DNA of 57,153 nt from Candidatus Omnitrophota bacterium (lineage in GTDB: Bacteria > Omnitrophota > Gorgyraeia > 2-01-FULL-45-10): the NCBI GenBank assembly GCA_016935115.1, contig JAFGRN010000002.1, forward strand, positions 69,748 to 126,900. The letters run 5' to 3'. The position numbers were made by a program, and so were the translations under genes. Numbering within the stretch: position 1 is the first letter of the stretch; the number at the start of each line of letters is the position of its first letter. The notes below the pieces were generated by a model. It had not been told where the DNA came from, did not search any database, and saw nothing but the letters and a program-made list of their open reading frames with translations. Below are positions 1 to 57,153 of this stretch, in pieces.

Positions 1-164
1 CAAAAATCGAGCGAGGCATCAACGAGATTGGCCAATTCGTCTTCATCGTAGACACGGCCGGCATAATTTATGCGAGTCTTTCCCGGAACGAACGGTTCCC
101 GGCGGCCCGACTTATAAAAATCCTTCACCTTCGCTATAATCTCTTTTCTTATAGCATCTGCCAC
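1..164 (-). CDS. rfbH: CDP-4-keto-6-deoxyglucose 3-dehydrase E1 (RfbH/DdhC), N-terminal part only, runs off the window edge
   Basis: Not in ORF track. Manual translation from GTG at 164 (GGGAG upstream): MADAIRKEIIAKVKDFYKSGRREPFVPGKTRINYAGRVYDEDELANLVDASLDF(W). FVPG..I.YAGRVYD..EL.NLVDASLDFW is the characteristic RfbH N-terminus; CDP-sugar context (rfbF nearby). Confidence 0.9.
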   Translation of the reverse strand, partial: MADAIRKEIIAKVKDFYKSGRREPFVPGKTRINYAGRVYDEDELANLVDASLDF

Positions 165-166
165 GT

Positions 167-1090
167 TTATGTCAGCTCCCTGATAAGCTTGGAATGCTTC
201 TTCCCGTCGAGAAAATAAAAATTGGTCGCTTTCGTCCGCTCGTCAACTTTCGCGATCTCCTCCAACCTGTCGCTTTTCGCGTAATAACACCCGTAACCAA
301 CGCCGCCCAGCAGGCCCATTATGTCGTTCGGGTGGTATCCGAACTTCGCCGACCATTTCCGCAGCATTTCAAGAAATAGGACTGGCCTGGCCTTCTTCAG
401 CGTTTCGATGGCGCCTCTTACCACGAATAGCTCCGCCCCTTCGACATCACACTTGATAAAATCGATCCGCGGCGTAAGTCGCAGTATGAAATCGTCGAGG
501 CGCCTGACCCGGCACCTTATCTTCCGCTTCTTCCTGTCTCCATACAGGTTCCTGGAAGACGTGGCAACGGTAAGCTTCGGATCGTAATAGAACTCCATGA
601 TGGCGGACCTGTCTGAAAGGCCGTAATTCAATGCCTCCACATTCTTCACGCCATTAAGCGCTATATTCCTTTTCAGATACTTGAATACGCCGGGCACTGG
701 CTCAAACGCCATGATTCTCCCGCCTGGAGCGCATCTGGAGAGATTAATGGAGTACCATCCTATATTCGCCCCGATGTCGAGGACGACACTCTTTTTCCCT
801 ACGAACTTCTTCATCATCCGCATCTCCGCGGCCTCATAATCGCCGAAGTTCAGGATCTCCATGGGAATTGATCTTTCGTCATCCCGATCGCATATCATGG
901 TAATACCATCCATCGTAGTAAGGGTAAGGCAGTCCTTCGAGATCTTTATAGACTCCACATTCCTGTCCCGGATAAAATCCCGGTACTTCCACAGGGACGC
1001 ATGCATATCATGCATGCGCCGGATGTAGGATTTCTTATCGATCTGCCCCGCCTTAAACTTCCGGAATAATTCCGTTAATCGGTCGGCCAC
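167..1090 (-). CDS. FkbM family methyltransferase
   Basis: VVLDIGANIGWYS, FEPVP and IDFIKCDVEGAE motifs. Likely GTG start at 1090 with AGGGAG upstream (ORF track starts at 1147). Confidence 0.9.
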   Translation of the reverse strand: MADRLTELFRKFKAGQIDKKSYIRRMHDMHASLWKYRDFIRDRNVESIKISKDCLTLTTMDGITMICDRDDERSIPMEILNFGDYEAAEMRMMKKFVGKKSVVLDIGANIGWYSINLSRCAPGGRIMAFEPVPGVFKYLKRNIALNGVKNVEALNYGLSDRSAIMEFYYDPKLTVATSSRNLYGDRKKRKIRCRVRRLDDFILRLTPRIDFIKCDVEGAELFVVRGAIETLKKARPVLFLEMLRKWSAKFGYHPNDIMGLLGGVGYGCYYAKSDRLEEIAKVDERTKATNFYFLDGKKHSKLIRELT

Positions 1091-2145
1091 AGAAAACTCC
1101 CTATGGTTCTCCTGAATCCCTCTTCCGGAGAATATCGCGGCGCCCATCCTAACTTCCGGATCCTGGTTATCCGCGGATGGGCTCTTGCTATCTCGCTCTT
1201 CATGTAACTTTCCCGTCCTGGAGCCCTATCGTATTTTATGGAGAGTTTCTTTTCGGGAAAGATCTCCGTCAACATGCGGGCAAGTTCACTCACGCTCATC
1301 TCTCCCTTTTCATCCGATATATTATAAGCGTTTCCATTCTTGCCCTTAAGAAGAACCGTAAAAAAGCCTGCCGTTGCGTCGGCAAGATAGCAGAACGTCC
1401 TCCTGGCGGCGCCGTTACCCCTGATTACAATGTCGCGGCTATGGACGACATCGGAGATGAAATCGGCATAGACCCGGCCGTCATCAAGCTTCATCCCCGG
1501 CCCATACGTATGGAAAGGCCGGACTATCTTCGCCGGAACACCGTATTGGCGGTTCCAGCACGCGCACATGGCTTCTCCGGCGCGCTTGCCCTCGGCGTAA
1601 CACGAGCGTACGGCGGCAGGATCGAGATACCCACCCATATCTTCGCCGATCGGCATCTTACGCGCCGGTATATCGCCGTATATCTCGGCACTGCTGAAGA
1701 AGAGAAACCCCTCGGACCTTTTGGCCCTGGCAAGCTCGAGAAGATTGCGGGTACCGACAGTATTAGCGGCTATAGTCCCTGCCGGGTCTTTACCGAATCT
1801 CTTCGGGCTCGAGTGGCTCGCCGCATGGATTATGTAGTGCAAGCCCCCTTTAATGCTCAATGGTTTACATACGTCCTGGACTATAAAGACGAGATCAGGC
1901 CTTCCGGCATAATGGCCAAATCTTTTTTTCGCGCGTTTCAGATCCCTGACCATAGCATAGACTTTGGCCTTCCTCCGCAAAAGAGTCTCGTTCAGATAAA
2001 GAATGGTCTCCGCCATATACGCGGGTAGAAACCCGTTCGCGCCGGATATGAGTATGGACTTGCCTTCGAACCTTCTCCATGGAAGGCGCGCGCCCCTTAT
2101 AAAACGCAGATCCTCTTCGATAACCGGATTTCTTATTTTTTTCAT
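1075..2145 (-). CDS. NAD-dependent epimerase/dehydratase (extended SDR, UXS/RmlB-like); candidate YerF-type branch reductase
   Basis: ISGANGFLPAY Rossmann motif, IIHAASHSSP, SSAEIYG, CYAEGKR (YxxxK), RPFHTYGPG. Likely start MKKIRNP at 2145 (track 2169). Confidence 0.85.
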   Translation of the reverse strand: MKKIRNPVIEEDLRFIRGARLPWRRFEGKSILISGANGFLPAYMAETILYLNETLLRRKAKVYAMVRDLKRAKKRFGHYAGRPDLVFIVQDVCKPLSIKGGLHYIIHAASHSSPKRFGKDPAGTIAANTVGTRNLLELARAKRSEGFLFFSSAEIYGDIPARKMPIGEDMGGYLDPAAVRSCYAEGKRAGEAMCACWNRQYGVPAKIVRPFHTYGPGMKLDDGRVYADFISDVVHSRDIVIRGNGAARRTFCYLADATAGFFTVLLKGKNGNAYNISDEKGEMSVSELARMLTEIFPEKKLSIKYDRAPGRESYMKSEIARAHPRITRIRKLGWAPRYSPEEGFRRTIGSFLWPTD

Positions 2146-2147
2146 CG

Positions 2148-3887
2148 TCACTTTAGGATATCCACACACATGCAGGACTTAAGCTCTCTCCTCGATAATA
2201 GCGGCTCCTGATCCTCGACGGGCCTGTTAACGGATAGTTTAGGCAGTACCAGATTATCCTGCTTGATATCAACTTCGAGAAACATGGCCTGCGGGCCGTC
2301 AAACAGCTTTTTAAGAGCCCCTCCGGCCTCGCCGGGGCGGCAGATCTTCTTTGAAGGTATCCCGTACGCCGAGACGACATTGATAAAATCAGGACTGCTA
2401 TATCCCACGACCGTTGATTGGAACCGAGAATTGAAATACTGTTTCTGGAATTGCCGCACCATTCCGTAACAATGGTTGTTCAGCAGGACAATCTTTATAG
2501 GTAAATCATAATGCGCCACCGTCTGCAGCTCCTGTATATTGAGCTGGAATCCGCCGTCACCTGTTATGACCACGACCGGCCTGTCCGGATCCGCGAAAGA
2601 GGCGCCTATTGCCATGGAGAGGGCCGATCCCATGGCTCCCATGCCGCCCTGGGTTATGAATCGCTGTGAGGCGCGTATATTCAGATACTGCGCGGACCAC
2701 ATCTGGTTCTGCCCGACGTCTGCGCATATCACCGCATCGTCCGGTAGATACGCGGACAATCTCCGCATCAAGAATTCCGGCGTTATCCTGTTTCCGGACA
2801 AAGATCCGCCCGAAGAATACCTCCTCCTGTACTCCCCGACCCTGCTCACCCACGGCCTTATTCTCGTCCTGTCATAATCGCAGATGCTGTCGTTGAGCTT
2901 TATCAGGAATTCTCTTATATCGGAATGGACCGGGATATCGGAAGAGACCTTATGCCCCAGTTCATTTTTATCGATATCGACGTGCACGATCTTCGCGCCT
3001 CTCGCAAAAGTCTCGGGCCGTGTCCCCGTCTGCCTCGTATCGAGCCTGGTGCCGAGCGCCATGACCAGGTCAGCATTTGCCACCGCCAGGTTCGCGAACC
3101 TGTTGCCGTATGTGCCTATCATGCCGGCAAAGGCCGGATCTGTGTGGGGGAACGCGTCCAGGCCCATGAGCGAGGAGACCACCGGTATCCCCGTAGCGCG
3201 CACAAATCTTAGCAACTCTCCCGTCGCATGGGATAATCTAACGCCGCCTCCGGCCAATATCACCGGACGCCTGGAGGAGCCTATGAGTCCTTTTACCCTC
3301 TTTACCGCCTTATTAACACTATCGCCCGTCTCATGCCTGCCACGGAATGGCTTCAAGCGTAACCGGTCAACATTTGAACGTTGCACATTCATGGGTATGT
3401 CCACGAGAACCGGGCCCGGACGACCAGACCTGGCGGTGAATAGCGCCTTTTCAAGATCATACCTTATCGTTGCCGGATCCGTGACAAGCATGGCGCTCTT
3501 AACTATCGGCCTCACTATATTTACGATATCCGTCTCCTGAAAACCAACCTGCCGCACAGGCTTATCAAATTTGAACTCATAGGCATTCACCTGGCCCGTT
3601 ATAAAAAGACAGGGTATGGAATCAAAATAACAGCTCGCGATACCGGTTATCAGATTGGTCGCGCCCGGCCCGCTCGTTGCCATGGCCACTGCCACATTTT
3701 CACCGATCCTCGAGTAACCTTCCGCCGCAAAAGCAGCCGCCTGCTCATGGTGCATCGATACCACGGATATCCCTTTCCGCCCGTAAAGCGAATCCAGAAG
3801 ATGCGTGGTCGCGCCGCCGCAGACCTCGAAGACGGATCCTGCGCCGTTTGCGGCAAGGAACTCTATGACATAATCTGATAGCTTCAT
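2148..3887 (-). CDS. Thiamine-diphosphate-dependent enzyme, acetolactate-synthase-like (YerE-like in this context)
   Basis: HHEQAAAFAAEGY, ATSGPGATN, GRPGPVLVDIP and the ThDP motif GDGGFQLN...LLNN. Confidence 0.88.
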   Translation of the reverse strand: MKLSDYVIEFLAANGAGSVFEVCGGATTHLLDSLYGRKGISVVSMHHEQAAAFAAEGYSRIGENVAVAMATSGPGATNLITGIASCYFDSIPCLFITGQVNAYEFKFDKPVRQVGFQETDIVNIVRPIVKSAMLVTDPATIRYDLEKALFTARSGRPGPVLVDIPMNVQRSNVDRLRLKPFRGRHETGDSVNKAVKRVKGLIGSSRRPVILAGGGVRLSHATGELLRFVRATGIPVVSSLMGLDAFPHTDPAFAGMIGTYGNRFANLAVANADLVMALGTRLDTRQTGTRPETFARGAKIVHVDIDKNELGHKVSSDIPVHSDIREFLIKLNDSICDYDRTRIRPWVSRVGEYRRRYSSGGSLSGNRITPEFLMRRLSAYLPDDAVICADVGQNQMWSAQYLNIRASQRFITQGGMGAMGSALSMAIGASFADPDRPVVVITGDGGFQLNIQELQTVAHYDLPIKIVLLNNHCYGMVRQFQKQYFNSRFQSTVVGYSSPDFINVVSAYGIPSKKICRPGEAGGALKKLFDGPQAMFLEVDIKQDNLVLPKLSVNRPVEDQEPLLSRRELKSCMCVDILK

Positions 3888-3897
3888 GTGAAAGCGC

Positions 3898-4674
3898 CTA
3901 CTTCCATATCTTCCAGGGGGCCTTTCCGGTCTGCCACATCTGCTCCAGTTCCAGTTTATCTTTCAGCGTATCCATGCATTTCCAGAATCCCGTATGTTTG
4001 TAAGCCGTCAGGCGCCCATCCTTCGCAAGGTTCTCCAGGGGTTCCTTCTCCCATGTCGTCTTGTCGCCTTTTTTTATGTACCTGAAGATCCCGGGTTCCA
4101 GCACGAAGAAGCCCACATTGATCCATGCGCCGTCGCGTTTCGGCTTCTCCAGGAAAGATGATACCTTATTATCTCCCCTGATATCGAATACGCCGAATCT
4201 CCCCGCAGGCTGGATAGCCGACAGGGTGGCGAGTTTTCCGGAGTTTTTATGCGATCTCAACAGGGCATTCATGTCTATATCGCCCACACCGTCCCCGTAT
4301 GTCATCATGAAGGTCTCATTGCCCACATACTTCTCTATCCTCTTCAGCCTTCCGCCGGTAAAAGTCTCCAGGCCCGTATCTATCATCGTAACTTTCCAGG
4401 GCTCGGACGCGCTGGTATGTATCTCCATCCTGTTATTCTTCAGGTCAAAAGTCACATCGCTCATGTGCATAAAGTAGTGGGAAAAATATTCCTTCACCAC
4501 GTATGATTTATACCCGAGACAGATTATGAAATCGTTGAATCCGTAAGACGAGTATATCTTCATCACGTGCCACAATATCGGCTTCCCGCCGATCTCCACC
4601 ATCGGTTTCGGTATGGCGCCGGTCTCTTCTCCTATTCTCGTTCCATAACCGCCGGCAAGAATGACTACTTTCAT
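3898..4674 (-). CDS. rfbF: Glucose-1-phosphate cytidylyltransferase
   Basis: MKVVILAGGYGTRIGEET..IPKPMVEIGGKPILWHVMK, TGGRLKR, MTYGDGV, GFWKCMDTLKDK. Start at 4674 with AGGAGG (track 4728). Confidence 0.95.
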   Translation of the reverse strand: MKVVILAGGYGTRIGEETGAIPKPMVEIGGKPILWHVMKIYSSYGFNDFIICLGYKSYVVKEYFSHYFMHMSDVTFDLKNNRMEIHTSASEPWKVTMIDTGLETFTGGRLKRIEKYVGNETFMMTYGDGVGDIDMNALLRSHKNSGKLATLSAIQPAGRFGVFDIRGDNKVSSFLEKPKRDGAWINVGFFVLEPGIFRYIKKGDKTTWEKEPLENLAKDGRLTAYKHTGFWKCMDTLKDKLELEQMWQTGKAPWKIWK

Positions 4675-4690
4675 GCGTGCATACCTCCTG

Positions 4691-6088
4691 TTAGAATACG
4701 TTCTCCTTTTTCCTGCTGGACTTGCCAAAGCTCAGCCGTCTCAGGATCGCGGGTATATTGCCTCCGACCTCAATAAGCCATCTCGGATTTTTCAGCACAA
4801 AACAGGCGATATTCAAGATCGCGCCGGGCCTCATGTAGAACGCTTTCGACGCATGCTCGGCAAGGCTCTCTATGCGTTCATCGGATAATTCGCATATTCT
4901 CTTGTCCCTGTATCTGCCTTCCAGTTCGGATCCACGCAGAATAGAAAGCATAAAATAATTTGCCAGCGTAGATCCGCAATTCAACGAATAGCTGATGGTT
5001 TTTTTGATAGTATCCTCGGTGTCGCCGGGCAAGCCGAATATGTAAGATACGGCCGTAACAAAACCTATCCTGTTTGCGATCTTGAGCAATCTTTTTAAAG
5101 CCTCCGGCTCCCCCGGATCACGATTGATGCCCCTAAGCACTTCCGCATGCGCCGCCTGTAAGCCAAAGGAGAGAATATCGCATCCTGCCCGCTTCATGAG
5201 CCTAAAGACCCTCTCCGTGTCGGTTCTGATGCTGAATGGATGGAATATGGCCATCCATCTTACTCTATATGGCCTCTTTATCAGTTTCTCACAGAACTCT
5301 TCGATCCAGTCATTTGTCATTCCGAATATGTCATCCTGGAACGCAATATACTTGACTCCATATTTACCGATCACTTCGTCTATTTCGGCGATTACATTAT
5401 CGACGCTGCGCCTTCTGTATTTGTTGCCCCAGGACTTATGGGAGGTGCAGAAGAAACATTTATACGCACAGCCCCTTGAGGCGATCATCGTTATGTATGG
5501 CTTTCTCATGCCGAATAAAAAGTAGTCATGGTACGCGTTTATATCGACTTTTGACCTGTCCGGGAACGGTATTGTATCGATATTCTGTATCAGTTCCTGC
5601 GGCGCCGACTTCACGACCCTGCCGTCTTTTTTGTATGAGATACCTTTTATAGTGTCTATACTTCTTGCGCCGTTATAGTAGTCTACTATATCCTGTATTG
5701 TCTTTTCACCCTCGCCATGCACCACTATGTCGCATCCGTCTTCCAGAAATGTGGAGTTCGTGAGCGTATTCGGCCCTCCCACCAGCACCGGGATTCCGAG
5801 CCTCTCCTTTATCTTCCGGCTGTAGTCCTTGACCTTATTTTCCTGCGGGTCGGAACAGTAAAATCCCACCATGTCAAATTCTTTCAACTTGCCGGATAAC
5901 CAATCGAAATCAAACGGAATGACCGATTGATCGAATATATCTGTCTTGACACCCTTCTTCTCCAGAACGGCCGATAAATACTGGAGGCCCAGTTGGGGCC
6001 TTCTCTGGACGCTGTGCACTATGCCATCCCCCAAAAGATATAATTTTTCTTCGTGTACTAGATATACAAACGCCATCTTCTTTATCAC
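4691..6088 (-). CDS. B12-binding-domain radical SAM protein
   Basis: QLGLQYLSAVL, VLVGGP, VVHGEGE in the N-terminal domain; SRGCAYKCFFC (CxxxCxxC). Confidence 0.9.
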   Translation of the reverse strand: MIKKMAFVYLVHEEKLYLLGDGIVHSVQRRPQLGLQYLSAVLEKKGVKTDIFDQSVIPFDFDWLSGKLKEFDMVGFYCSDPQENKVKDYSRKIKERLGIPVLVGGPNTLTNSTFLEDGCDIVVHGEGEKTIQDIVDYYNGARSIDTIKGISYKKDGRVVKSAPQELIQNIDTIPFPDRSKVDINAYHDYFLFGMRKPYITMIASRGCAYKCFFCTSHKSWGNKYRRRSVDNVIAEIDEVIGKYGVKYIAFQDDIFGMTNDWIEEFCEKLIKRPYRVRWMAIFHPFSIRTDTERVFRLMKRAGCDILSFGLQAAHAEVLRGINRDPGEPEALKRLLKIANRIGFVTAVSYIFGLPGDTEDTIKKTISYSLNCGSTLANYFMLSILRGSELEGRYRDKRICELSDERIESLAEHASKAFYMRPGAILNIACFVLKNPRWLIEVGGNIPAILRRLSFGKSSRKKENVF

Positions 6089-6101
6089 GGCAACCCCTCT
6101 G

Positions 6102-7211
6102 TTATAGTTTGCAGCATCTCGCGCAAGCGGGCAACAACCCTCTCTTCAGAATCCGCCTGAACTTTTTATATCTCTCCCCATTCCAGACATTCGAAAAACC
6201 GCTATCAAATACATTGCCCATCCTGCAGGAGATAGACTCACACGGATACACATCCCCGTTGGGATAGATAAATAGCCCTCTCAACGCGAAAAGGCACTTC
6301 CTCCCGGAGCTAAAGTCCGGAGAGTACCAGCTCTTCAGCTCGTCAACACTCAATTCGGGCGTAAACGCGACCCTGTTTCCGAGCTCCGAGCGCAGTTTCG
6401 TTATCTTCTCCACATATCGGTCCTCTTTGCCACGGATATCGTAGATATAGCTCATCGCCTTTACATCGCCCTCTTCGAATATCTTCTTCAGCGCGTCATT
6501 GCAGCGGGAGCGCTCCTCCGTTGAATAGAATGTAGGATGGCCGAATCTCACAAGGTCCACGCCCAGAGAGGCGCTCGCGGAGGCAATATTCTTCAGGTCG
6601 TCCAGGTTTCCCTCGCAGATCGTTGTATGCGTAACGACCTTTGTATTTCTGCGACGGTTGTCAGTAAATGCCTTTATACCCTTCACCATCTTATCGTACG
6701 CGCCATTCATCGATAGGATGGTGTCGTGGACATCCTTCGTGCCGAGCAGCGAAAATACGATGTAATCCAATTTTTCCAGCATCAGCCTTTCGGCCGTATC
6801 CTTATCGAGCAGCGTGCCGTTGGTAAATATACCGACGCTTAAGCCCCTCTTCTTTACGGCTTTCACTATATCGACTATGTCTTTTCTTACGAACGGTTCT
6901 CCTCCGAAGAGTATTATGCTCGGATGATACCCGGCCACGTCATCCAGAAACCGCTCTATCTTATCCATGGGTATGTCGGCCATATCCTTCTTATTCAGGA
7001 TCTCGCTTAAGTTGCACATGGCGCATCTTGCATTGCATCTCATGGTAACAAAGAGCGCTACATTAAGCACATTCGAACTTCGGCCGGAAGCAGACAGAAA
7101 ATCGCGGGGCAGAAGAAACAGTTCCTTCATAAGCGTTCCCAGAGAGTAGGCCTTAAATGTCCTTAAATTGCTGTACTGCCTCTTTGCCACGCCGGCCAAT
7201 TCCCGTATCAT
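6102..7211 (-). CDS. Radical SAM protein with C-terminal SPASM/Twitch domain
   Basis: CNARCAMC, FGGEPF, FTNGTLL; C-terminal C..GDVYPC..CARCC. Confidence 0.88.
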   Translation of the reverse strand: MIRELAGVAKRQYSNLRTFKAYSLGTLMKELFLLPRDFLSASGRSSNVLNVALFVTMRCNARCAMCNLSEILNKKDMADIPMDKIERFLDDVAGYHPSIILFGGEPFVRKDIVDIVKAVKKRGLSVGIFTNGTLLDKDTAERLMLEKLDYIVFSLLGTKDVHDTILSMNGAYDKMVKGIKAFTDNRRRNTKVVTHTTICEGNLDDLKNIASASASLGVDLVRFGHPTFYSTEERSRCNDALKKIFEEGDVKAMSYIYDIRGKEDRYVEKITKLRSELGNRVAFTPELSVDELKSWYSPDFSSGRKCLFALRGLFIYPNGDVYPCESISCRMGNVFDSGFSNVWNGERYKKFRRILKRGLLPACARCCKL

Positions 7212-8662
7212 GATGCCTTTCTCATGCTGACAATGGATCTGAATGCCGTAAAATAGCGCGATATATCCTCGGCCCCTCTTATGGAGAGCAATTGCCGCAT
7301 GATATATGCGGGCCTGAAATAGTAACTCCTATATGCGCCGACTATGGCGTTCTTGAGCTCTTTTTCTGTCATGCCATCCGGGATATAATGCAGCTTTGTC
7401 TCCTCGGCGTCTATGAGCGAAGTGTATTCGTTATAATCCTCGTGAAGTATCTTCCCCGCTTTTTTCGCCATCAGGTAGAGCTCGTTTCCGGGGAAGAGTA
7501 TCACGGTAAAAAAATTCACCACGTCGAGGCGCATGCGCTTCGCGAATTCTACTGTCCTCTTTATGGTCTCGAGAGTCTCCCCCGGCAATCCGAATACAAA
7601 CGTCGCCCGCACGTTCAGTCCGGCCTTCTTCGCGAGCCGTATGCCGTTCTCGTTCTGCTCGACGGTAACGCCTTTCCTGATTATATTAAGCATCCGCTGG
7701 TCGCCGGATTCAATACCATATATCACCTGCCAGCATCCCGCCCGCTTCATCTTTCTGAGTATATCGAGATTGACGGTGTTGACGCGGGTGAGGCATGTCC
7801 ATGGCACTTTCATCTTTCTCTTCAATATCTCGTCGCATATTCCTTCGACTCTCCCGATATCAAGCGTGAAAGTGTCATCCATGAACCTTATTTCTTTCGC
7901 GCCGTGAACCCTGATAACATGCTCCATTTCATCCACGACATATTTCGGCGAATGGGCCCTGAACCTGTTGCCGAACACCTTCCTGTCGCAGAAGATGCAC
8001 TGATAGGGACAGCCCCTGCTTGATATCATCAGGCCCACCGGTTTCTTTATGTAAGAAGCCGGCACCGGCCTGTACCTGTCCAGCGAAGGATAGAGATGCC
8101 TTGCCGGGAACGGCAATGAATCCAGGTCATCTATATACAGCCGTTCTTTCGTAAATGCGACAGCCCCGTCCTTTCTCAAGGCCAGCCCCTTTATGTCACT
8201 GTAATCGGTTCTGCCCGCCATCATGGCATTGACGAGCTCGAGCATAGTCTCCTCGCCTTCGCCGAGCACCCCGATGTCATACGGGCCTTCCCGCATCGTT
8301 TTCTCGGGTGCCGAACAAAGCTGAGGCCCGCCTATGACCAGAGGGACACCTGGAAACGACTTTTTTATCTCCCCGGCCATATCATTCGCAGTGTTGATAG
8401 TCAGTATCGTAGCTGTTATCCCTATCACGTCCGGAGACTCTCTGCCTATTCTGCCAATGATCTCGTCCAGGGTCTTCGGCTCCCCTATGCAATCCATGAT
8501 CTTCACTTTTATGCCGTTTTTCTCCAGCAGGGCCGCTATGTAGCCGACCCCCATGGTAGGCAGTACATTGGCTATGTCCTTCAGGCCTCCCGCCTGTTTT
8601 GATATGGATAGCGGGGGGCTGATAAACAGCACCTTAAAATCAGATCTCTTTTTCCCGTTCAT
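7208..8662 (-). CDS. B12-binding-domain radical SAM protein
   Basis: TMGVGYIAALL, VIGGP, VLGEGE; SRGCPYQCIFC, GIESGDQ. Confidence 0.92.
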   Translation of the reverse strand: MNGKKRSDFKVLFISPPLSISKQAGGLKDIANVLPTMGVGYIAALLEKNGIKVKIMDCIGEPKTLDEIIGRIGRESPDVIGITATILTINTANDMAGEIKKSFPGVPLVIGGPQLCSAPEKTMREGPYDIGVLGEGEETMLELVNAMMAGRTDYSDIKGLALRKDGAVAFTKERLYIDDLDSLPFPARHLYPSLDRYRPVPASYIKKPVGLMISSRGCPYQCIFCDRKVFGNRFRAHSPKYVVDEMEHVIRVHGAKEIRFMDDTFTLDIGRVEGICDEILKRKMKVPWTCLTRVNTVNLDILRKMKRAGCWQVIYGIESGDQRMLNIIRKGVTVEQNENGIRLAKKAGLNVRATFVFGLPGETLETIKRTVEFAKRMRLDVVNFFTVILFPGNELYLMAKKAGKILHEDYNEYTSLIDAEETKLHYIPDGMTEKELKNAIVGAYRSYYFRPAYIMRQLLSIRGAEDISRYFTAFRSIVSMRKAS

Positions 8663-8680
8663 AATAGTATCCTGGTCACC

Positions 8681-9649
8681 TCATCCGAAAAATGCGTCGC
8701 AATACCTGCATACCGGCGGATATCTCTTCTCGATATGGCTCTTTCTCAGAGAGACTGCTTTATCACCGTTAAAAATTTCCTTTAAGCTGTTCTTCTTCAG
8801 GTCCCCTATCGGCAATGTGCTGTCCATATCCACGCAGCAGGGAAATACGATCCCGTCCCACCTGATGACAGCGTTCCTCCATAATGTGCGGCAGGCCGTC
8901 TCCCTCGCTTTGTACTTGTTGCCTATGAGCGGTTCAACGTCGATATTATCTACTTTGCCCTGCCATTCCTTTTTTACCATCTCTATGTAATCATCCCCAT
9001 CCGCTATCCTCGCCACATTTATCCCTATCCGTATTCCGGAGAGCGATCTGTCCCTTCTCTCTATAAGATATTCCATATTCTCCTTCAGCGCCCCGTACGG
9101 CGTTCCCCTGTTTTTCTCATAGCGGTCACCGATGCCTTCAAGCGAAAAGATTATCTCGTCGAGGCCGTTACTGATCACGCCATCGGCTTTCTCGCGGGAT
9201 AGCAATATGCCGTTCGTGTACGTGGATACATATATATTCCTCTTTTTCGCGTACGCTATCATGTCGAGTATTTTCGGGTGAAGAAATGGCTCGCCGTACC
9301 TGCTGAGTATAATGCATGTAATCTGGGGATTGGCATCGATTATTGATTTATAAAACTCCAGATCCATGAGCCCCCTCGGCTCATTATTTCTCTGCGTGGA
9401 GCAGTGCCCGCACTTTAGGTTACAGAGATTGGTCGGCTCGATCAGTATCCCCTGTGGCAAAAATGACTTAGGTGACCGGGCATACCGAGATAACTGATTG
9501 AGTAGTTCCCCTGCAAAGGAACGGTAGGTTCCGAAATACTGCATGAGCCTTCCGGCTATCCTGTGATCCTGGCTGAACATCGCGCCGATCAAATTATAGA
9601 TCAGCAACAATGGATATTTGGCCGGCGGTATCTTTATCTTTTTTGGCAT
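8681..9649 (-). CDS. Radical SAM protein with SPASM/Twitch domain
   Basis: EPTNLCNLKCGHC, YGEPFLHP, TNGILL; C-terminal C..DGIVFPCC..VCRYC. Confidence 0.88.
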   Translation of the reverse strand: MPKKIKIPPAKYPLLLIYNLIGAMFSQDHRIAGRLMQYFGTYRSFAGELLNQLSRYARSPKSFLPQGILIEPTNLCNLKCGHCSTQRNNEPRGLMDLEFYKSIIDANPQITCIILSRYGEPFLHPKILDMIAYAKKRNIYVSTYTNGILLSREKADGVISNGLDEIIFSLEGIGDRYEKNRGTPYGALKENMEYLIERRDRSLSGIRIGINVARIADGDDYIEMVKKEWQGKVDNIDVEPLIGNKYKARETACRTLWRNAVIRWDGIVFPCCVDMDSTLPIGDLKKNSLKEIFNGDKAVSLRKSHIEKRYPPVCRYCDAFFG

Positions 9650-10491
9650 ATGAACGTCACCTCCAGCGGCTTCCCCGCCACATCCCCTATTCCGGAAAGC
9701 GCGCCGAATACCATCTTGCTTAAGAAGCCCCCCGGAAAGAATGTCGCTGGATATTTTGAAGGCTCTATATTCCTGACCCGCATACCGAGCGATTCTATGG
9801 CGCTCTTCAGGGTCTTCTTCGAGAAGAAGGTGGAATGATGGATCGGGTGGCCTTTTGCAACCGGGCCCCTGATCAACCCGAAAGAAAATTTGTACAGGTA
9901 TTTCGATATCTCGTAGATAAGGCTGTCCTCCATGGTAGTCAGGACAAACAGATATCCGCCGGGTTTCAATAAAGATGCCGCGTCATTCAGAAAAGTCACA
10001 GGGTCCTCCGAATGGTCGATTACGTCCCACAGCGTGACCACATCGAACTTCTCATTACCGAATTTTGTCTTATCAAACTCCCCGCTAACAACGTCCAACC
10101 CGTGCTTATCCCTGGCATACCCGGCGGCAAATTCTGAAATTTCTGATCCACGCGCATTCCAGCCCCTGCCCCTGGCTATATTTAAGAATGTCCCTATGGC
10201 ACATCCTATGTCTAGCAGCGTACCTTTTAACGGAACATATGCCTGGACAGTATCCATCCTTGCATTGAATAACTCCTCTTTCTCTCTGGGATTGTTAAAG
10301 AAGTAGCCGGCCTGCTCATCCGTAAAGTACCTTTCGGAATATAGATCTTTCGAGGAGTCGGCTGTTAGAAAAACATCCCTGAATATCAGGCCGCAGGGAC
10401 GGCATCGCACAATATTAAATTCGTCCAGCCTGAAGAGGATCTCCCACTCTTTCTTCCTGCACAGCGGGCATTCGGTCTTCGGGCTATGCAT
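9634..10491 (-). CDS. Class I SAM-dependent methyltransferase with N-terminal Zn-ribbon
   Basis: CPLC..CRPC, LLDIGCAIGTFL, FDVVTLWDVIDH. Start MHSPK at 10491 with AAGGAG (track 10539). Confidence 0.88.
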   Translation of the reverse strand: MHSPKTECPLCRKKEWEILFRLDEFNIVRCRPCGLIFRDVFLTADSSKDLYSERYFTDEQAGYFFNNPREKEELFNARMDTVQAYVPLKGTLLDIGCAIGTFLNIARGRGWNARGSEISEFAAGYARDKHGLDVVSGEFDKTKFGNEKFDVVTLWDVIDHSEDPVTFLNDAASLLKPGGYLFVLTTMEDSLIYEISKYLYKFSFGLIRGPVAKGHPIHHSTFFSKKTLKSAIESLGMRVRNIEPSKYPATFFPGGFLSKMVFGALSGIGDVAGKPLEVTFICQKR

Positions 10492-11443
10492 TGTAACGCT
10501 CCTTTTCTTTGGTGCAACCGAATGCGTGGCGCACAACATAAGATGGGGTCTGATTATTCGTCATGAAGAGCCTTCCCACATATTCCCCTATCAAACCCAG
10601 CATGATCAGCTGTACACCGGCAAAGACGAGGATAGAAGTCAATATAGCGGTTACGCCTATGGGTGTATCCGGGTTCAATATTTTGTCAATGATAAAGAAT
10701 ATTGTCAGCAATGCTCCCAATATCGAAAAAAGGGCCCCGAGGATCGTGCTCATCCTGAGCGGATATACGGAAAAATTAACAAACATGTTCGTCCATAATC
10801 TCAGTAACTTTCTCAAGGTATATCCCGATTTTCCCTTATGCCTCTTCTCGTGCCTGACAAGCACCTCGCCGATGTTCCTGGTGCTTCGCCATATGAGGCC
10901 GTCTATATAAGGGAATGGCCCGTTATACTTTACGACCTCCGATACGATAAATCTGCTCATGCACTTGAAACTGGAGAGATACAGGTCCCTCGGCTTGTTC
11001 AGTAGAAAGCTGGCCACCAGGTTATTAAATCCCGATCCGAGGTTCCTGAACAGGGAATGTTCTTTCTTTGCGTAATAACCGTAAACAACATCAAATTTCC
11101 CGCTTACCGCCTTCTTGACCAGGGTCTCTATCTCCTCGGGAGGGTTCTGGAAATCATCGTCCACTATTACCGCGTAGTCTCCTGTCGTATGAGCCAATCC
11201 CGCCATCACCGCATTATGTTCTCCAAAGTTTTTCGAGAGACAGATATACTTGACGATCGCGCCGTATCTCTTGAACAGGGACAGGCACATTTCGTGGCTA
11301 TTGTCCGTGCTTCCGTCATTGACAAGCACTATCTCGAGATCGTAAGGCTTAAGGCTCGAGACCAGTTTTTCCGCCAACTGCACGATAGTCCCGGCGCCCT
11401 GAAATACCGGGATAACAACACTGATCTTCATATTCGCCCCCAT
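10484..11443 (-). CDS. GT2 glycosyltransferase, ArnC/GtrB-like polyprenyl-phosphate glycosyltransferase
   Basis: SVVIPV, VNDGSTD, SKNFGEHNAVMAG, DDDFQNPPE, two C-terminal TM helices, LGLIGEYVGR. Confidence 0.88.
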   Translation of the reverse strand: MGANMKISVVIPVFQGAGTIVQLAEKLVSSLKPYDLEIVLVNDGSTDNSHEMCLSLFKRYGAIVKYICLSKNFGEHNAVMAGLAHTTGDYAVIVDDDFQNPPEEIETLVKKAVSGKFDVVYGYYAKKEHSLFRNLGSGFNNLVASFLLNKPRDLYLSSFKCMSRFIVSEVVKYNGPFPYIDGLIWRSTRNIGEVLVRHEKRHKGKSGYTLRKLLRLWTNMFVNFSVYPLRMSTILGALFSILGALLTIFFIIDKILNPDTPIGVTAILTSILVFAGVQLIMLGLIGEYVGRLFMTNNQTPSYVVRHAFGCTKEKERYNA

Positions 11444-11444
11444 C

Positions 11445-12080
11445 TTAAACCTTCTTGTTCTTGCGGCATATGAACGACACGGCCGCTATGGGATATCCTT
11501 TGTCCAGCCTCTTCATCTCCACGCTGAAACCTATCCTCTCCAGCACATCCTTCAACCTGCCGCTCTCCAAGTAATAGACCTTTTCCATCCTGTTGAGGAT
11601 CAGGTCCACTCCCAGCGCGAACAGGTACTTGTGGAACGGCCTCTTATCTATGTCCTGCACGAGCAGCAACCCGCCGTCTCCCAGGGCTTCGTAAATATGC
11701 TTCAGAAAGTCCTCCTGCCCGGAAGACGGAATATGATGCAGAAGGTCGCATGCCACTATCGTATCGGGCTTATCAAAAACCAGGTTAAGCGCGTCCGCCT
11801 TCCTGAATTGCACGTTCTTCCTCGCACCCACGGTGCTCCTGGCCAGCGCGATCTTCTCCTCTGACAGGTCGATACCGATGACATTTCTCCTGTCCGATCT
11901 CATCGCCATGATATTAGACAAGATGCCCGCTCCGCAGCCTATGTCGTATACGGTGCCCTCCGCGGGGACCAGATTCTCTATGGCGTCCACGGGATTGACG
12001 AGCCATCTGGCCCTCACATAAAACCGCTGGGCTGCCGGCAGGCCGGCATACAGCTTTAGCAGATCGCCCGGCATCTTCAT
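11445..12080 (-). CDS. Class I SAM-dependent methyltransferase
   Basis: VYDIGCGAG, GIDLS, DLLHHI. Likely start at 12080 (ATGA overlap with the upstream stop; track 12128). Confidence 0.85.
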   Translation of the reverse strand: MKMPGDLLKLYAGLPAAQRFYVRARWLVNPVDAIENLVPAEGTVYDIGCGAGILSNIMAMRSDRRNVIGIDLSEEKIALARSTVGARKNVQFRKADALNLVFDKPDTIVACDLLHHIPSSGQEDFLKHIYEALGDGGLLLVQDIDKRPFHKYLFALGVDLILNRMEKVYYLESGRLKDVLERIGFSVEMKRLDKGYPIAAVSFICRKNKKV

Positions 12081-13228
12081 GATAAGCGCCGCCCGCGTCC
12101 GTTGTAAAAACGCCTTACGCAATTGCATATCCTCATTACTTCTCCGTCGGTCAGCGCCGGAAAGACAGGTAGGGTAAGGATCTTTCGCGACAATGCTTCC
12201 GCGCGGGGGAAGTCACCGGCCCTGTATCCCAGCCCCTTAAACGCCCCCTGCAGGTGAAGAGGCACCGGATAATGGATCTGGGTCTCTATTCCGTTTTTCA
12301 ACAAAAAATCCCTGAGCATATCCCGCTTCTCGCACCTTATCACATACAGGTGAAAGACATGCTTTGAATTCCTGTCGTATGAGGGAAGTTCGAGGGCCCC
12401 GATATCTTTCAGGCATTCGCCGTACAGGCGCGCTATCGCCGACCGCCTCTTGTTAAAACGGTCCAGGCGCCTCAGCTTGCCGCGCAGTATGGCCGCTTGA
12501 ATCTCGTCGAGACGGCTGTTGATACCCTCTATGTCGCAACTATATCTCGTAGCCTGCCCATAGTTCCTTAGAAGTCTCAGCTTCGCGGCAAGCTTTCCGT
12601 TGTTGGTTACTACCATGCCTCCGTCGCCGTAACAGCCGAGATTCTTCGTCGGATAAAAACTAAAGGCTCCCAGATCGCCGAACGAACCCACCTTCCTGCT
12701 ATTATGCGAAGCTCCATGCGCCTGGCAGGCGTCTTCGATCACCGCCAGGCCATGTTTACGCGCAATCTTCATAACCCCGCCTATGTCGCATGGATTTCCG
12801 TAGAGATGCACGGGTACTATCGCCTTTGTCTTTCCGGTTATCGCCCTCTCAAGCTCCCTTATATCCAGATTGAATGTATCCTCATCTATATCCACAAACT
12901 TCGGCGTGGCACCCGCGGAAACGATAGCCATGGCCGTAGGTATCGCCGTATTGACGGCCGTTATGACTTCATCGCCCCTGCCCACAGCCAGCGCCATCAG
13001 CGCCAGCTGGAGCCCTTCGGTGCCGGAAGCGACTCCGACGGCATTCGAGGATCCTATATACTCCGCAAACTCGTTTTCGAAAGCCTCGAGCTCTTTTCCA
13101 AGTATGTACCAGCCGCTGTCGAGAACCCGTTTCACCGAGCGCATAACCTCCCCGCGGATAGTGCCATGCTCCCTCTTCAAGTCGCACACGAGGATCTTCT
13201 TACCAGTATTTTTCCCTGTTCTTTTCAT
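12077..13228 (-). CDS. DegT/DnrJ/EryC1/StrS PLP aminotransferase (FdtB/QdtB-like)
   Basis: VHLYG, IEDACQAHG, FSFYPTKNLGCYGDGG, NSRLDEIQAA. Confidence 0.92.
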   Translation of the reverse strand: MKRTGKNTGKKILVCDLKREHGTIRGEVMRSVKRVLDSGWYILGKELEAFENEFAEYIGSSNAVGVASGTEGLQLALMALAVGRGDEVITAVNTAIPTAMAIVSAGATPKFVDIDEDTFNLDIRELERAITGKTKAIVPVHLYGNPCDIGGVMKIARKHGLAVIEDACQAHGASHNSRKVGSFGDLGAFSFYPTKNLGCYGDGGMVVTNNGKLAAKLRLLRNYGQATRYSCDIEGINSRLDEIQAAILRGKLRRLDRFNKRRSAIARLYGECLKDIGALELPSYDRNSKHVFHLYVIRCEKRDMLRDFLLKNGIETQIHYPVPLHLQGAFKGLGYRAGDFPRAEALSRKILTLPVFPALTDGEVMRICNCVRRFYNGRGRRLS

Positions 13229-14198
13229 AATACCTTACCGTTTTTCGAAGGCCTTCCATAAAATCCGTCTTCGGCCTCCACCCGGTTATCCCGGAAAATT
13301 TTGAATAATCCGCATAATAGTCACCCACTTCTATCTTCTTCTTGTCATCCGGAAAATCTATAAGCCTGTATGATCCTGATCCAGTAACCCCTATTATAGC
13401 CTTCAGGGTATCGAGGACGCTTACAGGCTTACCCGAGCCGATATTATAAACCTCCCCGTTAGTCTTATCGGTCGCCGCCGCCAGTATCAGCGCGTCCACG
13501 ACATCATCCACATAATTGAAATCCCTTTTCTGGGAGCCATCTCCGTATATCGGTACCTCTTTGCCCTCGATCGCCATCCGGACGAACCAATTAAGGAATC
13601 CCTGTTTGGCATGTTTCATCTGGTGTCTGGGCCCGAACGTATTTGTGAGCCTTAAGGATGTGGCTCTTATCCCGTAGACATTGTTGTACAGGATATGGTA
13701 CCACTCCCCTGCCATATTGTTTATACCGTTGACGTCCGTCGGACACATGGGATGCTTCTCGTCGACGGGGAGATACTGCGCCCTGCCGTACTGTCCCCTC
13801 GTGCCGGAGAAGACGATCTTAACACCGGGGTTATTTTTCCTGCAGGCCTCGAGTATCGTAAGCTGGCTCCGGCAGTTTATCTCGAGATCCGTGTACGGAT
13901 CCGCCATGCTGTCGATATGGCTCAGAGTGCCGGCGAGATTGAATATGAAATCCTGCCCCTTCACGAGGTAATCCATGCCGGGGCCGTCCCGCACATCGGC
14001 GATATTTATCTTCACTCTCTCTTTTATCCCATCGACATTGAAGAGGTTCCCGCCGTAATCGGGCAGGAGCGAATCGACGATGAGCACCTCGGAGCCGAAT
14101 TGCACGAGCCTGTGGGCCAGCGTGCTTCCAATGAAACCGAGGCCGCCGGTTATCATGACCTTGCTGTTCTTCAGAACCTTCTCCTGATCTATGGCCAT
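13200..14198 (-). CDS. NAD-dependent epimerase/dehydratase (extended SDR)
   Basis: ITGGLGFIGS, FNLAG, GTRGQYG, RLTNTFGPR, QKRDFNYVDD. The catalytic YxxxK position reads NGINN, which is atypical. Confidence 0.88.
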   Translation of the reverse strand: MAIDQEKVLKNSKVMITGGLGFIGSTLAHRLVQFGSEVLIVDSLLPDYGGNLFNVDGIKERVKINIADVRDGPGMDYLVKGQDFIFNLAGTLSHIDSMADPYTDLEINCRSQLTILEACRKNNPGVKIVFSGTRGQYGRAQYLPVDEKHPMCPTDVNGINNMAGEWYHILYNNVYGIRATSLRLTNTFGPRHQMKHAKQGFLNWFVRMAIEGKEVPIYGDGSQKRDFNYVDDVVDALILAAATDKTNGEVYNIGSGKPVSVLDTLKAIIGVTGSGSYRLIDFPDDKKKIEVGDYYADYSKFSGITGWRPKTDFMEGLRKTVRYYEKNREKYW

Positions 14199-14223
14199 CT
14201 TCCGCGCCTCGCTCCTTTAAACA

Positions 14224-15621
14224 TCAGATGAAATTGGGATGTTCTTTATCCTGGTCCTTGACAACCAGAAATTTCAGGAATAGTACGCCTGTCCTGAAGA
14301 AATCAACCGGGCTCTCAACCATGACCTTGCACAGCGAAAAGAGCGTGTTTACCCGCCAGTAGAATGCCTTGTATAATTCTTTCTCTATCGATATCATCTT
14401 CTTTTCATAAGATGCGTCCTTGAAGAGATTGCGGTAGGGAAACAGCTTGAAGTCCATGCTGCCCTTCAATCTGTCAAAGAGCGGAGTGCCCGGATACGGC
14501 GTCAATTTGCTCACTATGACAAAATCGAGCTTCGACCTGCGCAACCCCTCCTTATTTTTCGCCATGTCATCCGCCGTCTCCACCGGCGCGCCTATCATCA
14601 TGAATCCGGAGGATTGTATGCCGGCGTGCCTCACCCAATCTATCTTCCGGAGGATCTCCGACGCTTTACTGCCCTTATTGTAATAATCCAGTACCTTCTG
14701 CGAAAAACTCTCCACGCCTATGTATATCCTCCTGCAACCCGACCTCTTCATGACGGCCAGGAGGCCGCGGTCGAGCGTATCGACACGGCTCAGGCAGGTC
14801 CACCTGATTCTGAGCCTCTTTCTGATGATAAGGCCGCATATCTTCTCCACCCTCGCCTTATCTATCACAAAAGTGTCGTCCGTAAAACGGAAGGTCCTGT
14901 ACCCCTTGCCCATCAGGTATTCTATCTCCGAAACTATATTCTCAGGAGACCTCATGACGAGCTTCCTGCCGTATGATGTTACACAGTATGTACAGCCGAA
15001 CGGACACCCCCTGGCGGACTGAATAAGGGCTACCGGGCCCCGGAGGAGCATCTCCCTGTAGTTATTCGCCGGGAGCATCGACGGATCCGGGAACGGCATC
15101 TTATCCAGATCGGCTATCCGCTCCGGGGGGTTGATCACATCACTCCCCCTGCAGGCAAGGCCGGGTATCCCCTCCGGCTTCGCGCCGCTCTCCAGGGCTT
15201 TTATGAGCCTGGAGAGGCATAATTCGGCTTCGCCTTTTATGATGTAGTCGATGTTGGTATTACTGAGGACCTCCAGCGGGAAAACCGATGGATAATAGCC
15301 AAATGCTACCATCTTCACGCCGGGGGCGCGGTTCTTTATGCTCACCACCGTGTCGATATCGCCGGCAAAGCATTCCATTCCGGTCATGGTGACGATCATA
15401 TCCGGCTTCACGTCATCCATCACACCCATAACGGAGTCCAGATCCTTCTCCTCGGCTATAGCATCCACCACTGAGACTTCGGACCTGTTCCATTCCTTCA
15501 CGGCGGAAGCGCAGGACAACAGCTCCTGCGGCGGGAAGAGAAACGAGCGGGAATTATAAGAACCGCAGAAGCGCCTTATTATCCTGTCCTTGTTCGGAAG
15601 ATTCAGAAACATTACCTTCAT
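14224..15621 (-). CDS. B12-binding-like-domain radical SAM protein (divergent N-terminus)
   Basis: ARGCPFGCTYC, IKGEAE, GVESFS. N-terminal PPQELL replaces PLGL. Confidence 0.88.
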   Translation of the reverse strand: MKVMFLNLPNKDRIIRRFCGSYNSRSFLFPPQELLSCASAVKEWNRSEVSVVDAIAEEKDLDSVMGVMDDVKPDMIVTMTGMECFAGDIDTVVSIKNRAPGVKMVAFGYYPSVFPLEVLSNTNIDYIIKGEAELCLSRLIKALESGAKPEGIPGLACRGSDVINPPERIADLDKMPFPDPSMLPANNYREMLLRGPVALIQSARGCPFGCTYCVTSYGRKLVMRSPENIVSEIEYLMGKGYRTFRFTDDTFVIDKARVEKICGLIIRKRLRIRWTCLSRVDTLDRGLLAVMKRSGCRRIYIGVESFSQKVLDYYNKGSKASEILRKIDWVRHAGIQSSGFMMIGAPVETADDMAKNKEGLRRSKLDFVIVSKLTPYPGTPLFDRLKGSMDFKLFPYRNLFKDASYEKKMISIEKELYKAFYWRVNTLFSLCKVMVESPVDFFRTGVLFLKFLVVKDQDKEHPNFI

Positions 15622-15669
15622 AACCGATTATCCTTCATCTATCAGGGGTAGCGACGGAACTTGCGCCAG

Positions 15670-16254
15670 CTATTTTCTGCAAATAAAACAGAACTCCGCT
15701 TCCTCAAATCCTCCGACGAGAAAGCACCATAGCCTTGAGCACAGGAAAGGCGAAAGATTGGCAAAAAGATCCGCACAATTCCCGAAAACGACTCCGAAGT
15801 AATAGGCAAATAATGGCAGGGTCTTCTTCTTAAGGTACGGCTGGGCAAACCACCGCAGCCGCACTCTATCGCATATAAACTCTACACCGCAATAACCGCC
15901 CTGGAAGGACGGATTAAAATAATACGGAAATGACACATCAAAGCCGCGTTTGTGTTCCGGATGAGTAAACCCCCTGCTGAAATGGGGCACCCTTACCAAT
16001 ACCCTCCCTCCGGCCCTCGATATCCTGTGCAACTCCTTCATCGCCCGGAACGGGTCCGAAAGATGCTCGAGGACATGGTCGGCTTCTATAAGTTCGAAAG
16101 AATTATCCGCAAAGGGATATGGCATGCTGTTTAAATCGTGAACTACATCAGGCTCCAGCTGGCCGTGAACATCCAAATTAACATAGCCTTCCTTCTTAAA
16201 TCTACCGCAGCCAAGATTAAGTTTTTTTAAGCCCTTTAACTCTCTATTTTGCAT
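15670..16254 (-). CDS. Small class I methyltransferase-domain protein
   Basis: KLNLGCG, YVNLD, DVVHDL, HVLEHL, VPH. Confidence 0.85.
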   Translation of the reverse strand: MQNRELKGLKKLNLGCGRFKKEGYVNLDVHGQLEPDVVHDLNSMPYPFADNSFELIEADHVLEHLSDPFRAMKELHRISRAGGRVLVRVPHFSRGFTHPEHKRGFDVSFPYYFNPSFQGGYCGVEFICDRVRLRWFAQPYLKKKTLPLFAYYFGVVFGNCADLFANLSPFLCSRLWCFLVGGFEEAEFCFICRK

Positions 16255-16292
16255 AATTTTTCATATCCTAACCTTTTTGGACAACGCCGTAG

Positions 16293-16321
16293 ATTTTACC
16301 ATTACCGATACCATTAGTCAA
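16293..16321 (-). promoter_or_regulatory. Sigma70-like internal promoter P3
   Basis: Minus strand TTGACT-N17-TAAAAT with extended -10 (TGg) in the 157-bp intergenic gap, about 40 bp upstream of the 16254 start. Confidence 0.75.
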
Positions 16322-16411
16322 TTCCTTTGATAGTCAGCATTATATTATTAATATTATGATATATTATGCCTGATTGAGCCTGCCCGGGCTTTATGCAGTA
16401 TAAGGCGGGAC

Positions 16412-17914
16412 CTACCGAACCGTATGAAAGACCCTCTTCATGTTCCCGATCAATACGTAGAGAAAGAGCTGCCAGAATTTGACCAGCATTATTCCCGCTA
16501 GAACCAGAAGATGGGGTATCTTCCTGGCTTTTTCCATGATGGTGCCACCCATATGAAACCATCCTAATTCATCGCGTTTGGTCAATATCTTGGACAGTTT
16601 TCCAAAATCGAAATAGAACCGGAAGTAGCTCAGCAATATATCCATGCGTATTTCATCTTCCGATGTGCCTGCCGGGACATATGAAAGCGGGATCTTTCTG
16701 AACGGGTTCTCGACGAAACAGGCGACGGAATTGAAATTTTCATAAAGGCCTATTACGTTCAGCCTGCCTTCTTTCTTCGCTATATTGAAGAGTTCCGTCC
16801 CCGGGTAAGGTGTCGCGTTATTGTAGCGAACACTATCGAGCCGCAGTTCCCTGGCAAGGCCGGTGCAATCCATCCTGTCTTTATGCGTCTCACCCGGGAT
16901 TCCGTAAATGAAGGTGGCCCCGACTATGAAGCCTATATCTTTGGCCATCTTCACGGCCCTTCTGCAATCTTCCACGCTCTCGCCCTTCTTCAATACCTTC
17001 ATTAGCCTGTCCGAAGCAGTCTCTATGCCAAAGAATATACTCTTAAAACCAGAGTTGAACATCTCCGTTAAGATTGCTTTATCGACATTGTCGGCCCTGG
17101 CCTGGAAGGTAAAGCTTATCTTTTTATCGAATCCCGCTTTCTTTATCTCGGCGAGAAGCGCATTTATCCTGTCTTTACTGACAAGCAGATTATCGTCCCA
17201 GAACGATATGTGGTCCTTGTTATACTTGTAGTGTATGGTATTCAGGTCCTCCATGATCGATGCCGCTGACCTGAACCTGTATCTCTTTCCGGTTATCACC
17301 CTGTTACTGCAGAATATACAGTCATACGGACATCCCCTGGAAGTCATTATTATCCCCAGGTCATACTTATTATGGTCGAAACGGTGATATGGAAAAGCTG
17401 GCATCTTTTCAATATCCTCCGGGAGCGCTGACTGCCTGTTCCTGACCATCTTCCCGTCCTTCATGTAGGCAATATTATCCAGGTGCCTGTAGTCTTTGCC
17501 GCTCTTCACATGCCTGTATAATTCCGGCATGGCTTTTTCGCCTTCTCCTATCACGACGAGGTCTATATGGCCGTGGCAGAGTATTTCTTCCGGAAGCGCG
17601 GATGGGTGTATCCCTCCAAACACGATCACGGAGTCGGGATACAGTTCTTTCAGCTTTCTGGATACCTCTATCGAGCTTTTCAATGCGGCCGTCAGCACGC
17701 TAAAGCCGAATATGTACGGGCGCTCCATTTTTCCGACGAGTTTCTTCACAGCGCCTACCACATCTTCCTCGATCTGCTGGTCGACGAGCTCCATGCGCAT
17801 ATTCTCACGCTCGGCCACCGCCATAAGGTATCCTATACCCAGCGGGACGACGTTCGGGAAGAACGGCTGTATCATCTTCAATCCGTTTTTAGAGCTGGAG
17901 TTTATGATTATCAT
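16412..17914 (-). CDS. B12-binding-domain radical SAM protein
   Basis: PLGIGYL, VFGGIHPS, VIGEGE; SRGCPYDCIFC, GIETAS. Confidence 0.92.
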   Translation of the reverse strand: MIIINSSSKNGLKMIQPFFPNVVPLGIGYLMAVAERENMRMELVDQQIEEDVVGAVKKLVGKMERPYIFGFSVLTAALKSSIEVSRKLKELYPDSVIVFGGIHPSALPEEILCHGHIDLVVIGEGEKAMPELYRHVKSGKDYRHLDNIAYMKDGKMVRNRQSALPEDIEKMPAFPYHRFDHNKYDLGIIMTSRGCPYDCIFCSNRVITGKRYRFRSAASIMEDLNTIHYKYNKDHISFWDDNLLVSKDRINALLAEIKKAGFDKKISFTFQARADNVDKAILTEMFNSGFKSIFFGIETASDRLMKVLKKGESVEDCRRAVKMAKDIGFIVGATFIYGIPGETHKDRMDCTGLARELRLDSVRYNNATPYPGTELFNIAKKEGRLNVIGLYENFNSVACFVENPFRKIPLSYVPAGTSEDEIRMDILLSYFRFYFDFGKLSKILTKRDELGWFHMGGTIMEKARKIPHLLVLAGIMLVKFWQLFLYVLIGNMKRVFHTVR

Positions 17915-17938
17915 TAGTCTGAATATCCTGTTTTCATC

Positions 17939-17966
17939 AATATAACAAAAAGGCCCGGCAAATCAA
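17939..17966 (-). promoter_or_regulatory. Possible weak sigma70-like promoter
   Basis: Minus strand TTGATT-N16-TATATT with TG extension in the 69-bp gap; weaker match than P2 and P3. Confidence 0.3.
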
Positions 17967-17983
17967 GGATAATTGATATCTCT

Positions 17984-18871
17984 TCAGATCTTCCTGAAGA
18001 TGGCGAACATCTCGCCCGGCAGAGATATCTCCACACTGATATCTTTTATTGAAGGATGCCTGAGAATATTTCTGACAATGCCCAGCGCCTTATAACGCTC
18101 CAGGGATTTGGCTATGGCCTGCATACTCATTACATAGGGATACATACCGAAATACACGCCTCCAAAGCCATTATCGCTCATAAGTTTTGCCAGGGACTTG
18201 CGCGTGAAAAACTGGATATGCTGCCCCTGAATCCACCACCACTTTTTCCCTAACAGGCGGGACGGAAACGAATCGACATCCCCGGTCCACAGGCAAACCA
18301 ATCCACCTTGCTTTATCAGCTTGCATATACTTTCAACCTCATATTTTGGGTCGCCAAAATGCTCTATAACGCCCCATAGCGTAACAACATCATATTGCCT
18401 GTCAGCTTTCAGGTTGTCCGGCAGGCAGCTGTGGATCTTCAATCCTTTATCCCGCGCTATCTTTGATGCCCACCCCGATAATTCAAGGCCCTCTACATCA
18501 TAAAATTCACGGGCGGCCTGCAGGAAATCGCCGGTAGAGCACCCTACATCCAATAATCGCCCGCCGTTTTGGTATTTACGGATCCTTTTTAAGGCTTTGG
18601 CCGCTGTTATCAATCTCTCTTTCGCATTGGCAAGATATGAAGGATCCACCACATCTTCGTAATTTTCCCAAAGCTTCGCCGGAGCGGATGACGCGTAGCC
18701 GTGAGTGCAATCCAGGCACTGCACTATGCGGTATGTCTTATTATGTTTCGGCCCGAAATCATAACCGAACTCCGGAATCTCTTTTCCCAGCGTATCCGGA
18801 TACAGCACTTTATAACGCCTGGAACCGCAGACCGGACATAACTTCTCCCTGTATCCTGACACATCGGACAT
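17984..18871 (-). CDS. Class I SAM-dependent methyltransferase with N-terminal Zn-ribbon
   Basis: CPVC..CLDC, LLDVGCSTGDFL, YDVVTLWGVIEH. Likely start MSDVSG at 18871 (track 18895). Confidence 0.88.
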   Translation of the reverse strand: MSDVSGYREKLCPVCGSRRYKVLYPDTLGKEIPEFGYDFGPKHNKTYRIVQCLDCTHGYASSAPAKLWENYEDVVDPSYLANAKERLITAAKALKRIRKYQNGGRLLDVGCSTGDFLQAAREFYDVEGLELSGWASKIARDKGLKIHSCLPDNLKADRQYDVVTLWGVIEHFGDPKYEVESICKLIKQGGLVCLWTGDVDSFPSRLLGKKWWWIQGQHIQFFTRKSLAKLMSDNGFGGVYFGMYPYVMSMQAIAKSLERYKALGIVRNILRHPSIKDISVEISLPGEMFAIFRKI

Positions 18872-18885
18872 GACAGATGCTTCCT

Positions 18886-20313
18886 CTAAGAACATAGCTT
18901 ATCTTTCTCAGCCACGACTACTACATGAGTGAAAAAATCCATGATGCCGAAATAACATTCTATGACCCTGAAGTCCGCTTTTTTGAATATCGAGCACAAC
19001 TGCTCTTTAGACCTGGCAAGCATTATCTCATCCGGATGCAGCCTTATCTCTTTTCCGAATACTTTTTTCATAAACGCGCGGAGCCAATTAAGGAATATCA
19101 CGCTTATGCCGAATACCGGAGGCCAGAATATCACTACCTTACCTTCCGGCTTCAGGATACGGCGGAACTCCGAAAGTATCTTTGCTATATCCTCTTCGGT
19201 AAAATGCTCCATCACTCCCAGATTATAGATGCCGTCATAAGAGCTTTCGCGGAAAGGCATGCGGTGGATATCGCCGTTAACCGTTTCCCCTTTTGCCGAA
19301 TTAAACCTCCTGTAAATGTTCAATGCCGGAAAAGAGTTGTCCAGGGCGGTTACGGGGAACATCCGGAGGATCCCGGCATCCGTCTGTCCGCTCCCGCAGC
19401 CTGCATGGAGCAATTTCGACCCCTCTTTAAAATACCTCTTTACGAAATGATTGAGGCCCGGTCGTATGATCACTTTACGATAGAACGCGGCGACCATATC
19501 GTAAAGAAGCCCCCCGGCGTCATTCTTGCTCTCCCAGTACCAGTCCCAGCCGTTATCAGCGTCTTTTTTCGCAACCGCGGATTTATTGATCGTGAAGAAC
19601 TTCCTGTTAAACGATACGCCCAGGTAGATGCGCACAAGATGGTTCACGCTGTGAAGGATCTCCCTTAAGTTCATCTTGGAATGGCCGTACATCCTCGGCG
19701 GTATTATTATCGGAAGTTCCTTTATGGAAAAGTTATTCACGCTCAATATGTAAAGGCTTTCGAAGAAAAAAGAATAACCCCTCGAACGTACCAATTTAAA
19801 TGCGTCCTTGGGTATCCTGTCCAGTTTATAAAAACGCAGCGCCCCCGTAGCGTCATACTTTATGCCCAGGCAGTGCTTTGTAAGAAAATGTCCGGTCAAT
19901 GTCATAAATTTGCGGAACAAACTCCACCCCTCTATGCTGTTATTCATAATATACCTGGAGCCCACGACGATATCGTAATCTTTGGAAATTTTTATAAGAT
20001 CGGGCAGGATCGCTGGGGAATGCGCGAAATCACAATCCATCGTTATGATGTTCTTATACCCTTTATCATACGCGAACTCTATGCCGTCCAGGTGGGCACT
20101 GCCTACGCCCATCTTGCCCGGCCTGTGAAGCGCCATCACGTTCTTATGCTTCTTCGCGAGCTCATCAATTACCGCGCCGGTACCGTCGGGTGAATTATCA
20201 TCCATGAAGAGGATATCGAGGTCTATGCCCAGGGCTATTATCTCGGAGCATATCTTCCCGACATTCTCCTTCTCATTGTACGTCGGAATAAATACCAGGG
20301 CCCTATCGCTCAT
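18886..20313 (-). CDS. Fusion: Dpm1/Ppm1-like polyprenyl-phosphate glycosyltransferase (GT2) + class I methyltransferase
   Basis: N-terminal IPTYNEKEN, DDNSPDGT, MDCDFAH, VVGSRY; C-terminal LLHAGCGSG, YDGIYNLGVMEHF, LKPEG. Confidence 0.88.
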   Translation of the reverse strand: MSDRALVFIPTYNEKENVGKICSEIIALGIDLDILFMDDNSPDGTGAVIDELAKKHKNVMALHRPGKMGVGSAHLDGIEFAYDKGYKNIITMDCDFAHSPAILPDLIKISKDYDIVVGSRYIMNNSIEGWSLFRKFMTLTGHFLTKHCLGIKYDATGALRFYKLDRIPKDAFKLVRSRGYSFFFESLYILSVNNFSIKELPIIIPPRMYGHSKMNLREILHSVNHLVRIYLGVSFNRKFFTINKSAVAKKDADNGWDWYWESKNDAGGLLYDMVAAFYRKVIIRPGLNHFVKRYFKEGSKLLHAGCGSGQTDAGILRMFPVTALDNSFPALNIYRRFNSAKGETVNGDIHRMPFRESSYDGIYNLGVMEHFTEEDIAKILSEFRRILKPEGKVVIFWPPVFGISVIFLNWLRAFMKKVFGKEIRLHPDEIMLARSKEQLCSIFKKADFRVIECYFGIMDFFTHVVVVAEKDKLCS

Positions 20314-21253
20314 TGCCTAAAAACCCCTCCTCGGCCAAAAGCAGCCTTATCATCCCCCTGAAGTCGACAGACGGCTTCCACGAGGTCATCGACCTCAATT
20401 TCGCGGGATTGCCTATGAGATGATACCTCTGTCTCGCCAGCACCCTGCGATCCTCCCTGACATGCTGTTTCCAATCCAGCCCGAGAAATCCAAAAGTTAC
20501 CTTTACAAAATCCAGCACGGAATGGCCCTTGCCGGTGGCGATGATAAAATCGCCGCTATCGGCGATATTCAGTATCTTATGCATCGCTTCTACATAGTCC
20601 GGCGCGTATCCAAAGTCCTCCGTGGAGCTGAGGTCGCCTAATACTATCTTTTTTCGCCTGCCTTTCCTGATATCCATCGCGCCCTTTATTATCTTCCTGG
20701 ATATGAACTTCTCCCCGCGCAGAGATGACTCGTGATTATACAGGATCCCCGCGGAGACAAAGACCGAATACCTCTCCCTGTAAAAACGGCAGATGAAAAG
20801 GCCCGCCGCTTTGGTGATCCCGTAAATGGAAACCGGATTTATAGGCGTATTCTCGTCCTGGATCCGGCTTCTGGCATTGCCGAAGATGTGGGACGATGCG
20901 GCGTAAAACAGCCTGGTAGCGGGTGAGGCCTCTTTTATAGCCTCAAGAAAATTGATCAGCGAAAAGACGTTGACCTTGTAACTCTGCGCTGACAGTTCCA
21001 GGTTTTCTATAGGAGCATCCTCGGACGAATGGTGAAAAGCGGCCAGATAATATATCTCGTCCGGCCTGAATCTCTTTACGGCCTGCCGGACATCTTTGGC
21101 GGAGCTTATATCCACCGCCTTGAATCGCAGCCTCCCGGTCGATCTGGCAATGCCCTTATCTATGCTTAAGACCTCGTACTTCTTCCTCATGAGAAGGCCC
21201 GTAAGGAGCCTGCCGTCCTGGCCTTCACAGCCCACCACAATGGCTCTCTTCAT
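20303..21253 (-). CDS. Gmd-like SDR, probably a GDP-4-keto-sugar reductase (Rmd-like)
   Basis: GCEGQDG, PDEIYYLAA, YGITK, YNHES..R, DFGYAPDYV. The dehydratase SSE motif reads SSH. Confidence 0.8.
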   Translation of the reverse strand: MKRAIVVGCEGQDGRLLTGLLMRKKYEVLSIDKGIARSTGRLRFKAVDISSAKDVRQAVKRFRPDEIYYLAAFHHSSEDAPIENLELSAQSYKVNVFSLINFLEAIKEASPATRLFYAASSHIFGNARSRIQDENTPINPVSIYGITKAAGLFICRFYRERYSVFVSAGILYNHESSLRGEKFISRKIIKGAMDIRKGRRKKIVLGDLSSTEDFGYAPDYVEAMHKILNIADSGDFIIATGKGHSVLDFVKVTFGFLGLDWKQHVREDRRVLARQRYHLIGNPAKLRSMTSWKPSVDFRGMIRLLLAEEGFLGNER

Positions 21254-22506
21254 CTTTCCACGATTTCCGGATCAGGCATCGGGAAGATAAACTTTCCCCC
21301 CGAGCGCAGGTAATCCTGTTCTCTCGCTATGATACTGGCCTTAAAATGCCATGGCAGAACCAAAAAATAATCCGGTTTCTTCTTCTTTGCTTCTTCTTCG
21401 GAAATAATGGGTATATGCGTCCCCGGAGTATAACACCCAAACTTATCCTCGTTAATTTCAGCTATACAGCAGATATCCCTCTCCGTAAGGTTGCAAAATT
21501 GCAGAATCACATTTCCTTTTGTCGATGCTCCATAACCAATGATCTTTTTATTTTTATCTCTCAAGCCCCGTATCAGTCCGCACAGCTCATCCCTGTGCCT
21601 GAAGACACGTTCCCTGAAATCAACGTACGGTTTCAGATTCCCTAACCCCTTTCTCTCTTCCTCTCTTATTATCTTTTCCACCAGATCCGATTTTTCACAA
21701 TACACGGAAGATTTCTTTGCGGCTGTAACCGACATACTGCCGCCATTCACGCTGTTGAATTCGATATCTACCACCTTCAAACCGGCCCTGTCCATCATCC
21801 ACTTTATCTCTTTCAGCCTGTAATATTCCAGATGTTCATGGCAGATCGTGTCATAAGAGTTCATCTCCAGCATTAATGGCATATAGCTCTGCTCAAAAAC
21901 CCATATGCCGTCATCGGATAAGATATCACTGACCTCCCTCATAAATTCAAGAGGGGATTCCAGGTCGTAGAACATGGCTATGGAGGTAATGACCTTGGCC
22001 TTTTTCCCGCCGAAATTTTTCTTCACGATCCCGGCGCTAAAAAAATCCGGGATAAGCCGTATATGAGGAGGGTAGTATTTTTTAAATTTCTTCCCTGCCG
22101 GATCTATTCCCACAAGCACAAGCCCCGATTCAGGATAAGCGCGCAAAAGGGTACCGTCGTTGCTTCCTATGCCTATAACCATATCTCCCGGATTTAACGA
22201 AACTATCCTGAAAATACTCTTGATCTTACTCTTCAAATGTTCCACCATGGAGCTGTTTAGGGCCGAGCGATAACCGTAGCTCGGCCCGTACATCTTAATG
22301 ACATCGAATGAGTGTTTGAGCTGAACCAGGCCACAGCGGTCATCACTACCGTTCTCGATGCACTTGACTAACTGCAGCGGCTCGGATTCAACATTCTCGG
22401 CCCTGTCTTTAGGGAAAAAGCCTGTCATGGCCTGGTTACCAAGATCGAGAATACTGATCAGCTCTTCATTGCCGCATATCCGGCATCTCCTGATCTCCCT
22501 ACCCAT
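21250..22506 (-). CDS. NDP-hexose C-methyltransferase (TylCIII/EryBIII/NovU-like)
   Basis: [56 protein letters not shown]. Confidence 0.9.
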
Positions 22507-23569
22507 ACTTGATTCCCATCCTCCTGCCCAGGGCCTCGTGCTCCGCGAGTTTCAGATCCGATTCCATCATCATCCTGATCAACTCTTTAAACAGGGTCTT
22601 TTTAGGTTTCCAACCCAGTTTCTTGACAGCTTTATCGGGATTGCCAAGCAGAGTCTCCACATCCGTGGGCCTGAAATAGTCCGGATCCACCTCAATTATG
22701 GTCTTCTTTGTCCTCCGGTCGATGCCTTTCTCATTAAGGCCCTTGCCCTTCCATATAAGATCGATCCCTATCCCTTTGGCGGCCAGCTCGGCAAACTCCC
22801 GCACGCTGTGATTCTCCCCGGTAGCTATGACATAGTCGTCGGGCTTCGGCTGCTGCAGCATTAGCCACATTGCCTCAACATAATCTTTCGCGTAACCCCA
22901 GTCTCTCCTGGCATTGAGATTGCCCAAAAGCAGCTTCTTCTGCAGGCCAAACTTCATGCGCGCCAGGCTCATCGTTATCTTTCTCGACACAAAATTTTCG
23001 CTCCTGCGGGGAGATTCATGGTTAAAAAGAAACCCGTTGCATATGAACATGCCGTAGGCCTCTCTGTAATTCTGGGTTATGTAAAAAGAGAACGCCTTGG
23101 CGCAGGCGTACGGGCTCCTGGGATGGAACGGTGTCGCCTCGCTCTGCGATTTGGCGGGAAAACTCCCGAATATCTCACTGCTCGATGCCTGATAAAACTT
23201 CGTCTTTAATTTTACCTCTTTTATGGCATCCAGTAGCCTTATGATTCCCAGGGCATTTACATTTGTGGTATATTCGGGCATTTGAAAACTTATTCCCACA
23301 TGGCTTTGAGCCGCCAAATTGTAAATTTCATCCGGCTTTACCTTCTCCAGTATCCTGTTCAATGAACTTGCGTCATTAAGATCCCCGTACATGAGTTTCA
23401 GGCGGTCGTTATGCTGTCCATCAAAAAGGTAAAGATGCTCGATCCTGTGCCGTTTAAACAGACTGGTTCTTCTTATTACCCCGTAAACATGATAACCCTT
23501 ATCAAGCAGAAACTCCGCCAGATAGGACCCATCCTGGCCCGTAATACCCGTAATGAGCGCTTTCTTCAT
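22499..23569 (-). CDS. gmd: GDP-mannose 4,6-dehydratase
   Basis: [60 protein letters not shown]. Confidence 0.96.
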
Positions 23570-23599
23570 ATCGTAAAACTCCTTTTTTATAAAGCAAAA

Positions 23600-24823
23600 T
23601 CAAACAGATAGTATCCTGTATATCGCGGCATATCCGGTTATAGCAGCTTCATTTGAAAGGAGTTTCCTGGCGGTAGCTGCGCATCTTTCCCTGAGAAGGC
23701 CTTTTCCCCTCTTAAGCTCAATCAATTCACCCAGCGCGGCGCCAAATTCCCGTTCCGTGAAACTGTTCACCACCACTCCCACCCTGTTATCGCGCACAAG
23801 CTCTTCCGTGTCTCCGATACCGGGATTTATTATCACGGGCACGCCCGAGGAAAGAAACTCGCCCATCTTTATCGGGGAGGATCCTATCTTATTACGCGGA
23901 TTTATGAAAAATATGCCCGCGTCCGCCATTCGCATATACCGCGGCATCTCTTCATAAGGTACCTTCTCTTTTATCAAGATCCTGTCCGCGGCGATTCCGA
24001 GCGCTTTTGCCCGTCCAAGAAAGAGCGACGGTTCATCGGCTGTAACTATGAAGAATACGGCATCCGGCAGCATCACCGACATGTATTTAAAAAATGCCAG
24101 CATCTCGTCCATAAAATAGAAGGTTCCTATCTTGCCGGGATACATCAGGACAAACCTGCCGCCTATACCCAGCTCGCTTCTTACGGCAGCCTCATCTTTT
24201 TCGTCGGAGACAAATCTCCCCGTATCGACACAGCACGGGACCACATCCATGGGTATATTCCTGGAAACAAGGTAGTCGAGAGATCTGTTCAGGTCAAGAT
24301 GTTTCCGGGTAAGAACCGTAACGGCATCAGCCCTCATGAGCATTCTCTTCTCCGCCGCCTTCACAAGGCGGAACCGCAGCCCCCCTTCTTCCCATAATCC
24401 TCCGGCGGCATATTCCTCCGCCAGGAGGCCCCTCATATCGAAAAGTATCTTGAATCTGAGAAACTTCGAAACAGCCATTACGGCAATGCCGGGCGTTATT
24501 CCCCTGACATGCACTATCTTCACATGCCCTGAAAATATTATGAAGAATACGCGTATGGCGCCCATGAAGAGATCGAAGATCGTCGATAAAACCGGCGGAT
24601 TTTTATGGTACCGCAGGTATTGCCAATCGATACCGTATTTTTTAAGGCCCTCTTTTAATTTACGGAGCCCTTTACGGCCTACTCTGTCGAGATCCCCCTT
24701 CTTCTCGTATGTCAGAAGAATGAATTCATATCCCCGCTCGGCAAGGCCCTTCAGGTAGGGAATTGCCTGGGACGGCAGGATCGGCTCGAGAAGTCCGTTA
24801 TAGGAGATGAAGAGCGCCTTCAT
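23600..24823 (-). CDS. GT4 family glycosyltransferase
   Basis: FDMRG..AEEY, PCCVD, SSPIKMGEFLSSGVPV, GIGD. Confidence 0.88.
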   Translation of the reverse strand: MKALFISYNGLLEPILPSQAIPYLKGLAERGYEFILLTYEKKGDLDRVGRKGLRKLKEGLKKYGIDWQYLRYHKNPPVLSTIFDLFMGAIRVFFIIFSGHVKIVHVRGITPGIAVMAVSKFLRFKILFDMRGLLAEEYAAGGLWEEGGLRFRLVKAAEKRMLMRADAVTVLTRKHLDLNRSLDYLVSRNIPMDVVPCCVDTGRFVSDEKDEAAVRSELGIGGRFVLMYPGKIGTFYFMDEMLAFFKYMSVMLPDAVFFIVTADEPSLFLGRAKALGIAADRILIKEKVPYEEMPRYMRMADAGIFFINPRNKIGSSPIKMGEFLSSGVPVIINPGIGDTEELVRDNRVGVVVNSFTEREFGAALGELIELKRGKGLLRERCAATARKLLSNEAAITGYAAIYRILSV

Positions 24824-26301
24824 GCGGCCTTTTCCATATTTTTCCCGAGGAGAGAGACCCTTCTTGCCATACGGAATATTTTGACAAGCACTCCGCCAAA
24901 CTGGGTAAGCCCTATCTTAATAAGCCTTACCGGATGCGCGGCATTGTCCTTTATAAAGTTCCTGAGGTTTATCGGAAGTATCACTTTAAGTCTGGCTTCG
25001 AGATAAAGTTTCTCAAACATACCCGTCGGCATATCCGCGTAATTGGCATAGGAGGCCTCCTGGTCCCCTACATCCTCCCATCTGGGCAGAGGTTTCCCAT
25101 CGCGCTTTAATTCCTCATAGCTCGGCGTGCCCGGGAGCGGCATGAATATATTGAATCCCACCATGTTGGGCCTGACTTTTTTTATGAACCGCAACGTCTC
25201 TTTGAAATCATCAACTCTCTCTCCGGGATAACCGGTTATGATATTCGCCTGGAACCGGAGGCGCGCCTTTCTCGTTAATTCAGCGGCCCTTAAGCTCTCC
25301 CCAACAACCTGCCTCTTGTTCATGAGATCGAGGACCCTCTGTGAACCTGATTCAAATCCATACTCTATTCCGACGCAGCCGGCCTCTTTCATGAGCTCCA
25401 GGAACTCTTTCGTAATAACACTCGCCTTCGCCTGCGCTATCCATTTTATCTTCCTGTTTATGCCTTTCTCAATAAAGAGGTTCAGCAGCTCTTCGGCCCT
25501 CTTCTTTGACGCAAGGAACATGTCCTCCGCGAAATACAGGGCCTCCACATCATATTTCCCGATAAGTTCTTCGATCTCGCTTATGACCCTGCCCGTGGAA
25601 TGGAACCTTACCTTACCGCTGAATACCAGGGGGCCAGCGCAAAAACTGCACCTGTAGGGGCATCCCCGCGCGGTGAATATCGAAGTGGTCCTTAAATTAA
25701 GATTTCTCGAAGTGAACCTGCTCGGCCTTGTATAAAATTTCATGTCAAGGATATGCCTGGCGGGGAACGGTATGTCGTCGAGATTGCCGACGGGAATCCT
25801 CTCCGGAGTCGAGATTATTTCTTCTCCCTTCCTGAATGTTATGCCGTCTGTATTCTTAAGTTCTTTGCCCAGGGCAAGATCCAGCAGGGTCTGCTCCCCT
25901 TCGCCCCTTACACAGATATCGGCGGAGGGCACTTCCTTTAATGTAAGATACGGCTCTCCTGTGACATGCGGCCCGCCCAGCACCACCATAGTGCCAGGCA
26001 AAGAGGCCTTTATCCGGTCCGCAAGGTGCGCGGTATCCGGCATATTGGGGGTCGTTACGCTTATTCCTACAATGCCGGACCTGAAATCCCTGATCCTGGC
26101 GAGGGTCAATTCGTCAAGCTTTTCGAAATCCATTCCGTTCTTGCGTAGCAGGACATCCCTGTCGAGTATTTCGACATTGTGCCCGTGCTTTTCCAGCACC
26201 GCGGCGAGGTATGCCAGCCCGAGAGGCGGCCAGAATTGCTTATTCTCATCCACCATCACCCTTCTCCGCGACAGCAGGGGGTATATCAGCGTCACATTCA
26301 T
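24820..26301 (-). CDS. B12-binding-domain radical SAM protein
   Basis: WPPLGLAYLAAVL, VLGGPHVT, RGEGE; ARGCPYRCSFC, GFESGSQ. Confidence 0.93.
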   Translation of the reverse strand: MNVTLIYPLLSRRRVMVDENKQFWPPLGLAYLAAVLEKHGHNVEILDRDVLLRKNGMDFEKLDELTLARIRDFRSGIVGISVTTPNMPDTAHLADRIKASLPGTMVVLGGPHVTGEPYLTLKEVPSADICVRGEGEQTLLDLALGKELKNTDGITFRKGEEIISTPERIPVGNLDDIPFPARHILDMKFYTRPSRFTSRNLNLRTTSIFTARGCPYRCSFCAGPLVFSGKVRFHSTGRVISEIEELIGKYDVEALYFAEDMFLASKKRAEELLNLFIEKGINRKIKWIAQAKASVITKEFLELMKEAGCVGIEYGFESGSQRVLDLMNKRQVVGESLRAAELTRKARLRFQANIITGYPGERVDDFKETLRFIKKVRPNMVGFNIFMPLPGTPSYEELKRDGKPLPRWEDVGDQEASYANYADMPTGMFEKLYLEARLKVILPINLRNFIKDNAAHPVRLIKIGLTQFGGVLVKIFRMARRVSLLGKNMEKAA

Positions 26302-26304
26302 ATC

Positions 26305-28047
26305 TTAAAGCTTTCTCCTGTAGATATCTATACGCGGGCCTCTGATAACGCTCTTTGATCCCGCCAGGCTGATCGAACGTAGTGCATGGTAATCCCGATC
26401 CATAAAATGCGGAAAGAACGAGGTAAACTCCACCGTTGGAGCAAATGATCTTTCGAGCGCGTATCTTTTCGCAAGTGTCTTCTTCATCGCATTCCGGCTC
26501 TCATAGTATCCCTCTTCTATGAAATAACGCATCTCATAACTTACAAACGTATCGTCGTTATTGGACGTTGTAATGATAAATAACGGGTCATTCGAAAGTA
26601 TATCCGATTCTTTCAGCTTGTCGACTTTTACGACATCATACAAAGAACTCCCCGCGTATAGTTCGTCATAATATGCCATTTTTACCTTCTGCAGCGAACC
26701 ACTGCCGCCTATGGCGACGGCCCCGTCAAAATCCCTTTTAACGCTCTCCACATTGCCAGCCAGCTGAGGAGAACTTATGGCGTTCCCAAAGAGGCATCCC
26801 TCCTCGAGTACTGTTGATTCCTTTTCTATATTATCCTCTATCCATGATTTTGCGATCGTCCGCGTATCGGGACTTGCCACTACCTTGATCAATTTTATCG
26901 AATCTATGAATGATGGAAAAACTATTAACGCGGCCGCCAGGGTCGCAAAAAAAATTGATCTTCTGAAAAGTATTCCGGAAAGTAGTTCGTCGAGAAAACG
27001 CCCTGCCAGAATAAATACGAAAAAACTAAGCGGTATGATGTGATACGCAAAACCTGTAATATTCATGAAGATAAGATATTGCGATATCGGAAAAACAACG
27101 AGAAGCAAGTCCCATCTGGTTCGCCTGTAAAGAGCGTAGCCCATACCGCACAACGATAATATCTCCAGCGGAACCCCCCACCCGTTCCTCATATGATTGG
27201 TAAAATAATAAAGCCACCTGTGCTTGTTCGGATTGACCGTAATGTGCGCACCTCCTATCCTGACCACGGTATCCTGGTATACGGCCCCTATGTTAAAAAG
27301 CGCGGAAGGCACGCCGATGAAAAATCCCGCCATTACCATGGCCGAGCCAGCCGCGAGCATCCGGACCAGCGCAACAACCGATCGTAGCCGCTCATCCCTG
27401 TATTTAATAAATGCCGCGACAAAAAGGAACGCCACGCCGAAAACACAATGTAATTTACCCGCTACGGCAAGCCCGACGAGAAGGGACGCGGCATAATATA
27501 AGCTGCGGTCTCCGGTTTTCTGAATACTCAAAACCACACATAAAAAAGCGCATGCCAACAGGAAGGTAGCGGGCACATCGGCCAGCGCAAAAATTGACAT
27601 CTGAAAAGTCAATAAAGAGAATCCTGTAAATATCGCCGCTATCAGCGCGGCTCTTGCGTTGAAGATTTTCGCGGTAATCGCATAGGAAAGATATATAAGC
27701 GATGTACCGCACAGGATAGAAATCACCCTGCCCAATATAAAAAAGACCGAAGGATCACGCAGATAACCTACAAGAAATGATGCAGGCGAGGTAACAGCAC
27801 CCAACACCTTAAGAAGGATGAAGTATAATCCATAGATAATGCCCAGGACCAGCTGGTATAGGCCACCGTGAGAATATGAGAACGGCTTGAGATTTCCACC
27901 GGCCATGCGCAGGGCATCTTCAACGTAATTATTCTCGTCGTGCCAATAGGTATAGGGCAGGCTTGCCTGGACAGGATAGAGCCTCATCGCAAAGGCAAAT
28001 AAGATCACGGCCATTAATACCGGATACGTGGCCCTCATATTACTCAT
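26305..28047 (-). CDS. GT-C membrane glycosyltransferase (ArnT/PMT-like)
   Basis: HDE in the first loop, about 11 hydrophobic segments, GLAVAGK, C-terminal soluble domain. Start MSNMR at 28047 (track 28089). Confidence 0.8.
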   Translation of the reverse strand: MSNMRATYPVLMAVILFAFAMRLYPVQASLPYTYWHDENNYVEDALRMAGGNLKPFSYSHGGLYQLVLGIIYGLYFILLKVLGAVTSPASFLVGYLRDPSVFFILGRVISILCGTSLIYLSYAITAKIFNARAALIAAIFTGFSLLTFQMSIFALADVPATFLLACAFLCVVLSIQKTGDRSLYYAASLLVGLAVAGKLHCVFGVAFLFVAAFIKYRDERLRSVVALVRMLAAGSAMVMAGFFIGVPSALFNIGAVYQDTVVRIGGAHITVNPNKHRWLYYFTNHMRNGWGVPLEILSLCGMGYALYRRTRWDLLLVVFPISQYLIFMNITGFAYHIIPLSFFVFILAGRFLDELLSGILFRRSIFFATLAAALIVFPSFIDSIKLIKVVASPDTRTIAKSWIEDNIEKESTVLEEGCLFGNAISSPQLAGNVESVKRDFDGAVAIGGSGSLQKVKMAYYDELYAGSSLYDVVKVDKLKESDILSNDPLFIITTSNNDDTFVSYEMRYFIEEGYYESRNAMKKTLAKRYALERSFAPTVEFTSFFPHFMDRDYHALRSISLAGSKSVIRGPRIDIYRRKL

Positions 28048-29377
28048 GCTTTTCCCTTTTATTACGATCAAAAAAAGCCGGAGCGGCAAGGATACAATAC
28101 AGAGGTATCAGCGGTACCGCGTACCTGCCTATGGCGTCCAGTAAAGAGTACATGAGGTTTACATACAGTATTATGACTGCCAGGGCTATCCACCGATCCC
28201 AGATATATATGTTCTTTATCATCGCTATAAATACCAGCAGGATCAGTATGTAAGCGATCGATCTGCTCATGCCCTTCATAAGCGCAAGGACCAATTCCCC
28301 GTTTCGGGTCTTTGAAAAATATTTGGTGACGCTCTCTTCATTCAGAAGAGGAGTGTATGTAAAAGCTGTCATTTTTATTCCCTCTATGAAGGTATATCCC
28401 AGATACCTGAACGGATGTTCCGATATCTTCCGGAAGGCTTCTCCCGCCATCTTCTTGTCTATCTCTCCCGGCGGCATACCCTGCTTCGCGTACTCATCCT
28501 CCAGCGCCATTTCCCGCTCCAGGTCTTTAAAAAAGTACCTGTTCGATACGGTGATTATATCGGGAAAGAGTTTCTTCCCCAGATATTCGGAGAAGCTGCA
28601 CGTTACAGTGGCCATGAGCTCCCTCGGAGAATCGTCTATCTTCTCTGCCCGCGACCAGATGACCATGCCTCCCCGCGAGGCCATCGAAAATGTATTGAAG
28701 ACCATCTTATTTCTTATCGGCCAGACGGAAATAATTCCCATGTAGACAGCGATAAGCAGGACGCTATATACGACAAAACGCTTTATTTCCGCCTTTTTAA
28801 CAATGCGCGATATGAAAACCATGGCAAGTATGGCAAACGGCAGGAACAGTACTATGGTCTTCGTCAATGTCAATAATCCGAATACCGCGCCGCACACGGC
28901 AAAGCGCAGGGCGGTCTGGCGCTTCAACGCCAGCAGCAGTAATAACACGCTCAGGCATAATTCGAATGTAAACAGGGTCTCGCTGAGTATGTATGACGCC
29001 GTATTCGCCAGCGTCGGAAAGACGGCGACCATTATGCCCGACAGAAAAGCGGCATTTTCCGAAAAGATATGCCGCGCTATAAAATACGCCATTACAGCTG
29101 TCATGGCATGCAATAGAATCTGTACGAAAACCACCGGTATCGGGTTATGCCCAAATGCCCTGTATACGGCCGCCAGGAATACCGGGTAAGCCGGCTCCCG
29201 ATACATTGTGGGAAGATACGGGGCGCTCTCGCTCTGGGAAAAGCCGCGGCCGCAGGCCAGGTTATACCCGATCCTGTCATACTGCGTGGCGTCCGGACCC
29301 ATTGCCGGAGAACCGAACATGATAAATATTCCGGCCGTTAATATGCCCAGTACCGATATGATCAATATTTTACGCAT
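28040..29377 (-). CDS. GT-C membrane glycosyltransferase (ArnT/PMT-like)
   Basis: PDATQYD, REPAYP, SETLF, GLLTLTK, RYAVPLIP; multiple TM helices. Confidence 0.82.
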   Translation of the reverse strand: MRKILIISVLGILTAGIFIMFGSPAMGPDATQYDRIGYNLACGRGFSQSESAPYLPTMYREPAYPVFLAAVYRAFGHNPIPVVFVQILLHAMTAVMAYFIARHIFSENAAFLSGIMVAVFPTLANTASYILSETLFTFELCLSVLLLLLALKRQTALRFAVCGAVFGLLTLTKTIVLFLPFAILAMVFISRIVKKAEIKRFVVYSVLLIAVYMGIISVWPIRNKMVFNTFSMASRGGMVIWSRAEKIDDSPRELMATVTCSFSEYLGKKLFPDIITVSNRYFFKDLEREMALEDEYAKQGMPPGEIDKKMAGEAFRKISEHPFRYLGYTFIEGIKMTAFTYTPLLNEESVTKYFSKTRNGELVLALMKGMSRSIAYILILLVFIAMIKNIYIWDRWIALAVIILYVNLMYSLLDAIGRYAVPLIPLYCILAAPAFFDRNKREKHE

Positions 29378-29387
29378 GTTTTAAATA

Positions 29388-30257
29388 TCAGAGGCCCTTC
29401 TTGCCTCTTACTATCGAATAAGCTATCAGCCCCAGGCCGAGGAAGGCCATAGATGACAGGAAGGTTACTACAGCCGACAACCCGTAGAAAATATTGCCTG
29501 CCTTCGCAAAGTACAGGATCGTAAAGACAAGCGACAGCAGGAGCGATATGATGGTAAATGGCAAAAATGCCTTAAGCGGTATATAATAGCTCACGGTCTG
29601 CAGCAATATCTGGAATGTTCTCGCCGTATCGCGAAAATAACGCACCTTTGACTTACTTCCGACACGCGGCTGATAATCTATCGGCACGAATTTTATCAGA
29701 CGATTATTGCACAGCAGGACGAGCGTTATGGTAGTGGTAAAAGAGAATCCGGAACAGAAATCATCTTCAAACTTCATTACTACATCTTTCCTGAATATCC
29801 TAAGACCTGAATTTGCGTCCGGAACATGGTCACCCGTGACATAGCTTATGAGGAGGTAAAATATCCCCCGGGAAATCCTCTTCACCGGGGAACCATGATA
29901 ATGTTTACCCTGCCTGGCGCCCACTACCATGTCAAAATCGCCTATGTATGGCAGAAGTTTCTTTATTTCGGGGACCGGATAGGTCCCGTCGGCATCCATG
30001 ATAAGGATATCATTGTATCTGGACTTTTTGATGCCGGTTGTAAGCGACGCGCCGTAACCCCTGTTCATGGGATGCGAGATCACCGTAGCCCCCGCCCGCT
30101 CCGCGGACTGCGCGGTGTCGTCGGTAGAAAAATCGTCGACGACTATTATCTCATATTCTATTCTTTCCTTCTTCATGAATTCCGTAACGGCCCCTATCAC
30201 CGTCGCGATGTGCCTGGATTCATTGTACGCCGGAATTACCACACTTATAGGTTTCAT
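29388..30257 (-). CDS. GT2 glycosyltransferase (polyprenyl-phosphate type)
   Basis: SVVIPAYNE, VDDFSTD, NRGYG, DADGTY, VVGAR, DANSGLR; two C-terminal TM helices. Confidence 0.88.
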   Translation of the reverse strand: MKPISVVIPAYNESRHIATVIGAVTEFMKKERIEYEIIVVDDFSTDDTAQSAERAGATVISHPMNRGYGASLTTGIKKSRYNDILIMDADGTYPVPEIKKLLPYIGDFDMVVGARQGKHYHGSPVKRISRGIFYLLISYVTGDHVPDANSGLRIFRKDVVMKFEDDFCSGFSFTTTITLVLLCNNRLIKFVPIDYQPRVGSKSKVRYFRDTARTFQILLQTVSYYIPLKAFLPFTIISLLLSLVFTILYFAKAGNIFYGLSAVVTFLSSMAFLGLGLIAYSIVRGKKGL

Positions 30258-30276
30258 ATCGATTACCCCTTTGTTC

Positions 30277-31752
30277 TTATTTCCGCTCTTTTAAAAACAT
30301 TAATTTCAGCTTATCGATCTCCTTCGGGTGAAAGAAACCGACAAGATACAATGCATAGAAGAAGACTGCCATGAGGGCGCCTTTAAGCAGTATGGCCAGG
30401 CCCAGCGTCGGACACGGCACAGCCATGGCAATAACATATGTCGCCGTAACTGCCAGGGCTATCTTCGCCATCCTTTTCCACTCAACCGGGATCGGGTAGA
30501 GCTTCTGGGCGGTGATATATGTAGCCGCCGCCACAAGAAAATAACTCACCACTGTGGCCGCGGCGGAACCCATCATGCCGAATTTCGGTATCCAGAGGAT
30601 ATTGAGCAATATGTTTATGACAACCGAGATAAGAAGTATCACCGGCTGGGCATATATGCTCTTCGCGACTATGAGGCTGCAAAGCATGAATATATATATC
30701 CCGTTCAGGAGATACGCAAAAGCTATCCAGGGTATGACTTTGGAGGCCTCCTGGTAGGATTGCGAAGTAAATATCTGTATTATCTCCCTGCTGAATACAG
30801 ATACCGACAGAAAGAGAAATGCTATCGCCAACATGAAGTACGTAAATACGCCTCCAAATATTTTCTGAGCCTTGTCACGATTCTCCTGTGACAGTGAAAG
30901 CATGAGTGGTACCCATGCTATTGTAAATGCCTTGATCGCGAGATACATCGCCTGTCCTATCTTGTACCCGACTGAATAGAGCCCCACCTGCTGGAGCGTG
31001 GAGAGCCGGGACAATAGGTACCTGTCGGAAAAATCTATCCCCCAGGAAAAGAGAAGCACCGGCAGGTATGGCAACCCGAACTTCAGCATTCCCTTAAGCT
31101 CTTTCATCGAGAAATCCACCGCGTATTCCCCGCGTGTAACGAAGAAGAGTGCCACGGCCATAAATAAGTAGGCTATTATAAAAGCCTCGTAGACGCCTTC
31201 CAACCCCTTGCCGATTGAAAGTAGGAAATAATTCGCCGCTATCATTATTGCAATGCCAGACATTGTTATAGCCGCGAATATAACGGCCCGCCCTTTGATC
31301 CTCAGGATCGATAAAGGCACCCATGTAAGAGACTGGAGCAGGACGCCTATCAGCATCAGCCTTATAAGCCATGTAAATCCTGCGCCGCTCAACACAATAT
31401 TTGATATGAGTGGCGCTCCGGCCCACAAAGCAAGCGTAAATAGCGCCGCCAGGGAAAACAGGAAGATGAAAGCCGTGCTGATCACTCTTCTCCGGAGAGC
31501 GGCCTCTCCCGGCTCGTACTGATAGTACCACCGGAATATCGCGTTTATCATTCCGAAATCGTACAGGAAGAAGAGCAGGCTGGATATCATGCCTATCAGC
31601 GCGTAAATTCCATAATCGGACGGGCTCAGGAACCTGGTGTAGAGAGGGACGAGCACTGTACCCGATATGGCGGTGAATGACATCCCTATCCCGTAGATGA
31701 GGGAATGCTTGCCCGTCTTCTTCAGGGTATTGGTCAAAAGGCCTTCATTCAT
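30277..31752 (-). CDS. wzx: Wzx-type oligosaccharide flippase
   Basis: PLYTRFLSPSDYG, DRYLL..L.QVGLYS, LNILWIPKFGMMGSAAAT; about 12-14 TM helices. Confidence 0.9.
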   Translation of the reverse strand: MNEGLLTNTLKKTGKHSLIYGIGMSFTAISGTVLVPLYTRFLSPSDYGIYALIGMISSLLFFLYDFGMINAIFRWYYQYEPGEAALRRRVISTAFIFLFSLAALFTLALWAGAPLISNIVLSGAGFTWLIRLMLIGVLLQSLTWVPLSILRIKGRAVIFAAITMSGIAIMIAANYFLLSIGKGLEGVYEAFIIAYLFMAVALFFVTRGEYAVDFSMKELKGMLKFGLPYLPVLLFSWGIDFSDRYLLSRLSTLQQVGLYSVGYKIGQAMYLAIKAFTIAWVPLMLSLSQENRDKAQKIFGGVFTYFMLAIAFLFLSVSVFSREIIQIFTSQSYQEASKVIPWIAFAYLLNGIYIFMLCSLIVAKSIYAQPVILLISVVINILLNILWIPKFGMMGSAAATVVSYFLVAAATYITAQKLYPIPVEWKRMAKIALAVTATYVIAMAVPCPTLGLAILLKGALMAVFFYALYLVGFFHPKEIDKLKLMFLKERK

Positions 31753-32227
31753 GACTCTTCCCGTCGAAACACATGCACGTCACACCATTTGCACTGTCCT
31801 TAATGTTATAACCATTCTTTGCGAATATCCTTATCGAAGCCATATTATCGCTCTTTATCCTGGCCACTATCGGCTTGCCAAATTCCCTCAATGCCCCTGC
31901 CGAGGTCAGGCCGACCATCTTTGAGCCAAGGCCCATCCCCCTGTACGCGGGATCGACGCTCACACTGATCACCGCGCAATCTTCTCCGGCATCAAATCTC
32001 ACCATCCCGACCTTCCTGTCCCCTGCTATGCCTATATATAGCTTTGAGCGGGGATCCTTCATCTTCTTCGCAAACCATCTCTTATGATCCTCGAGGGATA
32101 CTTCGGCGTCGCCCGATATAGAGTTCCTTCTCATGATCGGATCATTCCTCCACCTGAAGAGGTCCATGCAGTCCGCCTCATTCGCCCTTCTCATCCTGAC
32201 ATTCAATGGATCGTCATTCGCACGCAT
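31745..32227 (-). CDS. GNAT N-acetyltransferase (PseH-like)
   Basis: LFRWRND, EDHKRWF, VGMVRFD, YRGMGLG, N.ASIRIF.KNGY. Confidence 0.85.
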   Translation of the reverse strand: MRANDDPLNVRMRRANEADCMDLFRWRNDPIMRRNSISGDAEVSLEDHKRWFAKKMKDPRSKLYIGIAGDRKVGMVRFDAGEDCAVISVSVDPAYRGMGLGSKMVGLTSAGALREFGKPIVARIKSDNMASIRIFAKNGYNIKDSANGVTCMCFDGKSHE

Positions 32228-32233
32228 GAAGTC

Positions 32234-33331
32234 TCAGCGCCAGTCCTTGTTATAAAGGCCTATATACTCCTGCGCCAGTTTCAGCGCGTCATGATATTTT
32301 TCAATATGCCTGCGGCTCTTTATGCCAAGCTCGACCCTCCTGGCTTTATCGGTAATAAGCCCTTTCAGCGCCTCTTTTATATTTTCGGGATTGGCATTCA
32401 CTATCGGATTATCTTTCGGAAGCAGCCTTAGCGCGTCCTTATTCAGATAGCAGACGACCGGCTTGCCCATTGCCATGGCCTCGACCGACACGCCGCTGTA
32501 GGTGCCCATGAGAAGCTGGACGACCACTATATCCGCTTGCTGGTAATAATATTTCATAGCTTCATACGGCACATTATCGACAAAAATAAATTCTATATTA
32601 TATCCTTCCCCCTTAAGCTCCTCGACAGCCTTTTTTATAAATCTGGTCCCCTTCTGATCCCCCCTGGCTTTCGAATTCTCAAAAGGATGCAGGATCCTAA
32701 CTGCGCCTTTGGCTTCCGGCAGACGGTGCTCGGAAGGTATGACTTCCGACGGATGCCAGTATTTAAGATCTATGGCAAGCGGGATATAAAGCGCGTCCGG
32801 CACCATCCTTATGGCGTCGGAACCGCCATACACCCTGAAGTCGGCGTATTTGACATGCGTAAGATTATCGCGCAGCTTCCGAGAGTTCTGGCATATCCTG
32901 ATACAGTCATCGCAGGTACTGTGATCTTCGGAGAGCTGCGATATCGTCTTAAGCCGGATGTCGCACCCCCAATATTGGAACACTATCTTCTTCCTGAAAA
33001 GCCTGAGTATCATAAGGTCCAGCGAGGATCTGCTTCCGAAGAAAGACTCCGAATGGAAGTGAAAGACGTCATACTTGAAGAGGGCTGAAATAAAAAAAAC
33101 GGAAAATCGGATCAGAAACTTCAGCGTCCCGAGGATCCTGCCTGGACGGAAGGACATATCGCCGCGATCGAAATGAAAATTATAATCACAGTCCCTTACG
33201 CGGAGCTCTTTCCTGTCCGCATTGAAGACCATGAAGTCGCTCCTGTATCCGAGCTCCCTCTGGGCCCTCGATATCACCCATTGCTGGTTGATCACTATGA
33301 CAGGAGCATGCAATATCCTTGGACGCTTCAT
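32234..33331 (-). CDS. GT-B fold glycosyltransferase (GT4-like)
   Basis: DVFHFH, ADIVVVQL, EAMAMGKPVVCY, PIVNA. Confidence 0.82.
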   Translation of the reverse strand: MKRPRILHAPVIVINQQWVISRAQRELGYRSDFMVFNADRKELRVRDCDYNFHFDRGDMSFRPGRILGTLKFLIRFSVFFISALFKYDVFHFHSESFFGSRSSLDLMILRLFRKKIVFQYWGCDIRLKTISQLSEDHSTCDDCIRICQNSRKLRDNLTHVKYADFRVYGGSDAIRMVPDALYIPLAIDLKYWHPSEVIPSEHRLPEAKGAVRILHPFENSKARGDQKGTRFIKKAVEELKGEGYNIEFIFVDNVPYEAMKYYYQQADIVVVQLLMGTYSGVSVEAMAMGKPVVCYLNKDALRLLPKDNPIVNANPENIKEALKGLITDKARRVELGIKSRRHIEKYHDALKLAQEYIGLYNKDWR

Positions 33332-33357
33332 TATGGTAACACCTGCCTTCCCGGCAT

Positions 33358-34416
33358 CTACCGTAATTCTTTACCGCAGCGCTTTTTATCTTCTATATAC
33401 TCTCTTATATAATAGTCCACTGTCTTCATAAGCGCGGTATCGACGTCGTATTTCGGCTCCCAGCCAAGAAGCGTCCTGGCCTTTTTGATAGACGGCACCC
33501 TGAATGTCACATCCTGGTAACCTTCGCCATAGAACCGGTCCTGAGAAATATCTTCTATCCTGACCTTCTTCTTCAATACCTTTGATTTAACGAGCGGATG
33601 CCTCTCAAATATCTTCTTTATCCTGGCGGCAAGATCCCTGATAGTTATGTTATTATCCGGATTGCCGATATTTATTATCTCCCTGTCGCAAACTCCGCCC
33701 TTATTTTCAATTATCTTTATGAGGCAATCTATGCCGTCATCGACATACAGGAAACATCTCTTCTGGTGGCCACCGTTCACCAGTTTCATGGGCTCATCCC
33801 TGAGTATATTGCCTATGAACTGGGTGACTACCCGGGAACTACCCTCTTTTGTGGCGCTAATACTGTCAAGCCTCGGGCCCAGCCAGTTATACGGCCGGAA
33901 TGTAGAGAAATTGAACCCTTTCTCGAAGCCGTAAGCCCACAGCACCCTGTCGAGAAGCTGTTTACAGCAACTGTATATCCATCTCTGCTTGTTTATCGGG
34001 CCGACGATGAAATTGGATTTATCTTCATCGAATATTTCATCCGTGCACATGCCATAGACTTCCGAGGTCGAAGGAAATATTACCCTCGTATTATGTTTCA
34101 CGGCGCTCTTGATAACCTCGAGGTTCGCTTCGAAATCGAGATTGAAGACCTTGAGCGGATGTTTGACATACGTTGCCGGAGTCGCTATGGCCACGAGCGG
34201 CAGGACCACATCGCATTTCTTTATATTGTAATCGATCCACTTCTTATTCACGGTTATGTCGCCCTTTACGAAGTGGAACCTGGGATGCCTTATGACGCTC
34301 CCGAGTTTATCAAACCTGATATCGAGGCCATAGACTTCCCAGTCCTTGTCGCGCAGTATTCTCTCGGTCAGGTGGCTGCCGATAAAACCATTCACCCCCA
34401 GGATCAGGATCTTCAT
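33358..34416 (-). CDS. Stand-alone ArnA dehydrogenase domain (UDP-glucuronate oxidase/decarboxylase, UDP-4-keto-pentose forming)
   Basis: ILGVNGFIGSHL, PLVAIATP, LDFEANL, FPSTSEVYG, RWIYSCCKQLLDR, FRPYNW.GPRLD: matches the ArnA C-terminal domain; no formyltransferase domain. Confidence 0.9.
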   Translation of the reverse strand: MKILILGVNGFIGSHLTERILRDKDWEVYGLDIRFDKLGSVIRHPRFHFVKGDITVNKKWIDYNIKKCDVVLPLVAIATPATYVKHPLKVFNLDFEANLEVIKSAVKHNTRVIFPSTSEVYGMCTDEIFDEDKSNFIVGPINKQRWIYSCCKQLLDRVLWAYGFEKGFNFSTFRPYNWLGPRLDSISATKEGSSRVVTQFIGNILRDEPMKLVNGGHQKRCFLYVDDGIDCLIKIIENKGGVCDREIINIGNPDNNITIRDLAARIKKIFERHPLVKSKVLKKKVRIEDISQDRFYGEGYQDVTFRVPSIKKARTLLGWEPKYDVDTALMKTVDYYIREYIEDKKRCGKELR

Positions 34417-34444
34417 CTGCCTCTCTCCTTAAGAGCCGCTAATC

Positions 34445-35605
34445 TCAAGCCGCGGCTTTCTTTATTATCTCTTTAACAGACCCGGCTACATAATCAACAT
34501 CATCGATCGTCATCTTAGGATATAATGGCAATGATATGAGGCGATCGGACGCATACTCGGCATTCGGAAAAGTTCCTTTGCCGGATTTAAAATATTTTTT
34601 ATAATATGTCAATGTATGCGCGGCCCTGAAATGCACGCCTACGCCGATATTCTTCGCCTGGATAGCGTCTATAATCTCGTCCCTCGTCATCTTCAGGTTC
34701 TCGGTTTTTACCCTTATCGGGTAGAGATGGTAAGCATTCCTGTTGCCGGCCTCCGGAGGCGGAAGCATTATTATGTTCTTCTCTGCCTTAAAATGTTTAT
34801 CGTAGCGCCCGGAATATTCCTGCCTCTTCTTCCAGAAATCCTCTATCTTTTTAAGCTGCTGGATACCGAGCGACGCCTGGATATCGGTCATATTATACTT
34901 AAAACCTATATATTCCATATCCCAATGCCTGAACTGGCCCTTCTCATACCTGCGCCATGCCGTCTTATCCATGCCGTGAAGCCTCATTACCCTCACTCTG
35001 TCGGCAAACGCCTGGTCATCCGTAGTAACCATCCCGCCTTCTCCGGTCGTAATATTCTTTATCGGATGGAAGCTGAAACAGGCCGCATTACTTGACGATC
35101 CCATCTTCCTGCCTTTATATTCAGTCTCTATGGCATGGGCGGCGTCTTCTACCACATACAGCTTATGTTCTTTTGCCATAGCATGTATCTCATCCATGCG
35201 GCATGGCTGTCCCGCATAATGGACAGGGATTATCGCCTTTGTGCGCTTTGTAATCTTCTTCCGAATTTCGGCTATATCGATATTAAGAGTATCGGGCTCT
35301 ATATCGGCCAGCACCGGCTTTGCCGAAGTATAGACTATCGCGTTCAGGGTAGAGACAAATGTCATGGGAGTCGTTATGACCTCATCTCCCGCTCCTATGC
35401 CCAATCCCAATAGCGCAAGATGAAGCGCGGCAGTTCCGGAAGTAACCCCCACTGCATTGGCGGCTTTTATATACTTCGCGAAGTCTTCCTCAAAACGCTT
35501 TGTCTTCGGTCCTGTAGTAAGCCATCCCGAATCGAGCGTATCGACGAGCTCCCGTTTTTCCTCTTCCGAAAACAGGTAGCTGTTAAAATTTATATATTCC
35601 TTCAC
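34445..35605 (-). CDS. DegT-family aminotransferase (ArnB-like)
   Basis: SGWLTTGPK, PVHYAG, EDAAHA, FSFHPIKNITTGEGG, GFKYNMTD; adjacent to the ArnA domain. Confidence 0.9.
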   Translation of the reverse strand: MKEYINFNSYLFSEEEKRELVDTLDSGWLTTGPKTKRFEEDFAKYIKAANAVGVTSGTAALHLALLGLGIGAGDEVITTPMTFVSTLNAIVYTSAKPVLADIEPDTLNIDIAEIRKKITKRTKAIIPVHYAGQPCRMDEIHAMAKEHKLYVVEDAAHAIETEYKGRKMGSSSNAACFSFHPIKNITTGEGGMVTTDDQAFADRVRVMRLHGMDKTAWRRYEKGQFRHWDMEYIGFKYNMTDIQASLGIQQLKKIEDFWKKRQEYSGRYDKHFKAEKNIIMLPPPEAGNRNAYHLYPIRVKTENLKMTRDEIIDAIQAKNIGVGVHFRAAHTLTYYKKYFKSGKGTFPNAEYASDRLISLPLYPKMTIDDVDYVAGSVKEIIKKAAA

Positions 35606-36723
35606 ACGCCCTTCCTAAAAAACTCCGCTATCTTTTCAACTATGTATTTCTTATCAGGCATTGTCAATTCCGAATATACCGGGAGAGCCACGGTGGAATC
35701 GGCGGAGTCTTCCGAATTAGGCAGATCCCCCTTCTTATAGCCGAGAGACCTGTAGCATTTCTGCAGGTGAAGAGGTATCGGATAATATACTCTGGCCTCT
35801 ATGCCGCTATTCTCGAGATAACTTATCAATCCGTCTCTCCTGGCCTTATCCACTTTTATCACATACTGATGATAAACATGGGTATTTTTAGCGGTAAGAT
35901 ACGGCACAACTACGCCTTTTATTTTCGATAATTCGGAATCGAAGAACTTCGCGTTCTCCTGCCTTGCCTTTGTCCACGTATCGAGAGCCCTTAGCTTGAT
36001 CCTCAGGATCGCAGCCTGCAGATTATCCAGCCGTGAATTGTATCCCAGCTCCTCATGCACATACCTGACCGCGCTTCCGTGTACGCGCAATACCTTAATG
36101 CGCCCGGCGAACTCTTCACTCTGTGTAGTTATCATTCCTCCGTCGCCAAAAGCGCCGAGATTCTTGCTGGGAAAGAAACTTATGGCTCCGGCCAGGCCGA
36201 ATGATCCTGCTTTCCTGCCGCCATAAGTGGCGCCTATCGCCTGGGCGCAATCTTCTATCACCGGCACTTTACGATTGCGGGATATCTCCAGTATTCTGTC
36301 CATATCGGCGCATTGGCCGTATAAATGCACTGGTATTATTGCCTTTGTCTTACCGGTAATCTTCTTTTCTATAAGGGACGGATCTATCGTATATGTTTTC
36401 GGATCTATATCCACAAAGACCGGTATCGCTCCAAGCTCAGATGCCGCTCCCGCGGTAGCCATGAATGTGAATGACGGGACTATGACCTCATCGCCGCGGC
36501 CGACCCCGGCGGCATGAAGGCTTATCTTCAGGGCATCGGTGCCGGAGGCTACTCCAACGGCATATTTAACTCCGCAATATGAAGCTATCTCCTTCTCCAG
36601 GGCCACTACCTCGGCGCCTAATATGAAGCTCTGGCTATTGAAAATAGCCTCTACAGCCTTATTCACGTCATTCTTTATTCCCTGATATTGGGCCTTCAGG
36701 TCCAAAAGCGGTATATTCCGCAT
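35602..36723 (-). CDS. DegT-family aminotransferase (WbpE-like)
   Basis: IPLLDLKAQY, VHLYGQ, IEDCAQAIG, SFFPSKNLGAFGDGG, NSRLD. Start MRNIP at 36723 (track 36741). Confidence 0.92.
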   Translation of the reverse strand: MRNIPLLDLKAQYQGIKNDVNKAVEAIFNSQSFILGAEVVALEKEIASYCGVKYAVGVASGTDALKISLHAAGVGRGDEVIVPSFTFMATAGAASELGAIPVFVDIDPKTYTIDPSLIEKKITGKTKAIIPVHLYGQCADMDRILEISRNRKVPVIEDCAQAIGATYGGRKAGSFGLAGAISFFPSKNLGAFGDGGMITTQSEEFAGRIKVLRVHGSAVRYVHEELGYNSRLDNLQAAILRIKLRALDTWTKARQENAKFFDSELSKIKGVVVPYLTAKNTHVYHQYVIKVDKARRDGLISYLENSGIEARVYYPIPLHLQKCYRSLGYKKGDLPNSEDSADSTVALPVYSELTMPDKKYIVEKIAEFFRKGV

Positions 36724-36792
36724 ACACTTTTCCTTTAGCATGTTATATTGATATATATCTTAATATATTGCGATTTGGCACGTTAAGTAGTG

Positions 36793-36821
36793 ATTTTACC
36801 GTGCCTTTGGCAGATTGTCAA
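36793..36821 (-). promoter_or_regulatory. Sigma70-like internal promoter P2
   Basis: Minus strand TTGACA-N17-TAAAAT in the intergenic gap 36724-36839. Confidence 0.8.
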
Positions 36822-36839
36822 CGAATTAGCATTTTCAGG

Positions 36840-37748
36840 CTATTTCTTAGCAACAACGCACCAGGAATAGCAAAAATACTGAAACAGCGTCCTGCCGAGA
36901 ATGTAGTGCAGGTATCGTGTCCTGGCATAGATCCATGCTATCGCCCTTGTGGAAAAGACTTCCAGGATATTAAATGGCAGGAACAGAAGCGCGAATGTAT
37001 CGATCGAGGCGGCTCCGCTTTTCCGCGCAAGCTTCATCCAATTCCACGGAAGCTGCTGGTTGAATTCCTGGAATATATTCCTGTAACTGCCATGCGGCTC
37101 CGGAAGCGGAAAAGACGGATGGCTCTTCCTGAAACTTCCCAGTATATCTCCAGACGGGCGACCGTTATCACCCGGCCCGGACGCGCTCTTGCGGAATAAT
37201 TTTGCGGCCGCTACATCCGCCATACGCCTGGCCATGTACAGAAAGAGATGCGGGAAAGCGCACAGGCTTGCTATATAAGTGGGCACGCAGAATATCACGA
37301 TTCCGCCGGGTTTCAATACTCGGAACATCTCCTTCAAGGCCTTCTCTTTATTATCTATGTGTTCCAGCACCGCTATGGAATAGACAAAATCAAATGTTCC
37401 GTCGGGAAACGGGAGGGATTCCCCAGAGCATGATGCCAATTTCACATTCTCAGCGCCCGACTTCTTTAAGAGGCTGCCTGCGGCGGATATTCCCATAGAA
37501 TGTGTCGCAAGATTTAAAAAAGGCATGTCTGTGGCTACCAGCTTCCTGACTTTGCCGCTCATCAAGGCTGATTGGAAGCCTGAGCCACAGCCTATCTCGA
37601 GTCCCGTCCATTCGGGTTTTATGTCAACGTGCGCCAGGAGAAGCTCCATGAGAGTCTTCTTTATAAGAAAATCTCCGGGGACAGGTTCGAGGCCCATGAG
37701 ATCCTGGGCTTTTTCACAAGTTTTATCGAAAACCGCGAGACTTTCCAT
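36840..37748 (-). CDS. Class I SAM-dependent methyltransferase
   Basis: GLEIGCGSG, LPFPDGTFDFVYSIAVLEHI, RVLKPGG. Confidence 0.88.
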   Translation of the reverse strand: MESLAVFDKTCEKAQDLMGLEPVPGDFLIKKTLMELLLAHVDIKPEWTGLEIGCGSGFQSALMSGKVRKLVATDMPFLNLATHSMGISAAGSLLKKSGAENVKLASCSGESLPFPDGTFDFVYSIAVLEHIDNKEKALKEMFRVLKPGGIVIFCVPTYIASLCAFPHLFLYMARRMADVAAAKLFRKSASGPGDNGRPSGDILGSFRKSHPSFPLPEPHGSYRNIFQEFNQQLPWNWMKLARKSGAASIDTFALLFLPFNILEVFSTRAIAWIYARTRYLHYILGRTLFQYFCYSWCVVAKK

Positions 37749-37751
37749 CTA

Positions 37752-39140
37752 TCAGCTCTTCTTTTTGTATGAATATGCCCCGAACAGGAGATTATGCCCT
37801 ATCTTGAATTCATTTATCAAGACGGAAAGAGACCTTATCTTCGAGAGCCTGTTCATTATATATGAAGGCCTTACATAAAATCTGCGCGTTGCAAGCGATG
37901 CCAGCTTTATCGCCTTTTCTCTCGGCATGAAACCCATGGCATCACTGTTATAGCCTATGTCCGGATCCTCTTTAGTGCGAAGCCCTTCCCCGTCCGGCGA
38001 GCGCAGGGCGCTTCCCATCCTCGGGACGGCTATGTTAAATGACGCGTAATCGAGCGGCAGGGTTCTTGCGAATTCTATAGTTTTCATGACCTCTTTCTCC
38101 CCTTCGCCCGGAAGCCCTATAATAAAAGTCCCGACGGTGCTTATATTCATGCCGGAACATAATTTCAATGTCCGGATAACGATATCGTCTTTTATACCCT
38201 TGCCGTATTTATGCCTCAATTCATAATCCCCGGACTCTATCCCGAAGATGACTGTGTGGCACCCTGATTCTTTCATTGCCGCGAGTAATTTTTCGGAAAC
38301 AATATCCATCCTCGTGAAACATGACCATGTCAGCCGCTTCTTTTTCAGATGATCCATTATAAGCATGGTCCTCTCTTTATCCACACCGAATGTCTGGTCC
38401 CTGAAATGTATCTCCCTGGCTCCCAGGCCGTATAACAGATCTATCTCATCTATCACCTCATCCGATTCTCTCACCCTCCAGCCGAGCGTGCCTATCGAAC
38501 AGTAAGAACATTTGAACGGGCATCCGTAATCCGTCAATATTGTCCCGACGGGCGCATTGAGGGCAAATGGAAATTTATAAGCCTTGAGCCGGAAAATTTC
38601 CCACTTCGGCACGCCTATCCTGATATTGCCGGATTCTTTCTTCAGTTCCCCGCAGGCGGATTCCGCTCCGGAACGGAATACCCATTCCGGCGGATACTGC
38701 CCAGCGGGCCGGCCGTTCCTCAATATGCCCATAATATCCGTGCAAGCGAAAGACCTCAGGACGGCGTCAATATGCGGTGATTTTGAAAATATTATCCCGG
38801 GCGCGACCCGGCATATATCCCCCATGGCTATTATCACGGCATTAGTACGCTCCTTCATCTTTTTGATAAGGGCGAGGTCTTCTTCGAGAGAAAGCCCTGA
38901 TACAAGACAGAAGATGTGGGTCGGAGCAAACTCAGCTGCCTCATCCAGAAGTTTCTCAGGCGAAAGGCCTTCCGCTATCGCGTCGAAAACCTTAACCGGA
39001 CCCTCAAGCGACGCGCTGAGCCAGACAAAGTCTATCGGCGGATAATGGTAATTTGCTTTGGCTATCAGGGAGGTATAGTAGTCGCGTATGTATTCGTATG
39101 TGCCGGGAGGATTAACCAGTGCAATCTTCGTATTATTCAT
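37752..39140 (-). CDS. B12-binding-like-domain radical SAM protein (divergent N-terminus)
   Basis: DYGCPFKCSYC, GIESGD, GLPGE. N-terminal LVNPP..PPIDF instead of PLGL. Confidence 0.85.
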   Translation of the reverse strand: MNNTKIALVNPPGTYEYIRDYYTSLIAKANYHYPPIDFVWLSASLEGPVKVFDAIAEGLSPEKLLDEAAEFAPTHIFCLVSGLSLEEDLALIKKMKERTNAVIIAMGDICRVAPGIIFSKSPHIDAVLRSFACTDIMGILRNGRPAGQYPPEWVFRSGAESACGELKKESGNIRIGVPKWEIFRLKAYKFPFALNAPVGTILTDYGCPFKCSYCSIGTLGWRVRESDEVIDEIDLLYGLGAREIHFRDQTFGVDKERTMLIMDHLKKKRLTWSCFTRMDIVSEKLLAAMKESGCHTVIFGIESGDYELRHKYGKGIKDDIVIRTLKLCSGMNISTVGTFIIGLPGEGEKEVMKTIEFARTLPLDYASFNIAVPRMGSALRSPDGEGLRTKEDPDIGYNSDAMGFMPREKAIKLASLATRRFYVRPSYIMNRLSKIRSLSVLINEFKIGHNLLFGAYSYKKKS

Positions 39141-39429
39141 AAGTTCCCGCTACCAGTAATACTCTGATCAAAATAATCAAAATCGTGACCAACCCAATCC
39201 TTATGAGCAGTGGATCCTTTAAAAACAGTAATATAGGAACTACTATCAATCCGGCAACAAACGTAACTTTAATGACAAAAAAAGCCTGCGACGCAAGCAT
39301 CAACCATCTTGAATCCAAAGGAATAAAAGATTCGATGACACTACTGACCCAAAGCACGAAGATAACGATAGAAAAATAAGCGAATATGTCCCTGAGAAAT
39401 CTATCTGTCTTTGCGGTTTTTATGCCCAT
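39133..39429 (-). CDS. Small hypothetical membrane protein (about 3 TM)
   Basis: 98 aa, almost wholly hydrophobic, fills the gap exactly between neighbouring genes. Confidence 0.6.
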   Translation of the reverse strand: MGIKTAKTDRFLRDIFAYFSIVIFVLWVSSVIESFIPLDSRWLMLASQAFFVIKVTFVAGLIVVPILLFLKDPLLIRIGLVTILIILIRVLLVAGTYE

Positions 39430-39433
39430 ATCA

Positions 39434-40255
39434 TTACCGGCGTAAACTTTTAAAAAACATAAATTCTGCTGTATCCCGCGGCCTGTCTAGCTGAGAATTA
39501 ACAGCCAGCCTGGCCTTTTCATCCTGTTTTGTTTTCAGATAAACATTTACGAGGTCATAATAAGCTATCCCATTATTTTCTGGCCGGAACTTCAAGGCCA
39601 ATCCCAGATATTGCTCCGCTTCTCTATATTCATGGCTCAACAGCAAAAATCTACCTCTGAGATAGGGATAATAATAAAGAAAAGGGTGATGGTATTCAAT
39701 CCAGGGATTTGAATGTAAATATTTTCTAAATCGATTAAACAATTCATCAATATCCTCGAAGCGACGGAAAGAAAGTCTATACTCCAAAGCAACCACATAC
39801 TCTTGCAGAGATTCTGGATGGTCTACTCCTTCCATGTACTCTGAAAGAATATTACGCATTTCCGATTCCGGAATGTTCAATCTCTCCCCCAATCGAAATA
39901 TAAGGGATAATGAGTCAATTGCGTGTAAATACCGCCAACAACGCAAAGGATTAACGTTTACATTTAAAGGAAATTTCTTAATCACTATATTGTCATTATA
40001 TCTTGCTTCACTTTCAAGAAGACGGATCAACATATTAATGGCATCTTTATACCGAGCCGAGGCTATATGCATGGCCGCGAGTTTATCGTAACTGTTTTGC
40101 GCAGGAATTTCCTGCGGCTTCGGTCGTCCTGTATCCATAATTTGTTTTTTATCATAACCGGGAAACTCGATAAAAAATAATTTGAAATTTTGGAAAATAA
40201 GCACAGTCCATCCTATGAGTATATATATTGCAAGTATGGGCACGAGTTTTTTCAT
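39434..40255 (-). CDS. Membrane-anchored TPR-like protein
   Basis: N-terminal hydrophobic helix; TPR-like segments (LRGRFLLLSHEYREAEQYLGLALKFRPEN; AYYDLVNVY). Confidence 0.65.
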   Translation of the reverse strand: MKKLVPILAIYILIGWTVLIFQNFKLFFIEFPGYDKKQIMDTGRPKPQEIPAQNSYDKLAAMHIASARYKDAINMLIRLLESEARYNDNIVIKKFPLNVNVNPLRCWRYLHAIDSLSLIFRLGERLNIPESEMRNILSEYMEGVDHPESLQEYVVALEYRLSFRRFEDIDELFNRFRKYLHSNPWIEYHHPFLYYYPYLRGRFLLLSHEYREAEQYLGLALKFRPENNGIAYYDLVNVYLKTKQDEKARLAVNSQLDRPRDTAEFMFFKSLRR

Positions 40256-41583
40256 TCTACCCTTTTGTTTCTAACTAGATATTTCAAAGCCAACCCATAA
40301 GTGGAGAAATAAAGCAACCAAACTCCTATAAAAATACCGCCATGCTTATTAAAATTTAAATACATATCGGCATATGCTATATGGTCATTGAAAAAATGGC
40401 TGACAAGCCTGAAAATCCTGAAAAATATACTTAGCAATGAAAATCCGTGCATAAAAACGTAAGAAAATATAAACGTAACACCAAATATTTTATCCCTATA
40501 TATCATTAGCATCCAGATATTAAAAATGATAGCCGGTAAAAGAAGAATATACCAGTACATCTCGGTTGTATGAGGCGAAACGTGAAACATTGCCAGGGAA
40601 ACCGCTGCAAGGCCAAAGAGATATCTATTCTTTTTCGTGTTTATTCTGAGCTCGATTGCCATGAAGAATAGGGCCAAAAAAAGACAAGCAGCATAATGTA
40701 TTTTAATAAGCACATCTGCGCCAAAGGAACGATGGAATACAAAGTGAATGAATGCGTTCAGTCCGGCATCCCTGGTATCATGACCATAGGCGGCATTTCT
40801 CCCAATCGACGTGATTATAGAATTAAGCAGTTCCGGATTTAGATTTTCCCTCCATAATATTACGGCACTAAGAATAAGACCTGTTATGATGGCGGCCATA
40901 ACAAGCTTAAATTGCTTTTTATACGCAAAATAAAAAAGAAAGATTACAGGCAGTACTTTTATCGTTGAGACGAATCCGAGCACAATACCCGCAGATATCG
41001 GTTTCCCCTTCAAAAACAGGTAGAATCCGAAGACAATTCCCAAAATCTCGATAAATTCAGCCGGAAAACCCTGCAATACCCCATCATAAAAAGGTGCCCA
41101 ATTAAAAATAACAACAATCAACAGTGTGGCAAATAATCCCCTGCGATCGTATAAATCGAACATGCCAAGCGATAACAATATAATGCAAATCACGCTTATA
41201 TACGTAAAAATGATAAGCGTAAAACCCAGGAAGTTTGTCATGCATAAGGGATGAAAGACGGAATAATAAAACGTCATTGATACATATGGATGATTTAAAA
41301 GTGAGCAGGATACTGTTCTCAGTGGACCGGGAAGAAAATAACCGTTAATACCACTGAAAATGTTTCTGATTCCGTCGCCCGATATAGGCATAACAAAAAG
41401 CGGTAAAAACCAGCCAGAGTATACAGAGCGGACTAGAGTAGCCATTGAAAGCAAAATCACCGAAAAAATACCTAATTTTCTGATTAGAACATTCGATTCT
41501 GTGGTCTTATCAATATATCTCACGCTCATGCCTTTACTGCGATCCTGTTTAAAATCGTTATTTACCGTTTTTTGTCGCAACAA
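40252..41583 (-). CDS. GT87 (DUF2029)-like GT-C membrane glycosyltransferase
   Basis: Multi-TM; AGIVLGFVSTIKVLP, VSPHTTEMYW-type motifs. Start may be at 41529. Confidence 0.72.
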   Translation of the reverse strand: MLRQKTVNNDFKQDRSKGMSVRYIDKTTESNVLIRKLGIFSVILLSMATLVRSVYSGWFLPLFVMPISGDGIRNIFSGINGYFLPGPLRTVSCSLLNHPYVSMTFYYSVFHPLCMTNFLGFTLIIFTYISVICIILLSLGMFDLYDRRGLFATLLIVVIFNWAPFYDGVLQGFPAEFIEILGIVFGFYLFLKGKPISAGIVLGFVSTIKVLPVIFLFYFAYKKQFKLVMAAIITGLILSAVILWRENLNPELLNSIITSIGRNAAYGHDTRDAGLNAFIHFVFHRSFGADVLIKIHYAACLFLALFFMAIELRINTKKNRYLFGLAAVSLAMFHVSPHTTEMYWYILLLPAIIFNIWMLMIYRDKIFGVTFIFSYVFMHGFSLLSIFFRIFRLVSHFFNDHIAYADMYLNFNKHGGIFIGVWLLYFSTYGLALKYLVRNKRVE

Positions 41584-42679
41584 GCGACCAAAGAGTTTTA
41601 TGCGTATTTACAAGTCGCTCAATATTAAGGTCATTCTGCTTTACCAAGCGCTTTATCTCCTGCTCGGTAAAATGATGTGATATCGGCGCGTGTATCAGAT
41701 CAAAACAGGAGAGCCAGAGAATTTTAAAAGTGTTATGTGACCAGAACATCATATGTTCAAATAGTGGAAGTCTTTGGGCGGTTTTTTTTGAAACGCGGCA
41801 CAGAGGTAAATAAAAGAGATGAATCAATAAATAAATGGCGGCGGCGGGCAATAAAGAGATAATTCTTTGAACAGACAACGGGACTTTATGTAGAAAATAT
41901 TTTAAGGGCTCTATAATCTTGGTCATAATAAAATTATTTTCACGGCTATACACACAGATACCGACGATCCCTCCCGATTTTGTGACCCTGACCAATTGCG
42001 AAAAACCCAGCTTATGGTCCAGAATGTGTTGAAGCGCATGATCGCATATCGCTATATCCGCCATTTCGTTTTTTAAAGGACTGCGGCAGATGTCGCATCT
42101 CAACAACAGCATATTCTGCCGCCATTCGGGTATTAGTTTTGGGATGGAGTAAATTTCCGCACCGATCTCATTTATGATAATTTTCGATGGTCCGACTTTC
42201 GCTATGTGAAAAACCTCCCTACCCCTGCCTCCACAGGCTACATAAACTACCTTTCCCTCAACTTTTTTATTCGTGATAGGGATAAATCTCCAAAAAACGG
42301 CACTTCCGAACAAGTCTTCGGGATCTCGATTAAAATCGTCGGAATCAAAAGTTGATACATGCTCCCACTGATATTCCCAATTCTTGCTTACGAGAAGTTG
42401 TTTTTTCTGCCCGCATTCAAGGTTTTCCGCTTTACCGCAAAAATCTGTCTTTATGCCCATTTTTTCCATGCAAAACTTTTCTCGCTTACTCAAGTAATAC
42501 GGAAGAACATTTTTACGAAAAAATACCCCAACACTGTCAATAACCGGATATTCCCTGCCGCATCTTCCACACCTTAAAATACCGTAATTTATCATATTGT
42601 TTTCGAACTCACAAAATACCGCGGCTAAATCACCGCGACACTCAATACATTCTAAAAGTCCTATATCATCTACGAGCAT
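41558..42679 (-). CDS. Methyltransferase-like protein with Trm112-like N-terminal Zn-ribbon
   Basis: CIECRG..CGRCGREYPV, DHALQH, RVTKSGG. SAM motif I is degenerate (VVYVACGGRG). Confidence 0.75.
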   Translation of the reverse strand: MLVDDIGLLECIECRGDLAAVFCEFENNMINYGILRCGRCGREYPVIDSVGVFFRKNVLPYYLSKREKFCMEKMGIKTDFCGKAENLECGQKKQLLVSKNWEYQWEHVSTFDSDDFNRDPEDLFGSAVFWRFIPITNKKVEGKVVYVACGGRGREVFHIAKVGPSKIIINEIGAEIYSIPKLIPEWRQNMLLLRCDICRSPLKNEMADIAICDHALQHILDHKLGFSQLVRVTKSGGIVGICVYSRENNFIMTKIIEPLKYFLHKVPLSVQRIISLLPAAAIYLLIHLFYLPLCRVSKKTAQRLPLFEHMMFWSHNTFKILWLSCFDLIHAPISHHFTEQEIKRLVKQNDLNIERLVNTHKTLWSLVATKNGK

Positions 42680-43560
42680 CTTAACGCCGCCCCCTTTACT
42701 CCTGGAACTATATAGTACTCCCCTATCTTTCCACCTCTGATCATCCTATTAAACAAATAAGCCAATTCTATCAAACAACGTAATAACACATTCTTTGTGA
42801 AGCGTGAGGCTGGAGTATCGCTAAAACCATATGAAACAACTTGCCATCCGTTTTTGTCCAGAAGATTGCTTATGCCAGTCCTAGAAAAATTCCAGGCATG
42901 ATGGGGAAATCCAAAACATAACTTAAGCATCCTTTTGCCCATCGACGGGAATAAACAGGTAATAAAATAAGCCGCAATGTTGAAGATATCATAGTTATTG
43001 TTGACTCTCAGGTAAATAATGCCGTCATTTTTCAGATAGGCCCTTAACCTGTTCAATAATTTAAATCCGTCGGCTAAATGCTCAAAGCTATCCCAAAAAG
43101 TAATAACATCAAAAGGCTGACCAAATGCGCTGATTTTTTCCACAGGACTGAAGATAATCCTGCTCTGAAGTCCTGGCGGAATAATCTCTCTCATCGTATC
43201 ATCTGCCTCTATGCCTGTAACATCATGACCAAGCTTAAGGCATTCCTGTAAAAATACCCCGTTTCCGCAACCTATATCTAAAATTCTCAGGGAACCGCCA
43301 GGTTTGATCGTTTCCAAAAATCTAAAAAATGATCTATACGGCGGGTAACATCCTGAGGATGTGATGCTACCGGAACTCATGTAATAGTTGGTTATACTAT
43401 TGCTAAGTCCTTCCCTGGAATCAATAAGGCTGGTGTTTTTTTCAACTCGACCGGTATATCTAGCCCATTGGAGCCCACAATTTCTGCATATCAATATAGA
43501 TCCTTCCTCGTAGCTATATTCATCGATCTTATTTTTGTCACAGCTCGGACATGGCTTCAT
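42670..43560 (-). CDS. Class I SAM-dependent methyltransferase with N-terminal Zn-ribbon
   Basis: CPSC..CRNC, ILDIGCGNG, FDVITFWDSFEH. Start MKPCP at 43560 with GGGAGG (track 43599). Confidence 0.85.
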   Translation of the reverse strand: MKPCPSCDKNKIDEYSYEEGSILICRNCGLQWARYTGRVEKNTSLIDSREGLSNSITNYYMSSGSITSSGCYPPYRSFFRFLETIKPGGSLRILDIGCGNGVFLQECLKLGHDVTGIEADDTMREIIPPGLQSRIIFSPVEKISAFGQPFDVITFWDSFEHLADGFKLLNRLRAYLKNDGIIYLRVNNNYDIFNIAAYFITCLFPSMGKRMLKLCFGFPHHAWNFSRTGISNLLDKNGWQVVSYGFSDTPASRFTKNVLLRCLIELAYLFNRMIRGGKIGEYYIVPGVKGAALRCS

Positions 43561-43582
43561 AGCAACCTCCCAATCTATGCTG

Positions 43583-45040
43583 TCAGAAAAAGGAATCAAA
43601 AAAAGCCTTTAGGATTGTCATAAAATCGGAAAGGCGAATTCGTTTCAACTGTCTCCAGAAAGCGCCTGGACGAAAATAAAAACTTCTAAGAGCTCTTTTC
43701 TGCGTCTCTTTCAAGCCGGCACCGGTTTGTTCAGGAGTTACCCAGATAGGCTCATTTTTAGTATATGAAACATAAGCGGAATACCTTAACCATACGGACG
43801 TGTCTATAGAACCATCCGTCCTGATGCCTGTATCAATTTTTCCTTTATTCTTTAAATCCTCAAATATGTAAGATCCCGGATAAGGAGTTAATATGGAAAA
43901 CTGCGCCATGTCCAGGGGTAACTTCTTGGCAAACCGGATGGTCTGCATCGAATCCACTGGAGATTCACCAGGCAAGCCTAAAATGAATAGCCCACCGACA
44001 TTGATCTTTGTATATTTCTTAACCGTTCTTATCGCGGATTCCGCTTTATCCAGCGATATACCTTTACATACGCCATCAAGCAGTTTTTGGACACCTGATT
44101 CAAGTCCAAAATTCATATCAACACAACCCGCCGACTCCATAGCGGTCACCAGTTCTTCATCAATAAAACGGATATGCGCCTCACATCCCCATTTAAAATT
44201 CAGCTTTCTACTTTTTATTTCGTCACAGATTTCAAGAATGCGCTTCTTGTTGCTTATAAATAAGGAATCCATAAAAAATATATAGCCGGCATTATATCTA
44301 CCGGCTAGGAGCTCCATCTCATTCACAGCCCTGGTAACGGGATTGAACCTTTGCCGTTTGTTATCGTGAACGACACAAAACGTGCATCTGTTGGGGCAGC
44401 CACGCGAGGTACACATATGTTTACTGACTTTTCCGTGGGGTGTCCTATATAACTTAAAATTGCTGACGGCTCCGATATCATATAGATGCTGGGGCACCAG
44501 GTCCCTGGCCGGTAACGGCAATCTCGACAGATCCTCGACTACAGCCGGCGGCGTTGTCGTTAAAAAATTTCCGTTATCGAGAAAAGAGATAGAGGGAACA
44601 TCATGTAATTTATGCCTTTTAGCAATAGAATCCAATAGTGCTAAGAAGGGGTACTCTCCTTCGCCATGGACCACGACGTCACAGCATCGGTTCCTGAGAT
44701 ACTGCTCTGCGTATACGCTCGCATGTATGTTCCCAAATATGATCGGAACATCTGGCATTTTAGTCTTGAGCTCTTTGCCAAGATTGTATAAAAAACCGCC
44801 GTTCGAGGTAAAAGAGGTAAATCCGATAACATCCGGATTTATTTGGCTTATGCGCCTTTTAAGTCCTTCGGCTGATAAACGTTCCGCGTAGGCATCTATG
44901 ACCGATACTTCATACCCCGCATTTCTGGCCACAGCTGCGACATAGAGCAGGCCAAGCGGTTCAAGATTGGAAATAAACGCCGCGCCACCACCTATAATGG
45001 CCGTTAAATCATCCGGAGGATTGATTAAAAGTACCTTCAT
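43583..45040 (-). CDS. B12-binding-domain radical SAM protein
   Basis: LINPP, EPLGLLYVAAV, GNIHAS, HGEGE; SRGCPNRCTFC, GLESG. Confidence 0.92.
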   Translation of the reverse strand: MKVLLINPPDDLTAIIGGGAAFISNLEPLGLLYVAAVARNAGYEVSVIDAYAERLSAEGLKRRISQINPDVIGFTSFTSNGGFLYNLGKELKTKMPDVPIIFGNIHASVYAEQYLRNRCCDVVVHGEGEYPFLALLDSIAKRHKLHDVPSISFLDNGNFLTTTPPAVVEDLSRLPLPARDLVPQHLYDIGAVSNFKLYRTPHGKVSKHMCTSRGCPNRCTFCVVHDNKRQRFNPVTRAVNEMELLAGRYNAGYIFFMDSLFISNKKRILEICDEIKSRKLNFKWGCEAHIRFIDEELVTAMESAGCVDMNFGLESGVQKLLDGVCKGISLDKAESAIRTVKKYTKINVGGLFILGLPGESPVDSMQTIRFAKKLPLDMAQFSILTPYPGSYIFEDLKNKGKIDTGIRTDGSIDTSVWLRYSAYVSYTKNEPIWVTPEQTGAGLKETQKRALRSFYFRPGAFWRQLKRIRLSDFMTILKAFFDSFF

Positions 45041-45049
45041 TTCGGTAAT

Positions 45050-46039
45050 TTAATTAAGTACCATGTCTATAATATATGTCTTTTTCTGCTGAATTTCATA
45101 ATAGGACCTTTTATCCATTTCGGCCAGGAGGCCTATTAAAATGGTTTGCGTGCCGAGTAATATTAACAGCATGGTCAATAACATAAGGGGGAGCAGATTT
45201 ATGCCCGGCAAACCTACTATATAACGTTCGTACAACGAAAACAGCCCGACCGCCGTTCCCAGCCCGATACTTGCTATGCCGAAACCTCCGAAGAAATGTA
45301 TCGGTTTTACAGAATAGTCGGACATGAACTTTATCACAAATAAATCTAAAATAACGCTCGGAACTCTTTTTATGCCATATTTGGATCTTCCTTTTCTTCT
45401 GGGATGGTGTTTTACGGATAATTCCGTAACCCTACCGCCTTCCATAGCGACAAGCGCAGGTATGAAACGATGCATTTCACCGTAGAGATGGATGGATTTT
45501 ATGAGTTTTGTTCTGTAGACTTTTAAAGTACAGCCATAATCATGCAGATGGACCTTTGAAAACCACGAAATCATCTTATTAGCGATATAAGACGGGATCT
45601 TTCTCATGATAAATGAATCTTTGCGATAACGTCGCCAGCCGCACACCAGGTCAAAACCCTCCTCCAGCTTCGCTGTCAAAGCCGGTATATCGCTGGCATC
45701 ATTCTGCATATCACCATCCATGGTCGCTAAAACATGCTTCGTGGCCGATTGTATTCCAGCCATCATGGCCACTGTCTGTCCGAAATTCTTGCTAAATTTT
45801 ATAACCCTCACCTTCTTATCATCACGGCTCAGTCTTTCCAGATACTCAAAACTGCCATCCGTACTGCCATCATCGACAAATATTATTTCGTACTCATCAT
45901 AAGATCTGTCCAGAACGTCTCTTATATGCCTGTAAAGCACATCTAGATTTTCTCTCTCGTTGAATATGGGTATCACCAGTGAAATATCCCTGGCGGGCAC
46001 GCTCTTGATTTCCCCGTTATCGCGTATATCAATAACCAT
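45050..46039 (-). CDS. GT2 glycosyltransferase, ArnC-like polyprenyl-phosphate glycosyltransferase
   Basis: SLVIPIFNE, VDDGSTD, KNFGQT, MDGDMQND, HDYGCTLK, YGEMHRFIP; two C-terminal TM helices. Confidence 0.9.
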   Translation of the reverse strand: MVIDIRDNGEIKSVPARDISLVIPIFNERENLDVLYRHIRDVLDRSYDEYEIIFVDDGSTDGSFEYLERLSRDDKKVRVIKFSKNFGQTVAMMAGIQSATKHVLATMDGDMQNDASDIPALTAKLEEGFDLVCGWRRYRKDSFIMRKIPSYIANKMISWFSKVHLHDYGCTLKVYRTKLIKSIHLYGEMHRFIPALVAMEGGRVTELSVKHHPRRKGRSKYGIKRVPSVILDLFVIKFMSDYSVKPIHFFGGFGIASIGLGTAVGLFSLYERYIVGLPGINLLPLMLLTMLLILLGTQTILIGLLAEMDKRSYYEIQQKKTYIIDMVLN

Positions 46040-46089
46040 GGCTAATCTCTCCCTTATTCTTTTTTATTTGGGCTAATTTTTTGGATATA

Positions 46090-47025
46090 CTACAACCTAA
46101 AATAATTCACTGTCTTCGACAGGCCTTGCCGCAGTGTCACTTTCGGTTTCCAACGAAGCATCTTCTTCGCCTTTGATATATCCGGACACCTGACCTTAGG
46201 ATCATCTATTGGCAGGGTTTTATGAACAATCTCGCTTCTTGAGTCAGCCAGTTTTATTATCAATCCCGCAAGTTCCAACAGAGACATTTCATCAGGATTG
46301 CCTATATTAACCGGTTCATGCTCTTTCGACATTATGAGCCTGTATATGCCATCGACAAGATCTGTCACGTAACAGAAACTCCTGCTCTGCCGGCCCGTCC
46401 CGTATATTGTAATGGGCCTGCCAGCCAGAGCCTGGCATATAAAATTAGGTATGGCGCGGCCGTCATTGCGGCGCATCCTGGGCCCGTAGGTATTGAATAT
46501 GCGAACGATCCTGGTATCGAGCCTGTGATAATGGCGGTATGCCATCGTCATGGCTTCGGCAAACCTCTTGGCTTCGTCATAGACTCCGCGCGGGCCTATG
46601 GGATTCACATTGCCCCAATAACTCTCCGGCTGCGGGTTAACCAGGGGATCGCCATAGACTTCGCTCGTCGAAGCCAGCAGGAATTTGGCCCTCTTTACTC
46701 TCGCCAATCCAAGGGCATTGTGCGTGCCAAGGGAGCCGACTTTGAGGGTCTGGATCGGATATTTCAGGTAATCCGCCGGGCTGGCGGGAGAGGCAAAGTG
46801 CAGGATGTAATCCACCCTGCCCTTGACGTCAATATAATCCGACACGTCATGCCTGATAAACTCGAAATCCCTGCTATTCAGGTGATGCCTGATATTCTCC
46901 AGCTTCCCCGTGATGAGATTGTCCATGCAGGCAACCCGGAAACCCTTCTCAAGGAATAGATCGCAGAGATGAGACCCTATAAAGCCCGCGCCGCCTGTTA
47001 TGAGAACTCTCTTCTTATGTTCCAT
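46090..47025 (-). CDS. UDP-glucuronic acid decarboxylase (UDP-xylose synthase)
   Basis: [57 protein letters not shown]. Confidence 0.93.
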
Positions 47026-47354
47026 TAATATATTCTATCGCCTTCTTTATCATATATTTCGATATTCAGCGATTCTAGTAACGGCCGCAGCTTTTCATTG
47101 TTATACACCTTCATAATGACGTCTCCCGAACCAATCTCGGTAATATTAAAATCACTGTAACTGCCATTATTATACTTCCTGAGCACAAAGTACTTAACTA
47201 CTGGCGGCTCCGGGTGGGGGACGGGAACCTGTATGCGCTCAATCCGCACCTTGTTCTGCATTCTTAAATATATGGTTCCCGCCTTGAATCCGATCCAGAA
47301 TACAATGAGATAAACACCTAACAGTATAAGCGTAATCTTAATTTTTTTAGCCAT
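47025..47354 (-). CDS. Hypothetical bitopic membrane protein
   Basis: 109 aa: one N-terminal TM helix, Pro-rich linker (VPVPHPEPP), small soluble domain; TAATG coupling to the downstream gene. Confidence 0.6.
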
Positions 47355-47950
47355 ATGCCCCCCACGTTATAAACTACCCATATCATAAACGAAACTATAA
47401 ACAACCGGAGAAAATCCCGGGACATTGTGATCGAGTATCCGAATTGAGTCGGCAAAAAGAGAGCCGACAAAAGAAACAGATTTGCTGCCAGGTCGCCAAA
47501 ATACGTTTTCGCGACCCTGAAAAGCATGTATACGCTCAATATGCTCAAGCACACATTTAGGATCCTAATCCATATGGTAGCGTATCCCAGCACAAGGTAT
47601 ATTACCCCTATCATATACACATGCACAATAGACTCGCCTGTGATGCGCGGCAGATTTCCCTGATGGGTCATAAACACGCTTAAGAATGCCGCCTGAACCT
47701 TCTTATCGGCGGGCACCAGATCCCAGGAAATAGAATCCTTCCCATATCCCTGAAGCAAAAGATCGATGTACCTGCCCTTCATCGAATAAAAAATACCGTC
47801 CGGCACCAGGGGGTCTTCACCGGTGACATTGACGTAGATATCGTATGCCGAAGCCATAATAAGCCTCAGCAGAAAGACTATGATTATGAGTTTTTTGTAA
47901 TCCAGCCCGCTAATCCGGCTGCGCCAATCAAAAGATATATCAGTTCGCAT
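47318..47950 (-). CDS. Membrane protein resembling the N-terminal half of a GT-C/Wzy-like protein
   Basis: PD..Y loop followed by IY...G...IRILN..LS..S.Y..F..A...F and S...RD; aligns by eye with residues of about 25-150 of the 28040..29377 protein. Confidence 0.65.
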   Translation of the reverse strand: MRTDISFDWRSRISGLDYKKLIIIVFLLRLIMASAYDIYVNVTGEDPLVPDGIFYSMKGRYIDLLLQGYGKDSISWDLVPADKKVQAAFLSVFMTHQGNLPRITGESIVHVYMIGVIYLVLGYATIWIRILNVCLSILSVYMLFRVAKTYFGDLAANLFLLSALFLPTQFGYSITMSRDFLRLFIVSFMIWVVYNVGGIWLKKLRLRLYC

Positions 47951-48435
47951 GGCATCCCGTGTCTTATGAGCGCTTCGACCACTGAATCATATATACCGAT
48001 CTGAAATGAAATCATGATGAAAATAATCAATAAAAACCAGGTCCTCCCGAAATACCGGACGGCCCCGTACAGAAAAAATGGAAATGCCACCAGGTTCAAA
48101 ACAACCTGCGGGGTGAACGGGCTTATAAACACAGGCTGGAACAGGATATTAAACACGCTGTTAGCCAGGATCTGCGCCAGCATCGCAAGGGGTATCGGTT
48201 CCATCAGCAGTTCCTTCAAATAACTGCCTGTCGGAACTAAAAAATAGTGCTTGGCTGTTACCTCGAGATTTGAAATATGGTGGAGAAAGCGCACCTGAAT
48301 ACCCGCCATGGTTCTGTCTGAAATCACCTCGAGGGCGCGGGTAACCATACCGGAGGATAACGAAAACCCTATGAATAACACTACCAGCGCAATCAAAATA
48401 CAGCTAAATGCGTTTCTAACAAATACCTGCTTCAT
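47884..48435 (-). CDS. Membrane protein resembling the C-terminal half of a GT-C/Wzy-like protein
   Basis: Ends ...YDSVVEALIRHGMPCELIYLLIGAAGL, comparable to SLLDAIGRYAVPLIPLYCILAA of 28040..29377. Start MKQVF at 48435 with GGAG (track 48474). Confidence 0.62.
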   Translation of the reverse strand: MKQVFVRNAFSCILIALVVLFIGFSLSSGMVTRALEVISDRTMAGIQVRFLHHISNLEVTAKHYFLVPTGSYLKELLMEPIPLAMLAQILANSVFNILFQPVFISPFTPQVVLNLVAFPFFLYGAVRYFGRTWFLLIIFIMISFQIGIYDSVVEALIRHGMPCELIYLLIGAAGLAGWITKNS

Positions 48436-48470
48436 TATTTTTTTATCTCCAGATGGGTACGTTAGGCTGT

Positions 48471-50063
48471 TCACAGACGAACGTACTCCAGCTTCACCAG
48501 GCCGACAATGATCTTTTTAAATTTAACATGATCGAATAACTTATAATATAAAGCCCTGATCACTTTATACATCCTCGAAAGATCGGAGGAGCCCGGCTTT
48601 ATCATGACTTTGAATTCCGGATCTCTTGGCCTGTAGCCGCTGATATTGTACTCGGGGAGTTCTATAAAACGCTTATTATCGATAAAGTACCTGCTCCAGT
48701 CCAGCTTGTTATACATATCCAGGCTCATTCCGAAACGCGTCTCATCGTTAAATGCAAGCTTCATCAGCCCCGTATATTCATAGAACCTGTAAAACCTTCC
48801 CATGGCATTCATATCGGATGCCTGATCGTCGAATATGAAGGTGGTATTATTTTTCATGACGCTGCTGGCCCTGAAGTTCTCGACCAGAGACAGCTGTTTA
48901 AACCAGTCCTTTTGATAGTCCACATAGGCCTTAAAATTCACCGAAATGAATAACGCTATCATCAGCGAATATAAAAAAAGGCGAGCATGAGAACCCCATC
49001 TCAACCTATTGCAGAAAAGCCTCATCCCATAATATAGAGCCAGGCTGAATCCCAGAGGCAGTAAGAGCTGATTACGGCTATCCCAATCGATGAACCTCGG
49101 TATATGATCAACCGCAAGATACGGAAATGCCGCGGCAAAGAACAGTATGAGGCCCAGAAAAAATAATTTTATATCACTTTTCCCGCTCAGCGCTGCCGCA
49201 ATTACCGTTTTTGACAAGAACAGAAATACGGCAAAACCAAAGATGATACACAGGCACGCGTTTGAGAGAAACATGTTGAAAGCGTTGTTAATTACGGCGA
49301 CAAAGGAGTCATTGAAAGCCTGTATCGATCTTATCGGCGCGGATAAGACGGAACTCAAAGCAATATTGTTATGCCAGGCATAGAAGTCGCATGGCTTTAA
49401 AAAAACGTTTTTCGCGATCCAAAAAGCCGGCGCTATCACCAGAAAATCCGTGTATCTCAACATACCGACAATAAATTCTCCCGGCGTCCCGATGCGGCCT
49501 CTTTCTTTATACAGAATGAAAAGAATAATCGATACCATATAGAGAACAAGCAGGGAATTGGTGCAAAATGAAATGATAAATATGAGAAGGGTGGCCAGCC
49601 TGAGCATGATACCGCGAGTCTTAAAATACCTGGAAAATAACATAAGGCCCAGGAAGAATGCGAAGTAACTTATCGCGTACGTAAAGGCGCATAAAGCTAT
49701 CCGGGCAAAATTTACAGGAAGGATCGCGAATAATAGAACCACGGACAGTCTGGAGCCATCATCCATCTCTTTTATCTCTTTTAGCGTTTTATTCAGGAAC
49801 AAAGCTGACAGAAGAAATAAAAAAAATACTGCCAGCCTGGGTATAATCAGGGAATCAAAGGAAAAAATGGAGGAGAAGATGTATCCATCCCATGGGTTAC
49901 CATATGACTTCGTCATGTTCATTATGGCCGGCTTCGCCACATGGTAGAAGCACCACCCGTCGATATACACACCGTCGTTGAAGAGCATGATCCCGTAGGC
50001 AAGGGAATAAAAAAGGGATATTATGAAATTTTCGCTCTTGCAGATATATTTCAGGATCTTCAT
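48471..50063 (-). CDS. Multi-pass membrane protein, putative GT-C glycosyltransferase (GtrII-like)
   Basis: YIDGW acidic first loop, about 11 TM helices, SRNQLL motif, C-terminal periplasmic domain. Confidence 0.6.
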   Translation of the reverse strand: MKILKYICKSENFIISLFYSLAYGIMLFNDGVYIDGWCFYHVAKPAIMNMTKSYGNPWDGYIFSSIFSFDSLIIPRLAVFFLFLLSALFLNKTLKEIKEMDDGSRLSVVLLFAILPVNFARIALCAFTYAISYFAFFLGLMLFSRYFKTRGIMLRLATLLIFIISFCTNSLLVLYMVSIILFILYKERGRIGTPGEFIVGMLRYTDFLVIAPAFWIAKNVFLKPCDFYAWHNNIALSSVLSAPIRSIQAFNDSFVAVINNAFNMFLSNACLCIIFGFAVFLFLSKTVIAAALSGKSDIKLFFLGLILFFAAAFPYLAVDHIPRFIDWDSRNQLLLPLGFSLALYYGMRLFCNRLRWGSHARLFLYSLMIALFISVNFKAYVDYQKDWFKQLSLVENFRASSVMKNNTTFIFDDQASDMNAMGRFYRFYEYTGLMKLAFNDETRFGMSLDMYNKLDWSRYFIDNKRFIELPEYNISGYRPRDPEFKVMIKPGSSDLSRMYKVIRALYYKLFDHVKFKKIIVGLVKLEYVRL

Positions 50064-50070
50064 GGCAATC

Positions 50071-51060
50071 CTATTTCTTATTCACCCGGAACCACTCAAC
50101 CGTGCGCTCGAGCCCTTCCCTGAACCCTGTGACTTTACCTATCTTAAGGAGCCGCTTCATCTTCGATATATCGGCGCGCGTCTTACGCACGTCTCCGCTT
50201 CTCTTCGGAGCGAATTTTGCTTCTATATCAGTACCGAGAATCCTATTGAGCTCATTGACTATGCCTATGATGGGTGTCGTCGCGCCGCATGCGATATTAA
50301 AGACCTCTCCCGATATGCCGGGCGTTACGCAGGCCCTCAGGTTTGCCTCAACGACGTTGCCCACGTATGTAAAGTCCCTCGACTGCTTCCCGTCCCATTC
50401 GACAACCGGCCGCTGGCCCTTGGCCATGGTAAAGAGAAACGCCGGGATCACGGCAGAATATTTCGAATCCGGATTCTGTCTCGGGCCGAAGACATTGAAA
50501 TACCTGAGCGAAACTGTTTCAAGGCCGAATGTCCTGGCAAATACGATACAGTAGTGCTCCGCGGCTAATTTCGCCACCCCGTAAGGAGATATCGGCGAAG
50601 GCGTATCCGTCTCTTTCTGCGGGAAGTGCTTTGCGTCACCGTATGCCGAACTCGACGATGCATATACCACCCTTTTTACCTTATGGTCGCGCGAGGCGGC
50701 CAGAAGATTCAGCGTGCCGCGGACGTTTATATCATTGGTGGTGAAAGGGTCGTCGACCGATTTCGGAACCGAACGGAGAGCCGCCTGATGGATCACATAA
50801 TCCACGCCCTTAAGGGCCTTTTCGAGGTCCTTCCTGTCGCGTATATCACCCTTAATAAGCCTGATATGCTTAAGAAATGGTTCCAGGTTCTCCATCTTGC
50901 CGGTGAGAAAATTGTCGAGGACTGTAATTCCGTCGACTTTAGGGACAGTCCCCACCTTGTGAAAACTACCGTCTGGGGACAGTCCCTTCAATCGGACAAG
51001 CTCCTCTACTATATTCGAACCTATGAAACCCGCGCCCCCGGTAACGAGATATTTAGCCAT
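50071..51060 (-). CDS. NAD-dependent epimerase (WbpP-like UDP-GlcNAc(A) 4-epimerase) carrying a short in-frame insertion
   Basis: [54 protein letters not shown]. Confidence 0.9.
   Translation of the reverse strand: MAKYLVTGGAGFIGSNIVEELVRLKGLSPDGSFHKVGTVPKVDGITVLDNFLTGKMENLEPFLKHIRLIKGDIRDRKDLEKALKGVDYVIHQAALRSVPKSVDDPFTTNDINVRGTLNLLAASRDHKVKRVVYASSSSAYGDAKHFPQKETDTPSPISPYGVAKLAAEHYCIVFARTFGLETVSLRYFNVFGPRQNPDSKYSAVIPAFLFTMAKGQRPVVEWDGKQSRDFTYVGNVVEANLRACVTPGISGEVFNIACGATTPIIGIVNELNRILGTDIEAKFAPKRSGDVRKTRADISKMKRLLKIGKVTGFREGLERTVEWFRVNKK
50941..50987. repeat. Palindromic element of two GGGACWGTCCC units, inside a CDS
   Basis: AGGGACAGTCCCCA (50941-50954) and TGGGGACAGTCCCT (50974-50987) form a 14-bp inverted repeat with one mismatch and a 19-nt spacer; each arm is itself palindromic. 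Confidence 0.8.
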
Positions 51061-51064
51061 GTTT

Positions 51065-52369
51065 TTAAAGCCTTATTATTTTGCCGCGCTTGACGGTATT
51101 TTTCAGGACATTCCTTGTATCTATTATCAGCTTCGAGTTCTTAACTATGAAATCGTAATCGACCGCCGTATGGTCGGTCACGATAATGACGCAATCGGCG
51201 GACCTGAATGTCCCCCTGGAAAATTTCGAACAGTGGAGATTGATATTGTGTATTTTAAGGTACGGGAAGAAGGGGTCATAATACGAAACGTCCGCGCCCT
51301 TATTCACCAGCATCTCTATTATCTCCAGGGCCGGGGATTCGCGCAGGTCCTTCACGTCTTTCTTATAGGCCACTCCGACAATGAGCACCCTGGATCCGTT
51401 AAGCGCTTTCTTCTCTGAATTAAGGCCTTCTATAGTCTTGCGCACCACATATTGCGGCATCTTTGAATTCACGTGCGAAGCAAGGTCTATGAAGCGCGCC
51501 TCGAAGCCGTGGACACGGGCCTTCCAGGAAAGGTATATGGGATCGACGGGGATGCAGTGGCCTCCTACGCCAGGGCCGGGATAGAACGGCATAAAACCGT
51601 ACGGCTTAGTCTTCGCGGCGTCGATCACCTCCCAGATATCTATCTTAAGCTTGTCGCACATAAGGAGTATCTCGTTAACCAGCCCTATATTCACTATCCT
51701 GAAAGTATTCTCCAGAAGTTTTACCATCTCCGCGACCCTGGCCGAAGATACCGGCACAACGGTTTCGAGCGCCTGTTCATAGAGGGCCCTGGCCATTTCC
51801 GTCGATTTGGCCGAAATGCCGCCTATTATCTTCGGAGTATTCTTCGTATCATATTTCGGGTTACCGGGATCGACGCGCTCCGGAGAGAAAGCGAGATAGA
51901 AATCTTCCCCTTCCTTTAAACCGTCCTCTTCCAGCACGGGCAGCATGACCTCTTCGGTAGTGCCGGGATAAGTCGTGGATTCCAGCACGATGATCTGGCC
52001 GGGTTTCATGTACTGTTTTATCTTCTTTACGGCTGAGACTATGTAAGAGACATCCGGCTCCCTGGTCTTGTAAAGCGGGGTGGGAACACATATTATGACC
52101 GCGTCGAGCGCCTTTATCACGCTGAAGTCCGTCGTCACCTCAAACGACTTATTGCGGGTCACCGCCGCAAGTTCGGACCTGGGCACATCGAGGATATAAG
52201 ACTCCCCCTTCTTTATCTTGGCGACCCTTCCTTTATCTATATCGATTCCATGGACTTTGAATCCGGCTTTCGCGAATGTCACTCCGAGCGGCAACCCGAC
52301 ATACCCCAGGCCTATTATACCTATCTTTGCTTTCCTGCTAAGTATCCTCTTCTTCAATTCTTTCAGCAT
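51065..52369 (-). CDS. Nucleotide-sugar 6-dehydrogenase (WbpA/WecC-like UDP-GlcNAc dehydrogenase)
   Basis: IGLGYVGLPL, ICVPTP, LESTTYPGTT, AFSPER.DPGN, KLLEN, GPG.GGHCIPVDP. Start MLKELKK at 52369; the track start (52411) lies within a repeat. Confidence 0.93.
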   Translation of the reverse strand: MLKELKKRILSRKAKIGIIGLGYVGLPLGVTFAKAGFKVHGIDIDKGRVAKIKKGESYILDVPRSELAAVTRNKSFEVTTDFSVIKALDAVIICVPTPLYKTREPDVSYIVSAVKKIKQYMKPGQIIVLESTTYPGTTEEVMLPVLEEDGLKEGEDFYLAFSPERVDPGNPKYDTKNTPKIIGGISAKSTEMARALYEQALETVVPVSSARVAEMVKLLENTFRIVNIGLVNEILLMCDKLKIDIWEVIDAAKTKPYGFMPFYPGPGVGGHCIPVDPIYLSWKARVHGFEARFIDLASHVNSKMPQYVVRKTIEGLNSEKKALNGSRVLIVGVAYKKDVKDLRESPALEIIEMLVNKGADVSYYDPFFPYLKIHNINLHCSKFSRGTFRSADCVIIVTDHTAVDYDFIVKNSKLIIDTRNVLKNTVKRGKIIRL

Positions 52370-52384
52370 GAAACCTCTCTTTTT

Positions 52385-52433
52385 AGATTGCTTCGTCAGC
52401 GAGGAAGCCATCTACAGCTTCCTCGCAATGACG
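52385..52433. repeat. Intergenic palindromic element (RPE/REP-like)
   Basis: Perfect 10-bp stem GCGAGGAAGC (52399-52408) / GCTTCCTCGC (52417-52426) with an 8-nt loop, flanked by AGATTGCTTCGTCA and AATGACG; minus strand reads CGTCATTGCGAG...GACGAAGCAATCT, as recalled for RPE-like repeats. Confidence 0.75.
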
Positions 52434-52434
52434 A

Positions 52435-53358
52435 TCAGTTTAATAGATATCTTTTTAACGCGTTTTTCCATCCAGGCATCGCATAACCTGTATATTTACG
52501 GAACTTCGAATTATCCAGCACCGACATGGCCGGCCTCCTGGCCGGACGCGAAAGTTCCCGCGAACTTATAGGCAGGACCTTCGTATTCATCCCGGAAATC
52601 TTTAATATCGACTTCGCGTATCCGAACCATGAAACCTTGCCGGAGTTCGAAACATGATAAATGCCGTAGATCGTAAATCGTGGATCGTCGTTCGTAATTA
52701 TGCCCAACAACGCGTGTATGGCCTTTGCCAGGTCCTTAGTATAAGTCGGGGAACCGACCTGGTCTTTTACTACCCTCAATGGCTGTCCGGCTTTTGCTCT
52801 GGCCGCTATCGTATCTACAAAATTCTTCCCGCGCTTCCCGTACAACCAGCTCGTCCGCACGATCAGGTATCGTTTCAGTATTTTGGCAACATACTCTTCG
52901 CCCCTGAGCTTTGACCGGCCATAGACACTCAGTGGGCCCGTCCTGTCGGATTCCGAATAAGGGCCCTTCTTCTTTCCGTCAAAAACAAAGTCCGTGCTGA
53001 TATAGATAAGGACCGATCCGGCCTTCCTGCAGGCGGCCGCGACATTCTTCGTTCCGGCCGAATTTACCGCAAAAGCCTTTTTGCGGTCAAGTTCGCAGCC
53101 ATCGACATCCGTCCATGCCGCCGAATGGATAACCGCGTCGGGCCTGGCGCGCGCTATGGCATTTCCGACGGATCTCGCGTCGGTAATATCGGCCCTGTAA
53201 AACCTGCCCGGAGCCAATCCGGGACCTCTTACGAGATCGAGCCCGGCCACATCATAGCCGGATCTGAGCTCCCGGCAAAGATCCGCTCCGAGCATTCCGC
53301 TCGAACCGGTTATCAGTACTTTATATCTTTTCGGCACTTTACTAACCGGCCCCACCAT
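52435..53358 (-). CDS. rfbD: dTDP-4-dehydrorhamnose reductase
   Basis: ITGSSGMLG, HSAAWTDVD.CE, YISTDFVFDG, YGRSKL.GE, DQVGSPT. Confidence 0.94.
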   Translation of the reverse strand: MVGPVSKVPKRYKVLITGSSGMLGADLCRELRSGYDVAGLDLVRGPGLAPGRFYRADITDARSVGNAIARARPDAVIHSAAWTDVDGCELDRKKAFAVNSAGTKNVAAACRKAGSVLIYISTDFVFDGKKKGPYSESDRTGPLSVYGRSKLRGEEYVAKILKRYLIVRTSWLYGKRGKNFVDTIAARAKAGQPLRVVKDQVGSPTYTKDLAKAIHALLGIITNDDPRFTIYGIYHVSNSGKVSWFGYAKSILKISGMNTKVLPISSRELSRPARRPAMSVLDNSKFRKYTGYAMPGWKNALKRYLLN

Positions 53359-54293
53359 GCTTTATTATTCCTGTACCACTCAACAGTAAGTTTAAGCGCG
53401 GCGGCAAACTCATAACGCGGTTTCCAACCGAGCGCTTTCATCTTGGAGATATCGAGAGCATAGCGCTTATCATGGCCCGGCCTGTCTTTCACAAACTCTA
53501 TCGAGCTCTCATCCTTACCCAGTATTCCCAGCAGCATCCGCGTAAGCTCAAGATTTGTCGTCTCTCCTCCGATACCAATATTGTAAATATTACCCGCCAA
53601 GCCTTTGTGAAGCACTGTATCTATCGCCTCGCAGTTGTCCGTAACGTACAGCCAATCCCTAATATTCATTCCATCCGCATAGAGGGGGACCTTCTTGCCC
53701 GCCATGAGATTTGTAATAAAGAGCGGTATCACCTTTTCTGGATACTGGTAGGGCCCGAAATTATTCGAACTGCGCGTGATGGCCACCGGCAGTCCGAATG
53801 TCGTAAAATAAGACATCACCAGAAGATCGGCACCGGCTTTTGTGGCCGAATACGGGCTGCGCGGCTCCAGCAGGTCCGTCTCTTTAGAATATCCGCGCTC
53901 AACGCTGCCATATACTTCATCAGTGGATATCTGGAGGAATAATTCCACGCCGGACATTCTTGCCGCTTCCAGGAGCGTATGGGTCCCGAACACATTGGTC
54001 TGCACAAATACGCCCGGATCCTTTATAGACCTGTCGACATGCGATTCGGCCGCGAAATTGATGACCACGTCTGAATCGCGCACCAGCTTCCCGGCCAAAG
54101 CCGCGTCCGTTATATCGCCTTTCACGAAACTGTAATTTTTATGCTTCTCTATGCCTCTCAGATTTTCGAGATTTCCGCAATACGTGAGCTTATCCAGGTT
54201 CACGATCCGGTAATCGGGATATTTATCTATCATGTACCTTATAAAATTGGAACCGATAAACCCGGCTCCGCCCGTAACGAGGAGTCTCTTCAT
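53313..54293 (-). CDS. rfbB: dTDP-glucose 4,6-dehydratase
   Basis: [61 protein letters not shown]. Confidence 0.96.
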   Translation of the reverse strand: MKRLLVTGGAGFIGSNFIRYMIDKYPDYRIVNLDKLTYCGNLENLRGIEKHKNYSFVKGDITDAALAGKLVRDSDVVINFAAESHVDRSIKDPGVFVQTNVFGTHTLLEAARMSGVELFLQISTDEVYGSVERGYSKETDLLEPRSPYSATKAGADLLVMSYFTTFGLPVAITRSSNNFGPYQYPEKVIPLFITNLMAGKKVPLYADGMNIRDWLYVTDNCEAIDTVLHKGLAGNIYNIGIGGETTNLELTRMLLGILGKDESSIEFVKDRPGHDKRYALDISKMKALGWKPRYEFAAALKLTVEWYRNNKAWWGRLVKCRKDIKY

Positions 54294-55027
54294 ATCCTGC
54301 AGTTAGCCTTTTTTTTCGCCACAAGATTATTTGCCCTTAAAAGGGAATCGAAAGTCCCCGCGTCGGTCCACCAGCCGTCGAGATAGCTGTATTCCAGTTC
54401 GCCGCGCTTAAGATAGGCGTTATTTACATCCGTTATCTCAAGCTCCCCCCTGTGAGACGGCTTCAGGGTCTTTATGATATCGAATACCCTGGAATCATAC
54501 ATATATATCCCCACGACGGCGTAATCGGACTTTGGTTTTTTCGGCTTCTCTTCTATCGAAGCTATCTTCTTCCCCCTGAAACCTACCACGCCGAACCTGT
54601 GCGGGTCGTCGACCTTTTTTAACAGTATGCGCGCGCCCCGCGGCTGTCTTTCAAACTCCCTGACCTGGCCGGAGATGCCCTTCTCTATGATATTATCCCC
54701 CAGGACCACCACGATCTTGTCATTGTCGGCAAAATGCCTCGCGAGCCCCAGAGCCTGCGCTATGCCTCCCTCGCCTTCCTGGTAGGTATAGTTTATGTGT
54801 TTTAATCCGAACTCGGCGCCGTCGCCCAGAAGGCGCAGGAACTCTCCCGCGTGCGATCCGCCCGTTACGATCAGGATATCCCGGATCCCTGCGTCTACCA
54901 GCGTCTGGATCGGATAGTATATCATCGGCTTGCAGTATATGGGCAATAGATGCTTGTTCGTTATCTTGGTGAGCGGTGAGAGCCTGGTACCAAGCCCGCC
55001 GGCCAATATTACCCCTTTCATTGCCAT
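54290..55027 (-). CDS. rfbA: Glucose-1-phosphate thymidylyltransferase (short type)
   Basis: GVILAGGLGTRL.PLT..TNKHLLP, LGDN, RFGV, RGELEITD, WTDAGT. Confidence 0.92.
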   Translation of the reverse strand: MAMKGVILAGGLGTRLSPLTKITNKHLLPIYCKPMIYYPIQTLVDAGIRDILIVTGGSHAGEFLRLLGDGAEFGLKHINYTYQEGEGGIAQALGLARHFADNDKIVVVLGDNIIEKGISGQVREFERQPRGARILLKKVDDPHRFGVVGFRGKKIASIEEKPKKPKSDYAVVGIYMYDSRVFDIIKTLKPSHRGELEITDVNNAYLKRGELEYSYLDGWWTDAGTFDSLLRANNLVAKKKANCRI

Positions 55028-55030
55028 AGG

Positions 55031-55477
55031 CTACTTCCTCCAGTCATAGGGTATGTCGTTTTCGTAAGCATCGACCCTAAACTCATCCGCATCTTTGCTG
55101 TTGTACGGCAGGGTTACGGTATTTATTACTACCGCTTCGGAATCGCTTACGCATTTGAAACCATGATAGATCTCTTTCGGAATATGCACCAGCATCGGGT
55201 TCTCCGGGCTGATAACAAAGTCATTCACCTCGCCGTAAGTGGGCGACTTTTTCCTGGCATCAAATAACGCCAGGCGCATCGTTCCTGATATGCATGTGAA
55301 GTTATCATCCTGCTTTTTATGGTAGTGCCATGCCTTGACTACGCCCGGAAACGCTGTCGTCATATATACCTGGCCGAACTTTTCGAAGATGGCATCGTCG
55401 CACCGGAGTATCTCCATGAGCCTCCCGCGATCGTCCGTTATGACCCTCAGCTTCTTGACCTTAACGCCGTCTATCAC
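55031..55477 (-). CDS. rfbC: dTDP-4-dehydrorhamnose 3,5-epimerase
   Basis: DDRG.L.E, VVKAWHYH, DARKKSPT, HGF cupin motifs; GTG start. Confidence 0.92.
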   Translation of the reverse strand: MIDGVKVKKLRVITDDRGRLMEILRCDDAIFEKFGQVYMTTAFPGVVKAWHYHKKQDDNFTCISGTMRLALFDARKKSPTYGEVNDFVISPENPMLVHIPKEIYHGFKCVSDSEAVVINTVTLPYNSKDADEFRVDAYENDIPYDWRK

Positions 55478-56773
55478 TTATCTCCTCCCCATACCTGTGT
55501 ATGTAAAACCCAGTTTCTTGACCTCCGCAGGTTCGTATATATTCCTGCCATCTACCATGGCAGGCTGTTTCATAAGTCTTTTGACCTTTTTAAGGTCGAG
55601 TTCCTTGAATTCACTCCATTCCGTGGCGATAACCAGGCAATCGCAATCTTTAACCGTATCATAAGCGTCCCGGCAGAATTTAACGCTCTTCTTTAATATC
55701 CGGCGGGCCTTACCCATCGCGATCGGATCATACACTTTGATCTTCACTCCCTGCTGGCGCAGCATGGTAATGATATCAAGCGCCGGGGCATAACGAAGAT
55801 CATCTGTATCCGGCTTAAATGACAGCCCAAGTATGCCGACCGTCTTTCCCGGGAGGTTCCAGGTTATGCCCTCTATCTTCCTTATGAGCGCCAGTTTCTG
55901 GGACTCATTTATCTTCTCAACTTCTTTCAAAAGCCCGAAATCGTAACCCGCCTTCTCCGATATTCTTATAAAGGCGGCAAGATCCTTCGGAAAGCAGAAA
56001 CCTCCAAAACCGAGCCCGGCATTGAGAAACTTATCGCCTATTCTCTTGTCGAGGCCTATTCCTTTCGCCACTTCTGCCACATCGGCATTCAGCCTGTCAC
56101 AGATATTGGAGATAGCGTTTATGAACGAGATCTTCATGGCAAGGAACGAATTCGCGGCGTGTTTGATTATCTCGGCGGATTTTATATCGGTAACCAGTAT
56201 GGGGGCATTGAGCGGGCCGTATAGGGTGCGCAGAATGTCCGCGGCTTTCTTCGAGCTCACTCCCAGCACCACGCGATCGGGGTTCATGAAGTCCTCTATC
56301 GCCGTGCCTTCGCGCAGGAATTCCGGATTCGAAGCTACATCAAACTTCACCCTGCGCTTATTAAATATCTTTATCGTACGCTCAACCCATTCGCCCGTAT
56401 TGACCGGCACCGTGGACTTCTCAATGACAAGTTTGTAGGACGTCATAGAGAGCGCTATCTCTCTCGAAACATGCTCTACCGATGAAAGATCCGCTTCGCC
56501 GTTATCCCTTGGAGGGGTGCCAACGGCTATGAATATGATCTCCGACTTCCTGACCGCTTCTTTTATGTCAGTGGTGAAAAAGAGCCTGCCTTTCCTTACG
56601 TTGCGCCTGACCAGTTCGGATAGCCCCGGCTCATAGATGGGCATGATCCCGGACTTAAGCTTCTTGACCTTTGTTTTATCATTATCGACGCATATGACCG
56701 TATTGCCAAGTTCGGCAAAGCATGCGCCGGTGACCAGGCCTACATAACCGGATCCGATTACGGAAATCTTCAT
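55478..56773 (-). CDS. ugd: UDP-glucose 6-dehydrogenase
   Basis: IGSGYVGLV, PIYEPGL, FIAVGTP, KSTVPV, SNPEFLREG, GFGGFCFPKD, FKPDTDD.R; AGGAGG RBS. Confidence 0.95.
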   Translation of the reverse strand: MKISVIGSGYVGLVTGACFAELGNTVICVDNDKTKVKKLKSGIMPIYEPGLSELVRRNVRKGRLFFTTDIKEAVRKSEIIFIAVGTPPRDNGEADLSSVEHVSREIALSMTSYKLVIEKSTVPVNTGEWVERTIKIFNKRRVKFDVASNPEFLREGTAIEDFMNPDRVVLGVSSKKAADILRTLYGPLNAPILVTDIKSAEIIKHAANSFLAMKISFINAISNICDRLNADVAEVAKGIGLDKRIGDKFLNAGLGFGGFCFPKDLAAFIRISEKAGYDFGLLKEVEKINESQKLALIRKIEGITWNLPGKTVGILGLSFKPDTDDLRYAPALDIITMLRQQGVKIKVYDPIAMGKARRILKKSVKFCRDAYDTVKDCDCLVIATEWSEFKELDLKKVKRLMKQPAMVDGRNIYEPAEVKKLGFTYTGMGRR

Positions 56774-56800
56774 TATCGGGGTACCTCCTGATAGGGGCAG

Positions 56801-56830
56801 ATTATATCATAATAATAATATATAGCGCAA
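56801..56830 (-). promoter_or_regulatory. Sigma70-like promoter P1 at the head of the cluster
   Basis: Minus strand TTGCGC-N18-TATAAT with extended -10 (TGa), 28 bp upstream of the ugd ATG. Confidence 0.65.
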
Positions 56831-56894
56831 GAAGTAAGTCGGAAGGCAAAAATATCCTCACCTCCTTATCTTCCCATCGTCAGCCATAATCCTC

Positions 56895-57080
56895 GTTATG
56901 TTCGCACTGAAAATATCTCCCCTGCACTCAAAGCTGCAGGGCCGGTCTTTTGTTCAGGATAAAAAGGGGAACCTGCGGAACTCGGCCACTTGGAAGTGGC
57001 CTCATCCTCCTACGCCTTCAACACTTAGATTGTATGAGACTTCGGAGGACGCCTACAGTAATACTGCTGCGACATCCTCG
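56895..57080 (-). ncRNA. Candidate 6S RNA (SsrS-like rod with central bubble)
   Basis: About 180 nt whose ends pair (AUGUCGCA / UGCGAACAU), with further stems (AGUAUU/GAUAUU, CUGUAGG/CCUGCAG, CCG-GUCU/AGAC-CGG), a central bubble (CAUACAAUC.. opposite ..CCUGAAC) and an apical GGCCACUU/AAGUGGCC hairpin. G-U wobbles favour the minus strand. Confidence 0.5.
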
Positions 57081-57153
57081 GTTCTTTTTAACCCTTTTTA
57101 TCCTTCTCAAAAGACCTGATATTTTCAATGTGCTCACTATAACTTCGGATCAT

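What the first reader, a model, noticed from the sequence alone, without database searches (positions are those of the whole stretch)
50941..50987. Palindromic DNA element inserted in frame into a sugar epimerase
Seen: a 47-bp element with GGGACWGTCCC arms encodes KGLSPDGSFHKVGTVP, between helix A (VEELVR) and strand B (ITVLDNF) of the Rossmann fold, where family members normally have a loop of about 4 residues; here it is about 21. The frame and all catalytic motifs are intact. Known: Rickettsia palindromic elements insert in frame into surface loops of proteins. Inference: a different repeat family doing the same thing in this lineage, creating new protein sequence from selfish DNA.
Basis: partly seen in the sequence, partly recalled or inferred. 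Interest (0 to 1): 0.62.

Follow-up and report, generated by a model that had tools for sequence, protein, structure and literature searches.

The report
Hairpin repeat translated inside sugar epimerase
A 45-base hairpin-forming repeat, from a family scattered through Omnitrophota genomes and linked elsewhere to a small tyrosine transposase, sits in frame in a surface loop of a sugar epimerase gene and adds 17 amino acids. It is a clear new example of a phenomenon already known from intragenic REPs and Rickettsia palindromic elements.

Summary
Two identical GGGACAGTCCC words lie 34 bp apart (window 50942-50986) inside a TviC/WbpP-like epimerase gene on the minus strand. They are read as KGLSPDGSFHKVGTVP.

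- **Empty site:** 24 orthologs and the nearest solved structures lack exactly these 17 residues. Six orthologs carry variants at the same site.
- **Structure:** AlphaFold places the insert as a low-confidence coil between helix 12-24 and strand 42-49. All catalytic motifs are intact.
- **Repeat family:** the element has one other copy in this 1.4-Mb genome, between genes and terminator-like. It occurs in 116 of 401 Omnitrophota genomes, against 0 for a reversed control.
- **Position in genes:** about 40% of 69 sampled copies lie in frame inside long ORFs, including CheR, MiaB, HemW, ComEC, Memo and giant proteins.
- **Transposase link:** in three other phyla the same 13-mer flanks RAYT-type tyrosine transposase genes on both sides. 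This genome has three such genes, none next to a copy.

The element is a REP/TIR-type selfish repeat tolerated in a protein loop. Mobilisation by a Y1 transposase is inferred, not shown. Intragenic REPs and RPEs are already described, so this is a new member of a known kind. Two points stay unexplained: the same loops are used repeatedly by different repeat families, and the synonymous sites of the element are frozen.

The parts
50071..51060 (-). Host gene: an extended-SDR NAD-dependent UDP-sugar 4-epimerase (TviC/WbpP/WbgU-like), 329 aa, intact
   Evidence: ORF. Pfam PF01370, 5.8e-60. Best NCBIfam hit is TviC at 231 bits, below its 760 cut-off. Closest PDB entries are 10ke, WbgU 3ru7 and WbpP 1sb8. 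Catalytic motifs are invariant.
50938..50988 (-). Net in-frame insertion of 51 nt (residues 25-41, KGLSPDGSFHKVGTVPK) relative to empty orthologs. The boundaries are uncertain by about 3 nt.
   Evidence: Protein and codon alignments with 24 empty orthologs. A 17-residue gap in the PDB alignment. AlphaFold coil with pLDDT below 50 at residues 31-38, between H12-24 and E42-49.
50942..50953 (.). Arm 1, GGGACAGTCCCC on the plus strand (GLSP on the coding strand)
   Evidence: Identical in the sibling copy C10:17518 and in all family members.
50954..50974 (.). 21-nt spacer or loop, ACCTTGTGAAAACTACCGTCT. It is not self-complementary.
   Evidence: It differs at 7 of 21 positions from the spacer of the C10 copy; the two elements agree at 41 of 49 positions over element plus 2 flanking nt each side (my count). 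It differs at 1 nt from the G004 ortholog.
50975..50986 (.). Arm 2, GGGGACAGTCCC on the plus strand (GTVP on the coding strand). It begins with GGGGACAG, which fits the TIRYT motif GGGGWSAS.
   Evidence: The motif is described in PMC3733652.
50934..50994 (.). Extended imperfect inverted repeat that includes short flanks (21-nt arms, 81% complementary)
   Evidence: Fold of the mRNA-sense strand: -33.1 kcal/mol, z = -3.1.

Best explanation
The insert is one copy of a small, non-autonomous, hairpin-forming repeat. It consists of two head-to-tail copies of the near-palindrome GGGGAC(A)GTCCCC separated by a 21-nt spacer. It belongs to the REP/TIR type of element that travels with RAYT-type (HUH, Y1) tyrosine transposases.

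A copy landed in the loop between helix A and strand B of the Rossmann fold of a UDP-sugar 4-epimerase. That loop lies on the side of the sheet away from the NAD site. The arms have no stop codon in any of the six frames, and this spacer has none in the frame used. The unit changed the length by a multiple of three, so the gene stayed open and the 17 extra Gly/Pro/Ser/Thr-rich residues are tolerated as a floppy surface loop. The insertion was then inherited through speciation in this genus and has been decaying or being remodelled.

**Shown here:**
- the empty site and the filled site;
- that the element is a repeat;
- that many copies are in frame in other genes;
- that the arm flanks RAYT-type genes in other phyla.

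**Inferred:**
- a Y1 transposase moved this copy (my odds about 0.55);
- the loop is functionally neutral.
For: 1. **Empty versus filled site.** 24 orthologs, including other classes, have no insert. Six have variants at the same codon position. Solved homologs lack the 17 residues.
2. **Repeat family.** There is a second copy in the same genome, agreeing at 41 of 49 positions, between genes and with AAAAAATA/TATTTTTT flanks. Arm pairs occur in 116 of 401 Omnitrophota genomes, with up to 37 copies, against 0 of 401 for the reversed control. Spacers are alike among copies within a genome, so the whole unit multiplies. A 27-nt short form, arm-GAA-arm, is a sub-family of its own.
3. **The element is defined at DNA level, not by the peptide.** It is read in different frames and orientations in different genes (GLSP/GTVP, GTVP/GDCP, GQSP/GTVP, RDSP/GQSL) and also lies between genes.
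4. **Coding copies are common.** Up to 30 of 69 copies are internal to ORFs of at least 250 aa, and 4 lie at C-terminal tails. Pfam domain matches run across the insert in CheR, ComEC, HemW, MiaB, Memo and an epimerase paralog.
5. **Transposase link.** The own genome has three Y1 genes whose only NCBIfam hit is REP-associated tyrosine transposase (70-72 bits). Two of them are flanked by inverted repeats carrying GGGGTCAG or GGGGACAG, the published GGGGWSAS motif of TIRYT ends. Among 120 loci from other phyla chosen only for arm pairs, all three Y1 genes found are flanked on both sides by GGGGACWGTCCCC. One is 41% identical to the own-genome C15 protein.
6. **Structure.** The model has pLDDT 86 and pTM 0.88, and the insert is a low-confidence coil.
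Against: - Only two copies exist in this genome, which is 82% complete.
- No Y1 gene in this genome, or among 25 Y1 genes of six high-copy Omnitrophota genomes, is flanked by full arms. Three of those are flanked only by TIRs that start GGGGACAG.
- No target-site duplication or fixed target word was found.
- Between G000 and G004 all 15 third-codon positions inside the element are identical, against 17 of 24 and 31 of 60 in the flanking codons. This points to a constraint on the nucleotide sequence itself (RNA or DNA structure, protein recognition, or conversion between copies) and does not fit purely neutral junk.
- The gene tree needs at least three gains or losses of the insert, so the history is not a simple single insertion.
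Confidence: 0.8

Rival explanations
1. The hairpin is kept because it works at the RNA or DNA level inside the gene. It could be a transcription pause or attenuator, an RNase or mRNA-stability site, or a protein-binding site. The extra peptide would then be a by-product. On this view the family spreads because cells use it, for instance as a bidirectional terminator, rather than because it is selfish.
For: Synonymous sites of the element are frozen between two species (15 of 15, against about 57% nearby). Arms are invariant across classes while spacers drift. Many intergenic copies have A-tract/T-tract flanks like bidirectional terminators, and the C10 copy is flagged as terminator-like. The fold is more stable than shuffles.
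Against: The coding copy has no U-run and is not flagged as a terminator. Copies sit in unrelated genes at unrelated positions and in both orientations. Copy number is patchy, from 0 to 37 among close relatives. In G001, G013 and G015 the epimerase copy is decaying. There was no Rfam match. A function for some intergenic copies does not exclude a mobile origin.
Confidence: 0.12
2. The loop was not brought by a mobile element. It arose locally, by slippage or duplication or by selection for a Gly/Pro-rich loop, and the likeness to other palindromes is convergence.
For: The arms are short, direct repeats can arise by slippage, and a (GTCCACA)4 microsatellite occupies the equivalent loop of a paralog in G008.
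Against: The intergenic sibling copy in the same genome agrees at 41 of 49 positions, spacer included. Identical 12-nt arms occur in hundreds of copies, against 0 for the reversed control. The same DNA is read in other frames elsewhere. The arms flank transposase genes.
Confidence: 0.03
3. The insert is an assembly or binning artefact of this metagenome-assembled genome.
For: The genome is a draft of 79 contigs. Reads could not be checked.
Against: The same insertion, differing by 1 nt, is in the ortholog of an independently assembled species (G004). Variants are in four more genomes. The frame is intact.
Confidence: 0.01

Closest known systems
REP / REPIN sequences with RAYT (REP-associated tyrosine transposases), including intragenic REPs (Di Nocera et al. 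2013, PMC3733652)
   Same: Both are short GC-rich palindromic repeats, often in pairs that can fold into a longer hairpin, and both are dispersed and patchy between relatives. Y1/HUH transposase genes are flanked by the repeat, seen here in three other phyla. Copies inside known genes that encode about 20 extra residues are described, most abundantly in Opitutus terrae (PVC group) and R. conorii.
   Different: There is no GTAG head: the base before TAG-GGAC is G in only 3 of 69 copies, and the consensus is A/T-T-A. The two units are head-to-tail, both with centre base A, a dimer type reported as rare for GTAG REPs. About 40% of copies are in ORFs, so the family is not mainly extragenic. In this genome no RAYT-type gene is next to a copy.
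TIRtrons: TIR-associated tyrosine transposases (TIRYT) whose terminal repeats share GGGGWSAS (PMC3733652, section 16)
   Same: The arm begins GGGGACAG, which fits GGGGWSAS. Own-genome Y1 genes on C19 and C20 are flanked by inverted repeats carrying GGGGTCAG and GGGGACAG. One of these TIRs is itself a family with 13 loci. Three Omnitrophota Y1 genes have TIRs starting GGGGACAG.
   Different: The element here is a 45-nt double palindrome, not a long TIR. Its descent from such a TIR (the two ends of the C20 TIR joined give TAGGGAC..GTCCCC) is my inference only.
Rickettsia palindromic elements (RPE; Ogata et al. 2000, as summarised in PMC3733652 and PMC10969869)
   Same: Both are palindromic selfish repeats inserted in frame into many unrelated housekeeping genes, tolerated in surface regions, and creating new peptide segments.
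   Different: RPE-1 elements are longer, a point taken from my own knowledge and not tested here. They occur in a different phylum and show no sequence likeness, and no RAYT link is established for them. The present element is 27-52 nt.
Bacterial MITEs that add peptide segments (for example Coxiella burnetii MITEs, PMC5896051)
   Same: Both are non-autonomous repeats with inverted ends, some in frame in genes.
   Different: No target-site duplication was found here. The ends are near-palindromes in direct orientation. The likely partner is a single-strand Y1 transposase rather than a DDE enzyme.

Membership tests
REP/RAYT system (REPtron) | Short GC-rich palindromic sequence repeated at dispersed sites | tested here: met
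   There are 2 copies in the own genome. Arm pairs occur in 116 of 401 genomes of the phylum, against 0 for the reversed control. More than 120 contigs in many phyla carry them.
REP/RAYT system (REPtron) | A RAYT (Y1/HUH) gene flanked by the repeat | tested here: inconclusive
   Met in Acidobacteriota, Planctomycetota and a Eubacterium MAG (L161, L103, L075). Not met for the 3 Y1 genes of the own genome or for 25 Y1 genes of six high-copy Omnitrophota genomes.
REP/RAYT system (REPtron) | Conserved unpaired GTAG tetranucleotide at one end | tested here: not met
   The flank consensus is AAAAATA|GGGAC...GTCCC|TATTTTT. G stands at the position required for GTAG in 3 of 69 copies. The window copy reads TTTA|GGGAC.
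REP/RAYT system (REPtron) | Predominantly extragenic location | tested here: not met
   35 of 69 copies lie between genes, up to 30 are internal to ORFs of at least 250 aa, and 4 are at C-terminal tails.
TIRtron / TIRYT repeats | GGGGWSAS motif in the repeat | tested here: met
   Arm 2 begins GGGGACAG. The motif definition comes from PMC3733652.
TIRtron / TIRYT repeats | Repeat present as terminal inverted repeats around a Y1 gene in the same genome | tested here: not met
   The C19 and C20 genes are flanked by other repeats (AAAAAAGGGGTCAGAGT; GGGGACAGGTCTGAAGC...ACGTCCCTA), not by this element.
Rickettsia palindromic elements (RPE) | In-frame insertion into conserved protein genes without loss of the frame | tested here: met
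   Seen in the epimerase and in CheR, ComEC, HemW, MiaB, Memo and a paralog.
Rickettsia palindromic elements (RPE) | Sequence relatedness to RPE families, and rickettsial host | not tested
   No RPE sequence was compared. The host is Omnitrophota. The resemblance is in behaviour only.
MITE | Terminal inverted repeats plus target-site duplication | tested here: not met
   No direct repeat brackets the insert when filled and empty sites are compared. The flanks show only an A/T-rich preference.
Extended SDR UDP-sugar 4-epimerase (TviC/WbpP/WbgU group), the host gene | GxxGxxG, NAD-ribose Asp after strand B, and the S...YxxxK catalytic set | tested here: met
   G8/G11/G14, D49, S135-138, Y160 and K164 are invariant in 30 orthologs. 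PDB hits: 10ke 1.4e-71, WbgU 1.3e-68, WbpP 8.8e-65. The NCBIfam TviC score of 231 bits is below its equivalog cut-off of 760, so substrate specificity is not assigned.

The most novel reading that the evidence does not exclude
GGGGACWGTCCCC may be the core of one cross-phylum REP superfamily served by a widespread RAYT lineage. It is free of stop codons in all six frames and encodes loop-friendly Gly/Pro/Ser/Thr peptides. It may colonise coding sequence routinely rather than by accident.

Once a protein loop has been opened by one such hairpin, it may become a preferred landing or replacement site for further hairpin repeats, including unrelated REP families. The same loops of conserved enzymes would then be remodelled again and again in different genera. 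Under this reading the frozen synonymous sites reflect continuing recognition or conversion of the translated copies by the transposase.
Probability: 0.3. Interest if true: 0.6.

Novelty: new member of a known kind. Interest (0 to 1): 0.42.

Why it matters
This case shows cleanly, with an empty site, a filled site and several stages of decay, how selfish hairpin DNA becomes protein sequence in a little-studied phylum of very small bacteria.

It also links a 13-base palindrome found in many phyla to a tyrosine transposase. For annotation it has two practical uses. It warns that short GLSP/GTVP/GDSP/GQSP peptides and odd loop insertions in metagenome proteins are repeat-derived. It also warns that such repeats can shift predicted start codons.

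If the hot-spot behaviour is real, these repeats are a regular source of loop-length variation in housekeeping enzymes.

Tried and rejected
- **Rfam:** a search of four loci holding copies gave no match.
- **Literature:** a full-text search for the motif found only eukaryotic or viral primers and the like, nothing bacterial.
- **Target-site duplication:** none emerged from filled/empty codon alignments or from a flank consensus of 69 copies. The flanks show only an A-rich left and T-rich right preference and a near-constant T after the right arm.
- **Y1 gene next to a copy within the phylum:** none found in the own genome or around 25 Y1 genes of six high-copy genomes.
- **Phage carriage:** only 6 hits in 2.9 million viral contigs, so there is no sign that phages are the main vehicle.
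- **Single-origin test:** the gene tree forces at least 3 changes. I could not decide between recurrent insertion, precise loss, and replacement.
- **ORF tally is an upper bound:** the heuristic over-counts. It scores the own-genome C10 copy as internal, although that copy lies upstream of the likely start MLKKIL.

Full report
**1. Observation**

The window's plus strand at 50940-50988 reads TA GGGACAGTCCCC ACCTTGTGAAAACTACCGTCT GGGGACAGTCCC TT.
- Two exact copies of GGGACAGTCCC lie 34 bp apart. With one mismatch allowed, the window has 3 hits against 0.71 expected.
- Each arm is itself a near-palindrome (GGGAC-A-GTCCC). The two arms are therefore direct repeats and can also pair with each other, leaving a central A.A mismatch (U.U in the mRNA). 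An imperfect inverted repeat extends to 50934-50994.
- The mRNA-sense strand folds at -33.1 kcal/mol, z = -3.1 against shuffles.
- The element lies inside the minus-strand ORF 50071-51060, 329 aa. This is an NAD-dependent epimerase (Pfam PF01370, 5.8e-60).
- Its nearest solved relatives are a capsular polysaccharide protein (10ke), WbgU and WbpP. The best NCBIfam hit is TviC at 231 bits, far below that model's equivalog cut-off of 760.
- The next gene upstream in the operon is a UDP-sugar dehydrogenase.

**2. Empty site**

Orthologs were found in 36 of 41 relatives.
- In the protein alignment, 24 orthologs read EELVRRGE-KVRVLDNF with no insert. These include members of other families and classes. 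Six genomes carry an insert at exactly that place.
- At the codon level:
  - G004 (same genus) has both arms perfect and one spacer change.
  - G002 (same genus) has the two arms separated by only GAA (GLSPKGTVP).
  - G001 (same genus) keeps a left arm with one change. Its right half is replaced by a different palindromic repeat, GTCATTGCGAGGCCGCAAAGCGGCCGAAGCAATCTC (VIARPQSGRSNL).
  - G013 and G015 (other genera) have decayed arms. G015 reads its left arm in another frame.
- The PDB alignment shows a gap of exactly 17 residues.
- GxxGxxG, D49, the Ser cluster and Y160/K164 are invariant.
- An AlphaFold model built from the 30-sequence alignment has pLDDT 86.4 and pTM 0.88. It shows helix 12-24, then coil 25-41 with pLDDT below 50 at residues 31-38, then strand 42-49.
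- In a Rossmann fold, helix-to-strand connections lie on the face opposite the dinucleotide site. This is established fold knowledge, and it makes a floppy loop here plausibly harmless.

**3. The element is a repeat**

- The assembly is 1.40 Mb in 79 contigs, 82% complete, 50% G+C. It holds exactly one other copy, at C10:17518-17562. That copy lies between a gene end and the start of a signal-peptide protein. It agrees with the window copy at 41 of 49 positions (my count over the element plus 2 flanking nt each side) and is bracketed by AAAAAATA and TATTTTTT. A simple scan flags its right arm plus T-run as terminator-like. The coding copy is not flagged.
- The long form (spacer 15-30 nt) occurs in 18 of 61 relatives with 1-7 copies each. 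The reversed-pattern control gave 0 hits.
- Spacers are alike among copies within a genome (for example G040, G039 and G051), so the whole 45-52-nt unit multiplies.
- A 27-nt short form, GGGACTGTCCCC-GAA-GGGGACTGTCCC, occurs in 12 of 61 relatives, with up to 6 copies.
- Across the phylum, 116 of 401 genomes have at least one pair, with up to 37 copies. The control was 0 of 401.
- In all 69 copies taken from relatives, both arms have the same centre base.
- The host phylum is Omnitrophota. Contigs of relatives G023 and G005 match by length public records named Omnitrophica/Omnitrophota. Earlier notes on this same genome say the same.

**4. Coding copies are common**

- Of 69 distinct copies from relatives, up to 30 are internal to ORFs of at least 250 aa, 4 sit in C-terminal tails, and 35 lie between genes or just 5' of a gene. 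The internal count is an upper bound, because it includes the C10 copy.
- Pfam domain matches run through the insert in CheR, ComEC (DUF4131), a HemW-type radical SAM protein, MiaB, Memo and an epimerase paralog. Copies form the tails of ThiC, a LarB-like AIRC protein and DinB.
- Several copies lie in ORFs open for more than 1000 codons. In G035 and G005, differently framed variants sit just ahead of the Peptidase_C39-like segment of what look like orthologous giant proteins.
- The same DNA is read as GLSP...GTVP, GTVP...GDCP, GQSP...GTVP or RDSP...GQSL, depending on strand and frame. The repeated entity is therefore the DNA, not a peptide motif.
- Read directly from the sequence, the arms have no stop codon in any of the six frames.
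- With the usual TA flank, the GLSP frame would start with TAG. The real GLSP insertions instead have AAG, CAG or GAG there.

**5. Link to a transposase**

- Y1_Tnp (PF01797) genes occur in 51 of 61 relatives and three times in this genome. The only NCBIfam match of all three is REP-associated tyrosine transposase, at 70-72 bits against a cut-off of 80.
- None is next to a copy of the element.
  - The C19 gene is flanked by inverted AAAAAAGGGGTCAGAGT.
  - The C20 gene is flanked by inverted copies of TAGGGACGTTTTCAAAATTAGCTTCAGACCTGTCCCC, itself a family with 13 loci in this genome.
- Di Nocera et al. (PMC3733652) describe Y1 genes flanked by long terminal repeats ('TIRYT') that share the motif GGGGWSAS. 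GGGGTCAG and GGGGACAG fit it, and the arm studied here begins GGGGACAG.
- Three of 25 Y1 genes in six high-copy Omnitrophota genomes are flanked by inverted repeats that start GGGGACAG. None has full arms.
- The direct link comes from outside the phylum.
These came from Omnitrophota, Planctomycetota, Actinomycetota, Acidobacteriota, Bacteroidota, Bacillota (including cultured Lederbergia, Salinibacillus and Neobacillus), Pseudomonadota and others. The arms often form arm-plus-spacer arrays.
  - I searched these loci, chosen only for the arms, with the three own-genome Y1 proteins. This found three Y1 genes, and each is flanked on both sides by GGGGACWGTCCCC.
  - They lie in an Acidobacteriota MAG (41% identical to the C15 protein, E 4e-55), a Planctomycetota MAG (T-form pair on one side, A-form triple on the other) and a Eubacterium MAG. 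All three hit the same NCBIfam model at 68-80 bits.
- This is the REPtron layout. I therefore read the arm as the REP of a RAYT lineage, and the epimerase insert as a non-autonomous copy. That a Y1 enzyme moved this particular copy remains an inference.

**6. What does not fit neatly**

- **History of the insert.**
  - A maximum-likelihood tree of the epimerase with the insert columns removed places the insert bearers in three groups. These are the genus clade (100/97), G015 as sister to empty G017 (100/97), and G013 as sister to empty G010 (99/80).
  - At least three gains or losses are therefore needed.
  - All filled genes share the junction residues K-G... and ...P-(K/E)-V-(D/G)-(G/E), which empty genes lack. 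That argues for common descent of the filled state, or for a very specific target.
- **A second loop with the same behaviour.** The loop EANILAAT...EVFNVACG of a 51%-identical paralog varies between genomes:
  - empty in G009, G042, G043 and G045;
  - GLSPKGTVP in G005 and G034;
  - the other REP family (HCDEPRRGDEAIS) in G017;
  - a (GTCCACA)4 run in G008;
  - an unrelated insert in G020.
  
  Together with G001, this suggests that a loop once opened is re-used or overwritten by other hairpin repeats.
- **Frozen synonymous sites.** Between G000 and G004 the gene is 77% identical in DNA. Third codon positions agree at 17 of 24 upstream and 31 of 60 downstream, but at 15 of 15 inside the element. 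The single change there is non-synonymous. The nucleotide sequence of the translated copy is therefore itself constrained or homogenised. I cannot tell whether that reflects RNA structure, protein recognition, or conversion between copies.

**7. Comparison with what is known, and verdict**

- Intragenic REPs that encode 20-30 residues are described in several species, most abundantly in Opitutus terrae and R. conorii (PMC3733652).
- In-frame Rickettsia palindromic elements and peptide-adding MITEs are also known (PMC10969869, PMC5896051).
- The present element behaves like these and carries the TIRYT motif. It lacks the GTAG tag, is a head-to-tail pair, and is not mainly extragenic.
- It is a new member of a known kind.
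- Earlier notes of this scan report the same 13-mer in frame in other genes and phyla. I used them as leads only. The transposase flanking and the GGGGWSAS fit were checked here independently.

Noticed in passing
window 52386-52431 (- strand): A copy of a second, much more abundant palindromic family (GTCATTGCGAGG...CGACGAAGCAATC; roughly 50-110 hits per 10- to 13-mer in this genome) lies at the 5' end of the dehydrogenase ORF 51065-52411. The first 14 codons (MASSLTKQSKKRGF) are probably repeat-derived, and the true start is probably the Met of MLKELKK.
   Followed up: partly
L016 (G001:C32), epimerase codons about 24-52: In the G001 ortholog the right half of the GGGACWGTCCC element is replaced by a copy of the GTCATTGCGAGG...GAAGCAATC family, read as VIARPQSGRSNL. 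This is one palindromic repeat nested in or overwriting another, still in frame.
   Followed up: partly
own genome C20:about 15060-16260 (outside the window): A RAYT/TIRYT-type gene is flanked by inverted copies of a 37-nt repeat, TAGGGACGTTTTCAAAATTAGCTTCAGACCTGTCCCC. The repeat has 13 loci in the genome, often with a partial tandem duplication. Its two ends joined give the arm studied here.
   Followed up: partly
own genome C19:about 870-1610 (outside the window): A second Y1 gene is flanked by inverted AAAAAAGGGGTCAGAGT, which fits the GGGGWSAS motif.
   Followed up: no
L208 (G005:C37), L195 (G034:C12), L239 (G017), L241 (G008), L240 (G020): A 51%-identical epimerase paralog has its own variable loop (EANILAAT...EVFNVACG). 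In different genera it is occupied by GLSPKGTVP, by the other REP family, by a (GTCCACA)4 microsatellite or by an unrelated insert. The G005 gene has a second, three-arm insert after NFSSGKEENL.
   Followed up: partly
L007 (G035:C6:20809-23853) and L169 (G005:C68:34381-37532): ORFs open across the whole 3-kb loci (more than 1000 codons) carry two copies each of the element. One copy lies just ahead of a Peptidase_C39-like segment in both genera, but with different spacers and reading frames.
   Followed up: partly
L043-L162 (other phyla): In Actinomycetota, Acidobacteriota, Planctomycetota and others the 13-mer often forms tandem arrays of arm plus a repeated 15-26-nt spacer. Examples are L051, L053, L121 and L133 (18-nt period).
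   Followed up: no
window 48471-50063 (- strand): A 530-aa, very hydrophobic ORF directly downstream of the epimerase has no Pfam match at 1e-3. It is possibly a glycan polymerase or a glycosyltransferase-like membrane protein.
   Followed up: no
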